NCBI GenBank assembly: GCA_904063045.1
Contig: CAJFCJ010000007.1
Coordinates: forward strand, 3,727,404 to 3,791,403
Direction: 5' to 3'
DNA: 64,000 nt
From: Dimorphilus gyrociliatus
Lineage: Eukaryota > Animalia > Annelida
The notes beneath the pieces are model-generated. The model was not told where the DNA came from and did not search any database. It saw only the letters and a list, made by a program, of their open reading frames with translations. The translations under genes and the position numbers were made by a program. The first letter of the stretch is position 1, and each line of letters starts with the position of its first letter. This document shows positions 1 to 64,000 of the stretch, piece by piece.

Positions 1-232
1 ATTCGAAAAGAGCCATTGCTATTAAATTAACTCTATTTATTTTTATTGATTTAACTGCATAAAAGGCGAATTTTCGAAGTCTCAGAGCCCTGCTCCGCAT
101 TTTCACCCAAGTCTGACTCATTAGGATTAATACAAAAATTGAACAGTCTATACAGCTTCCCTACAAATTTGAGGGGAAACAAGTTGATGTTGAATAATGT
201 ATGAGTAACGTTTGCTAGTAGACGGCAAGATT

Positions 233-8664
<8,432 letters not shown>

Positions 8665-8904
8665 TCTGTTTTACCTAACATTCCAATTACAACTGTCTTA
8701 TGCAACTAGCAGTGGTTATTTTAGTTTTTTTTTTGGTGCTTTCAGTTATTTTATAGTAGGAAACGGTTCAATTTTCAAAATTTACGCCGTAAAGGACTTT
8801 TTATCCCAAAAAGTTAATCAACAATAAACGAACTATACATTAAATTTCTCTTAATATATCATTATATTCAATATGTCGATCTATAATTTATAAATATACA
8901 TTTC

Positions 8905-11320
8905 CTATTGGGAAGAATTCGCTTCTTCTTCTGAAGAAGACACGTAGCTCATTGCTTCCTCCCAGGATACTTCTGACTTAGAAATTCTTGCTATTTCTTT
9001 CTTTGGCGGATGAGGCACCGCTATAAACTGAGCGAAATGCGTTGAGGGTAGAACGGCAATCCTTGGCTTCAGCATTGAATGGGCTAGATGAATACCTGCC
9101 GGTGTCACTATTTGTGCTCTAAAATGAGGAGCTCTTATAGCATTCTTCCTTCCATCTATATTTACCTGTTCGAGAAGTTTAAAATTCGACGACACATTAC
9201 AATTAATCGGCAATTTATCATTTTCCTTATCGGTGAAACCATTATTGTATTTAACGTTGAAATTGTTCAAACTCGAGATACCAGTATGTAAAGGTGAGAA
9301 GACTGCCGAACTTCTTTTGGCTTGAGAAATACTGGGAATCGGTAATTTATCTGGCAATTTTGGTTCAGGTTTAAGTGTACACTCCTCTTTTGATGATAGT
9401 TCTCGAGGCAACTTGACTTTGGTCAGAGCTTGATATTGCTTGGAACACTTCAAAAATTTACCTGTAAAATTTCGCAGGCGTAGATCTTTCGATACACCAT
9501 TTATGAATACTTCATAGTGATTTTCATTCAAAACACTTTTCGGTGTTATCATCACGTATTTTCCAGTGGACAGTTTGGTAATATGAGAATCTTCTTTTGC
9601 AGCATTTAAATTTTTCAACAATTCTTGAAAATCATTGTCGTCGCATTTAACAGTGGAAAAAACTCTTGCTTTATCTATTTCATTTAATGAAATCTGATAA
9701 ATAAACTTCGTAAAATCTTTTCTATATTCCATACAAATATCTCGAAAAATAGCAACAATATTCGGTTCTACAGTTGGATCAGGAATTTCGTTTTCCATTA
9801 GTTCGCTAACCTTAAATAACGCCGAGTTATCTTCTGTTTTGTCTACTGGACCTTCTATATCTTCGATTTGGTCAAGTTTAGGTTTTTCTAATATTTTAGA
9901 TAATTTTGGAATGAGAGGACTTTTACGCGAACATTTCTCTTTGACAACGGTATTTCCGGACTTTGCAGAGTCTTCTTTTGCCTTCGACCGTCTTAATATT
10001 GCGCATGTATGTCTTTTCAATTGAGGTTTCTTTTTTTCTATCTCACTGTTTAATATGAATTATAAAAGAAACCTGTGATAAATTAAAATATTGAAAAACT
10101 TACCAAACACAATGAAACATACAAGTTAATTTTCGACAATGTATAGTTAATCTTGGTATATCTTCTTTATTGGTTTTTAAACTCTTACATATACAACCTA
10201 GATAACAAAAACTCTTTTCGCAAACTGGATTCACTTTCTCTATCGAAAAATTTCTATCCTCATTATCATATGGCAAAAATTCCTCACGAGCTGATTTCGA
10301 TTTTTTCATTCGACGAGTTTCGGATACCTCAGAGGAATTGAATATTTTATGTAAATTTCTCTTTGGTAAAAATGGATCAGCCGTTTTGGCAATACAAGCT
10401 GCTAGATTCTTATTTATCTTTATCATAACAGTAGTAGCTCTAGATTTCTTTGGTTTGGTATACATATTGGCAATTTCATTGACATGATTCTTATAAAACT
10501 CTAAATTAGGCAATTCTTTAGCTACTAAGTTTTCCAATTTGCGTCTTCGAGTAGGTATTAATTTGGGATAGGACTCTAAAAGAACTTTAGCATCACCAGG
10601 GCTTAATAAGTCTTTCAGTGATTTAGGGGGCCGTTTAGTGAGATTATAATTACTCCAATAGCTGGCCGCCGATAGACTGGAATTCCAATAAAAAGTTACA
10701 TTATCTACCCTATCTATTTCAGGTTCCTCTACAATACAGTTTGCAGGGCTCGGAAACAAAGTAGAGGTGGAATAATTATCTGTCACTAGAGTAGTTTTGG
10801 CTCTTTTCTCTTTTGTAGGTTGACGTTTAACAGTTTCTGATTTTCTCCCTTTTGTTGATTTTCTTGCTTTTTTCACTATAGATTTTTTACCTTTTACACG
10901 CTTTTGTTTTTTTTCAATGAGAGGCGATTCTTGAGAATCATCCTCCAAAGAATATTCCTCAATATCAATTATATTAGTCGTTAAAGGCACATTTTTGGGA
11001 ATTTTGTCTTTTTCGTCTGGTTCACTCTCGTCTGTATTAACTAAGTTTATACTCTGGTTTTGGCATAACCTTGAGAATAAAGCCGGATCATGACGACCAT
11101 TGATATCAGGGTATATATGTATAATTTTCTGATTAATGTGAAAGTTAGGAGAGCCTGTGAAGATTTTATATGAGAAATTTGATTTCATAGTTAATGCTTC
11201 TTCGTTTTCGTCTTCTGAGGAAATAACAATAACACTATCGTTATCCTCGTCGCTACTTATCAAGTTAATAAAAGTGCTGCCGTCCGGCATTGACCCGAGT
11301 TCAGGAATTGGTGCTGCCAT
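8905..11320 (-). CDS. MGA conserved-domain (DUF4801)-containing nuclear protein, about 785 aa, 2 coding exons (11320-10104, 10045-8905)
   Basis: Cys-rich motif CEKSFCYLGCICKSL...HCRKLTCMFHCVC matches the MGA motif CxxxFCxLGCxC...HCxxxxCMFxCxC. After splicing it is followed by HTCAILR, similar to MGA TCARVR. In-frame TAA upstream of ATG 11320. Confidence 0.75.
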
Positions 11321-13184
11321 TTTAAAAATAAGGCGTTAATTTTAAATGCTTGATTGCTGAATACTAACTAAAACACATTCATATTTATGGCTAAGGCTAC
11401 AATAATGATAATTACAACTATTAAAATATAGATTTACCTTTCAAGTGAGTTTGTCGCTCCATGGATGAACCTTTGGCAGTCCTATATAATGATATCATAC
11501 ACAAAAAAATCTTGATTAACAAACGACTCACCCAAATAATTTTTTCATTACTTTCTTCTAAAATAGAACCAATTTATTAGAAGAACGGTGTAAAGAATTT
11601 GAAGGAAAAGAACCGTGAACGAGACATGCTAATCTTCCAAAGAACAATTTTTCCAATGAGCTGAAAAACAATTTAAGCTTCAAAAGAAGATTGCTATTTA
11701 AGGCCATTAGATTCTCTTTCTAATAAACTGAAACTTAAGTCTTAAAGAGGGTTAAAAATCATCCACACAAATCCTAAATTGCAACAGTTTATTTAGCCAC
11801 TAAGAACCTGTTCAAAGATGGCGGAGATTACACAATGTCAAAAAACATCCAAATAAGTGAAGCATTTTGATAATTAATTTTGAATAAAGTATACGAGAGT
11901 GATTAATAAGATGTAAATAAAAGTTAACAGTGAAAACTAGTACCTTTCATCAACAATTCTACAGAAATTAAAGTGGTATTTCTAAAAAGAGCGGGCACGT
12001 GTTTAAATAATGGACGTCTGGTCCAGTATTCCTTCTCTGGCCTTCATTTGGAAAATTCTATTATGTTCTATCACAAAAGTGATTTCAATATCATACAAAG
12101 TCAGCTCAATAATATGTTTAGAATATTTATCAATATATAATTAGCAAAGATTTAATATTTTTTGTAGAATAATTTTAATGTACTTGTATCAAATCTGATA
12201 TTATCGTTCAAAGTGCATGAAACAAAGGAATTTACTATTAAATTTAATTTATTACTATACTTTTGAGGTTCAATATGATTGAATGATAATAAAGAAGTAT
12301 ATTTACAAAGAGTAATATAAGAAAAAAGTAACCTATTTGGTAAAGTTATCTTAGAATGAGTTTGTTTAATTTTTGGCGGTAAATATTTAACTTTGTTCTT
12401 TTTCTTTCTTTCCTTCTTTTGATTCTTAACAAAATAAGAATATTGTATAATATATTACCTAATACATTAAATAAATCATTAGGGATGCCTTTTTAAGGTG
12501 GGAATTTTACTGTTTAGCAGTAGTTGTACAACCAGCGAATGAAATTCGAATACTGTACATACTATATATACTAATATATATATATATAGATATATTATGT
12601 ATGTCTAGGATTCTCAATCTTATTGTTAAATTAAGTGATGCTATGAGTCAAAACTTTTTTTGTGCTTGAATTTTATTTTTAGATTACTAAAATATTGTCA
12701 ATAGGGTTTATTCATATGATGTAGTGCTGTGCATGAATGTTGAAGAATGAGTCATCAAATTATTCGCTCTGATCGTGACGGGGTAAAGCTTTTGATTACT
12801 TTGAAAATTTAATTTCTATTTTTTGAGCATAGATTAATAGGTAAGGAGAGAGAATAGTTCTCTAAAAATAGCTTATCATTTATAAGGCTAACACAACTTA
12901 TTTTTTTCTAGCTAAAGGGTTCATCAACCTTTCGCAGAAATAATAATACATTTCGTTTCTTGTGGAGCATCTCTCTCTCTCTCTCTCTCTCTCTTAGTAT
13001 AGTTTCAGTCTTATCGTAAAGGATTATATACTATATAATATATATATTTTATAAATGCGTACTTGTGTGCAAATTTTTATCACTAATCATTGTTAGAAAG
13101 TTTACAACGTAATGTTCTAATGACGTAAACAAATAAATGGTACAATTTCAAACTTTATATCAACAAATAATATCAAAGACAACC

Positions 13185-13511
13185 ATGACTCATGCGATGA
13201 AAAAGGAAAGTAAACTCCGAAAGATAAAGAAAAAATTGGGTGCAACATACAAAATAAATAGATTAATTAGGTCGATTCTAAAGAATACTACTGGATTGGG
13301 TGGTACCAAGATTAGATTTTCGAAAAAAGTAATTCCAATGTTTACTGATAGTGGTAGAGATTTGTTAGAAAAGATTGCATTCAACTTAAAGGAAATGAGT
13401 AAAGATGAAGAAAACTTAAACTTAAACAATGCTAATATTGAATATTCGTGCATGAATGAAGATTTATATAGAGCAATTAAACTAACTAGACAAGAATATC
13501 CGCTATTGTAG
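13185..13511 (+). CDS. Highly divergent histone H2B-like (histone-fold) protein, intronless, 108 aa (alternative upstream ATG 13137)
   Basis: Lys-rich N-tail, then [58 protein letters not shown]. This aligns by eye to H2B [54 protein letters not shown]. ATG in AACCATG context. Confidence 0.6.
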   Translation: [108 protein letters not shown]

Positions 13512-13594
13512 AAATTATATTTATGAACTATTCATCAAGATATAGAAACAATATAATCTGTATACTGTATGCATTAAAATATTGCGCTTATATA

Positions 13595-15517
13595 TTATAA
13601 TTCATAATCGTGAGTGTCTAATAAATAAAAATCCATTAAGATGAGATAACTATTAACCGTTTGACATTGAGACATTTCCACCACAAGAGTATGATCAGTT
13701 TTGACTAGCGATGGCGAACTTGGTCTATAAAAAGAATAAACACGGATATATATATATACATGTGTAAGAGGTAATGAAAATATAATTAACTATAGGATGA
13801 CTATTAGAAAGGACCTTACACAGAGTAAGTTTTATAGAAGGCTGAAGGCTCTTTCAGAATTTTGTGATAAACATAAAGACGTATTCTAAATGATATAAAG
13901 TATATATAATAAATATGTATAGTGATGATATAATATACAAACCTCTTTCTAATAATTGTTAAATTTTCTTCCTCATTGATTATCTGATTGTAAAAATATA
14001 GCTCTTCATCAATATTATCCTTAAATAGGTTTGTATAGTAATTCCATACTAAAGTATTTATATCCTTCGAATCTCTAACACTAGTGCATTCAGATTTCGT
14101 ATTGGTACTGAGACAGCGAATGGTTAATATACCATTTTGATTAATGAAAATGTCACTTTTTGAAATTTCTAGGGAACTTTTCTTTCCTAATAAGTAATCA
14201 ATTGCAGATAGAATTCCATAGATATATTGTAATAACAATAAACCACATATTCCGTAATAAATGCAATCCGAGTACTTTGACTGATAGTGCTGTACAAAAG
14301 ATTCTAAGGTTGCTGGATAATAGTCTGTAATAGTTTTAAAATATTTGCTTCCGTCCCGTAAAAACATATCGCAAAAATACAATTTTTCAACGTTTTGATG
14401 GTTCAACGATCGCATGAACGATAATCTAAGAATGCTCTGTGAATTACATTCTTCATTCTGTAAAAATCATTGAAAAAAATTACAAACAATAAGACAGGAA
14501 AGCAAGAATGAAATCAAATAACTGTTGCCTACCATATAAACAAACATGTATTTATGGAATTTTATCTTTTCTTTAAGAACGACTCCATTACTGAATTCTC
14601 TTTTCGAATGTAATCGATATCGCTTAATAATTTGATAATTTTTAAGTATTGATTCTTTTGGAAAAGGACTTCGTAAAATTTCGAATTCGGAGATATTTCC
14701 TAAGAAAAAGTTTATAACTTCTTTTTTCTTTACTTTATTCCCATTAGAACCATCGTCTTCGTGTAAACGTTTCACAAAACCTTGAATAGTCTCCGTTGAC
14801 TTTGAAACTCCTTGGAAAAGATAAAAGTCTTGCAATATTCGTTATCATGTAAAGTGTAGTATATAATTTATAACTTTATAAAACTTTCTTAATTTGAAAA
14901 TATCTAAAATGAAACTCTAACCTGTTTTTCCTTTCTTAAGCACTTCTATCACATCTGTATAATTTCTCTTTGTAGCTTCCATTAATGGCGTTCTACCTTG
15001 ATTATTCACCTCCTTTTCAGTAGCTCCGTAACTGAGTAGGATCTGTAAAATTAAATTGTTAACGGACAAGTAAAATTTTTTAATAAAAAGGGATTAAACT
15101 AGTCCTTACCTTACAGACATTTGTTAATCCTTTCACACTAGCACAATGTAGAGCAGTATCATTATTCTCATTTAGAATGTTGACATTAGCATCTCTGTAT
15201 ATAAACTTTATGCAATTATAATTCTTAATTATGTAGATCACGCACCTTGATAATAATATCTCTATAGCCTGTTCATTTTGCAATACTATAGCTACTTGAA
15301 GAAATGGAAGTCCAGTTTGAGTACATTTAAAATTAGGATTAAATCCTAATTCTAAAATAAACTTCAATATTACGTTATAGAAACGAATTATGCACCAATG
15401 AATAGCACAATATCTGAAGTCATTATCCACTGAATAAAGATTACCTTTGCCCATTTTCAAAAGTTCATATACGTAGTTCTCTGGAGTTTTCTTCCTGATC
15501 AGTTCAGCTATGTTCAT
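13595..15517 (-). CDS. Ankyrin-repeat (4x) plus degenerate kinase-fold (pseudokinase) protein
   Basis: Spliced exons 15517-15246, 15194-15110, 15042-14922, 14828-about 14531, 14457-13943 and 13885-13820. The last exon 13724-13595 is uncertain; the gene may instead stop at 13816. ANK motifs DTALHCAS and GRTPLMEA. Kinase-like MRSLNHQNVEKL and TITDYYPATLESFV, without GxGxxG, HRD or DFG. Confidence 0.7.
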
Positions 15518-16440
15518 ATTGCCAGAAGCTAGTTAGCATTTGAAAGAGTTAGACTTAATATTACGGAAGAAAATATTTTTGTGACAAAAAAAATTCATGT
15601 TAACTTTGAAGACACTGTTTTTTTTTCAATTCTAAAGAAATAGACTTATCATGCGGTTGCCTGTTATAGAAATATAATATAAATCTATAGAATAAATATC
15701 GTTAGTCATTGTTATTAGGTCAGAAGATGGATTTTAGAAACAAAACAGAAACTTTTCGCGCCAAATTATTACATATCGAATTTACGGAAACCATAAGTGA
15801 TAAAAAGAATATCTTTTAATATCTATAATCTAACCGATAAAACGTTAATCTATATTCAGTATACTTTTAGCTACTTAAATAGGATTATTGATTTCATTTC
15901 TGAATATTATAGAAAATATCATAAATGTATGATTAACATAAACTAAGATAATCTTTAGGCCAGTCATTACATTATTATACTGATATGATAAAAAAATTAC
16001 AAATATAATAGTTATAATAAAATCCATTTAAGATACGATAAATATTAAGAAAACTCCTACGAAATATAAATAAAATATGGAGGATTTCGTTTGTATCTCT
16101 TGAAGTTCTCTCTCTTTTAAATAGAAAAATGAATTGAAACTACCTCTTGAATTATAATCAAGCAATAGCAGTTTTGGATTTTATCCTCCTCCGAAATAAA
16201 TTAGAAGAAAACTCTCATATCTGAGTGTTGAATGATTCTCTGAGGCTCTGACCCGGAAGAAAATAACGTATCTAAAACGCATTAGAATAGTAAGGAGAGT
16301 ATTGAAAAGACTTAGGGCAAAAAAAATGAATAATATTAAAAATTACGCTGTTAAATAATTTTTAAATATCACTGGTCAGTCAAAATATCGAAATATAGAG
16401 TAGGTTTGTAAATTGAAGGAAAATGCTATAAAAATTATAT

Positions 16441-16590
16441 TTTCCCGCCAAATATACAGGGGAGTATCCGGAACCAGGCTACAATATAGACTATTAGCAC
16501 TTCCGGTGTGTTTATTTTGTACAGACAAAATACCAACATATGTACATACAGAAGGATCTATAGTCTTTTGATGTAAACTACACGTGACTT
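16441..16590. promoter_or_regulatory. Probable divergent promoter region between the ankyrin-pseudokinase and FMNL genes
   Basis: E2F-like TTTCCCGCCAAA 16441-16452, ETS CACTTCCGG 16498-16506 and E-box CACGTGAC near 16581. A second E2F-like TTTCGCGC lies at 15754. Confidence 0.4.
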
Positions 16591-16754
16591 AGGCACTGGA
16601 CTGTAAACAGCACTTTTTCGCACAATCAATAGGTAATTATATGAAGGGGCAAACTGATATACAATAGGAAACACCTTCTATCTGCATTAGTCATATAATT
16701 TTGCCAGTTTGGCCTGCTTAGAGCATAATTTTAGTAGTATTTACAGAGTAGATC

Positions 16755-17770
16755 ATGAAGTCGGGTAAAACTCGCAAAGATGTCAATAAATTGACAATAG
16801 ACCCTCCTTTACAAAATGTCACTACACCAACATCAAATTCTGTGGCAATGTCTAATCTCGCTGAAGATGAGGTCCGGAATCAGTTTAAGTATATGGCTCA
16901 GGTAGTAAATTTTGAAACAAATTTTTTATCAAGATAATTAAAATGGAAATTTTTTCAACAGAATAAAATGAATATTCAACCAAATCAAGTTGAAAAAATG
17001 CTACAAATGTATAAGAAAGAAAAATTATATGAATTGATACAAATTTATGTAAATAAGGAAATTAAAATAAAACAGAGTTAAAAATTTAAAGCCTAATTAC
17101 AGGAAACAAAAGAGAAAGATGATTCTTTTCAACCGAAATACTATTTGGACCAATTAGCAACTCATTACGACGTTGAATCACAAAAGAAGGTATTTATACA
17201 TTGTTTTGTTTTTTTTAAATACCACTTTGACAACCTGCTTGTCTATTTTGTAAAAGTACTAGAAAGGATAGCATAGATTTTTTTTCCTTAACAATCAACC
17301 AACTCTTTAATTTTTTTTCCTCTATGTATATATGTATATAAATATAGAATTTATATACACTATATACAATTCTCTGCAATGTTGTCTTTATGCAAATTAT
17401 AGATATTTAGATATTTCCTTTAGAATAACAAACATTTTTTTTAGCAGTCCATCATAACCTTGTAGTTTAACCAAAAAAAAAAACATATATGAGACAATAT
17501 AACCATTATTTTAAATTTGTTCAGTTTTTGATTAAAAACACGTGCATACGCAGACAAAAAGTTCGCTGTTGTGTACATCAAGATCAAACGTGAGTTAAAT
17601 TCTATAAAAAAAAAAGTACAAACAAAAAAAAACAAACAATCCTATTTCGTCTAATGGTCGAATTATTATGTATATTTGAATTAGTTAGAAAATACGTCCT
17701 TTCGCTTAATTTTCGTGTGTGTGTGTGAAACAATTGTATACTAATATATAAAATCTATATATATATAAAG

Positions 17771-17828
<58 letters not shown>

Positions 17829-20800
17829 TTGCATTCATTCCATCTGTTTATGGGAGAAAACCAATTGTTTTGTAGTGTAGTCATATTGCCTTTTGATTTT
17901 TATTAAATGCCACATTGTTATTAAAATAAAGCAAAAAAAAACTTTTAGTGCTATTTGCCAAAATACTTATAACATTAATATTCAGATTAAGAATGTTTGT
18001 TTTTTATAAGCGTAGTCACAATATATTGATGATGTTAGATGTTTTGAATAATATTAATTGTTGTGGCCTCTAGACAACACTATTTTTCGCTTTGTTTGCC
18101 TTTGATTATCTATATTTCAGGCTGACGATCTTCTATAAATTTCGTCGTTCTATTTTGATATTTTTTGCTGTGTTGAATGAAGCCTTATGATACCTATTAA
18201 TTATCATATATACACACCTATTTATGGCTTTTTAGTTTTTTATTTTTTTTTTTACAACTACTAAAAGACATATATCTAATATTTTTTGTTGTTATTTCGG
18301 TTCTTATTTCATTTCATCTTCCTATCTCCCCTCTACTTTCCAAACTGAACTTACCAATAGAACCGGAAACATTCGGCAACGAAAGTAACAACGACGGTGC
18401 TAAAAGAACTCGAAATTTGCCTTCGAACTTATTCTGTCAAGTAAAGTTATTTTACATTGAAAAGCAGATTAATTATAAACGTATTCATTGATTTCTAATA
18501 CAATTTTGTTTGCTACAGTTGGGTGTCGCAATTTCTGGATCGAGATCAAGGTCTATGTATTCTAATAGATTTTATGGAATGGTCTTTATCGCATCTAATG
18601 TATAACTATTTATATATGAAATAACAAATACTTCTTATGTATTATTCTATTATAAACAAATAAAAGGCACTCCGATTGGAGGAAGACAGAAAAGAGGAAA
18701 CGCCAAACAGTTTTACAGTGTGTTGGAGAACCGGAAGATGACGTTTATTGGTGTGTTAAGTGTATTAGAGCTATTATGAATAGTGGTATAGGATTTCCTA
18801 AAGTGTATAATAATCAGCGTTGTTTGAAGAATATCACACAATGCCTTATGCATAACAATCATAGGTATGAAATTTCAGACTGATGCTATTTTAAGAATTC
18901 CGATACAATTAATTGTTAACTTTTTATTTTTGTAGAGCTAAATCTTTAGTCCTTGAAGTATTAACTGCTATAAGCCTAGTAAATGGATGCCATGAAAAAT
19001 TACTAGAGGCTTTCGATCATTTTAAAAAAGTTATAATCCTTCGTTATTTTTCCATTTGAAATGATAATTCCTTTATATTATTAACGTTAGATAATTTTTA
19101 ATAGACCTTCAAGGAGAAACTTCGTTTCGAGACATTGGTCGATTCCTGTAGACATATATTCTCTCATGAGAGGACGTACGACGAACATGAATTAGAGTAT
19201 TTGGTATATATTTTTCATTTGATATAAAACGATATATGCCATGTATATATTAATTACAAACAAATTAGTTATTTTTCATTTGTTCTCTTTATTTATCTAG
19301 AAAGCAGCAGTACAATTCATCAATATATTTGTACATACAACCGATGACATGCAGTTTAGAATTTATTTACAACACGAATTCCTTCAAGTTGATTTTGATT
19401 CTTTTCTAAATGTAAGTCTTTCTGACATGATTAATTAAATTTAAATTATTTATAATTGCTATCTTATGAATTTTTTTAATTGAAATCTTTTCCATCTATT
19501 TAGAATGTTTTACAAAGAGGAAATCAAGAAACTTTAAGTCAATATGCTCAAGCTTATTTAGGTAATTTAGTAAATGTCGAAGAGTTAATAAAGGACGCTG
19601 AAGAGAAAAGGGATGTTTTAGCCGAGAACGCTGAGCTTAAAGAGAAGTGTGAATTTGTAAGTTGTATTAACGATAGTATTTTTTAGAAATACTATTAATA
19701 ATTGATATAATAACGATATTACCTAATTAAACAGCAAGTCGAAAATATTCAATTTATGAAAGAAGAAAATCTTAGAATACAAGAATTGTTCGAAAAATCT
19801 CAAAATGAAAAGGAAACAGTTGAAAAGGAGAAAGAATCATTATCTGTAAGGACAAAAATGCTAATTTATTATTCGTATGTTTTATTTATATTATTAATTT
19901 TGGTATTTTTAAAATTAATTAGGCCAAGTTGAATGCTCTAGAAAGTCTGCTGAGTGACAAGGATGCTGAAATAAGAAAAACTCAAAGTGTACATGAAGAA
20001 AGTATGAAAGAATTGCTGAAAGCTAGAGGTAAAGTATATTAAAGGCAAAGGCTGATGAAAAATTAATTTTATTACCTTTTAGAATCTCTTAGGGATTTTA
20101 ATTCAAAGTCCACAAAAAGCAATGATACTGCTGTCAACAACACTGGAACTTATGTTAAACCAAACTCTAATAAAAGTGGTCAAACTCCTCAACCAATTCC
20201 AAGATCTGCTGCCCCTCCACCTCCACCACCCCCTCCCCCACCAGGGCCGCCACCGCCTCCAGGTGGTGGTATTCCCCCACCTCCCCCACCACCAGGTGGG
20301 CTTCCTCTTCCAGGTTAAACAAAATGATATTCTATTTGAGCAAACATAGAAAAGAATAAAAAGAAATATTTAATTGTTTTTCAGGAGCAAATATAACTTT
20401 AAAGAGAACATTAACTTCAAAAGCCAGACTGTCAACAATACATGTTCAATCGGTTCCAATGAGACTTGTTGCAAATTCTATATTTTCTCAATTGGATGAT
20501 GAAAAAGTTGCCAAAAATGATAAACTCTTTGATACTGCCATTCTCGAGACCATGTTTAAGGAACCAGAGACTAGAGGCCGAAGTGTCATCAGTCAAGCTA
20601 ATGATTTTGTTAACGAAGAAATAACGCCTTACGGCACTATTTCGAAGAAGAAGGCCACTACCCTTAAGGCTGATAAACAACGAAACGTCGGTATATCGAT
20701 GCGCAGGTTGCCGGCAATAAAGGATCTTATTGAATATATCACCAAGTATGATATCGAAAAAATTTCCACGGAAACTCTTACTATTCTACTGGAAGTACTT

Positions 20801-22709
20801 CCAAGCGAAGAAGAGGTAAGATGAGAATTGTTGTTTTGGAAAGTTGAAACTATTCATTTGATTTTCTTTACTCTTTTATATAGAAACAAGCTTTAAGAAA
20901 CTGTGATTCTGCAGAATTGGCACAAGAAGATCAATTTTTAGCCGCGGTAAAAATTTTACTCCCTATTTATTTATTTTATATATAAGCCTATAGAGTACTG
21001 ACTAACCCAAGTGAATTGCCTCCGGTTTCCAGTTACTATAGATGTTAACATTTGAGAGTATCTGAAGGACGATAAGTTTTAATTATTTCTTATCATTACA
21101 GCTTCTCTCTATAAGTAGATTGGAGGCTAAGATAGCAATCATGCAATTCATGGCAGAGTTCCAGGAAACTTATGGTGAAAAATCAAGAATGCAACAAGAT
21201 TTTAACGCAGTTCTGTCCGTTTCATACAATCTTGTAAACTCCAAGAAATTCCGAGAATTATACGAGGTAGAGTTCTTATATTTATTTTAAAGCTACTTTA
21301 GATATTTTCCTATGAATGAAAAAGATACAAACTAAATAAAATTCCTTTCGTTATCAGTTTCTACTCGCCATAATTAACTACGTAAACTCGAAATCAAAAG
21401 GAGCTGTTTATGGATTTCAGTTAAGCTCCTTGGAAAAGATCGCAACTCATAAATCGAAAACAACCGACTATACTATGTTAATGTTTGTTGTTGAGCAGGC
21501 GAAAAAGGCTTCCCCACATCTGTTAACTTTCGCTGATGAATTAGGCAATATTGATCGAGCTCAGCACGGTTAGATTTTTAAAACACTAGTGTGAAACTGT
21601 CCTCTACTTTCTAACGAGTGATTTATTTATTTCACACAGCGTCTCTAAGTTATCAAGATGAGTTAGCCAGATTGAAACAGATGATGGCCAATACTAAAAG
21701 GGAAATAGAAAATACCGATGGGAAACACATTAATATTTTAAATAAATTCGTCAATAATTCAGAAAGGGTTATGAATAAAGTTCTATCGGACTATAATGCC
21801 GCATCGGTATGTTATAATTAATAAATAACAATAAATAATAATTATTCATATTTGCTTTATAATTCAGAAACAATTTGAAGAAGCTGTGACGTACTTTGGC
21901 GAAGATCCTCAAAGGACCAAACCGTCAGAATTCTTTTCTCATTTCGTTCGATTTATTCAGAATTTTAAGGTTTGCTAATTGCTATTAGTTAATTACTTGT
22001 GTCTTTACTTCAATTTTTAATAACAGAGCGCTCGAATAGCTTTGGATAATCTAAAGAAGAAGAAAGAAAGTAAAGCTTCGGTTAGTAGTTATATTTACAT
22101 GTTAATCACAAGATTTTTCTCTTTTAACTTTTTATTAACTGCTTAAACTTACTTTTAATTTACAAAAAAAGCAACTATCGTTTGATTAAGTCATCCTAAT
22201 AAGTTAACTTTAAAAATCTCGTAAAATTAGCAGGAGTCATCGACCTTGACATGTGATGATAAATCTGTGTTACATTCCCCCACTCCACAAAAGGTATTGA
22301 GTAGAGTCTTGCTAAGCGGCTGAATTACTTTTCTTGATATGCTTTAGGCGTATAAAGTTGGGCATGCAATTTCTCGATTGTCCTTAAAAATAAGCGGGTT
22401 TTAACGTTGTCAACGTCATTTTCTTTACAGAGAAACGTTGTAGATGAAATGAAGAATAGGAATCGTTTACGACAACGAGATATGAAGGAGAATATGCAGT
22501 ACGGGGTTATCGATCAAATTTCATCCGGTAAGAGATGTTATTGTTTATCGTAAACTTGTTATAATAAAAAAATACAAACTTAACCGGAAATATACTTATA
22601 ATATTTAGAAACAAGGGAACCGTTCTACCGAGGACCACCAACAAAAAACCCAAAAGCTATGAACTCGGAGATGTATGAGAAACTGCAACAACATATAATG
22701 GGAAAATGA
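16755..22709 (+). CDS. FMNL: Formin-like protein (FMNL family): GBD/FH3, FH1, FH2 and C-terminal DAD region
   Basis: KELEICLRTY..WVSQFLDRDQGLCILIDF and EDDVYWCVKCIRAIMN..AKSLVLEVL match the FMNL GBD/FH3. Poly-Pro FH1 at about 20215-20310. FH2 from about 20440 to 22080. Ends PFYRGPP..HIMGK-stop at 22709. Confidence 0.93.
17775..17824. repeat. (AT)25 microsatellite in FMNL intron
   Basis: Perfect AT dinucleotide run of 50 bp. Confidence 0.95.
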
Positions 22710-23128
22710 TTATTAAATTCTTTTTCTTTATTTTTTTTTCTATACGCGTCGTTCTTCCTGCATGTAGATCTATATTTAAGTTCTATTTTTATGTGTATAT
22801 TTACTATATAGTATATATACAGATATATACTGTATATAGTGTATATGCATGTATCCATGTATATTACTTTGAAAAAGATACTTCTTGATCAAAAGATAAA
22901 AATAAATTTTAACAAACTCGACGAAATGAAATTATCAATAAATTTGAATTTAATTTTCGATATAAATGTATATTTTTCTGTATATATGACTAACATGATG
23001 ATTTTGAAATATGCGCTGAAAAATTCTATAATGTAAACTGGTATTTCGTATTCCTACATGAATATTTCGCGTTTGTAATTGGAAGAGGAGAATAAGGGGA
23101 TCGTTCAAGCATTATATTAATAACACTA

Positions 23129-26100
23129 ATGGAAAGGCTAGAGAACTTCATTTTGCGGCTCAGCGAAATGGGCTTTGACGTGAATGACTCCCGCGAAGCT
23201 TGGCAGAATGGTATACTTACAGTTCAGGACGCTATAGATTGGTAGAAATAAAATTTCTAGGCTGTTGCGTAATCTAATATATAACATTTATCCGAATAGG
23301 ATACTCTCTGGCAAACCAAGACGAATTCAACAGTCAGCTACTGCAACATTAAAGCTAGGCCAGAATAGTGGGAGTCTAAATGAGGAATGTAATCCTTTTT
23401 CAGAGGCAGCTGCCAAGCCAGTCCCAAATACAGAGACATTTGATAATACTAAGATGGACTCCGAAGAAGAGGCCTTGGAAAGTCGCATGCATTTAAATGA
23501 TGAACAGAGAAAAATCAAAGAACGCTTTGAAGAAAAACAACGCCTCGAAGCCCGTAAGAAGATTGTTGAGGAAAAACGAAATAAAAGATTAGTAAGTATG
23601 CTCAATAAAAAAATCATTTCTCATCCAAAATAAGTTTAGCTTATCTTTAATCGAGTAAATTTATCAAATTTTACAACGATAGGCTTACAACCAGTATTAA
23701 CCATTAGCCAGACGATTACATAAAAAGCCTGAACACAGAAAATTTACAAATCAGTATAGTTTATATACTGTTTAAGTTATAGGCAACAACATTTTAATAT
23801 ATTTAATTTTGTCCTTTTATCCTGAATTTTCGCTTTCGGCAGCATAACAACTTTAACAGCTTCCTTAAAGACAGTATTTATATTCGTTTTCGCTCTAGCT
23901 GAGCATTCTATATATTGTTCTGCTTGTATCTTATTTTGTAAACTTAAAGCCTGCGAAAAAGAGTCGTTACAGATAATAGTGTTATTAGAGTAACAAAAAT
24001 ATAAAAATTGTTAAAGCTTCGTTATCCCCCCTTAAGAAAGGATATATCCTAAAGCAATCTAGAAATGTATATTGCTTGTAAAAATATCTATCAAGTAGAT
24101 ACTTATATACTGCTACTAAAATTATAGTTGAACAATATATCGGGTCATATTATAACATATATATATATAAATTTATATATATATATGTGTAATGTATAAT
24201 TCAATATTCTATAAATATAGCGATAGTTTAGGGATGAAAAAGGATGAAAGAAAAGTAACCTCATAAGGTTTTATACATTTAGCATTGGGTGAATCCCGTA
24301 AATCGGCTTTAGTACCAATTAATATAATTGGCACATCTGGATTATTCCGTCTAATTTCTGGATGCCATACATTGATAATATTCTCATAAGAATTCGGGTT
24401 GTCGAGAGCAAAACATATGAGAAATATGTCCTAGTGGGTTGTAAGCAAAGATATAATCAAATTTGAAACGATTTCGGTGTAAAAGTCAACCATTAACTTG
24501 AATTAATTACAGCTAAGCACTATCTATTTTATTATAAGTACCGTTCCGGGATAATTAGTAGTCCTCGTCCTGTCTAACTCTGTACTACCACTAGAATCCC
24601 ATAATCCGATATTGACGTGTTTATTTTCAAAGATAATGTTAGAAGAATAATTGTCAACTCTGTCAATGTAGTATTAAACAGTTATGTTGAAATATCAACT
24701 AGCTTATCTACTTACGCAGTCGGCATATATTCTTTAGGAAACGTATTGGAAGTAAAGCAAATAAGTAGAGATGTCTTTCCGACAGCTCTATAGACAAAAA
24801 CAAATAGCATATAAATCTTTTAAGTATATTTGCTTTTTATATATATTTTTCTTTTATTTTTCCTATATCTATTTTTATAAATACATATATATATATATAT
24901 ATTTATATATTATAAATAACTATTGATCTTACGAGTCTCCTACGACCATACATTTGATGGTTTTCATAATCCTCAGAAATTTTCTATTCCGACGATGTGT
25001 TATTAAATCGAATCTACTTTGTTCATGTCCTGCTTGCCAAATACTAAGACAGGCCAATTTTGTCTACTATATATATACATACTATATATACATTTTCACT
25101 TAAACATATTATATATATATTTGTCATTGGTAGTATTATATACCTTATGCATACATTTATCCATCTACGTAGACATCTCCTATATATATATATGTATAAA
25201 TTATATATATATATAAATAGCTAAGTATCTGTTTATACTTCTTTTAAGAAAAACAATTTTGTTATGTTTATAAAAATAACAGGAAAGAGAAAGAATTAAA
25301 AGACAGATTGATGAAGATCGTCAAAGAAAGAAAGAATTGGCTAAAAGTCCGCCTTCTACATCCTCTGTACCACCTCCGCAGCCATGCGTTCAAACCGATA
25401 CAAATAAATCAAAGTCGGCAACTTCTACTATTCAGATACGCTTTCCAGACAACACTGTCAAAAGGGAAACATTTGACAAGGATGCTATATTTCGCGAAGT
25501 TATTAGAACTGTTGAAAGATTGGGCTTTTCATCTAGCGACCATAGTCTAGTGCAGGTTCTATTTCTTTAGATTGCACCTTTAGTAAAGCTTAATAGGTGC
25601 TTGGTACATTGGTTTTTTTTTATTAGCCTTTTCCGAGGAAAGAATTCGAATCCAGTGATCAAAGTAAAACCTTAATTGAACTAGGTCTCTATCCAAATGG
25701 TTCTCTTGTTCTTACGAAAGTTTCACGAAATGAAACGAAACAAGCTGTCGTAACTACAGGTGCATTCTGTTCTATATCAAATTTAATTGATTCACCAAGC
25801 CTATTTATTGTTTAAACATCTTATAGTTCAGAGTATGGAAACCGAACAGGAACAGCATGAAGAACAAGGTCAGGTGCCAGAATTCGAAAATTATCCTGCT
25901 AATGATGAACAAGCGAATAATGATGAGATGTTGGACGATATAGTCAATCCTGGAGTTAATATTGGTCATTTTGTTCAGTATAACTGGGGGGAGGGTCACG
26001 TTTTAAATTCAGGTGGTCAAATTTCGAACCCTGAGCAAACTGCTTTGCAAAGAGCAGGTAAATAGAAAATGAGACATTTTCCTTAAATAATTCATATTCT

Positions 26101-29100
26101 TTACTCTTAAATATAAGCCATTGCTGCTGAAAGTCGCTCGACTATACATCCCCCACCGAGCTGTTTAGCCCGTCCAAAGAAGTTATTTTATCAGCCAATA
26201 AGCTATCAAAAATTGTTAATAAGGACAATTTGCAAGAGATTGGTGGAAAATTATGCTTCTGTATATTCTTTACAGGTAACAATTACTTGAGTACTTGACG
26301 TTTTTAATTAGATTTTTTTTGTTAGAATCTTCCTCCAGCTTTGGCCTCGAGTCTTATCGAAGAATTAAAATCAAAAAACTTACTTAGAGCTAAAATACTG
26401 CAGAAATTCGTTCCTTGGTAATATAATATGATAAAAAAATAGATCAAAGTTATCGCTTTTTTTATCGATTACTACTTTAAATAAGTAAATTATATACACT
26501 GTATTAATCGTTTCTTTTTTTATGTAGTCGGTTAACAGAATTGAATTTGGAATGCTACGCTTATTTGACCAACGAATTATTGCAGTCGTTAAAGTAAGCA
26601 TCAACAAACATTGTACTAAACTGTTCCTTTCTAGCTCTCATACTATCTGCATCTATTCCACTTTTCTCTCTCCCTCGTTTCCTATCTTTTTTCTTTAAGC
26701 TTTTCTACTTTCTTTAGCTCACCTATCTACTTTATTTTTGTTATTTTTTATATTCAAAGTATTTTTCACCTTTCCATCTCTTGTTATTTATAGATATCAC
26801 GTCCACCTGGAAATATTGAACCTTAATTCAGGAGCTTATATGACTGATGTGGGGTTACAAGTCCTTTCATGTAAATATTAATTTATGTAGCATTTTCTCT
26901 CATATATTTCCAAGTATTTTTCTCTTTCAATTGTTTTTTAATAAAGTTGCTTTATCTCAGATTTGAAACATCTGCGTTCGTTAAGCATTGCTAACAATAA
27001 ACAAATTACTGACGGCTTCGTTCCAACTCTAAAAAGTATAGTAAAAATCGAAATAACAAGTTTATCCTTAACTGATTACTACCTACATTTGTATTTATCA
27101 AAGTAGATTTTACCCAATTAGAAAGCTTGAATGTTGAGGGTACATCCATCTCTGATGTTGGTGTGGAACAAATGGCGGGATTTGGTTTACGAGCTCTGAG
27201 GGAATTGAATATGGCCCGCACGAACGTCACTGAAGAATGTCTTCAATTGGTTGCTACAGGTTTTTATCAAATACTTTTACTTTTACTGTTATCACGTCAT
27301 TTTTTATTGTCTTAACTTATTTTTCGCTTCTCCGAAACTAGGTTTAACTGCGGTTACATCTCTTAACGTTGAAGGCACTAAGGTGAATGCGTTGTGGGGT
27401 ACAGCGGAAATGGCGGAACGTTTAGAAGATTTAAAGTTATTATTACACAATAGCTACCTTTATTAATATTATTATTGTTATAAGTTTTTAGCGAGTTAGG
27501 TATATTATCTTATATTCCCAATAGTATATCGAATTGCGCCGTTAGTACGGATTCTCTTCAGCATCTGAAGCAATGCGGACATTTGATTTCATTGAATTTG
27601 CGGGGGACCAACATCAAAACAGAAGTGGGCCTTAACCATTTGAAAGGCAAGTAAACAATAAAAGTTTCGGGGCGTGAGATTCTTCTCTGGAATAGAATAT
27701 ATTTAGGTTCAATTTTCAGATCTACCTCGACTGGAACGATTAGAGTTACCAAACAGATTAGCTCTTACTTCGCACTCTTTACAAACACTGACGGGTAAGT
27801 AAATTTCACCTTAGTGTTTATTCTAAATTGAAGTTTCCGATAAAATTCGACCCCGTTCGTTGCTTGTCGATCAATTACCAGCCTTTTTTCTCCTTCACTT
27901 TCAGGCAGGAAAGCTGTTGCAAGTTACCTTTCCTTGAAAATATTTGCTATATTCCAATTTATAGTTTTTTATATTGATTTCAATTTAATTTTCTCCGTAG
28001 GTCTACCTTTGAAGGAATTGGACTTAACAAATTGCAATCATCTAGATGATTCTGCAATGGTATACATTGCTGAAATGACTTCTCTACGGATATTGCGGCT
28101 TAGCAATGTAAAAGTGACGACAGCCGGATTATCATTGATCAAAGGTAATACATATATACAAACGACGATGGAAGCCTACATTTATATATTTATTCATATA
28201 AATGTATATGTCTAAGTTATCTATCTATTTATTTATTTATTTATGATTAGGTAATTCAAAATGTTAAATAAATAGTAAGTTTTTATTAAACAGGTTTAAA
28301 GAAGCTCAGGGAGTTGGACTTGAACCGAACTCTAATCGACGACGAATCGGCGAAGGTTATCGGAGGTTAGTTCTTGTTTATTTTCAAATTGCGGTTGGGA
28401 AAATATTTGGACCGTGATAAATCCGTTGACTGATGACGTCTGATTCGACTGCCGAGTGACGGCATGGTATTCCTGGAAAAAAAACGAGTATAATATGAGC
28501 GGCTCTCATAGAATAAATAAAAGAGAAAAAATTAAGAGGAATGTCGACAATTGTATCGGTATCAGTCTTTGTCGAACCCGCCCACTAGCGCAAAAGTGAA
28601 TTAAAGTGGGCGAGGAAGGAACAGTTACATAGTCTTTGATGGATCGCCATTCGGCCGTATAATGAAGAGGCTATAATGCGACTGGACAGAAGCTTCTTTT
28701 CATTCCTCTCTTTTCTATCTCCTCCCACTTGCACTCATTCTGTGACTATCACCATATGATACATCTAACTGGTCATTTGATTGATAGTCTTGTACAGATA
28801 TTATCCCGTTGAACATCGTGTTTTTTCTTGAGTGCTTTTATTTTTATGTTTTCGTTTTATTAGTTTTGCATTAATCGTTCGACTTCCATTCGTTCCGCCA
28901 CAGAATTGCCAGATCTCACGCAGCTGAACGTTTCATCGACCGCAATTACGGACAAATTCCTGGACAGTTGTAGCATCAACAACTGCTATGGACTAACGAA
29001 GCTTAACATGAGCAAAACTTTTATTACTAAAGATGGACTATCCAAGCTTGCTCTACCTTATTTAAAGCACCTAAAAGTGGATGGTGAACAGAACGGCGTC

Positions 29101-29181
29101 GAAGTACGTTTGCAGCAATGTCCTAATTTACAGGGCGTTATTGTGATAAATGCGAAAACGGACGACGAAGTGGATGATTAA
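23129..29181 (+). CDS. UBA - coiled-coil - UBX - SHP-box - leucine-rich-repeat protein (putative p97/Cdc48 cofactor)
   Basis: N-terminal [22 protein letters not shown] (UBA). [38 protein letters not shown] resembles an SHP box. Many RNI/AMN1-like LRR exons ([42 protein letters not shown]). Stop at 29181. Confidence 0.85.
23777..24967 (-). CDS. Atypical Rac/RhoH-like Rho GTPase, 189 aa, nested antisense in intron 23592-25282 of the UBX-LRR gene
   Basis: Exons 24967-24933, 24787-24716, 24659-24542, 24430-24260 and 23950-23777 total 570 nt in an open frame. Motifs: GDSAVGKT, EYMPTAVDNY, WDSSGS, GTKAD, IECSA, C-terminal CaaX KCCCL. Confidence 0.93.
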
Positions 29182-30965
29182 TTATACGGTCGACTCTAGA
29201 CCCCCCCTTCTTTACTCTCTCGTCGTTCCAGCTCTCTCTCTCTCTCTCTCTCTCCTCACTCTGTTTCTCCTCTTCTCTTCCTGTTACCTACATAATATTT
29301 CAACAACTTTCTAGTTGCTTGTTTTACTTTTTTTTTTAATTCATTGGAATTTTGTTCGTTTTCTTTTAAATATTGACGCCTGCGTTCTCTTCGTAGTGGA
29401 CGAGTAAAACAGGTGTTTCGTATCGGCTTTTTTTTCGTTCTAAAGCCGCTTTAAAAATCAACGGACTGTGATTGATAGACGAGAGGGGTTTTAAGAAGAG
29501 TATTTAAAGACCTTTTGAAGAGAATTTCGACCGACAGTTGTGTAATTTCAATGGTATTATCATAAAAATCCTATACGAATGTTATCCTCGAGGATTTGCG
29601 TCGCGCGAATAAAATGGTATTTTATGTGAAATTGCTTTTTCTCTCTCTTTTTCTGTTTTATTCTTGTACTTTTCATGAAATATTTACGGGACGGCAAACT
29701 AATGCAAACATTTGAGTAAAGTTACACGCAGAGTTTCGTTTATATGTTTAGCAGCGGTTTTTTGATGTAAGGAGAATGTAGCTTTCCAGATCAATCATTT
29801 CCTACAGTTTTTTCCCAATCCCGTAGGAATAGACGCTCAAAGCGCGTCACGTTCTGTTCAATAATCGTTTTCTTTATCTAAGATATTCGTAATCCTATAT
29901 CGTATAAGGATCCTACGTATAATTTACATTGCATAAATATACTTTACTTGGATATTGGATAAAACAACTTGTTATTAATTTCATAAATATTAAAATAAGA
30001 TTATTAAGAAGAGACTCGGAAGCTTCTCGCATTTGTAATTATTTTAATATGTTCTCTTCCTACTCTTTTCAACTTCATCATTACACCCCCCTCTATTGAA
30101 ACCCTCTTCTTCGCTGACTCCCGAAGCGATTAGAATATGAATCGTCACGTGACTAGATGGTAGGCCACCGATTGGCTAAGCTGTCAGGAGGAGAGCGGTG
30201 ATCGCTCTCATTTTTTACAATATTTTTCGTGCCGCCAGACCCGTCGGATATCGAGGATATCGGCCTGCTTCATTCTTTTCTGATACTTTTTTAATCGAGC
30301 CTTCCTGCTCGAGAAGGAAGGAATAGTTTTTCTTTCTCCGAGAGAATAGAGAAGATAATAAGGAAAAGATTGAGAGAAGACGGTAAAAGGTGCAAAAACG
30401 GAGATAATCTTAGCGGGAGAAAAAAAAGGAAAGTGAAAGCAATTTTTTCAGATATAATATTCTTACCTTAAATTTTTTAGGTAAATATATATATAAAGTA
30501 GGTATTGTAGACACTCTTCTTGTTTGTATTGACCAACTGCAATGAGAAAGGGCGAGAATTGTTGACTTTTTATTATTGAAGCGGATTATCCCTTGATTTT
30601 TTTCGCGTTAATCTCCTCTTCCTAAGGAGAAAACAGCGACATTTCGCTGAGGTTAATACAACTTGACCGTCGATGAAACGTCTCTACAGCAAAGAGTATG
30701 GAAATGTCAGGAAATATCTTAGATATTCTCCGTCAGTTTTTTACTATCTCGCCCTAATAGATTCTTTTTAGAGTTTTAGATTCAAATTGTTGCTTTAAAA
30801 CAACTTTCTCTTTCATTTCTTTACCTGATTTATTACTTATATTAAAGTTATTTATTTAATAAATTAATAATAGTTAATGATAAGTCGCTCTATCCGTTCT
30901 CTTTGAACAGGACGAATAACCGTGAAGAGAGGAGAGGATGATTAAACTAGAGGTTTCGGAAAGCT

Positions 30966-33917
30966 ATGGACAATAGCCTCAATCTTTTATGGCGAATCCT
31001 CTTAGTCTTTGTGTTGACAGGTAAGAGTTAGCAAGAAAAAACTGTTAAAAATTGTCATCTATTTTTTCCTCGTAAAAGTGGAAAGCTCGGCTTGAGTGAT
31101 GTTATTAGACGATTATTTTTTTGTTATCATTCCTACATTACAGCTCATCGGCTTCTATATTTATCCAAAAGTGTATATTGTATAATGACTTCTTTATAAT
31201 TACTTACGCAGCGTCAAACGGCAGCAACGGGGACGAAATGGAATACAAACTAATGAGAGACCTTTTCCGCAACTACGACCGGCGCATTCGACCGTCTAAG
31301 AACGCCTCCGACCCTTTAAACGTGACTTTTGGCTTGAGTCTAGCACAAATTATAGACGTTGTAAGTTGTTTTGTTCATTGCCGCAGACGCGCGAGTACAT
31401 TTTCCTGCAAGGTATCACCTCCATTCTAACATATAACAAACAGCTTTTCACTATAAATCCCTATTAGAGCTAAGAGAGCAAAGTAAATATTTTGTTTGTC
31501 AAATTTCTCTGACCGTCTTTTAAGTTGTTTATATAAGATAGTAAAGTGAGAATGAGTACAGATAATATCTTTTCTATATAGAGAATTATGATTTTCAATA
31601 CTGAAAGATAAAGAGAAACTTCCTTTTTGCAGTATAAAAAATCTATAAGAAAAAGTTTAGATATTTTTCCTTTCTACTGTTTTTTTCCATTCTTTTTTGG
31701 CTTTTTCTTCTTTTTCGCTACCCGTTCGTTACCCAATGCCCAACTCTGTAACGTAATCTGATCATTAAAGCGCGCTATCTGACCGCTCGACTGAACTTAT
31801 CTGTATTAAAAAGGAGAATACGGTTCGTTGCAGGATGAAAAGAATCAAATCATTACGACTAACAGCTGGCTTAATCAGGTGACTATATATATACCAATCG
31901 TTTATTTCTTTTGACTACTTATCCTATTCCAATTTGGCTATATAGAATTGGATAGATAACAAATTAACATGGAATCCAAACGACTATGGTGGTATCAAAG
32001 TAATCCGTATTCCTTACGACGCTATTTGGAGACCCGATATTCTACTTTATAACAAGTTAGTAAATCTATACATTTAGACGCCCTAAAGCAAATAGCTACT
32101 AAAATAAGTAAATAATAATAAACGTCAAAGAAGTAAGATGTATACATAGATTCATCAAGTCTATCCTTTTCTAATCATCCTGTTTATCTTTCTCTGATTC
32201 CCATTTCAATCCATACTCAGTGCTGATGTTTCGGCTCAAAAATCTTCCATTAGTACGAATGTGATAGTGGATCATTTCGGAAATGTCACGTGGCTGTCGA
32301 TGGTGATTTTCAAAAGTTCCTGCGCAATCAACGTCAAGTATTTTCCGTTTGACGAGCAGAATTGCAGTATGCTTTTTTCATCTTGGACGTACGACGGATT
32401 TCAGGTAGAAACTTTTATTGTTTCCCAAACGAGTACACATTCTTTACAATCAATTAATTATATTCCTCAGGTGAATTTAATGAAAGTAGGAGACGACGGC
32501 GACGAAAGTAACTATATACGGAATAGCGAATGGACACTGGTGAAATTACACGCTAAGCGCAATGTCGTTAAAGTACATATAAATAAATATTGTAATACAC
32601 TCACCTTAAGCAATCCTAGGCGTCTCTTTTTTTTTTTTCATTTTCAACCTTTAACAAATTTTTTAAACCTTGAAATAGTATAGAATTTCAAAGATTTATA
32701 ACAAAGGAAACTATCAATTCCCTTTTTTTTCTCCCTATTATTCCAGTATTCCTGTTGCGAAGAACCGTATCCGGACGTAACTTATAAGATTCAAATGAGA
32801 AGGAAACCGTTATTTTACGTTTTTAACATGATCATGCCTTGCATGCTGATCACGCTCGTTGCTTTACTCGGCTTCTATATTCCATCTGATTCTGGTGAGA
32901 AGGTGACTATGGGAATTACTACACTATTATCAATGACGGTACGCATTTATTCGTTTGTCAAGTTGATTAGTTTATTTTTCAAAGAACATTATATAATATT
33001 TAACAACAGGTCTTCCTTATGCTAGTCACGGAGAGTATGCCACCTACTTCTGACGTTTTACCACTTATTGGAATGTACTATGGGATAACGATTGCCATAG
33101 TATCTTTAGCAACTGCAATGACTGTATTAACTTTGAATATACATCATAAGGGTATCCGCGGTAGAGAAGTGCCAAATATCATAAAGAAGATCTTCTTTAG
33201 CGTTTTCGCCAGATTACTCTGCATTCAATTGGAAACACCGGAAAAATACGTCGAAAGCGATATTGTATATAAAAATATGTGAATTATGCTGTATTCGATT
33301 GACGTCTTTATTGTCTTGTATTTCAGCTGCAATATCCGGCAGAGAGTAACGTCGACGACTGCTCCGGCCGGTCCAGCTATATCAAGTTGAAGCGATCGAA
33401 TCAGGGTTGTTCCATGGTCGATAATAACATGAGTATGACTCGAATGTCAGTTCTGGTATAAAGTTTTTTCTTAGCTATGATCAATATCATGTTCTAATAT
33501 TTCAATTTTCCTCCCTTTACATTGTACACCTCTTCTCTCGTTCTTTTCTTAAAGGACTTTGTACCGCAAAGGCAAACTATCACTCGGGATACTTTTGATG
33601 CCGATCGTTTACCAGAGAATGGTGGAGTTTCGCCTAGATTTCTTCGCCGTCTAAGACAAACACCCCAAAATTCTTCACCCCAAAGTTTGGATAATCTAGA
33701 ACGTCAATTTATGCGTGTACTGCAAAAGGTTCAACAAACTATAGAGAAGAACGAAATACGTTTGGCTGAGCAGGATAGGCGTGATATCATAAAGCTCGAA
33801 TGGCAACAGGTGGCGCTGGTCGTCGATAGGATACTTTTATATATCTTCGTTTTTCTGACTATCGGCGTTACTTTGTGTATTATGTTCCAAGCCCCTTTGT
33901 CTCTCGACTGGTTATGA
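30966..33917 (+). CDS. Nicotinic acetylcholine receptor alpha subunit (alpha7/alpha9-like, cation-selective M2)
   Basis: Signal peptide exon. Loop [10 protein letters not shown], Cys-loop [15 protein letters not shown], loop B SWTY, loop C YSCCEEPY with vicinal Cys. M2 [23 protein letters not shown] and M4 VDRILLYIF. Confidence 0.96.
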
Positions 33918-34292
33918 AGCATATTTCTAAAAACGTTCTTTTCTTTCTAGAAGCACAACGTATATATTTAAAAAAAAACATAACAAAGAACAAAAAAATA
34001 CCAGTGAAAATCTTTTGTCCTATATGCAACAACAAAAAATATCTATCATTTTTTCTCTTTTATTTCTCCAAATTCCCTCTTCCTATTATATTCCTACATT
34101 AATATTTTTTTCCTCTATCTTTCTTACACTTTCGTCTTTTTTCTTCAGCTTGACATGCAAACATATATACAAACTATAACACTCGCACAAGTTCATACCC
34201 TATTCACTTACTCTGTTTATTTCATTCTCTTTTTTCTCTCCTCTCTTACACACCCCCTCCCTCCTATCCCCTCCTTCCTCATTTCCCTCATT

Positions 34293-34366
34293 TCTCTCTC
34301 TCTCTCTCTCTCTTCCCGTCTCTCACCCACCCACCCACGCATACACACACACACACACACACACAC
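34293..34366. repeat. Compound (TC)10 ... (AC)12 microsatellite
   Basis: TC run 34293-34312 and AC run 34343-34366. Confidence 0.9.
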
Positions 34367-34559
34367 GTACAAACACGAATTGTCTCTTGTATTATGATAC
34401 GTTACAACATTCTCAATGACTATATATAATTTATTAAAAAAAGGTATCTATTAATAGTTTTATATTCATTGTGTACTATAGTAGGCCTATAAAGAAAAGT
34501 TTATATACAGTCGTAAAAAGCGTCGTTTTCTTCTTAAGTTTTCTTTAGATCTTTTCACT

Positions 34560-34868
34560 TTAACCACCTTCGGTAGGCTCTTCCTCCAAAGTAATAGCAT
34601 TTGCGTCGAAAAAATCCTGTTTGTTAAGGCCTTCCCAACAGTCTTGGTTCCAACCGAAATATAAACTAAAGTAATAGAAAACAACGGAGACAACTAATCC
34701 AAGAAGAAAACCCAGAACAATCATACGATTCTCAAGGAAAGAATTATATAAAGTGTCTGTACGCTTTAACGATAGATCTTTATCGCTAATACCATTTTTG
34801 GAGCGACTAGTCGATCTAGTCTTACTCGGGGATCGACGATTCTTCAAAAGGGATCTGGATCGGTTCAT
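34560..34868 (-). CDS. Small single-pass membrane protein with an Arg/Ser-rich N-terminus, orphan
   Basis: ATG 34868 opens a 102-aa frame: RSRSLLKNRRSPSKTRSTSRSK followed by hydrophobic MIVLGFLLGLVVSVVFYYFSLYF. Confidence 0.55.
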   Translation of the reverse strand: MNRSRSLLKNRRSPSKTRSTSRSKNGISDKDLSLKRTDTLYNSFLENRMIVLGFLLGLVVSVVFYYFSLYFGWNQDCWEGLNKQDFFDANAITLEEEPTEGG

Positions 34869-35132
34869 ATTAAATAAAGATTTTAGTTGCAAATTCCTTT
34901 ATTAATATTGTTTATAAATCTTTTTAAATATTCTTTTAATGTTTGTTTATTTAATTCCTTTTTGAATTATTTTTTATCATAGTCATAGAAATTGTTTAAA
35001 GAAAAACAATAAATAAGTAAATATGGTAAAATAAACTGAAGCTTAGATGATAAATAGGTCTATTTCGTCTATTTGTGATAGAAATCTGTGCTATGTTTTC
35101 TTTTATTCATTTATATAACATTCTTTCTTCCT

Positions 35133-35163
<31 letters not shown>

Positions 35164-35325
35164 TTTACTAACATTCATGCAATTCTCTCTTATTCTTTTT
35201 TTCATTTCCTTCCTTCCTTCTCACTTGTGAATAATTATTTGTATCGGTTCATCTTTATTTTATATATGCAGACAGCAGAGTGAGTACTCTTTTGTTCTCT
35301 TGAGTTTCGTTTATTAGTATTAATA

Positions 35326-36069
35326 TCAATCATCTAAATCGTCTGAACCACCGGTCAATCTGAGATAAACGTGAGGATACTGCTCCCCTAGGGCGTCGAG
35401 AAAAGCGTCGTAAACTGCAGGTTCTTTTGCGACGAGTATATCTAATAATGCTTCTGTTCTCTCACCAGCCGATTGACCCTGTTTAGGATGTTAATGTCAA
35501 AGAATTAATAAAGGAAACATTTAGATTCTCTCCCTCTCCCTCTCCCTCTCTCTCTCTCTCTCTGTCTTTCTTATCATCAGGGAGAAAAGATTTCTCGATA
35601 TAAATCTTACCGCAATGATGTCTTCTTTCTCACTTTCTGTCAAGAATTTCTTTTGTAACATAGGCAAAACTTGAAGAGCGTCGATCTGTTCGATAATATA
35701 CTGTCTGGTATTTCTGAGGATCGTCCATTCGTCATCCTTAGAAAATCCTTTATATTGATTATCTTCGCCGTATACTTTGTCCCCGAAGTCGGTATCGTCA
35801 TCATCGTCAGTGAATAAATAGAATAAATTTGGGTGCAATGATGATAAGATTTCGAGAAAAACTTCAAATTCACTTGTTTTTTTTCTCTCTAAAATATCAA
35901 GTAGCATTTCCGTTTTTGTTTGTCTCCTGTGTTCTGACGATAATTTACCGACTTCAGCATCGGTTAATGCTCTCTTCTCTTTCATATGATTTATGACTTC
36001 GTTTACTTGCAAATCATTGCTTAAAATGCTTCGCATACGAATTAGTCGTTCTTTATCACGGGGTTTCAT
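35326..36069 (-). CDS. Tandem CARD-CARD-only protein, 203 aa (exons 36069-35611, 35478-35326)
   Basis: CARD1: RSILSNDLQVNEVINHM..KTEMLLDILERK..FEVFLEILSSLHPNLFYLFT. CARD2: RQYIIEQIDALQVLPML..RTEALLDILVAKEPAVYDAFLDALGEQYPHVYLRLTG. Clean GT-AG intron; stop TGA at 35326. Confidence 0.85.
35527..35562. repeat. (TCTCCC)n/(TC)n repeat inside the CARD gene intron
   Basis: Explains the ERERERE tail of the raw ORF 35521..36069. Confidence 0.85.
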
Positions 36070-37785
36070 TTTTCAACAGTATGGCGCTCCCTTTCGCGTT
36101 GACGAAATAAAGCTTCTTTTCTAATACTTTCGTATTGAATGACGCGCCCATATTGATCGTCGAGGCCAACGAAAATTGTTTTGTAGTCCTACTCACCACT
36201 CATTCTTCTCCTCCCTCCCCCTTTAGCTTTTTGCGTATTAATTCATAAATTTGTACTTAGTGTTAAATTTCTTGTCATTTTCTAAATCCAGGGATTCCGA
36301 TTTGGGTTGAAACTCCTCCCTTTGGACGGGAGAAGCTTTTCTAAGATAAGACAGTTCCATACAATAGGCGAGAAATAATTAAACCCGTTAAAAGGGAAAG
36401 GGCTTATTCTTAAAAGCATGTCTCAGGCCTATTCGGCGAACGTCGTTTTCCAGTCATGACGAGAAAGGTCAAAGGAGATAAAAAGCGATTAAACCGTAAC
36501 CAAAACGTTTCACCCATAATTATGATACTAATCGGTCTTTATCGGCTTTTATTAAATAATACTTGATGAGTATGTCATCCTAGGTGGCGCTTTATTGCTA
36601 TTGCTTGTAAAAACTCTTTTCCATATCCCTTTCCCTGCCCCCTTACTGTTCCGCCTATCTCTTCTCTCTCTCTCTCTCTCTTTCTCCATACTAAATCAAT
36701 GTTTCTTCCTCACTTCTCCCTCGTTACGACGATAAAGTAAACAAATTTAGAGGGAAAACACCTGCCAAAGTTTTCTTTTCGTCCAAGTTCGAATCCGCAG
36801 CATTATCGTATCTTATGTGTTGCAAAATAGCTTCGAGGCTAGGAGGGAGGAGAGGGGAGAAGTAGTTGAAGAGGAGATTAGCATTGAATGGTTAAGAAAG
36901 GAAGAGATACCTAATCTGCGACATTATATACAAAAGAGGTCATTGAATAATACTTGAAAACGGGAAAGAGCAACTGAATTTGTTACACGATAAAGGACGC
37001 TATAAATATCGAATTTAGACGCTTCAGACGCCGACCGGCCTAAAAATAAATGAACGAGAAATATAATCGTAGCGACTTTTTGTCGTTGGATTTAGAAAGA
37101 GAATAATAAAATATAAAGAACAAAATATTTAAAAAGAACGGTCATCGACAGAAAGAGGATTTGAGTAGGGAAGTGACCGGAAAGACTTGCAGAGTAGGAG
37201 ATGGGAATGAGAGATTTTTTGCACAGGAGAGAAAAAGCGATGGAGGGCGTTGGCCTCTTTTTTTAAACAAGTTGGCTAGCGGGAAAAAGGGAAAATTACG
37301 TCGGCTGATAGATTAGAGTGTTCGTTTATTTAATACCGCAGCCGTCCGCTTGTTAGAACTACGATTAGAAGAGCGCCACCTGGTAAACGCTTAATTTCTA
37401 ATGGGTTAAACAACCCTTTTTTTGCCACCCATTTTCTTTAGTAGTTATTAAGTCTAATTGAAAAATATAAGTCAATTCAATTGGGAGGTTTAAATTAATT
37501 TGGGAGTATAATTTATTTCCTGTCCCAGCGAAGCTTATATGCTTCATCCAATTGAACTTTCAGACCTCTAAATTACGTGAACTAGTTTTTTGAGAGAGCC
37601 AGGAGGTCTTTGAAAAAGGGAGAGAGATGGAATATGTAACAAGGGGTTGATGTTGTAATACAGCTTTAGGCCTACAATACAAAAAAATAATATTAAATTA
37701 ATTTATTCACGTTACTCTGGGAGAGATTTGAAGCTTTATTATACTCTAATTACTCTTTACTTCAACTAGAGTTAACAAGACAGAA

Positions 37786-38286
37786 ATGAGTTTGCTTCTA
37801 ATATCAATATATATCATTAGTCTTGCATGTTCGATTGAAAGTTTAAGAAAAGATTCTTGGGCTCCAGCTCCAGTTCCCAAAGCTCAGCTACACGCCAAAA
37901 GAATAGGCCGTGAAGATGAAAGCTTCATACAAAAAATTCAACCTGCCGCTAAACCGCAAGCCTTCAAGAAAAAATCGCCAGAACAGAAACGGCAACGCTA
38001 TAATGATGAGGATGAAGCCAGTCTAAAAGAAATATTAAATAAGCCTCTTCCGGCTGTAGTGCAGAAATCTGAGGACGAAACTTATAATTACATCTACGAT
38101 TTGGTAAAGGATAAAGGAAGCTGTCGATTGCCTTTGAGAGAGTATTATATTGTCCTAGCTATAATATCACTTTTCATATTTTGGCGTACCTATCCCGTTC
38201 AGAGAACGGTACTGTTTTTCTATCGTAAAGCTGTTGAACCTACTAAGTTGAATTTTGACAAAAATCTGCTCGAAAGAGCTGTTTAA
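37786..38286 (+). CDS. Orphan type I membrane protein (signal peptide, charged ectodomain, one TM), intronless
   Basis: 166-aa ATG ORF with hydrophobic N-terminus MSLLLISIYIISLAC and TM YYIVLAIISLFIFW. Confidence 0.6.
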   Translation: MSLLLISIYIISLACSIESLRKDSWAPAPVPKAQLHAKRIGREDESFIQKIQPAAKPQAFKKKSPEQKRQRYNDEDEASLKEILNKPLPAVVQKSEDETYNYIYDLVKDKGSCRLPLREYYIVLAIISLFIFWRTYPVQRTVLFFYRKAVEPTKLNFDKNLLERAV

Positions 38287-38534
38287 TAAATTAGATATAC
38301 TTATTGAACCATTCTCAAACATCACAGACAAAACAATTGAAACAACAAACTGTACAGATTGCTCTACAATTTGCGCACAATATTTACAAAGATTAGATTT
38401 ACATATTAGAGAGATTAATATATATATATACTGTATACATATATATATATATACAAATATATATATATATATATACATTTTTTTAAGCACCAGCTTGAAA
38501 ACAAAGAGAGGAAAATTGTCATTAAACTCGCATG

Positions 38535-39233
38535 TTAAGCTACATCATCTTTGGAGCAATACAGTTCTTTTAAATTCTTTAGCTCCTCTATCAACGCTTT
38601 ATTTTGATTCTCGAGGACTGCTACCCTATTCTCGAGACATTTGACATATTCTTTCTTCTTTCGCCTACATTCTCGAGCAGCTTCTCTATTCTTTAAAAGT
38701 CTAAGTTCTCTCTTGCGACTAGCCTCTTCTGTTACGTTCGGTGAAGATTGGAGGGAGTTTGCCGTGGTTAACTGATACGTTTGACCTGGAGTTCCAGCAA
38801 CAGAAACAGGAATGAAATATTGTTGCCCTTCAGGACTTTGGGCGTACTGAACAATAGTAGAACCATTTGGTGTTGGTGATGTTGAATTTGTCATAGTAAT
38901 TGTTTGTACACCACTGGTATCTGATACCAGCTGAATGTGAGCTGGAATGACAGGCTGCTGAAGGTTTGTTTCACTTCCAGTATCGCTAAGACCACTATTT
39001 GAATCTTCGTCGTGATGATCTCCTTTGAGTTGATCGTCGCCGGCTATCTCGTGCAGTATCTTCCTATAAGATGGACGTCGGGCCAAAACTTCTCGCCGTC
39101 GGCGCTCCTCTTCTAGTTCCTCGCTCTCGGATAGGCCACCGGCTGTTACGACTTGTATGGGATGATTGAGGGTGACGTGCACGATTGATTGTTGAGGATT
39201 TCCACTGTTATCAGTCCGCTCGTTTTCTTCCAT
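38535..39233 (-). CDS. CREB: cAMP response element-binding protein (CREB/CREM/ATF1 family), single coding exon
   Basis: KID RREVLARRPSYRKIL with the PKA-site Ser, Gln/Thr-rich Q2 region, and bZIP RKRELRLLKNREAARECRRKKKEYVKCLENRVAVLENQNKALIEEL. Confidence 0.96.
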   Translation of the reverse strand: MEENERTDNSGNPQQSIVHVTLNHPIQVVTAGGLSESEELEEERRRREVLARRPSYRKILHEIAGDDQLKGDHHDEDSNSGLSDTGSETNLQQPVIPAHIQLVSDTSGVQTITMTNSTSPTPNGSTIVQYAQSPEGQQYFIPVSVAGTPGQTYQLTTANSLQSSPNVTEEASRKRELRLLKNREAARECRRKKKEYVKCLENRVAVLENQNKALIEELKNLKELYCSKDDVA

Positions 39234-39740
39234 AGTCGAATGCCCTGTTCAAAAGGCGACATCTATCGGAACTGTTTTAGGCAACATTACGTAACACCTT
39301 CATATAGCCGAGGTTTTCGCAATGAAATGCTGGAGATACGCGCATTTGTATCAGTATTGAAAATAATCAATACTTCGTTTATCATTATTTTCCTACTGCA
39401 ACATATTTTTTTATTTAACAATCGATCGAGTGATTCAAAGCTTTAAGTTGTTTCTTGTTAACTATTTTCAAAGTGGGAAGCAATCGAATGCTTTTTCTGA
39501 CCGGCGATTATAGCGGCCGACAGTCAATTTTTTAATAGGTTCTCGAGCCAACGCTCTTTTTTTAAACATGGCGCTAAGTGCATAGGCATCCTATGCGAAA
39601 ATGTTCGCCGAAAACAGCGCTTCTATCGGTCGATTATCGTCACTCACCACTATGTTTGTCACCACGTTTGTAATTTTTTGTGGCGCGCTTGTGGTCCGAT
39701 GTGGATGATTATTCGCCGATTCGCTATCACGTAGTACCCA

Positions 39741-39981
39741 CGTCACAGGAGCAGATCACGTGACTCCAAAAATGTAACTCAGCCAAAGAATGTGTATACG
39801 AGATTACTTTTGTAGATTTCGTTATAGGAATGGTATATCCAATCAGCGACCAAGGAAAGTATCCGCAACCAATCACGATAGTTGAATCATTCATCCGCTA
39901 GATAGCGCCTCTTCTAAATATTTGTAAAAATGTCTTTGGCCAAACGCGTAAGAACACGAGAAATGACGTCCACCTACGTCA
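39741..39981. promoter_or_regulatory. Probable CREB promoter: CRE-like sites, E-box and two CCAAT boxes
   Basis: CGTCA 39741-39745, TCACGTGA 39756-39763, CCAATCA 39839 and 39869, TGACGTCC 39964-39971, TACGTCA 39975-39981. A 5'UTR intron acceptor lies just upstream of the ATG (about 39246). Confidence 0.55.
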
Positions 39982-42900
39982 TTCTTGTCGATTTCCCATT
40001 CAATCGACAAGCCCGGTTAAGATATATTTGAGACTTTTGGAAGTGCTTTCCGACGTAGTTGATCTGAATGCATCGTTTATTCGCCTTAAATATTTTCAGT
40101 TGAACGGACTATATTTCCGCTTAGGCTGATGAGATTTATATAAAAACCTATAGAGGGCGTGATAATTAGGCCTATCTATAAAAAAAAAGTTTTTCTCTTT
40201 ACCAACAAAACATTTTATACTTTGTATGTTCTATTGAGTTTTTGATAAACTGTACATGTTTATAGGCCCAATAAATCGATTTTCATTCATACTTACTTTC
40301 TTAAAAGCTCATTACTAACAAGTAGTATATATGTATATTATATAATGTATACAAATTTACTTAATTAACTAACAATTATCACAATTCAATTGAAATAGAA
40401 GAACGTATTAAGTTATTGTTTGTATATATAAAGTTTACATTATTCTACATTTAAGACAATTAATAGAAATAGCGTATATGATATTACTAGAAAGTTGAGA
40501 CTTGTTGAATCACTTATTTTTTATCTATTTAATTTAATATATAAATGGCTACCTTTACTAGACTTTTGCTTTTGTTTGTTTGTATAGATTGGAAGAATTT
40601 AGGTTAAAGCTTACAAAAAAAATAAAAATAGTTATTTAATTATTTGTAGACGTCATGGTTGATCACAGCAATGTTATTTGATGTATGGAGCGTTCTTTCC
40701 CAAAATAAATTACGTATAATCTATTAAATAAAACCAATTTTTTTAAACTATTTTTGGACCTGTTTCCCAAATAAATAGCAATTATCCATTAATTTTATCT
40801 TTTATCTTATTTTCAAAATTTAATATAACTTTTCATTGCTCATTTGACAAACTGACATTTTAATTAACGCTATTTTTCAATAATAGTTCAAATAAAGTGA
40901 AAAGGTCAAGTTTTCAGAAAAGATTTAGATGCTTTTTAAAGTAATATTTTATAAGAAAAAGGAGGCAAAGAAAACAAAATCATTGCTTGCAATTCCTCTC
41001 GTTTAATTTTAATATTAAAGCAGTTTTACTTTGATTTTCACCTTCTTTTAATAAATAGGGAATTAATTAACTCTATGCACATTTTATAGTTATACTCATC
41101 CCTCTTGCAATCTACCGCCCCCTTTCTCTCTCTTCCTAGCTGCCTTTCTCTTTATCCTCTGTGTACATAAATATTAGTCAATGGTTCGTTTTAGAATACA
41201 AAAGTTTCACCTTCTGTCACAATTTTTGACAAAAAATATCTTGCTGTGACGTAGCAAATTGAATAATTACTCCCTGTTTTGTACCATCATAGATACTGTC
41301 CCACTCCTGAATTCTCAAAAACTTTTCATTCAAATATCACAAGTGAGTGAAATTTTTAATGATAATTAACTCATAAATTCACTTTCTATTTATGATGATA
41401 ATATATGCCTACAGTGTACTGTTTTAAAATTGCAGCAAAACTGTTAAAACTTTTAGACTGACCCTTATATAATATATACGGTATATTCTATCCATATTAA
41501 ATTCAGTCCTTTTTATAAATGTATAATTAGAAATCTCTCAAGTTTGTCCACCCACATTTCACTTTCATAATATAATATCAAACGAATAGGAAATTGAGTT
41601 GGGGATAAAATATCGAAAATTATAATACTTTAATCATTATTGAAAAGTAAAAGAAGGTGTTTAATTTTACAAATTTTATCGTTTATGTGTTATCACATTT
41701 TTTTCTTAACAAAAAACACATAGCAAGTACTTTACAGATAAAGGAAATATTTGATGAATAATTATTTCTTAAAGAAAAGTATAAAATGATTACTACCTTC
41801 TAGATAGATATGTATGGAATTCTAACCTTTGTAATACATGAAATATCATAATAGCATATTAGCTTTAATGCATTATATATGCTAATATTTATCTATATAT
41901 CGAAAATCTTATTTTCAATTATCATAACAGAATGGGTGTATTTTAAATATATCTCTTATCGTAAACTGACTATAATCTTTATATAATTATTAACTATACA
42001 AGTTATAGCCGAACTTGAACATTTCAATACTAAATAAATACGCAAAGTTATTTTCGTATAAATTCCATTTCTCGTGTTATTATTTCGTGAAATAATTTTA
42101 CTTAAATAGTGAAAAAAATCGATTACTTGTGACTAATGAAATATAAACATTAGAAATAATTAATTATATATGGGCAATCTTAAATAAATATATAAGTAAA
42201 TAAAAAAAGATCCTTTATTTAATTAATGAAAGGAAAGAGAAAAAACGTTTTTCACTAAACATTGAAAGTTAAGCTATTGTGTTATATTGAAAATGTAGAT
42301 AAATGAATATATATTTTATAGGAATAAAATAATAATTTTCCGACGATAAAGCTTCGTATTGGAAATTGAACGTTTCGTAAAAAGATCATTACGTGCAGAA
42401 CTTTAGTTCCATTTCCAAAATTTCTGCTGGAATATCCCAATAGAACTTATAAGGTAAAAAGTGACTAATTTGCGTCATAGAGCTATTTATTACAATATCA
42501 TAAAGAAAATGTACTATATAATAGTTAACTATGAGGTTATCGACCAATTTGGAATATTTTTTAGTATTTATTTGTCGTTGTTACGAATATATGAATTATC
42601 AATGACCTATATGTAGCGTTTTTCAAGCAAACTAGACGTTGAACATAATATATGTTTAACTAAGTATTCAGTTTTAGCATAAGTATCTAATAATCGTTAT
42701 TGGTCTTGAAAAATGACAGAATATTACATTAATATTTTTCATTCACTGTTGTAAAACTTAGAACATGTGCTGCCGTTAATTTCCCCAATGACTAACTATC
42801 AAGATCAATTTAAAAAGTTTTATAGTAAATAACACCTAAATAAAAATTTAATAGGAAAAAATTGACAGTTGAGTGTGTTTATTTAATCTTATTTTATTGT

Positions 42901-43124
42901 TTTTTATTCGTAGGATATTCTGTGATTTTATCTTTAACGAAAATGAAAGAACACAACACTTTTTTTTTGGAAGATTTTCAACTAATTTTTCTCTGAATTC
43001 ATTAGAGAGTTTACTGTACATAATAATATGATATTCTATCATTCACTTAGCTTGTTTTATCATTATCTTGATAGGATTAACAAAACACTTTGCCTTTGTT
43101 TTATCAACAGGGTAAAGCAGGGAA

Positions 43125-45103
43125 ATGAAAGGTTTCAACGATGCTATTCATGGATACATCAATATAGATCCTTTGTTGATTCGAGTTATAGATACTAGGC
43201 AATTTCAAAGATTACGTCATATTAAACAATTAGGAGCGTGCTATTGGGTTTATCCAACCGCTTGTCATAATCGCTTTGAGCATAGTATTGGAACTTGCCA
43301 TCTCGCCCAATTACTGATTCAATCTCTACGGGAAAAATTGCATGCTGATAGTCATTTGGGCGTTGAGATTAGTGACAAGGATGCGTTTTGCGTGTCATTG
43401 GCTGCTCTTTGCCATGATTTAGGTCATGGACCATTCTCTCACATGTTTGATGGTCGGTTCCTCTCTAAATATCCAGAGTATGCGCGGCGACACGAAGAGA
43501 TGAGTGTTGAAATGCTTAAACATTTGGTTGAAAAAAACGATTTAATGAAGATCTTCAAACAAAGATTTCCAGATTTTGACGATAACGATTTAATATTTGT
43601 CAGCGAAATGATTCGAGGACCTGACGAAACGGGTGAATATAAAGGAAGAACAGACAAAAAGAAAAGGTTATTCTATTCTAATACAGCCAATCACTTTATA
43701 ACTAAATATAATATTTTACAGATTTTTGTACGATATCGTCTCTAATAAACATAGTGGCGTCGATGTAGATAAATTCGATTATATTGCCCGCGATTCCTTC
43801 TATCTAGGAATCGATTCCAGCTTTGACCATACAAGATTTATTCAATACGCAAAAGTTGTTAAGGTTCAAAATGAAAATGAATCCGAATCCTTTCAAATTT
43901 GTACGAGAGAGAAGGTAAAGTAACAGTTTGTTATTTTCTACCGTCCAAAAAAAAGCGAACTACATTTTCGGACAGGCTGCTCGCGATATGTACGCCCTTT
44001 TCTATTCAAGAGCTGAACTTTTCGAGCGAGCATATCATCATCAAACGAATAAAGTTATAGACATTATGTAAGTTTCAGCTTCATTTAGTTTTTTAATCAT
44101 TTAGTCTGATCGTGTAGTTCGTTTCAATAATCCTTTTGAAGATTGCTAATAATACAACTCTTTATTTTTCTAAATGCGAATTTTTTGGTAAGTCTTTGGT
44201 CATTGATTTTCAGGAAGTCGAAGTAATGTATGATCTGTTTCATATGCGTGCTGTATTGTATCAGAGAGCTTATTGTCATAAAACAAAGATGATTATTGAA
44301 CACAGGTAGGTGAAAAGCATAAGACATAGGAAAAATAGATAATTTCCTACGTTTGCTTGTTTAACGCTTTTTGAAAATTAAAGATTACGCCATAAACAAA
44401 AATTTTTCATTGAATAACGATTTAACTGACTGATAGAGCATTTCTTACTTGCTAATCTATTTATTGTTTTATAACTGAGTAAATTTGAATTACATTACTA
44501 ATATTAAATTTCTTGAATTTTTAAAGGTTAAGTGAAGTGCTAGATCTCTCTGTAAAGCATTTGAAGTTTCGCAAACAATCTGACCTTGAAAAGACATACA
44601 ACATACTAGAAGCCACGAACGATATAGAAGTTTTTGAACAATTAACTGATAATATATTTGATCGTATAAAATATTATGATGATCCTAATAATTCCGATAT
44701 GAACCGGGCTAAGGAATTACTGATGAGAATTGATGAAAGAAAACTATTTAAATTCGTAGCAGAGATCAGGGGTGATTTAGCAGATAAACAATCTCTATTG
44801 GATGACATCATGTCTCGTTCGAGTATAAAGATTGACAAAAAGAAAATAATAATAGATAGAATGAAAATTGACTACGGAAAAGGACAAGAAAATCCTATAA
44901 ATTTTTTATATTTTTATAAAAAATCCTGCCCAGATAGAGGAGTGAGAATGTACCGCGAAGATATTAGTAATTTGCTGCCAGTATCTTATTGTGATAGAAA
45001 ACTAAGAATATATTACGAGGACGATGACAAGGCCATTATTGACGAATTGTCAGCAATAATTGACGATTTTAAACGTAATGGGTTACCTACATCTTTGTCC
45101 TGA
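43125..45103 (+). CDS. SAMHD1: SAMHD1-like dNTP triphosphohydrolase copy 1 (HD domain only, no SAM), with a duplicated internal exon
   Basis: IDTRQFQRLRHIKQLG, HNRFEHSIG, CHDLGHGPFSHMFD, DVDKFDY, KIDYG..NPINFLYFY. In-frame TAA before ATG 43125. Final exon 44528-45103. Confidence 0.93.
43976..44067 (+). other. SAMHD1 copy 1 alternative exon A (92 nt, phase 0-2)
   Basis: gacag|GCT...ATTAT|gtaagt encoding AARDMYALFYSRAELFERAYHHQTNKVIDI(M). Confidence 0.85.
44214..44305 (+). other. SAMHD1 copy 1 alternative exon B (92 nt, phase 0-2)
   Basis: ttttcag|GAA...CACAG|gtaggt encoding EVEVMYDLFHMRAVLYQRAYCHKTKMIIEH(R). Homologous to exon A and to the single exon in copy 2. Confidence 0.8.
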
Positions 45104-45505
45104 GATATATGCAAAAAGAAACTTGTCTTTCGAAACTAACATCTCTCTATAAATTTATCTTTAAAATTTATTCATCTGCACAATTTTAATGTGCTTCAAC
45201 TTGAACACTTTGATAATTGAAAACAATCTATATATATATTTATACACTATATGATACTTTTTCTGGAAAAGGAACCTTTTATAAAACCCGAATTCTACAT
45301 ATCTGACTTCTACGAAACTCACTAAACAAAATCTGTTCCTCATTTTGTTATATTTATTGTATATTTAATCATCTTCTTTAAGTTTAAAATATATGCCTAA
45401 TAGGAAAAATGTGATAAGAAAAAATAGTACTAATATATTAAATGCGGCTATCTGTGTAGTTTAGTTTAATATTTAAACTTTTACGGTATTGATAACTTGA
45501 TAATT

Positions 45506-47141
45506 ATGGCATCGAGTTTTGACGCAATAGAAAGTAAGATCTTTAATGATCCAATTCATGGACATATGGGTTAGTAATATTTAATAGACTATACAATATT
45601 TATTATTTATACTTTTTCTTTTCTCTATTAAAAGATTTTGATCCTCTTCTAATAAAGGTTATTGATACACCTCAATTTCAACGTTTGCGACATATTAAGC
45701 AGTTAGGAAATTGTTACTGGGTCTATCCATCCGCTAATCACAATAGGTTCGAACATTCTCTAGGAACGTGCTATTTAGCGTCTAAGCTGGTTCAATCCCT
45801 TAAGAACGGATTAGACAATGATTTAGAGATTGAGATAACGGAAAAAGATATATTTCTCGTCTCTTTAGCCGCACTTTGCCATGATTTGGGGCATGGACCG
45901 TTATCGCACGCTTTTGATGGTATTTTCCTGGAAAAATTGGAACTAAAAAAGAAGCATGAAGATTTATCAGTTGAGATGCTCGATCGTCTTCTTAAGGAGA
46001 ATGACTTAATACCGAAATTCAAAGAGCGCTTCAACGATTTTGACGACGAAGTTGATATAGAATTTGTAAGAGAACAGATAAGAGGTCCAAAAGAAAATGA
46101 TGTTTTAATAGGATTAAAAGATAATAAAAAAAGGTAGTATCACTTGGTGAAATCCCAATATAGTAAGAACTAGTCTATTCTGACTATAGATTCCTTTACG
46201 ATATCGTGTCGAACAAAGAAAGTGGAGTGGACGTCGATAAATTTGATTATATCGCAAGAGATTGCCATCATTTAGGAATTAAATCAACTTTTGATCATTC
46301 CCGTTATATTAAACTGGCTAAGATCATTAAGTCTGGTGATTCTTATAAAATATGTATCAGAGAAAAGGTATAAATAGAGAAAAATCCTTAGAAATTGATA
46401 AATTCTTCACAGTTTTATTGATTATTTTTTCAAGGAAGCGAGAAATATTTACGAACTTTTTCATATGAGATTAGTTCTACACGACAGGGCGTATCAGCAT
46501 AAAACATGCAAAGCTATTGAATTAATGTGAGTATTTATATTCTATTGCAAAAGAAAAAAAACACACAACAAAACAATTAATTAATAAATAAGTACTACCA
46601 TTCACTATCCAATAGGATGATGGATGCTCTATACTCGGCCAAGGACCATATTAAGGTTATCACAAGTAATAAGGAATTAAAACTTGAGGAAACAGTTAAC
46701 AATGCCGAGGCCTTTGAACAATTAACCGACAACACCATTTTTGGTTTACGTTATACGACTGATCCTAATTTGAAAGAATGTCGAGAACTGCTGGAGAGAA
46801 TTGACCAAAGGAAAATCTATCGTTGTATGTACCAAGGAGATATTTCGTTGAAAGAAAATGTTGATATGATACTAGAAGATTACAAAGATAAAATCATCAT
46901 CGCACCAGTGAACTTAAACTATGGAATGAAGAATTTAAATCCGGTTGATCATTGTTGGTTTTATGAAAAGTCAAATACCAAGGAATGCTTCACTATAAAG
47001 AAGGAAGAGGTTAGTCAATTTCTACCTCAAAAATTCTCGGAAAAGCGTATTAGAATTTACTATAAAGGGGTTGACAAGGAAGAGTATGAGGAGATAAAGA
47101 AGAAATTAATTGAGGAACTAAACAAGCAGCATACTAATTAG
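45506..47141 (+). CDS. SAMHD1: SAMHD1-like dNTP triphosphohydrolase copy 2 (HD domain only)
   Basis: KIFNDPIHGH, IDTPQFQRLRHIKQLG, HNRFEHSLG, CHDLGHGPLSHAFD, DVDKFDY, FHMRLVLHDRAYQHK, NLNYGMKNLNPVDHCWFY. Confidence 0.94.
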
Positions 47142-47343
47142 ACATAGTAACACTTTCTTTATTCATGTATAAATAGTAATACACTAAAATAAAAACAAAA
47201 AAAACGCTATAGGAAGAAGTGTGGTCTGTACATTCAATGAAACTACTAGGGAACACATTTGAGATCGTTTTACATTATCAATGCTTTATCTTCTTCTTTT
47301 TCTTCTTCTTCAATTACTTCTTTTCCTTCTCCTTTCTCAATAC

Positions 47344-50280
47344 TTAAACAAACGATTCACGCGGTATTTTAACGATGGCACCAACTTCTGGTGAACGTCG
47401 TAAAATTTTGCTATAAAAAGCATTTATAGGCGTTTCCAAAGGTTGTTGGCTAAAATTGTTTGTCATCGACATGTAAACATCGTCGAGAGTTGCAGGCTGA
47501 TTATTATTGACTCGGCTATGCTGAAGAGTTTGATAAATGGCTGTATCAGAAGTTGTTGGTAATGTATCGTTTATGACGTCATATTGAGAGCTTGCCGATT
47601 CGCTGACGTCCGAACGTAATCTGTATTGACCGCAACTTGAGCAGCGACCCGAAATACCGTAGATAGGATTTGGTAACGGAGCGTGTAAATGGCAAACTGG
47701 CGTAAAAGCGCTTTTGGAGGACGAAGATGAGTTGATCCTCGATCGAGGAACGGGAGGGAGGGCTCTACTAGACGTGCTTGTTAAGCTCGTACCTCTTTGC
47801 AGGGAATTTTTTCTTATTACTGTAATATGACAATAGAAAAACAAACATTGATAATAATCGTTAATGATTGCTTATTCTTATCCAATTTACTTACGTCTAA
47901 CGTTTGTTACAGAATTATTTTCGCTATCTTCTCCACTGCAAGTTGTACAAACAGTATTGCAGTTGGAAGCGTCTCCATTACTACTGCTCTCATTGTATTG
48001 CAATTCTGAAAAAGCAGAACATAGGACGGTTATTATTAAGTAGGAGAAAAGTTTCAAGTTCAAGGTCAACTAACTTTTTAACTGCCATTTTTTCCATGAA
48101 AATATAATAACAAAAAACCCGGCAAGAGCGACAAAGAATACAACACATACACTAGTTACAATTACTGTTGTACTTGAATTTTCAGAATTCAATATCTTCT
48201 CTCCAATTTGACCGTCGGAATTGGAAGTTGTAGAGTCGGTAGATGGCGTTATCGATTCGGCGCAAAGGTCATCGGGAATGAACCATTGAATTTTTAAAAC
48301 TTGAGTATAAGTTGCGTTTGACGTTTGTATAAGACCTTGATAAAAACCATTATAAGAGACGTCATACGGGCAATTAACTATCCAGTTCAATTCTGATCGT
48401 CTCGCCATAGTTTGACCATATTCGTATTGTCCCGTCATATTGTAAGATTTAATTTGATAACGATCCTTATCAATTGTCGAGTCGCCCAACTTCCAAACAA
48501 CCGAAGTAACCAAAGAGATTCCCGTATAGGTAAAATACAATTGAAAATTATTACCCTGGCGGCGTACCGATTTAGAGGTTTCTAAAACTTTCGGCGGAGC
48601 TTTGATCATTAACAAACGACTATCCGAATCTTGAGAATTGCCGTTATTGTCTAAACAACGACAATAATAATATCCAGTATCTGTAACATCAATAGAAACA
48701 AACGAAAATGATCCAGTATCACTTAAATGGGACCAAGTTGAATTATTCCTCTTAATCAACATGAATTTCATAGAATTTTCTAAAAAATAAATTAAGGAAA
48801 AGGAAAAAGATATTAAGTAAATTTATTAATAATTAATTATAATAGAATATGTAAATATATACAAACCAGTTTTAACTGAGCAAATAAACTTGACTGCATT
48901 GTTTACAAATACTGTTTGACTTTCAATATTTAAGATAGGCTTTTCCAAGAGTAAGTCTGTCATTTAAATCGCCAAAGTTTTAAATTCTATATATTATATA
49001 TTGTATACTACTAATCTAATTGTATATCTATATATATATATATATATATATAGTACATATTCATTCATTTGCATGGTAATTAATGAATTAATTAATGAAT
49101 TAATTAATTCACATTACTATAATATTTTACTACTTTACTATTTTCACATTTGTTGGCCTATTAAAAAAAAAGAAATAAAAAAATCGGTGCAATTCCTTCA
49201 CTATTCGGTTTGGACAAATAGTTTTAAAGTTCGCAATTGGGCCTAAAGCGTATTTTTTTTCTCTCTCTCTTGTACACAAAACCCGATATGGATTTGTACA
49301 GAAATAGGAGTTAAGCTTAATAGACGTACACATATTCTATACTATATATATATATATATATATATATATTCATGATTGCGACATATCGTCAACTTACTTT
49401 TAATCTGGATTGTTTGTCTCTCCGACATCAGTCTTACGTTAAGAAATTCACTATACGCATTGGAAGCCATACAGTAATAAGTTGAATTATTATCATCCAT
49501 TTTCAATGGTTTAAACTGTAGAATTGAACTTTTAACACCAATTCTAATATCGTTTTTGTACCATTCAATATCAGCTATTGGATATCCAATATCTATTAAA
49601 CGGCAAATTAACATATACACTTTTCCAGTTTCCCACGGAAATTCTTCATTCGGTTTCATAGTCAATTGAGCAGGTAGTCTAGCCGGATTGGCAACAACAG
49701 TAAACTCTATTCTATTTCCAATACGGCAATGAAATGTTGTAGAATTTTTAAGAGAAACGTTCTCCTTAATTATTAATTTTACTCTTGTAATCGGATTACC
49801 AGCAGTTTGAAGTCTATAATTATCATTTACGTATAATTCTCCGCCGATACTTAACGTACTCTCTCCATCCCTAGTTTAATTTTTTTTTTAAAAAAAAAAA
49901 AAAGAAATCCTGAATTAATAAACAACACTAAAAATAAATAAATAGTAAAGAAAGAAAGCTTTAATATAAACATTTAAGATGAATATAAATAGATAATAAA
50001 GAGAAAAAAAAACGACGCTTTTTTTTTCTCTCTCTCTCCCTTCTTTTCAAGTTTACTTAAGTATTATCATATGCAAATACTACATAGTCTAGAGAAGATC
50101 TTAAGATACAAGAAAAAATTTATTCATTAATACATACTTCCTCCACATGATAATGCAAGGCGATGTTGTTGTACATTCGCACCAGCCAAGATCCAACTCT
50201 TTTTCTGGTATTTTTAATAAATCTTCAGCAGCAACTAGTCCAAAACAGATTAAAAGGATAATTTGCGAAAGAGTAGCCAT
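47344..50280 (-). CDS. Immunoglobulin-superfamily single-pass receptor (about 4 Ig domains) with a Tyr-motif-rich cytoplasmic tail
   Basis: Signal peptide MATLSQIILLICFGLVAA. Ig motifs (CRLIDIGYPIADIEWYKND..DDNNSTYYC, DTGYYYC). TM VIVTSVCVVFFVALAGFFVIIF. Tail in ORF 47344..47844. Exon joins are approximate. Confidence 0.8.
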
Positions 50281-52122
50281 TCTCTTCTTTTGTCCATGTA
50301 TAATTTTTTCTCCTCTGTTAATAATATAAAATATTTCATTCAGCAAAGAAGAAATAGCCTTTCTATTCAATATTTTCTATATTTTCTATCTTATTTAGAG
50401 AGAACTAAGGCGCTGTTTAAGTATTACAGAAAAACAATCCACAAATTGTTGAAACAATTGAAAGCAGTTGTTTTAGAAATTGACCTCTTCGATGTATGAA
50501 GACTTTTAAAAAAAATCATAGGCCTACGATAAAAACAAGGGAGATTGACAGAGTGAGAGAGAGAGAGAGGACGAACAAAAACTTGTCGAAAGAGAAAAAG
50601 TATATTAGGTGTCTATCTATCGTTTCTCTAGTATTCTTCCTTCTTATATTTTAATGTAAATATAAACAATCGTCCACTCATTCTCCGTGTTTACGTCCTC
50701 TTTGGTAGGTTAAAGCCGTCGGTTATCTCTTCTCTCTCTCTCTCTCTCTCTCAATCTATCCATCTCTTTTTCTTCTTTGCCCAATTTTACTTCCTATCCA
50801 ATATTCCAGGGACTGTTTAGCTGCCTTCTTAATCGTATAAATCTTCTTAAAGCACTATTCGTTAATACTAAATCCCTATCCCTTCGTTATTAATCGCTTT
50901 GTGTTAAGTAGTGGGCAGTAGGCTTATTTATACAATGTCTTAAAGATCTCCTCCCCTTTTTATTTGATTTCTTTATATATATGGAATTATTTTAAAATAA
51001 CTTACCAGATTTTTACGGTCGTTTGTCTATGTTTTTTATGTAGATTTAATTAAAAGAATGAGAAATTAAGTAGAAAATACATATCCAATACGTTAGCGCC
51101 GGTACGAAGTTGGTGTTTGCCGAGCTTCCCTATTCTCAATAATAACACCAGAGGGACTTCAATACTGGTTTAAAACTCGTAAGCGACAATAGTCCTATTA
51201 AGCTATACGTCGTTCTCTAACGAAAACAGCTCAAAGCTTTAAACTAACCTAATGACTATGCATGCACGGCAGGTAAAAAACAGTCACCAGTATTTGAAGT
51301 TTTAATAATGGGTCGTAAAAGCTCATCGGTATTCAAATAGATAAGAACAAAGAGATAGAGCACCTTATTTATTGGAAAAGTATATGATGACGTAAAGTGA
51401 GAGGTGGAAGATTTTGGGAATTGAAAGAAAAAGGTGGGAAAGTGGGTGGAGGTATAAAAAAAAAAATAGCGAGATAATTGCGCTACTACAAAAACAAAAC
51501 TTTCCCCTATCATTTAAGTACTTAAATAGACGCTCCTAAAACCTAATGACGCTTTTATAACCAACCTCCTTATATAAAAATAGGAAAGATCAGTTATCCA
51601 GGCCCTTAGCTCTTTGAAGAAAAAACGAAGGCCTGTTTACACACGACAAGCGAAAGGTCGCGTATTAATCCATAAGTTTCTTTTAATTGCCATTTTATGG
51701 GTGTGATAAACGCCAATCCCCTTAAACCTAACCATTCCGTTGCTTTTCTTCTTCTCTATATGCAATATTCCCTAACGGCGGTGTTTTTTTTATTATTATT
51801 TCCTTCAACATTGGATTCTCGTATATGAAATAATAAAAGAAAAAACGGTCCGTTACGAATTGAATTGGGACAATAAAAAAAAAAAAATATCAAACAATAT
51901 TTCTAATTCTTCAGAAAGAGCAGATTAAAGTCGGTTCTTTTTTCTTCTTTCTTTATCCAACCTTTGTTGTTATTTATTGTTAATAATTACATATACTATT
52001 ATGTTTCTATTTTTTTATATATTTATATATATTGACTATTTTAGTATAAACATATTTCAATGTTTTATTTCCTTCTTTCTCTCTCTCTCTCTCTCTCTAT
52101 TTCTATTTTCCCTGTTTCCCCA

Positions 52123-52154
<32 letters not shown>

Positions 52155-53640
52155 AATGAATTTAGTTAGTTTAATATTTTTGAACTATTTCCTTTTCAAG
52201 TCGCAAACAGCTCATTCTATGTCTCAGTTCCTTTGTTTATTATGTAATAGAATGTTAAATAGATAAAGACCGACCGTTATGTAATCGTATGTCATTCCCA
52301 CTTGATCGACCTATCAATTTCATGTTCAAGCAGCCGTAACGGAACTGTGGGTCTTTTCAAGCCTATTGTTAAATTTTGGCAAAGCAAAGAATAAGAAATG
52401 AAATGAACGCGTTATTTCTCTTTTCTCTCTTATTTTTTGCCTATCACCCTCTCTGTGTCTGTCTATCATTTTGCCTGTTCATGCGAATATTGTCTATTTT
52501 ATCTATATAACATCGTTTCTACCTTTTCACGCGGAGTCCTCTGACCAATAAAGCACTCGTCTTTTTCTAGAGAAAACTCGAGGAGAGGTTTGAAGTGGTA
52601 AACCCCAGGAGTTCAAGTTTAAAGTCTCCAAACTTCTACCCCCAACTGTTCTTTTTCAATTGTGAATTGTTATTATGGGTAGTTTTTTATTAAGTTCCTT
52701 TTTATTCCCAACGTATATTTACCATATTCAGTCAAACAGTACGTATACTCATTATCAAATAACACTGTAGGGGAGAATTTATACATATTTATATACTCTT
52801 TATATTGTCTATGGAATCCATGTATGTATTTTCCTTTATATTCCAGCATTGTCTCTGCATACAAACAATAACGGATATATTGGATTACCGATTTGTTTCT
52901 TATCAATAATATCTGCTTTATTTCTTTAGACAGTAATATAACTTTTAACCTAAAAAGAATAAATCAAAATACAGTTTATTCTTGTTATGAAGATATTTAT
53001 TTATATAAATTTTAAATTAATTTTAAATTACATGTTAAAAATTCATATAGCCATTCAATAAATATAAATATCGATAGTTAAAGTGTCAGGAATGTTCGCC
53101 TACCCCCTACTGATTTATTTTCTACGGCTTTTTAACTAACAACAATCGACTAAAGTTCTTCCACCCCTTTCTCCGCCTTCTTTTCTTTTTTCTTCACTCA
53201 ATTATCCTCGTGTAGTTTAAACTGTTATATAGTCGAGTGGAGTTAAGGGGAAGAGAAGGACGAAAGGAGAGATATTATAATTACGACGCAAAATACAATT
53301 ATAAAGCTGCTTTTTATCTATTAATTTCTCCTCTATTTACCCTCTACCCATTCAAGTCAATGGAATGGGAAGAAAGCTGAACAATTCTCACTATAAATAG
53401 GTCATTTTATATTGTAAAGGCATCAATTCGAATCTGCTTATATGTCATCTTTTCGTAATAAAACTTTGTAGGCTCCTTAGCCGCAATTCTCTATTGAATA
53501 ATGTCAATTTACTCTAATATGGTCGTCGACCTTTTGCCATTCCAAGAGGCGACAAATGTGCCATCTATTGGAGTATGTGACATAATAGGAAATTGAACGG
53601 TTGAAAAATCGAAAAGTTCCTAGACAAACATCAGACGAAC

Positions 53641-55910
53641 ATGACGCTTCAACTGCTTGTCATCGTCTTTATCTTTATTAATGTCTTAACTGAAAGTAAC
53701 ACTTATAAGCACTTGGGCTGTTGGACAGAAGATTTAACCTCTCCGGATTTGTCTGGAAAAACTTCTTCATTTACCAAATTGTCAGAATGTTTAAGTTGGT
53801 GCTTCGGTGAATCTTTCTCTTATGGCGCCATGTATAATGGCGAAAAGTGCCTTTGCGGATATACATATGGTAAATTTGGTACTAGTTCATGTAAGTTCTT
53901 TTGTTATTGAAACTGTTACCACAACTTTTTAATGTTCATTCCTCTTCTATTGAATTTGTAATTATAATTAAAAAAAAACCTGTGTCAATGTTCCGGATCG
54001 ATTATGGCTGATACAAGACACCGACTAACTTGTTGTTTGTTATGAACAGCCTGCACGGAGAGCAGCTCATGCGGCGGAAAGTGCGGAGGTGCGAGCTCAA
54101 GCGATGTTTATTACTCCCTTCCGGAAGGTAATGGGTTGAAAGATGTTTACGTGTAAAAGTTTTATCAATAGGGCATATAAATGCAATTGATCTATCCTCT
54201 CTTTTAATACACCCACTACATTCATTTCCAAGCGTCAAATCATATCTATTGACACCCAGTTCCCAGCCTTAAATTAGCAATTGATCGTTTCATTACTCTT
54301 TCAACAGTTACCAGTAGACCCTTCAGATTTGTTCTGAATAAAGTTAATTTTGCTGATGCTCGAAAGTATTGTATTAGAAACCATCGAGGAGATTTATCTT
54401 CGGCGTCAACAGAGAGTCGATGGAGTTCGTTAAAGGCTATTGTAGATAGTGTTAAGTCATCTGGTAAGACAAGTGGTAAATTATGGGTTGGGGTTTGGAA
54501 GCCGTTATCAACTTTTCAATGGGTGGACGCGTATAAAACAGCTACTGTTGACTCTAAAAAATGGGCAAACTCTCAACCTTTGGCAATTAATAAATGTGCT
54601 ATCATTAGAATAGCTGATTATCTTCTTGAATCCGTTTCCTGTACAGACGGAACAATAGACGGTTTTATTTGTGAAGAGACGCCTTCGACTGGTAAATCAT
54701 TACTTATTTTTTTTTATATATATAGTATTATAAAGTATTATATGCCATTATATATAAGTGTTTATTTACTTGTTACTAAGCCACCACTAAGAATCCTGCC
54801 TCGACAACATCTGAAAATTCACAATCGAAAGATTCAACATGGTTTACGACAAGGAACGTCACTTTTTTCATAGTTATGCCACTTTTTGGATTGTGTTACG
54901 GAGGATCTTGTTGCGTTTATGGTATACATAGAATTTGCAGAGCGCTAAAACGAAAACAAAAAGATAAAAGCAAAGAACTTTTATCAAATGAACAGTCTTT
55001 ATCAAACGACTCTGTTGTAAGATTTAGCGCTTTTAATCGCGATAGACGTCCACCTTCCGGTGGATCCGGAGATAACAGGCAAGATTTAAACGAGTTAAAG
55101 CCAATTGAGATTATATATAATCCCCCCAATCGGCCTTCATCTCAAGCCAAGAGTTCGTCTATTCAAGTAACAGCTTTAATGGAAATTCCTCCAAAGAATC
55201 TCACTAAGGTAGATAACAATAATGATGATTTAGATATCGATCAGAAGCCTCAAGAATTGGACAAAAGCGAACTAAGTAACGAAGAAGGGGAAATGGAAAG
55301 GAAACAGCCAGAAGGTAAACAAGATAGTCCGCAATTTGAAAAATCAATTTCAAGAAACTCTGTACTTGTTGAGCCATTGAGCGACAAAAATCAGACAAAG
55401 AATGAGAAGGACGACGAAGAGGCACCAGCTGAAGAAGAAAAGAAAGACGATGTCAAGAGATCAGCCCTGTTACGGCGAGCCTTACGAGATGCCAGAAAAC
55501 GGAGGAGAGATGGAGCTACTTCCTCTATGGATTCGAGGAGAATAGACACGCCGCAAGCTCGGCCTAAAACAACTATGGGTAGACGACGTTCTCCCTTACC
55601 ACCCCTTTGTAATAATAAAACAGCGCCTGCCGACGACGGTGACGACGAAGACGATTTCGTGAATAAACGCCCACCACCTCGTACATTCCTAGCCACCGCC
55701 AAAAGTGGTTTTAGAACTCCAGTAGATCCCCGGCTAGTGCAAAATCAGAGCAGACAAGAAATAGACGACGTAGAGGATACTGGAGAGGCGCAAATTTTAT
55801 ACGTTGAACCTAGGGAAGATCCTCCGAATAGAATCTCAATAGATGACATACTAAAGTCGAAGAATGCGAAGAATAATAATAATAAAAAGAAACGCATACT
55901 GGCAGCTTGA
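53641..55910 (+). CDS. Type I membrane protein with WSC domain, C-type lectin-like domain and a long disordered cytoplasmic tail
   Basis: Signal peptide. WSC YKHLGCWTE..CLSWC..YGAMYNGEKCLCG..CGGKCGG..DVY across two exons. CTLD FADARKYC..LWVG..FQWVD..W..QP..C..SVSC..FICE. TM near VTFFIVMPLFGLCYGGSCCVYGI. Stop at 55910. Confidence 0.82.
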
Positions 55911-56231
55911 ATAAAATATTCTTTTTTTTTTTTTGGTTCGATAAAAAAAATGTTGACGTCGTTCGATGTTGTTATGGACGACGCCGCTCTGTGCGATTTA
56001 ATTATCTGCAGTTGTGTATTTTTTTTCACGTATAACAATTATACTTCTGCACAATGAAAAACACAAAAAATACATTCCTTACATTCGACATGTACAATTT
56101 AAATTCTTTTCTTTTCAAATCGACAAAAAAATACAACGAAAACGATTAGGTAGAAAAACACAGACGATATGACTAGATTTGAAGGCCGGTAGATGGCGTA
56201 TTTTTTAAAATTTTGTGCGAACCAACTTTGG

Positions 56232-59200
56232 TCAAGCTTCCTCCATAGGTTCGGAACTATCGGAGTTGAAAGAGGAAGAACGTTCGTAGGAGCTGTTAAA
56301 AAACATACATAAATAAATTAAGTTAACTGGGAGAAGCAGAATAATAAGATGTCGAATTAAAATATCAATATGAATAATTAATAATTTAATTACCTTCTTT
56401 GCGCCATCGATAAAGATGCTGCCTGTGATGCAAGGGCCGAAACTGTATCACCATCTTCGCACCACTCAACATGAGCCATATCGATGTACTTCAAGTGACG
56501 GTCGAGGAACGGCCAGTAGGGCTGCTGAAGCCGCACGACCTCTTCAATAGTACTTACTGCTGACGGAAAAGGACGTTTTTGCAATTGTTCGTCGCTTATC
56601 ATCGACGTTTGCTCCGAAAGAAGAGCTCTAACACATTGCTCACACGATTCGACCGTCGACTTGAGCTCGTAGCCACCTTCCAAAACAAGGACGAGTCTAC
56701 CCTGAGCCAGCTGCTTCAATTGTTTTGTCATCCATCCAAAAAGGGCAGGGGATAGATTGTAGCCACCCAAAGGCGCTGGATGACCAGAAGCTCCGTCGAA
56801 TCCGGCCGATACGAGAACTATTTCCGGTTCAAAAGATAAGGCAATAGGCATAACAACTGAACGAAAGGCAGCTAAATATTCAGCGTCCCCCATGGGCGGA
56901 TTCAGTTTACCAGAAAAGGCAATGTTAACATTAAAACCTAAACCCATATCTATACCACATTCCGTAGGCGCTCCCGTTCCCGGGAAAAAATTACCATCAT
57001 CATGACGGTGTAGGCTAATGTACAGAACTCGTGAATCGGCATAAAATATACTCTGTGTTGAATTTCCATGGTGAACATCCCAATCGACCACAAGAATTCT
57101 TCTTAATTTTGCTCGATCAAGCAGAGATTTTGTAGCAATTGCAATATTATTAAAATAGCAGAATCCCATAGGTCTTGTTGGCTCGGCATGATGACCGGGT
57201 GGTCGGACGAGAGCAAACCCACTTGAAATTTCTCCCATTAAGACCTTATGTGCTAATTCAATGCTTCCACCTGCTGCCATTCGAGCGGCCATTGGCGTCC
57301 ATTCTTCGTTCCAAACTGTGTCAGGATCGACACCTATACCTCCACAAGGCAGTGTGTAAAATTTTTGCGTCCCAATAAACATCATTTTATCTAGCTGATT
57401 ACGATTTGGGCCTGTTGTACCGTATAACAATGAATACGGCTCGGAATGACATGTTTGTAATTCAACCATTGAGGCCTTTCGGCATTTTATCCTAATACTT
57501 TTTTCAACTAAGTTCGCAGCCGATATATGTGTCCATATCGATTTCAAACGTTCGGGATGTTCTGGATGCCTTTCATGCTCGCCACAAACGCAATCATGTT
57601 TTAACGTGTCTTCATCATAGACTAATCCTACTGAGGTCGAACGTTCGTCAACAGATGAATTACAACTGGAAAATTTCGCCTTTATCAGAGGCGAAGGAGG
57701 AGAATCTCTCGACGTCGTTCTGGCCTTTCGTAAATGCTTTGAATTTGTAACTAACGCTAATGGTTGATCATTTTTCGGGGAACCCACAACGACCACATCT
57801 TCTTCTTCTTCAGTACTACTACGTAGTTCTTTTGATTTGTGCAAAAGTTTACTCTGCAGTTGTTGTTTGGCAAGCGATAATTTATCGTTCGATACAGCAT
57901 TCGGTACCGGAATAGGAGCAGAAGTCGTCCTATTTAATGTTACCGAAACTGCTGCGATTGCTGCTGCATATTGATGTTGTAGCCGAATTAAATCATTTGC
58001 ATTCGTCGTCGTCGTCGAATCGGCGGGAACGGTAAATGGTACACCAAATGAAGGAGGAATGAAACCAGATATATATGGCGCTGGAAACGTATGTGGGATT
58101 TTGTCGTGAGCGTTCGAAAGAGTAGGCGGCGGTAGATGAGGGATAGCTCTGGTCATATCCGGAAGGCTTATCATTTTGTTAAGATGCTGAACGGCACTTG
58201 AATCTTCGCATGAACCCGGTGTGGAGTCAGTCGATACTTGAGAACTGTGTGGGGAATTTGGGCCCGAATCTGGATTGCTATTTGGCAAAGCCTCTACTGT
58301 TAACGGCAAAATGTTAAGAAAAAGATTCAGTAAGATTTTCAAACATGAAATGTAGAAATAAATTTAACAACATAGTCATTCATTTAGATAAAATTGCTTA
58401 GGATAGCTTTAGGCAGCAAGCAGTAAGGATAGGAAAAGAATAAAGCATTCATAAATAAATTAATATATATATATATTGTATATTTATAGATGCTTGAGTT
58501 CATATACTGTATATATATATATATATATATCTCTATTTATAACAAAAAAAAAAGAGCATCATGTGCGAACAGGACTCACTGGAAATTGGATTTGTCCTTT
58601 TTAGCCTTTCCCTACGTTGTTGAAGTAAAGGACTCGATCGTCTTTCCAACATTTTCTGTTTCAGAGCTAGGCGTACTTTCAGATTCGGTTCTGATGCTAG
58701 ATAGCATAAAAAATAGCACAAAAAGCATTTTTTAAATAGTTTAGAATAGAGGCATTGGAATAAATAATCATTGATAAAAATTATAAGAGTTATACAGATA
58801 ATAATCAATAAAGCAAGGTAGAGCGATAAATGAATAGAATCGAAATAGGTTAATCGTTGAAGCTACAAGCAGGCAACCGTCGACGTCGGCACTCACATCT
58901 GTTTCGATGTAAATATCGTCTGTGTATTCTCGGACTGGAGAATTCTACCCTGTGTTCTTTTAGGTTCAACGTCGAAGGATGCTTAGTCATTACCGGTTCG
59001 GATACTGTTTACGGAATTGTCAGATGATGGTCTCAACAAAGTAATCTTGACTAGTTTATGTTTTTAGTATAAAATAGTTGACTTTAATGTACTTACAGAC
59101 TTTCCTTAAGGGATGATCTAGATCATCGTAAGGCCCATATAAATGAGCAGCCCTATAAGGAGGTGAAGAACCATGAGCTGGCGGCGATTGCTGTTCCAAA

Positions 59201-61138
59201 GAACCGTGATGGGTTTGTCCCCATTGGTTTTTCAAAGGCGGGCTACCAATACCGCCCTTTTCTTTTTGTTTACTTTGGATTTTATTCCGAAGAATTTCTT
59301 TAACAGCCGATGAGGCTTCAGCACTTTCTTTATCCTTATTCTTCTTTTTAAGTTCTTCTAATTTCTTAAGTACAACCGCCTTTTGATTCTCTTCCTGAGC
59401 GGCTAATGATTTATGATGTTCTAATTCGGCTAGTTGCATTTGCAGTACATGGCGTTGTCTATCCTGTGCAAGCGACATTTTCAATTGCGCTTGCGAGAAA
59501 TGTTCCATGAGTATTTGCTGCTGATGAGCGTGCAGCTTTTGCAGTTCGATTAAAGAGTAGTTTGGGTTAGCGGCGTCGTTTATAGGCGCTGTATTCTTGC
59601 CTCTTTCTAAATGAAAAAAAAAATAATAACAAATAATACAATAAAGTTCTATGAATAGACTGAGAAAAATAAAAATAAATATTAATCAATTATATGAAGG
59701 TTATACTAGAATAGAAAAAATTTTTTACTATATATCTCTTACCAAACCCAGATGGGGCGGGTCTAATAGGGTACCGTATCATGTCGAAAAAAATCGATGT
59801 TCTTGCACCGTAAACGATGTAAGAAACAGACTCTACATGAAATAAGACGATTGCGCCACCTAACGTCCCTTTATTAGAGCAAGTCCCAGGGTAAAATAAT
59901 GAATACTGCTCGACACAGATTCGATTTGAATTCTTACTATAAACGTCTTTCTTCCGGGTTAGAAAGAACTTCAAAGAGGAGCAATTCTATAAATATCCAG
60001 AGTGGCACAATTTTGTATAAAATCAAATGTGAAAAAAACGCATGACGCCGCCTACGCGGCTCAAGATAAAAATAGAAACTGCATGAGAAGCGTCTAAGGG
60101 ACATAAATAGAAATAAAAACAGCGTCCCCTTTCTCGGACTATAAAGGGCGCCATCTACGACCATCACCTAAAAAACGGGAAATTGCCAACATTTTTTACG
60201 CAATTAAAAAACCGCGTCCGAAAATAGCAGGATGAGAATTTATAAATAGAACGTTCTATTTTTGAACTCCTTCGTACCGTAAATAGTTGGCATCCTTCTC
60301 TGTTGCTTTCGTAGATGCATTATGCTCAGAACATCACCCGTTAAAATCCTTTTCTCAGGCATGTTTAGTTCTGATCAGTTTGAAGACTGACAACATTCTA
60401 TGACTGTAACGCCCTTGTCTGACCAATCAGCGATCGAATCACGTAACATCCACCGAATGTTATTCGACGGAACAATGGGATGACGATCGGTTACATAATA
60501 AGTCGGAGGTAAGCGTCTAAATTGGTCCGGCAGAGGCGTCTTTCCGACGACTGCACGCTGAGCTTTATGAGTACCGAAAGTGAGGGACCACTGTTACGCA
60601 ACTTTTGGGACGCTGAGCCGAAAACAAATAGATGCTAACCGCCTATAAGCACTTACGACAATAAAAAACAACGCATCTGAATGACGTAACTTCCGTCACT
60701 CGTTCGACTCGTATTGTATTTATATAGAACAAGCAAAGAAAAGCCAAGTTCCTTTGCGAGCAACTATTACATCACGAAGCACACGACCAAAGATTATTAC
60801 ATCATTGTGCTACAATAGTGGAATGACGTTACAAATTGTCCGGCGGTCGTCGTTTAGCGAGATTACGATCGATTTTTCTTTCTTGCATCTGACAGAGAAC
60901 GCGCGAGTGCTTCCCAAGCAACGCCCTAGCGTTTCGTCGAACTTGACACACTTTCTTTGTTAATTAGCCCGAAAAATGATTTAACATACAAACATTATAT
61001 ATCAGACGCATGAAGAGTCCCTAACAACACGAGAAACAACGAGAAGAGACGAGATTGGACGAGACAGACGATAGTCGGTTCTACGAGAATTTGTATACAA
61101 AATCTAACAAACTTACCTTCGTTTTCCTCGTTAGACAT
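56232..61138 (-). CDS. HDAC4: Class IIa histone deacetylase (HDAC4/5/7/9 ortholog)
   Basis: First exon 61138-61117 (MSNEENE). Gln-rich and MEF2-binding exon about 59608-59097 (SAEASSAVKEIL). LRKVS|SEPNLK 14-3-3 site and ERRSSPLL. Whole catalytic domain in exon 58295-56395 (CVCGEHERHPEH, RPPGHHAE, DWDVHHGN, SAGFD, LEGGY). NES TVSALAS. Last exon ends SEPMEEA-stop at 56232. Confidence 0.96.
58897..59004 (-). other. Candidate 108-nt in-frame cassette exon of the HDAC
   Basis: CTGAC branch-like site, taaacag|, open phase 1-1 frame (L)SEPVMTKHPSTLNLKEHRVEFSSPRIHRRYLHRNR(S), then |gtgagt. Confidence 0.55.
60421..60697. promoter_or_regulatory. Promoter-like GC-richer island in HDAC intron 1 (CCAAT box, composite CRE-like/ETS site)
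   Basis: GACCAATCAGC at 60421-60431 and TGACGTAACTTCCG near 60682-60695. Confidence 0.35.
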
Positions 61139-63211
61139 TGCCTATAACCTAGATCATAGCCAAATATTTTCGCTCCGATGTGTTAAACGGGCAAAAATCC
61201 GATAAAATAGGCGAATCTACCGATAGAAGAGGTTACAACGCAAAACTGCTATGATTATGCTGCTATTTTTGGAAACACAGCGACACACAGCGGCTGAGCA
61301 AAAATAGTAACTTTACTAAACGATCGGGCTAGGGCTGCCGTTGGCATTCTACTTCCATTATTTTTTAACAGGCCTAATTGTCAATTAACCCGCCTTCATT
61401 GCCCGCTCGACCAATGATCCAGAGTGTAAACAATCCTAGTGCCAGCTGTTTTGGATGCTTCTTGCATATGTAGGCCTATTTACACGTATATACACACTGA
61501 TGTACGAACTAAACCCTCTAGTATTTATTAGTTGGTGGTATTGCGCACTTCCTTCCTATGTCATCTTTCAGATAACAAAGAGATATTACAGAATGTTGGC
61601 CACGTTTTAAATGTTTGCCCTATTAATAGAACAACAATGCCATCTTTCAGGCTTTTTAAGTACAACGCTGTAAATTCCCTATGTATTTATTCCTCAATAA
61701 TTCATAATAATATGCAAATGAAAAAAAAATGAGACAGCCTATTTTTACACAATTGTGTGTATTTTCATTTAAAATCCAATATATGTTTTTTACAGATAAA
61801 TTAGAAATCAGCTAAAGAGGTCAAAGACCACAAGGACAATGCGTATATGCGCGTATAAAAAAAAATCGTGTCCTAAATATTTTGTATTGATAGGCGGATG
61901 TCGTTATATCTATCGTATATATATATATAGTTTATAATATATATATATAGTTTTTTTTTCAGGGCATAGATTGTATAGTGACAAAAAAACTCATCACAAT
62001 TTTCCACTTAATTGCTAAATAGTCCATCGAATATTCTATAAAAAGAAGCTATTTAATAATAATCAAATTTTGTTATATATATCTATATATATAGCATATT
62101 TATATATACTGCTGATGTATATATAGACATAAAATATATATAAATATATATTTTACTATTTTTAGATCACAATAAAAATCTCTTCCGAGGGGGTTGTTAT
62201 GTAATTTATTGCATAATAAATCTAAAAGCAATTAATTAAAGTACGTGTATTTGGATCGTTTTGAAGTTCACTTTGCTTTTTTTAAATCGTAAATGTTTTA
62301 GTAAATAGAAATGAAATATAGGTAAATCTGTGGGTATTAATTGTATCTCGTGACAATCATAATATGGGGTAATGCAAAAATACATCAAAAGATGGCACTG
62401 TTAAATTGTTACCTTACAAGAAAATGCTATTATGGGAGCTTGCTTAGCGCGCTTTTTATTGGATGTCTATCTGTCTGTCTGTTTTTTTTTACATGTGCAT
62501 ATAAATACAATATATACATATACAAGTATACATATAGTATACTTTATACATAGATTACACATTAACCGATATCGTACAACTAACCTATTTCTTAGGAAAA
62601 GACAAGGACTTGTCTTAACTGTAAATTTAACATAAAAAAAATGAAATTTTAGATGTGTTTGATCAGCTGCCAAATGTAAGTACATTCTGATTTTAAAATC
62701 TATAGAATTTGACCATAATTTATTATAAATAACATAAAAAACGTTACATATTTTTGATCTACGGAGGTTAACTACAATCTTTATATTTCCTCTTTTTTTT
62801 TGATCATAATAAACAGACAGTAAATAGTATAAAATATTCAATACAGATGGCGCTTTAATTTTTCCTATTGTATTCATTTACCTTGCCCACTTCAAGGCCA
62901 TTGAACTAATAAAAAACTGGAAAACTGTTCGATGACGTTTAAAAACCATTACATGACCTTAATACAACGCATGTTGGGAATTTCGAGAAAAAAAATTAAG
63001 GGTTATCTATATTTAGAGATATCTATGTCGTCAATGATAATAATTTGCGTAGGACGAGGCCTATCTGTAAATAATTTATTCCCTTATGTTAAGGAAACGT
63101 CACGCAATAATTCATAGGACCTTGGCGAGCCTTATTCAATATATTATAATGATAAAAAATAGAAAATAAGAATAATCATTAAACTAAGTAACTTACCTGA
63201 AAATAATAAAT

Positions 63212-64000
63212 CTATTGGACTATAATATTATCCGATTGAGATGTTATAAACGTATGCAGTTTTTTAGATAGCTCCTTTCCAACTTTTCGACTCGTAGATA
63301 CTAAGCCAGCTCCCCTTCTCACTTCGATATTTTGCAATAAATGCTGCGCCTCAGTAATAGGTACGCGTTCATATGCCTGATTACATTAATTAAGTGCAAC
63401 CAGATTATACGGATTAGTAGCGAGCAAAAAACAAAAAATTACCTGTAGTAGATTGGATGGCGTTGGATAGTGTGAGACTATGGCGTTGGCTACGTCCGTA
63501 CTGACGTTTTTAAACTGTTGCAATTGATTCTTCCAAATGTGAGAAACTCCAGAGCCGTCATCGGCTACGCGTAAGCTTCCGCTACTCTCTGCATGAAATG
63601 AAAAGTTAGACTCCATCCGTTGCTTTCTATAAATTAAAAAAAATATATCTTAGCAAGTATTGAGTTTAAACAAATCTAGTGTTTACTTAAAAGGGTACTC
63701 AGCGATGGCTTTTGCATAATGAGCTATTGCTGTTGCAATATCGGCGTCTTTTTCGAAAAACCGAAATATAACGTTAAATTTTATTTGAATTTCGATTAAA
63801 GCTTGATCGATTTCGTTTTTGGTTACTTGAAATGTTGAATTATACTCATTTTTTCGATTTCCTTGACACTTGGCTTTATAAGCTTTGTTTTCTTTTCGAC
63901 GTTGATCTCTATAAATAGAACAAAATAATTGAGGGCGTGTTTACGAGGCTTTTGTATCTATTTATAAACCTGTAATGATCGTCTAAGCCTTTTACAAATA
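63212..64000 (-). CDS. EME1: Crossover junction endonuclease EME1 (MUS81 partner), 3' part; 5' end lies outside the window
   Basis: EIDQALIEIQ..YAKAIAEYPFK, FSFHAES..GVSHIWKNQLQQFKNVSTDVANAIVSHYPTP, NIEVRRGAGLVSTSRKVGKELSKKLH match the EME1 ERCC4-like and HhH C-terminus. Stop TAG at 63212. Confidence 0.9.

What the first reader, a model, noticed from the sequence alone, without database searches (positions are those of the whole stretch)
43976..44305. Tandem duplicated, mutually exclusive exons that swap the dNTP-binding helix of a SAMHD1 enzyme
Seen in sequence: copy 1 has two homologous exons, A (43976-44067) and B (44214-44305). Each is exactly 92 nt, phase 0 to phase 2, with a canonical AG and GT, and either one splices in frame between ..TREK and LSEVLDL.. 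. Because 92 is not a multiple of 3, including both or neither frameshifts the mRNA, the usual enforcement of mutually exclusive splicing. Established knowledge: this segment matches human SAMHD1 355-385, which supplies R366, H370, Y374 and Q375 to the catalytic pocket and N358, R372, H376 and K377 to the allosteric dNTP site. Exon A reads N358D, H370F, Q375H, K377Q. Exon B reads N358V, H370Y, Q375C, with K377 kept. Copy 2 keeps N, H, Q and K. Both exons keep R366, R372, Y374 and H376. Inference: one gene may make two dNTPases with different substrate or activator preference, giving three enzymes from this locus. I know of no such splicing switch in SAMHD1, but could not search.
Basis: partly seen in the sequence, partly recalled or inferred. 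Interest (0 to 1): 0.9.

Follow-up and report, generated by a model that had tools for sequence, protein, structure and literature searches.

The report
Duplicated active-site exon in worm SAMHD1
A SAMHD1-type nucleotide-degrading enzyme gene of the tiny marine worm Dimorphilus gyrociliatus carries two conserved alternative copies of the small exon that builds one active-site helix, but public RNA so far shows only copy B in a finished full-length message.

Summary
The gene is DgyrCDS6559 of Dimorphilus gyrociliatus. It has two homologous 92-nt exons with AG/GT borders: A at 43976-44067 and B at 44214-44305. Either one keeps the frame between exon 2 (which ends at 43914, not 43917) and the last exon (which starts at 44527, not 44528).

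Both exons exist in a distant relative (dS above 1). There the introns are scrambled, yet each exon has only about 2 replacement changes against 11-12 silent ones. Both are therefore translated and constrained.

RNA contigs of the same species show the joints exon 2>A and exon 2>B at about equal depth, and B>last exon. No A>last-exon joint appears in any of four RNA data sets. Instead, exon A runs on through the A-B intron into exon B, which puts a stop codon right after exon A. The public annotation uses exon B only.

New here: a conserved 19-bp RNA stem (43953-43973 with 44104-44124) encloses exon A and covers its acceptor region. No shuffle matched its strength in either species.

Verdict: this is a genuine conserved alternative exon pair, but strict mutual exclusion and a full-length A enzyme are unproven. 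Earlier notes of this scan report many other duplicated alternative exons elsewhere in this genome, but none for this gene.

The parts
43125..45103 (+). SAMHD1-like gene copy 1 (DgyrCDS6559), CDS from ATG to stop. It has no SAM domain. An in-frame stop at 43113-15 lies upstream of the ATG.
   Evidence: Gene model built. Annotated range and 467-aa product. The annotated protein P0398 is identical to the exon-B model. PDB SAMHD1 hits reach E=1e-53.
43125..43666 (+). Coding exon 1, which holds the HD motif.
   Evidence: Joint 43666>43722 is seen in RNA of runs X7 and X5. Pfam HD domain.
43722..43914 (+). Coding exon 2, ending ..ICTREK. Its donor is shared by both alternative acceptors.
   Evidence: Joints 43914>43976 and 43914>44214.
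43953..43973 (+). Upstream arm of the conserved RNA stem. It covers the last 23 nt of intron 2, that is, exon A's acceptor region up to 1 nt before the AG.
   Evidence: It is the top inverted repeat in both species. Duplex energy is -27.4 and -25.2 kcal/mol, reached by 0 of 2000 shuffles in each species. It pairs 19/19 and 18/19. It is 20/21 nt identical between species, against 13/38 for the rest of the intron.
43976..44067 (+). Exon A, 92 nt, an alternative alpha13 helix (human 355-385). It is not in the public annotation.
   Evidence: Sequence. The ortholog in L002 at 2858-2949 has 11 silent and 2 replacement changes. The acceptor is used in RNA of three species. Use of the donor is not seen.
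44068..44213 (+). The A-B intron. It is retained in every RNA contig that contains exon A. The stop TAA lies at 44069-71.
   Evidence: records 16 (X7), 11 (X5), 5 (X4) and 2 (X1). Read-through translation.
44104..44124 (+). Downstream arm of the stem, a conserved island inside the A-B intron.
   Evidence: It is 16/20 nt identical between species, against 11/29 and 36/80 for the intron on either side.
44214..44305 (+). Exon B, 92 nt, the alpha13 helix of the annotated protein.
   Evidence: Joints 43914>44214 and 44305>44527 in X7. The ortholog in L002 at 3093-3184 has 12 silent and 2 replacement changes. P0398 contains it.
44527..45103 (+). Last coding exon (C-terminal lobe).
   Evidence: Joint 44305>44527. 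68% aa identity to the relative's ORF P0001.
45506..47141 (+). Tandem paralogue copy 2 (DgyrCDS6560). It has a single canonical 92-nt alpha13 exon at 46435-46526.
   Evidence: P0279 matches the window exactly. Exon coordinates.

Best explanation
DgyrCDS6559 is an apparently active SAMHD1-type dNTP triphosphohydrolase gene. Its 92-nt exon for helix alpha13 was duplicated in tandem before D. gyrociliatus split from a distant relative. Alpha13 carries base-contact, phosphate-contact, allosteric-site-2 and tetramer-interface residues.

Shown: both copies are translated and kept by purifying selection. The upstream exon splices to A or to B about equally often.

Inferred: the choice is gated by a conserved 19-bp stem between the acceptor region of exon A and the A-B intron. 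When the stem forms, it hides that acceptor and loops exon A out, so exon 2 joins exon B and the annotated full-length enzyme is made. When it does not form, exon 2 joins exon A.

I think it most likely that exon A is meant to give a second full-length enzyme through A>last-exon splicing. That would happen in cells, stages or conditions that are rare or absent in the bulk RNA available. The A-B intron is never seen removed. In bulk RNA the exon-A transcripts are therefore dead-end forms that also carry exon B and stop right after exon A.

The two enzymes would differ in two ways. At position 375 they would have His or Cys, where 117 of 117 other animal SAMHD1s have Gln. They would also differ at all five residues of the alpha13-alpha13 interface.
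For: Anatomy and frame logic.

Conservation against a relative with saturated silent sites: exon A 86% and exon B 84% nt identity, against 47-62% in the introns.

Selection: dN/dS is about 0.03 for A and about 0.01 for B. Most differences fall on third codon positions, 10 of 13 in A and 12 of 14 in B. Binomial p is 2e-6 and 7e-8.

Exon A's GTAAGT donor and its 92-nt length are conserved.

RNA: joints exon 2>A (depth 102) and exon 2>B (depth 98) in same-species run X7, and exon 2>A also in two related organisms.

Stem.

All catalytic and allosteric residues outside the exon are kept.

Roles of R366, Y374, Q375 and N358, and the alpha13 interface: PMC11074143. Role of H370: PMC8063254.
Against: No A>last-exon joint appears in contigs of four RNA runs from three or four organisms.

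The contigs through exon A's donor and through the B>last-exon joint are unbranched. Any A>last-exon path was therefore absent or weak enough to be pruned.

The B-to-last-exon intron has zero depth in X7. The abundant exon-A molecules therefore already have B joined to the last exon and can never become a full-length A form.

No second, competing stem round exon B was found, so a classical docking/selector switch is not shown.

Only two genomes were available for covariation. The stem is supported by conservation and by one-sided changes only.
Confidence: 0.45

Rival explanations
1. Exon A is the coding end of a short protein. The intron-retaining mRNA (exon 1, exon 2, exon A, then a stop) is the real product. 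It would give a 276-aa SAMHD1 core that ends in its own version of helix alpha13 and lacks the C-terminal lobe. Such a protein could join or cap tetramers of the full-length B enzyme as a regulatory or dominant-negative subunit. The RNA stem would set the ratio of long to short form.
For: This is the only exon-A form seen. It makes up about 50% (X7) and about 40% (X5) of transcripts, and it recurs in three related organisms and a metatranscriptome. It explains the coding constraint on exon A without an unseen joint. Alpha13 is the Dimer-2 interface, and A differs from B at all five interface positions.
Against: The truncation removes the part that carries R451, K455, K523 and the lobe that packs on neighbouring active sites, so stable folding is doubtful. 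The last residues of exon A (..TNKVIDIM) are perfectly conserved despite silent changes, which is unusual for a free C-terminus. The conserved strong donor and the frame-compatible 92-nt length have no use under this reading. The stop follows automatically from any GTRAGT donor in this phase, so it says nothing either way.
Confidence: 0.3
2. Use of exon A's acceptor is regulated unproductive splicing. It diverts about half of the transcripts into a stop-containing form, which is degraded or held in the nucleus, in order to set the level of the B enzyme. Exon A has no protein role of its own.
For: The only exon-A RNAs seen carry a premature stop more than 200 nt upstream of the last joint. The conserved stem over the acceptor fits a dosage switch.
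Against: Poison exons are constrained as RNA, not as codons. Here 10 of 13 differences in exon A fall on third codon positions, with 11 silent against 2 replacement changes while neighbouring introns are scrambled. Exon A also keeps the family's invariant Y360, F363, R366, L369, A373, Y374 and H376. An isoform at 40-50% of steady state is not being degraded efficiently.
Confidence: 0.15
3. Exon A is a dead relic of a partial duplication, or an assembly artefact.
For: It is absent from the public annotation.
Against: It is present and intact in an independent assembly of another species, with only 2 of 31 residues changed at dS above 1. It is present in RNA contigs of several runs, and its acceptor is used.
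Confidence: 0.02

Closest known systems
Mutually exclusive exons that arose by tandem exon duplication (surveyed in PMC5740500 and PMC9741552)
   Same: Two adjacent homologous exons of equal length (92 nt) and equal phase. The length is not divisible by 3, so including both or neither breaks the frame. Both are conserved as coding sequence. Both replace the same structural element of the protein.
   Different: The defining outcome, one and only one exon in the mature mRNA, is shown only for B. Exon-A transcripts seen so far also contain exon B and the intron between them.
RNA-structure-controlled exon choice: docking/selector systems and looping-out stems (PMC6071210; ATE1 exons 7a/7b, PMC7797038)
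   Same: Conserved complementary intronic boxes flank an alternative exon and cover its splice signals. They form conserved islands in introns that are otherwise diverged.
   Different: Only one stem was found, round exon A. There are no competing selector sequences and no stem round exon B. No mutational test has been done.
Known SAMHD1 isoforms, such as the mouse C-terminal splice isoforms (PMC4678485). Human variants lacking exons 8-9 or exon 14 are recalled from memory and were not checked here.
   Same: Alternative splicing of a SAMHD1 gene that changes the protein.
   Different: The known variants skip exons or change the C-terminal tail. None swaps a homologous active-site helix. Searches for SAMHD1 together with 'mutually exclusive' splicing found nothing relevant.
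Human SAMHD1 (PDB chains such as 7ujn and 4bzb)
   Same: HD-domain dNTPase core at E=1e-51 or better. All metal, catalytic and allosteric residues outside alpha13 are kept.
   Different: No SAM domain and no T592 tail. Q375, otherwise invariant, is Cys in B and His in A. H370 is Tyr in B and Phe in A.

Membership tests
SAMHD1-type HD-domain dNTP triphosphohydrolase | Significant sequence similarity to SAMHD1 over the HD core | tested here: met
   Exon 1 against PDB SAMHD1 chains gives E=1e-53 to 1e-49. Pfam HD domain.
SAMHD1-type HD-domain dNTP triphosphohydrolase | Metal and catalytic residues H167, H206, D207, D311, R164, H210, H215, H233, K312, Y315 | tested here: met
   All are present in copy 1.
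SAMHD1-type HD-domain dNTP triphosphohydrolase | Allosteric-site residues (K116, D137, Q142, R145, R451, K455; N119, D330, R333, R352, K354, K523) | tested here: met
   All are present. V117 is G.
SAMHD1-type HD-domain dNTP triphosphohydrolase | Canonical substrate-contact residues of alpha13 (R366, H370, Y374, Q375) | tested here: inconclusive
   R366 and Y374 are kept in both exons. Q375 (117 of 117 in other animals) is H in A and C in B. H370 (114 of 117) is F in A and Y in B.
SAMHD1-type HD-domain dNTP triphosphohydrolase | dNTPase activity and nucleotide-dependent tetramerisation | not testable with these tools
   Needs recombinant protein.
Mutually exclusive exon pair | Adjacent homologous exons of the same length and phase with intact splice sites | tested here: met
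Mutually exclusive exon pair | Both exons maintained as coding sequence in relatives | tested here: met
Mutually exclusive exon pair | Each exon joined to both the upstream and the downstream constitutive exon in mature RNA | tested here: not met
   B has both joints. A has only the upstream joint. No 44067>44527 joint appears in four runs. The data are contigs, so a rare form is not excluded.
Mutually exclusive exon pair | Transcripts with both exons are absent or rare | tested here: not met
   RNAs that contain A, the retained A-B intron and B make up about 40-50% of transcripts. A spliced A+B form was not seen.
RNA-structure-gated alternative exon | Conserved complementary boxes over or round the regulated exon, stronger than chance | tested here: met
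RNA-structure-gated alternative exon | Compensatory (two-sided) base changes or mutational proof | tested here: inconclusive
   Only two species are available. Two pairs are kept through one-sided changes and none through a two-sided change.

The most novel reading that the evidence does not exclude
Exon A is a dedicated coding end for a programmed short SAMHD1. A conserved intron-retention mRNA, dosed by an RNA stem, would give a 276-aa catalytic core ending in a private version of the tetramer-interface helix. That short protein would join full-length subunits, of this gene or of the many SAMHD1 paralogues and pseudo-enzymes in this genome, to tune or cap their assembly.
Probability: 0.3. 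Interest if true: 0.65.

Novelty: new member of a known kind. Interest (0 to 1): 0.45.

Why it matters
SAMHD1 sets cellular dNTP levels and restricts viruses and retroelements. Its substrate pocket, its second allosteric site and one tetramer interface all meet on helix alpha13. A natural gene that keeps two versions of exactly this helix offers a ready-made experiment on several questions: how residue 375 and the interface shape specificity, activation and assembly, and how a compact-genome animal diversifies or doses an immune-type enzyme by splicing. Both versions differ from the otherwise invariant Gln375 and from each other at every interface residue, and both have been conserved for a long time. 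The public annotation misses exon A. The conserved stem gives a directly testable splicing switch.

Tried and rejected
- Looked for a second, competing stem (intron-arm or exon-B acceptor region against the B-to-last-exon intron). It was not better than shuffles in the window, and only marginal in the relative at a non-homologous place.
- RNAalifold suggested an alternative pairing of the intronic arm with the 3' part of exon A. It was no better than shuffles and was dropped.
- The whole-region folding z-scores are unremarkable, -1.2 and -0.9. Only the specific stem stands out.
- Searches for more relatives gave little. The last-exon protein search found one relative only. The metagenome scan gave 80 loci, none above 51% identity. 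None of the 84 loci held, apart from the relative's own, has two adjacent alpha13 segments.
- The Fundulus SAMHD1-like isoforms X1 and X2, of equal length, differ only in the last residue, so they are not an exon swap.
- Literature searches for SAMHD1 with 'mutually exclusive', with invertebrate paralogues and with splice variants found no exon-swap report.
- The A isoform was not folded or searched as a whole protein.

Full report
**What is there.** The window is AT-rich animal DNA with very short introns. On the + strand lie two tandem SAMHD1-like genes.

Copy 1 has this CDS:
- exon 1, 43125-43666
- exon 2, 43722-43914
- exon A (43976-44067) or exon B (44214-44305)
- last exon, 44527-45103

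It encodes 467 aa with either exon. Both exons are 92 nt. Each is preceded by AG and followed by a good GT donor, GTAAGT for A and GTAGGT for B. They share 50/92 nt and 13/31 aa. Including both gives a stop at codon 280, and including neither gives a stop at codon 248.

Only the flanks are off: exon 2 ends at 43914 and the last exon starts at 44527.

An in-frame stop at 43113-15, which lies inside the transcribed 5' leader, shows that the protein starts at 43125 and has no SAM domain.

Copy 2 (45506-47141) has one 92-nt exon of the same phase at 46435-46526. No further copy lies in the window.

**Whose genome.** Copy 2 is an exact match to DgyrCDS6560 (P0279). The locus is GCA_904063045.1 contig CAJFCJ010000007.1. 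Copy 1 is DgyrCDS6559 (P0398, 467 aa), which is identical to my exon-B model. Exon A is therefore absent from the public annotation.

**Family and residue mapping.** Exon 1 hits PDB SAMHD1 chains at E=1e-53. Exon A residues 4-29 and exon B residues 2-29 align to human 358-383 and 356-383.

I aligned the segment against 117 other animal SAMHD1 proteins:
- Q375 is invariant (117/117). It is His in A and Cys in B.
- H370 is 114/117. It is Phe in A, Tyr in B, and His in the relative's B.
- R366, L369, A373 and H376 are invariant, and Y374 is 113/117. All five are kept in both exons.

Outside this exon, copy 1 keeps all metal, catalytic and allosteric residues. It therefore looks like an active enzyme with an unusual pocket in either version.

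From the literature:
- R366 contacts the substrate phosphates. Y374 stacks on the base. Q375 hydrogen-bonds the base, and Q375A/N lowers kcat 15-20-fold.
- N358 contacts the dNTP at allosteric site 2.
- N358, D361, H364, S368 and R371 on adjacent alpha13 helices form the Dimer-2 interface of the tetramer (PMC11074143).
- H370A lowers activity (PMC8063254).

**Relatives.** The closest sequences in the protein collections are ORF fragments from Logan assemblies of one other organism. Its contigs L001-L003 carry the same tandem gene pair.

Both exons are there, in the same order, 92 nt each, with AG/GT borders. Nucleotide identity to the window is 86% for A and 84% for B, against 82-83% for exons 1 and 2, 70% for the last exon and 47-62% for the introns.

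Silent sites are near saturation (pS 0.57-0.75). Even so, exon A has 11 silent and 2 replacement changes, and exon B has 12 and 2. That gives dN/dS of about 0.03 for A and about 0.01 for B. Most differences fall on third codon positions: 10 of 13 in A and 12 of 14 in B. Binomial p is 2e-6 for A and 7e-8 for B. Both exons are therefore read by ribosomes in this frame and their protein sequence matters. A dead relic is excluded.

A third paralogue in the relative (L004) has a single exon that resembles B (21-22/31 aa). Exon A is about equally far from every other version (12-16/31). B is therefore the ancestral type, and A is a diverged duplicate that has since been frozen.

**RNA.** I laid contigs of four runs on 43050-45200. 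Run X7 is the same species, with all pieces at least 99% alike. It is clearly RNA: introns 1 and 2 are removed and depth is zero in the B-to-last-exon intron.

X7 shows these joints:
- exon 1>exon 2
- exon 2>A (43914>43976, depth 102)
- exon 2>B (43914>44214, depth 98)
- B>last exon (44305>44527, depth 246)

The contig with the exon 2>A joint runs on unbroken through exon A and the whole A-B intron into exon B (record 16). The same continuity appears in three other runs:
- a related organism at about 90% identity (X5, record 11, preceded by that species' exon-2 end)
- another related organism (X4, record 5, with 118 nt of exon 2 joined to A, running 57 nt into the intron)
- a marine metatranscriptome (X1, record 2)

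No run shows 44067>44527 or 44067>44214.

In X7 exon B has no continuation other than the joint to the last exon. The exon-A molecules are therefore exon 1, exon 2, A, retained intron, B, last exon. They stop at TAA 44069-71, one codon after exon A, and they can no longer give a full-length A form. They make up about 51% of transcripts in X7 and about 40% in X5.

One caveat applies. These are assembler contigs, which prune weak branches. A minor A>last-exon form, perhaps up to a fraction of local depth, is not excluded. The tissue and stage of the samples are also unknown.

**A conserved stem.** In both species the best inverted repeat of the region flanks exon A: 43953-43973 with 44104-44124 in the window, and 2836-2856 with 2981-3001 in L002. 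The evidence for it is as follows:
- The upstream arm is the last 23 nt of intron 2, ending 1 nt before the acceptor AG.
- Duplex energy is -27.4 and -25.2 kcal/mol. In each species 0 of 2000 dinucleotide shuffles of the intron reach it, and no other partner in the region comes close.
- It is part of the MFE and centroid folds in both species.
- 19/19 and 18/19 positions pair. Two pairs are kept through one-sided changes.
- Both arms are conserved islands: 20/21 and 16/20 identical, against 13/38, 11/29 and 36/80 beside them.

I infer that the stem hides exon A's acceptor and loops the exon out, which favours exon 2>B. This is not tested. No second stem round exon B reaches significance, and an alternative pairing with exon A itself is at chance level. 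A docking/selector competition is therefore not shown.

**Interpretation.** These points are settled:
- The exon pair is real, old, coding and alternatively used.
- The B form is the productive annotated mRNA.
- A conserved structure lies over A's acceptor.

What exon A makes is open. I give these odds:
- About 0.45: it supplies a second full-length enzyme in contexts not sampled. This fits the conserved donor, the frame-compatible length, the kept family-invariant residues and the perfectly conserved C-terminal part of the exon. It also fits the fact that the A-B intron is never seen spliced, as expected between exclusive exons.
- About 0.3: the intron-retaining mRNA is the product and encodes a 276-aa core ending in its own interface helix.
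- About 0.15: purely unproductive splicing. This fits the RNA but not the codon-level constraint.
- About 0.02: a relic or an artefact.

**Novelty.** Tandem-duplicated alternative exons and structure-gated exon choice are well-known kinds (PMC5740500, PMC9741552, PMC6071210, PMC7797038). I found no report of such an exon pair in SAMHD1. Earlier notes of this scan list many duplicated alternative exons in other genes of this genome, and several SAMHD1 pseudo-enzyme paralogues, but not this pair. I class it as a new member of a known kind, of moderate interest until the fate of exon A is resolved.

Noticed in passing
window 44188-44193 (L002 about 3069-3074): A 5'-splice-site-like GTRAGT is conserved in both species. 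It sits inside the A-B intron, 19 nt upstream of exon B's acceptor AG, in sequence that is otherwise diverged. No joint uses it in the RNA contigs, and its role is unexplained. It may be a decoy donor.
   Followed up: partly
window 44106-44110 (L002 2983-2987): The conserved downstream arm of the stem contains CTGAT (CTGAC in the relative). This matches the branch-point consensus CTRAY and lies about 42 nt after exon A's donor. The arm may therefore have a second role.
   Followed up: no
L004:306-397: The relative has a third SAMHD1 paralogue with a single B-like alpha13 exon. That exon reads C at position 374 and K at position 375, so it is yet another rewritten pocket. The 113-nt intron before it leaves no room for an A-like exon.
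   Followed up: partly
P0039 (DgyrCDS14884), elsewhere in this genome: A D. gyrociliatus SAMHD1 paralogue has RN in place of the HD motif and has lost R164, H210, H215 and H233. It keeps all allosteric-site residues. This matches earlier notes of the scan on SAMHD1 pseudo-enzymes.
   Followed up: partly
window 43107 and upstream: The X7 transcript contig continues for 255 nt upstream of 43107 with letters that do not lie on the stretch laid. Copy 1 therefore has a non-coding leader exon spliced in near 43107-43110.
   Followed up: no
window 45569-45634: Copy 2 has an extra short intron that splits the first coding exon (..IHGHM | DFDPLL..). Copy 1 lacks this intron.
   Followed up: no
window 45089-45107: The marine metatranscriptome run X1 (95-99% alike) carries a 3'-end variant of copy 1 in which 17 nt are replaced by 50 other letters. 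This is probably a strain or sister-lineage difference.
   Followed up: no
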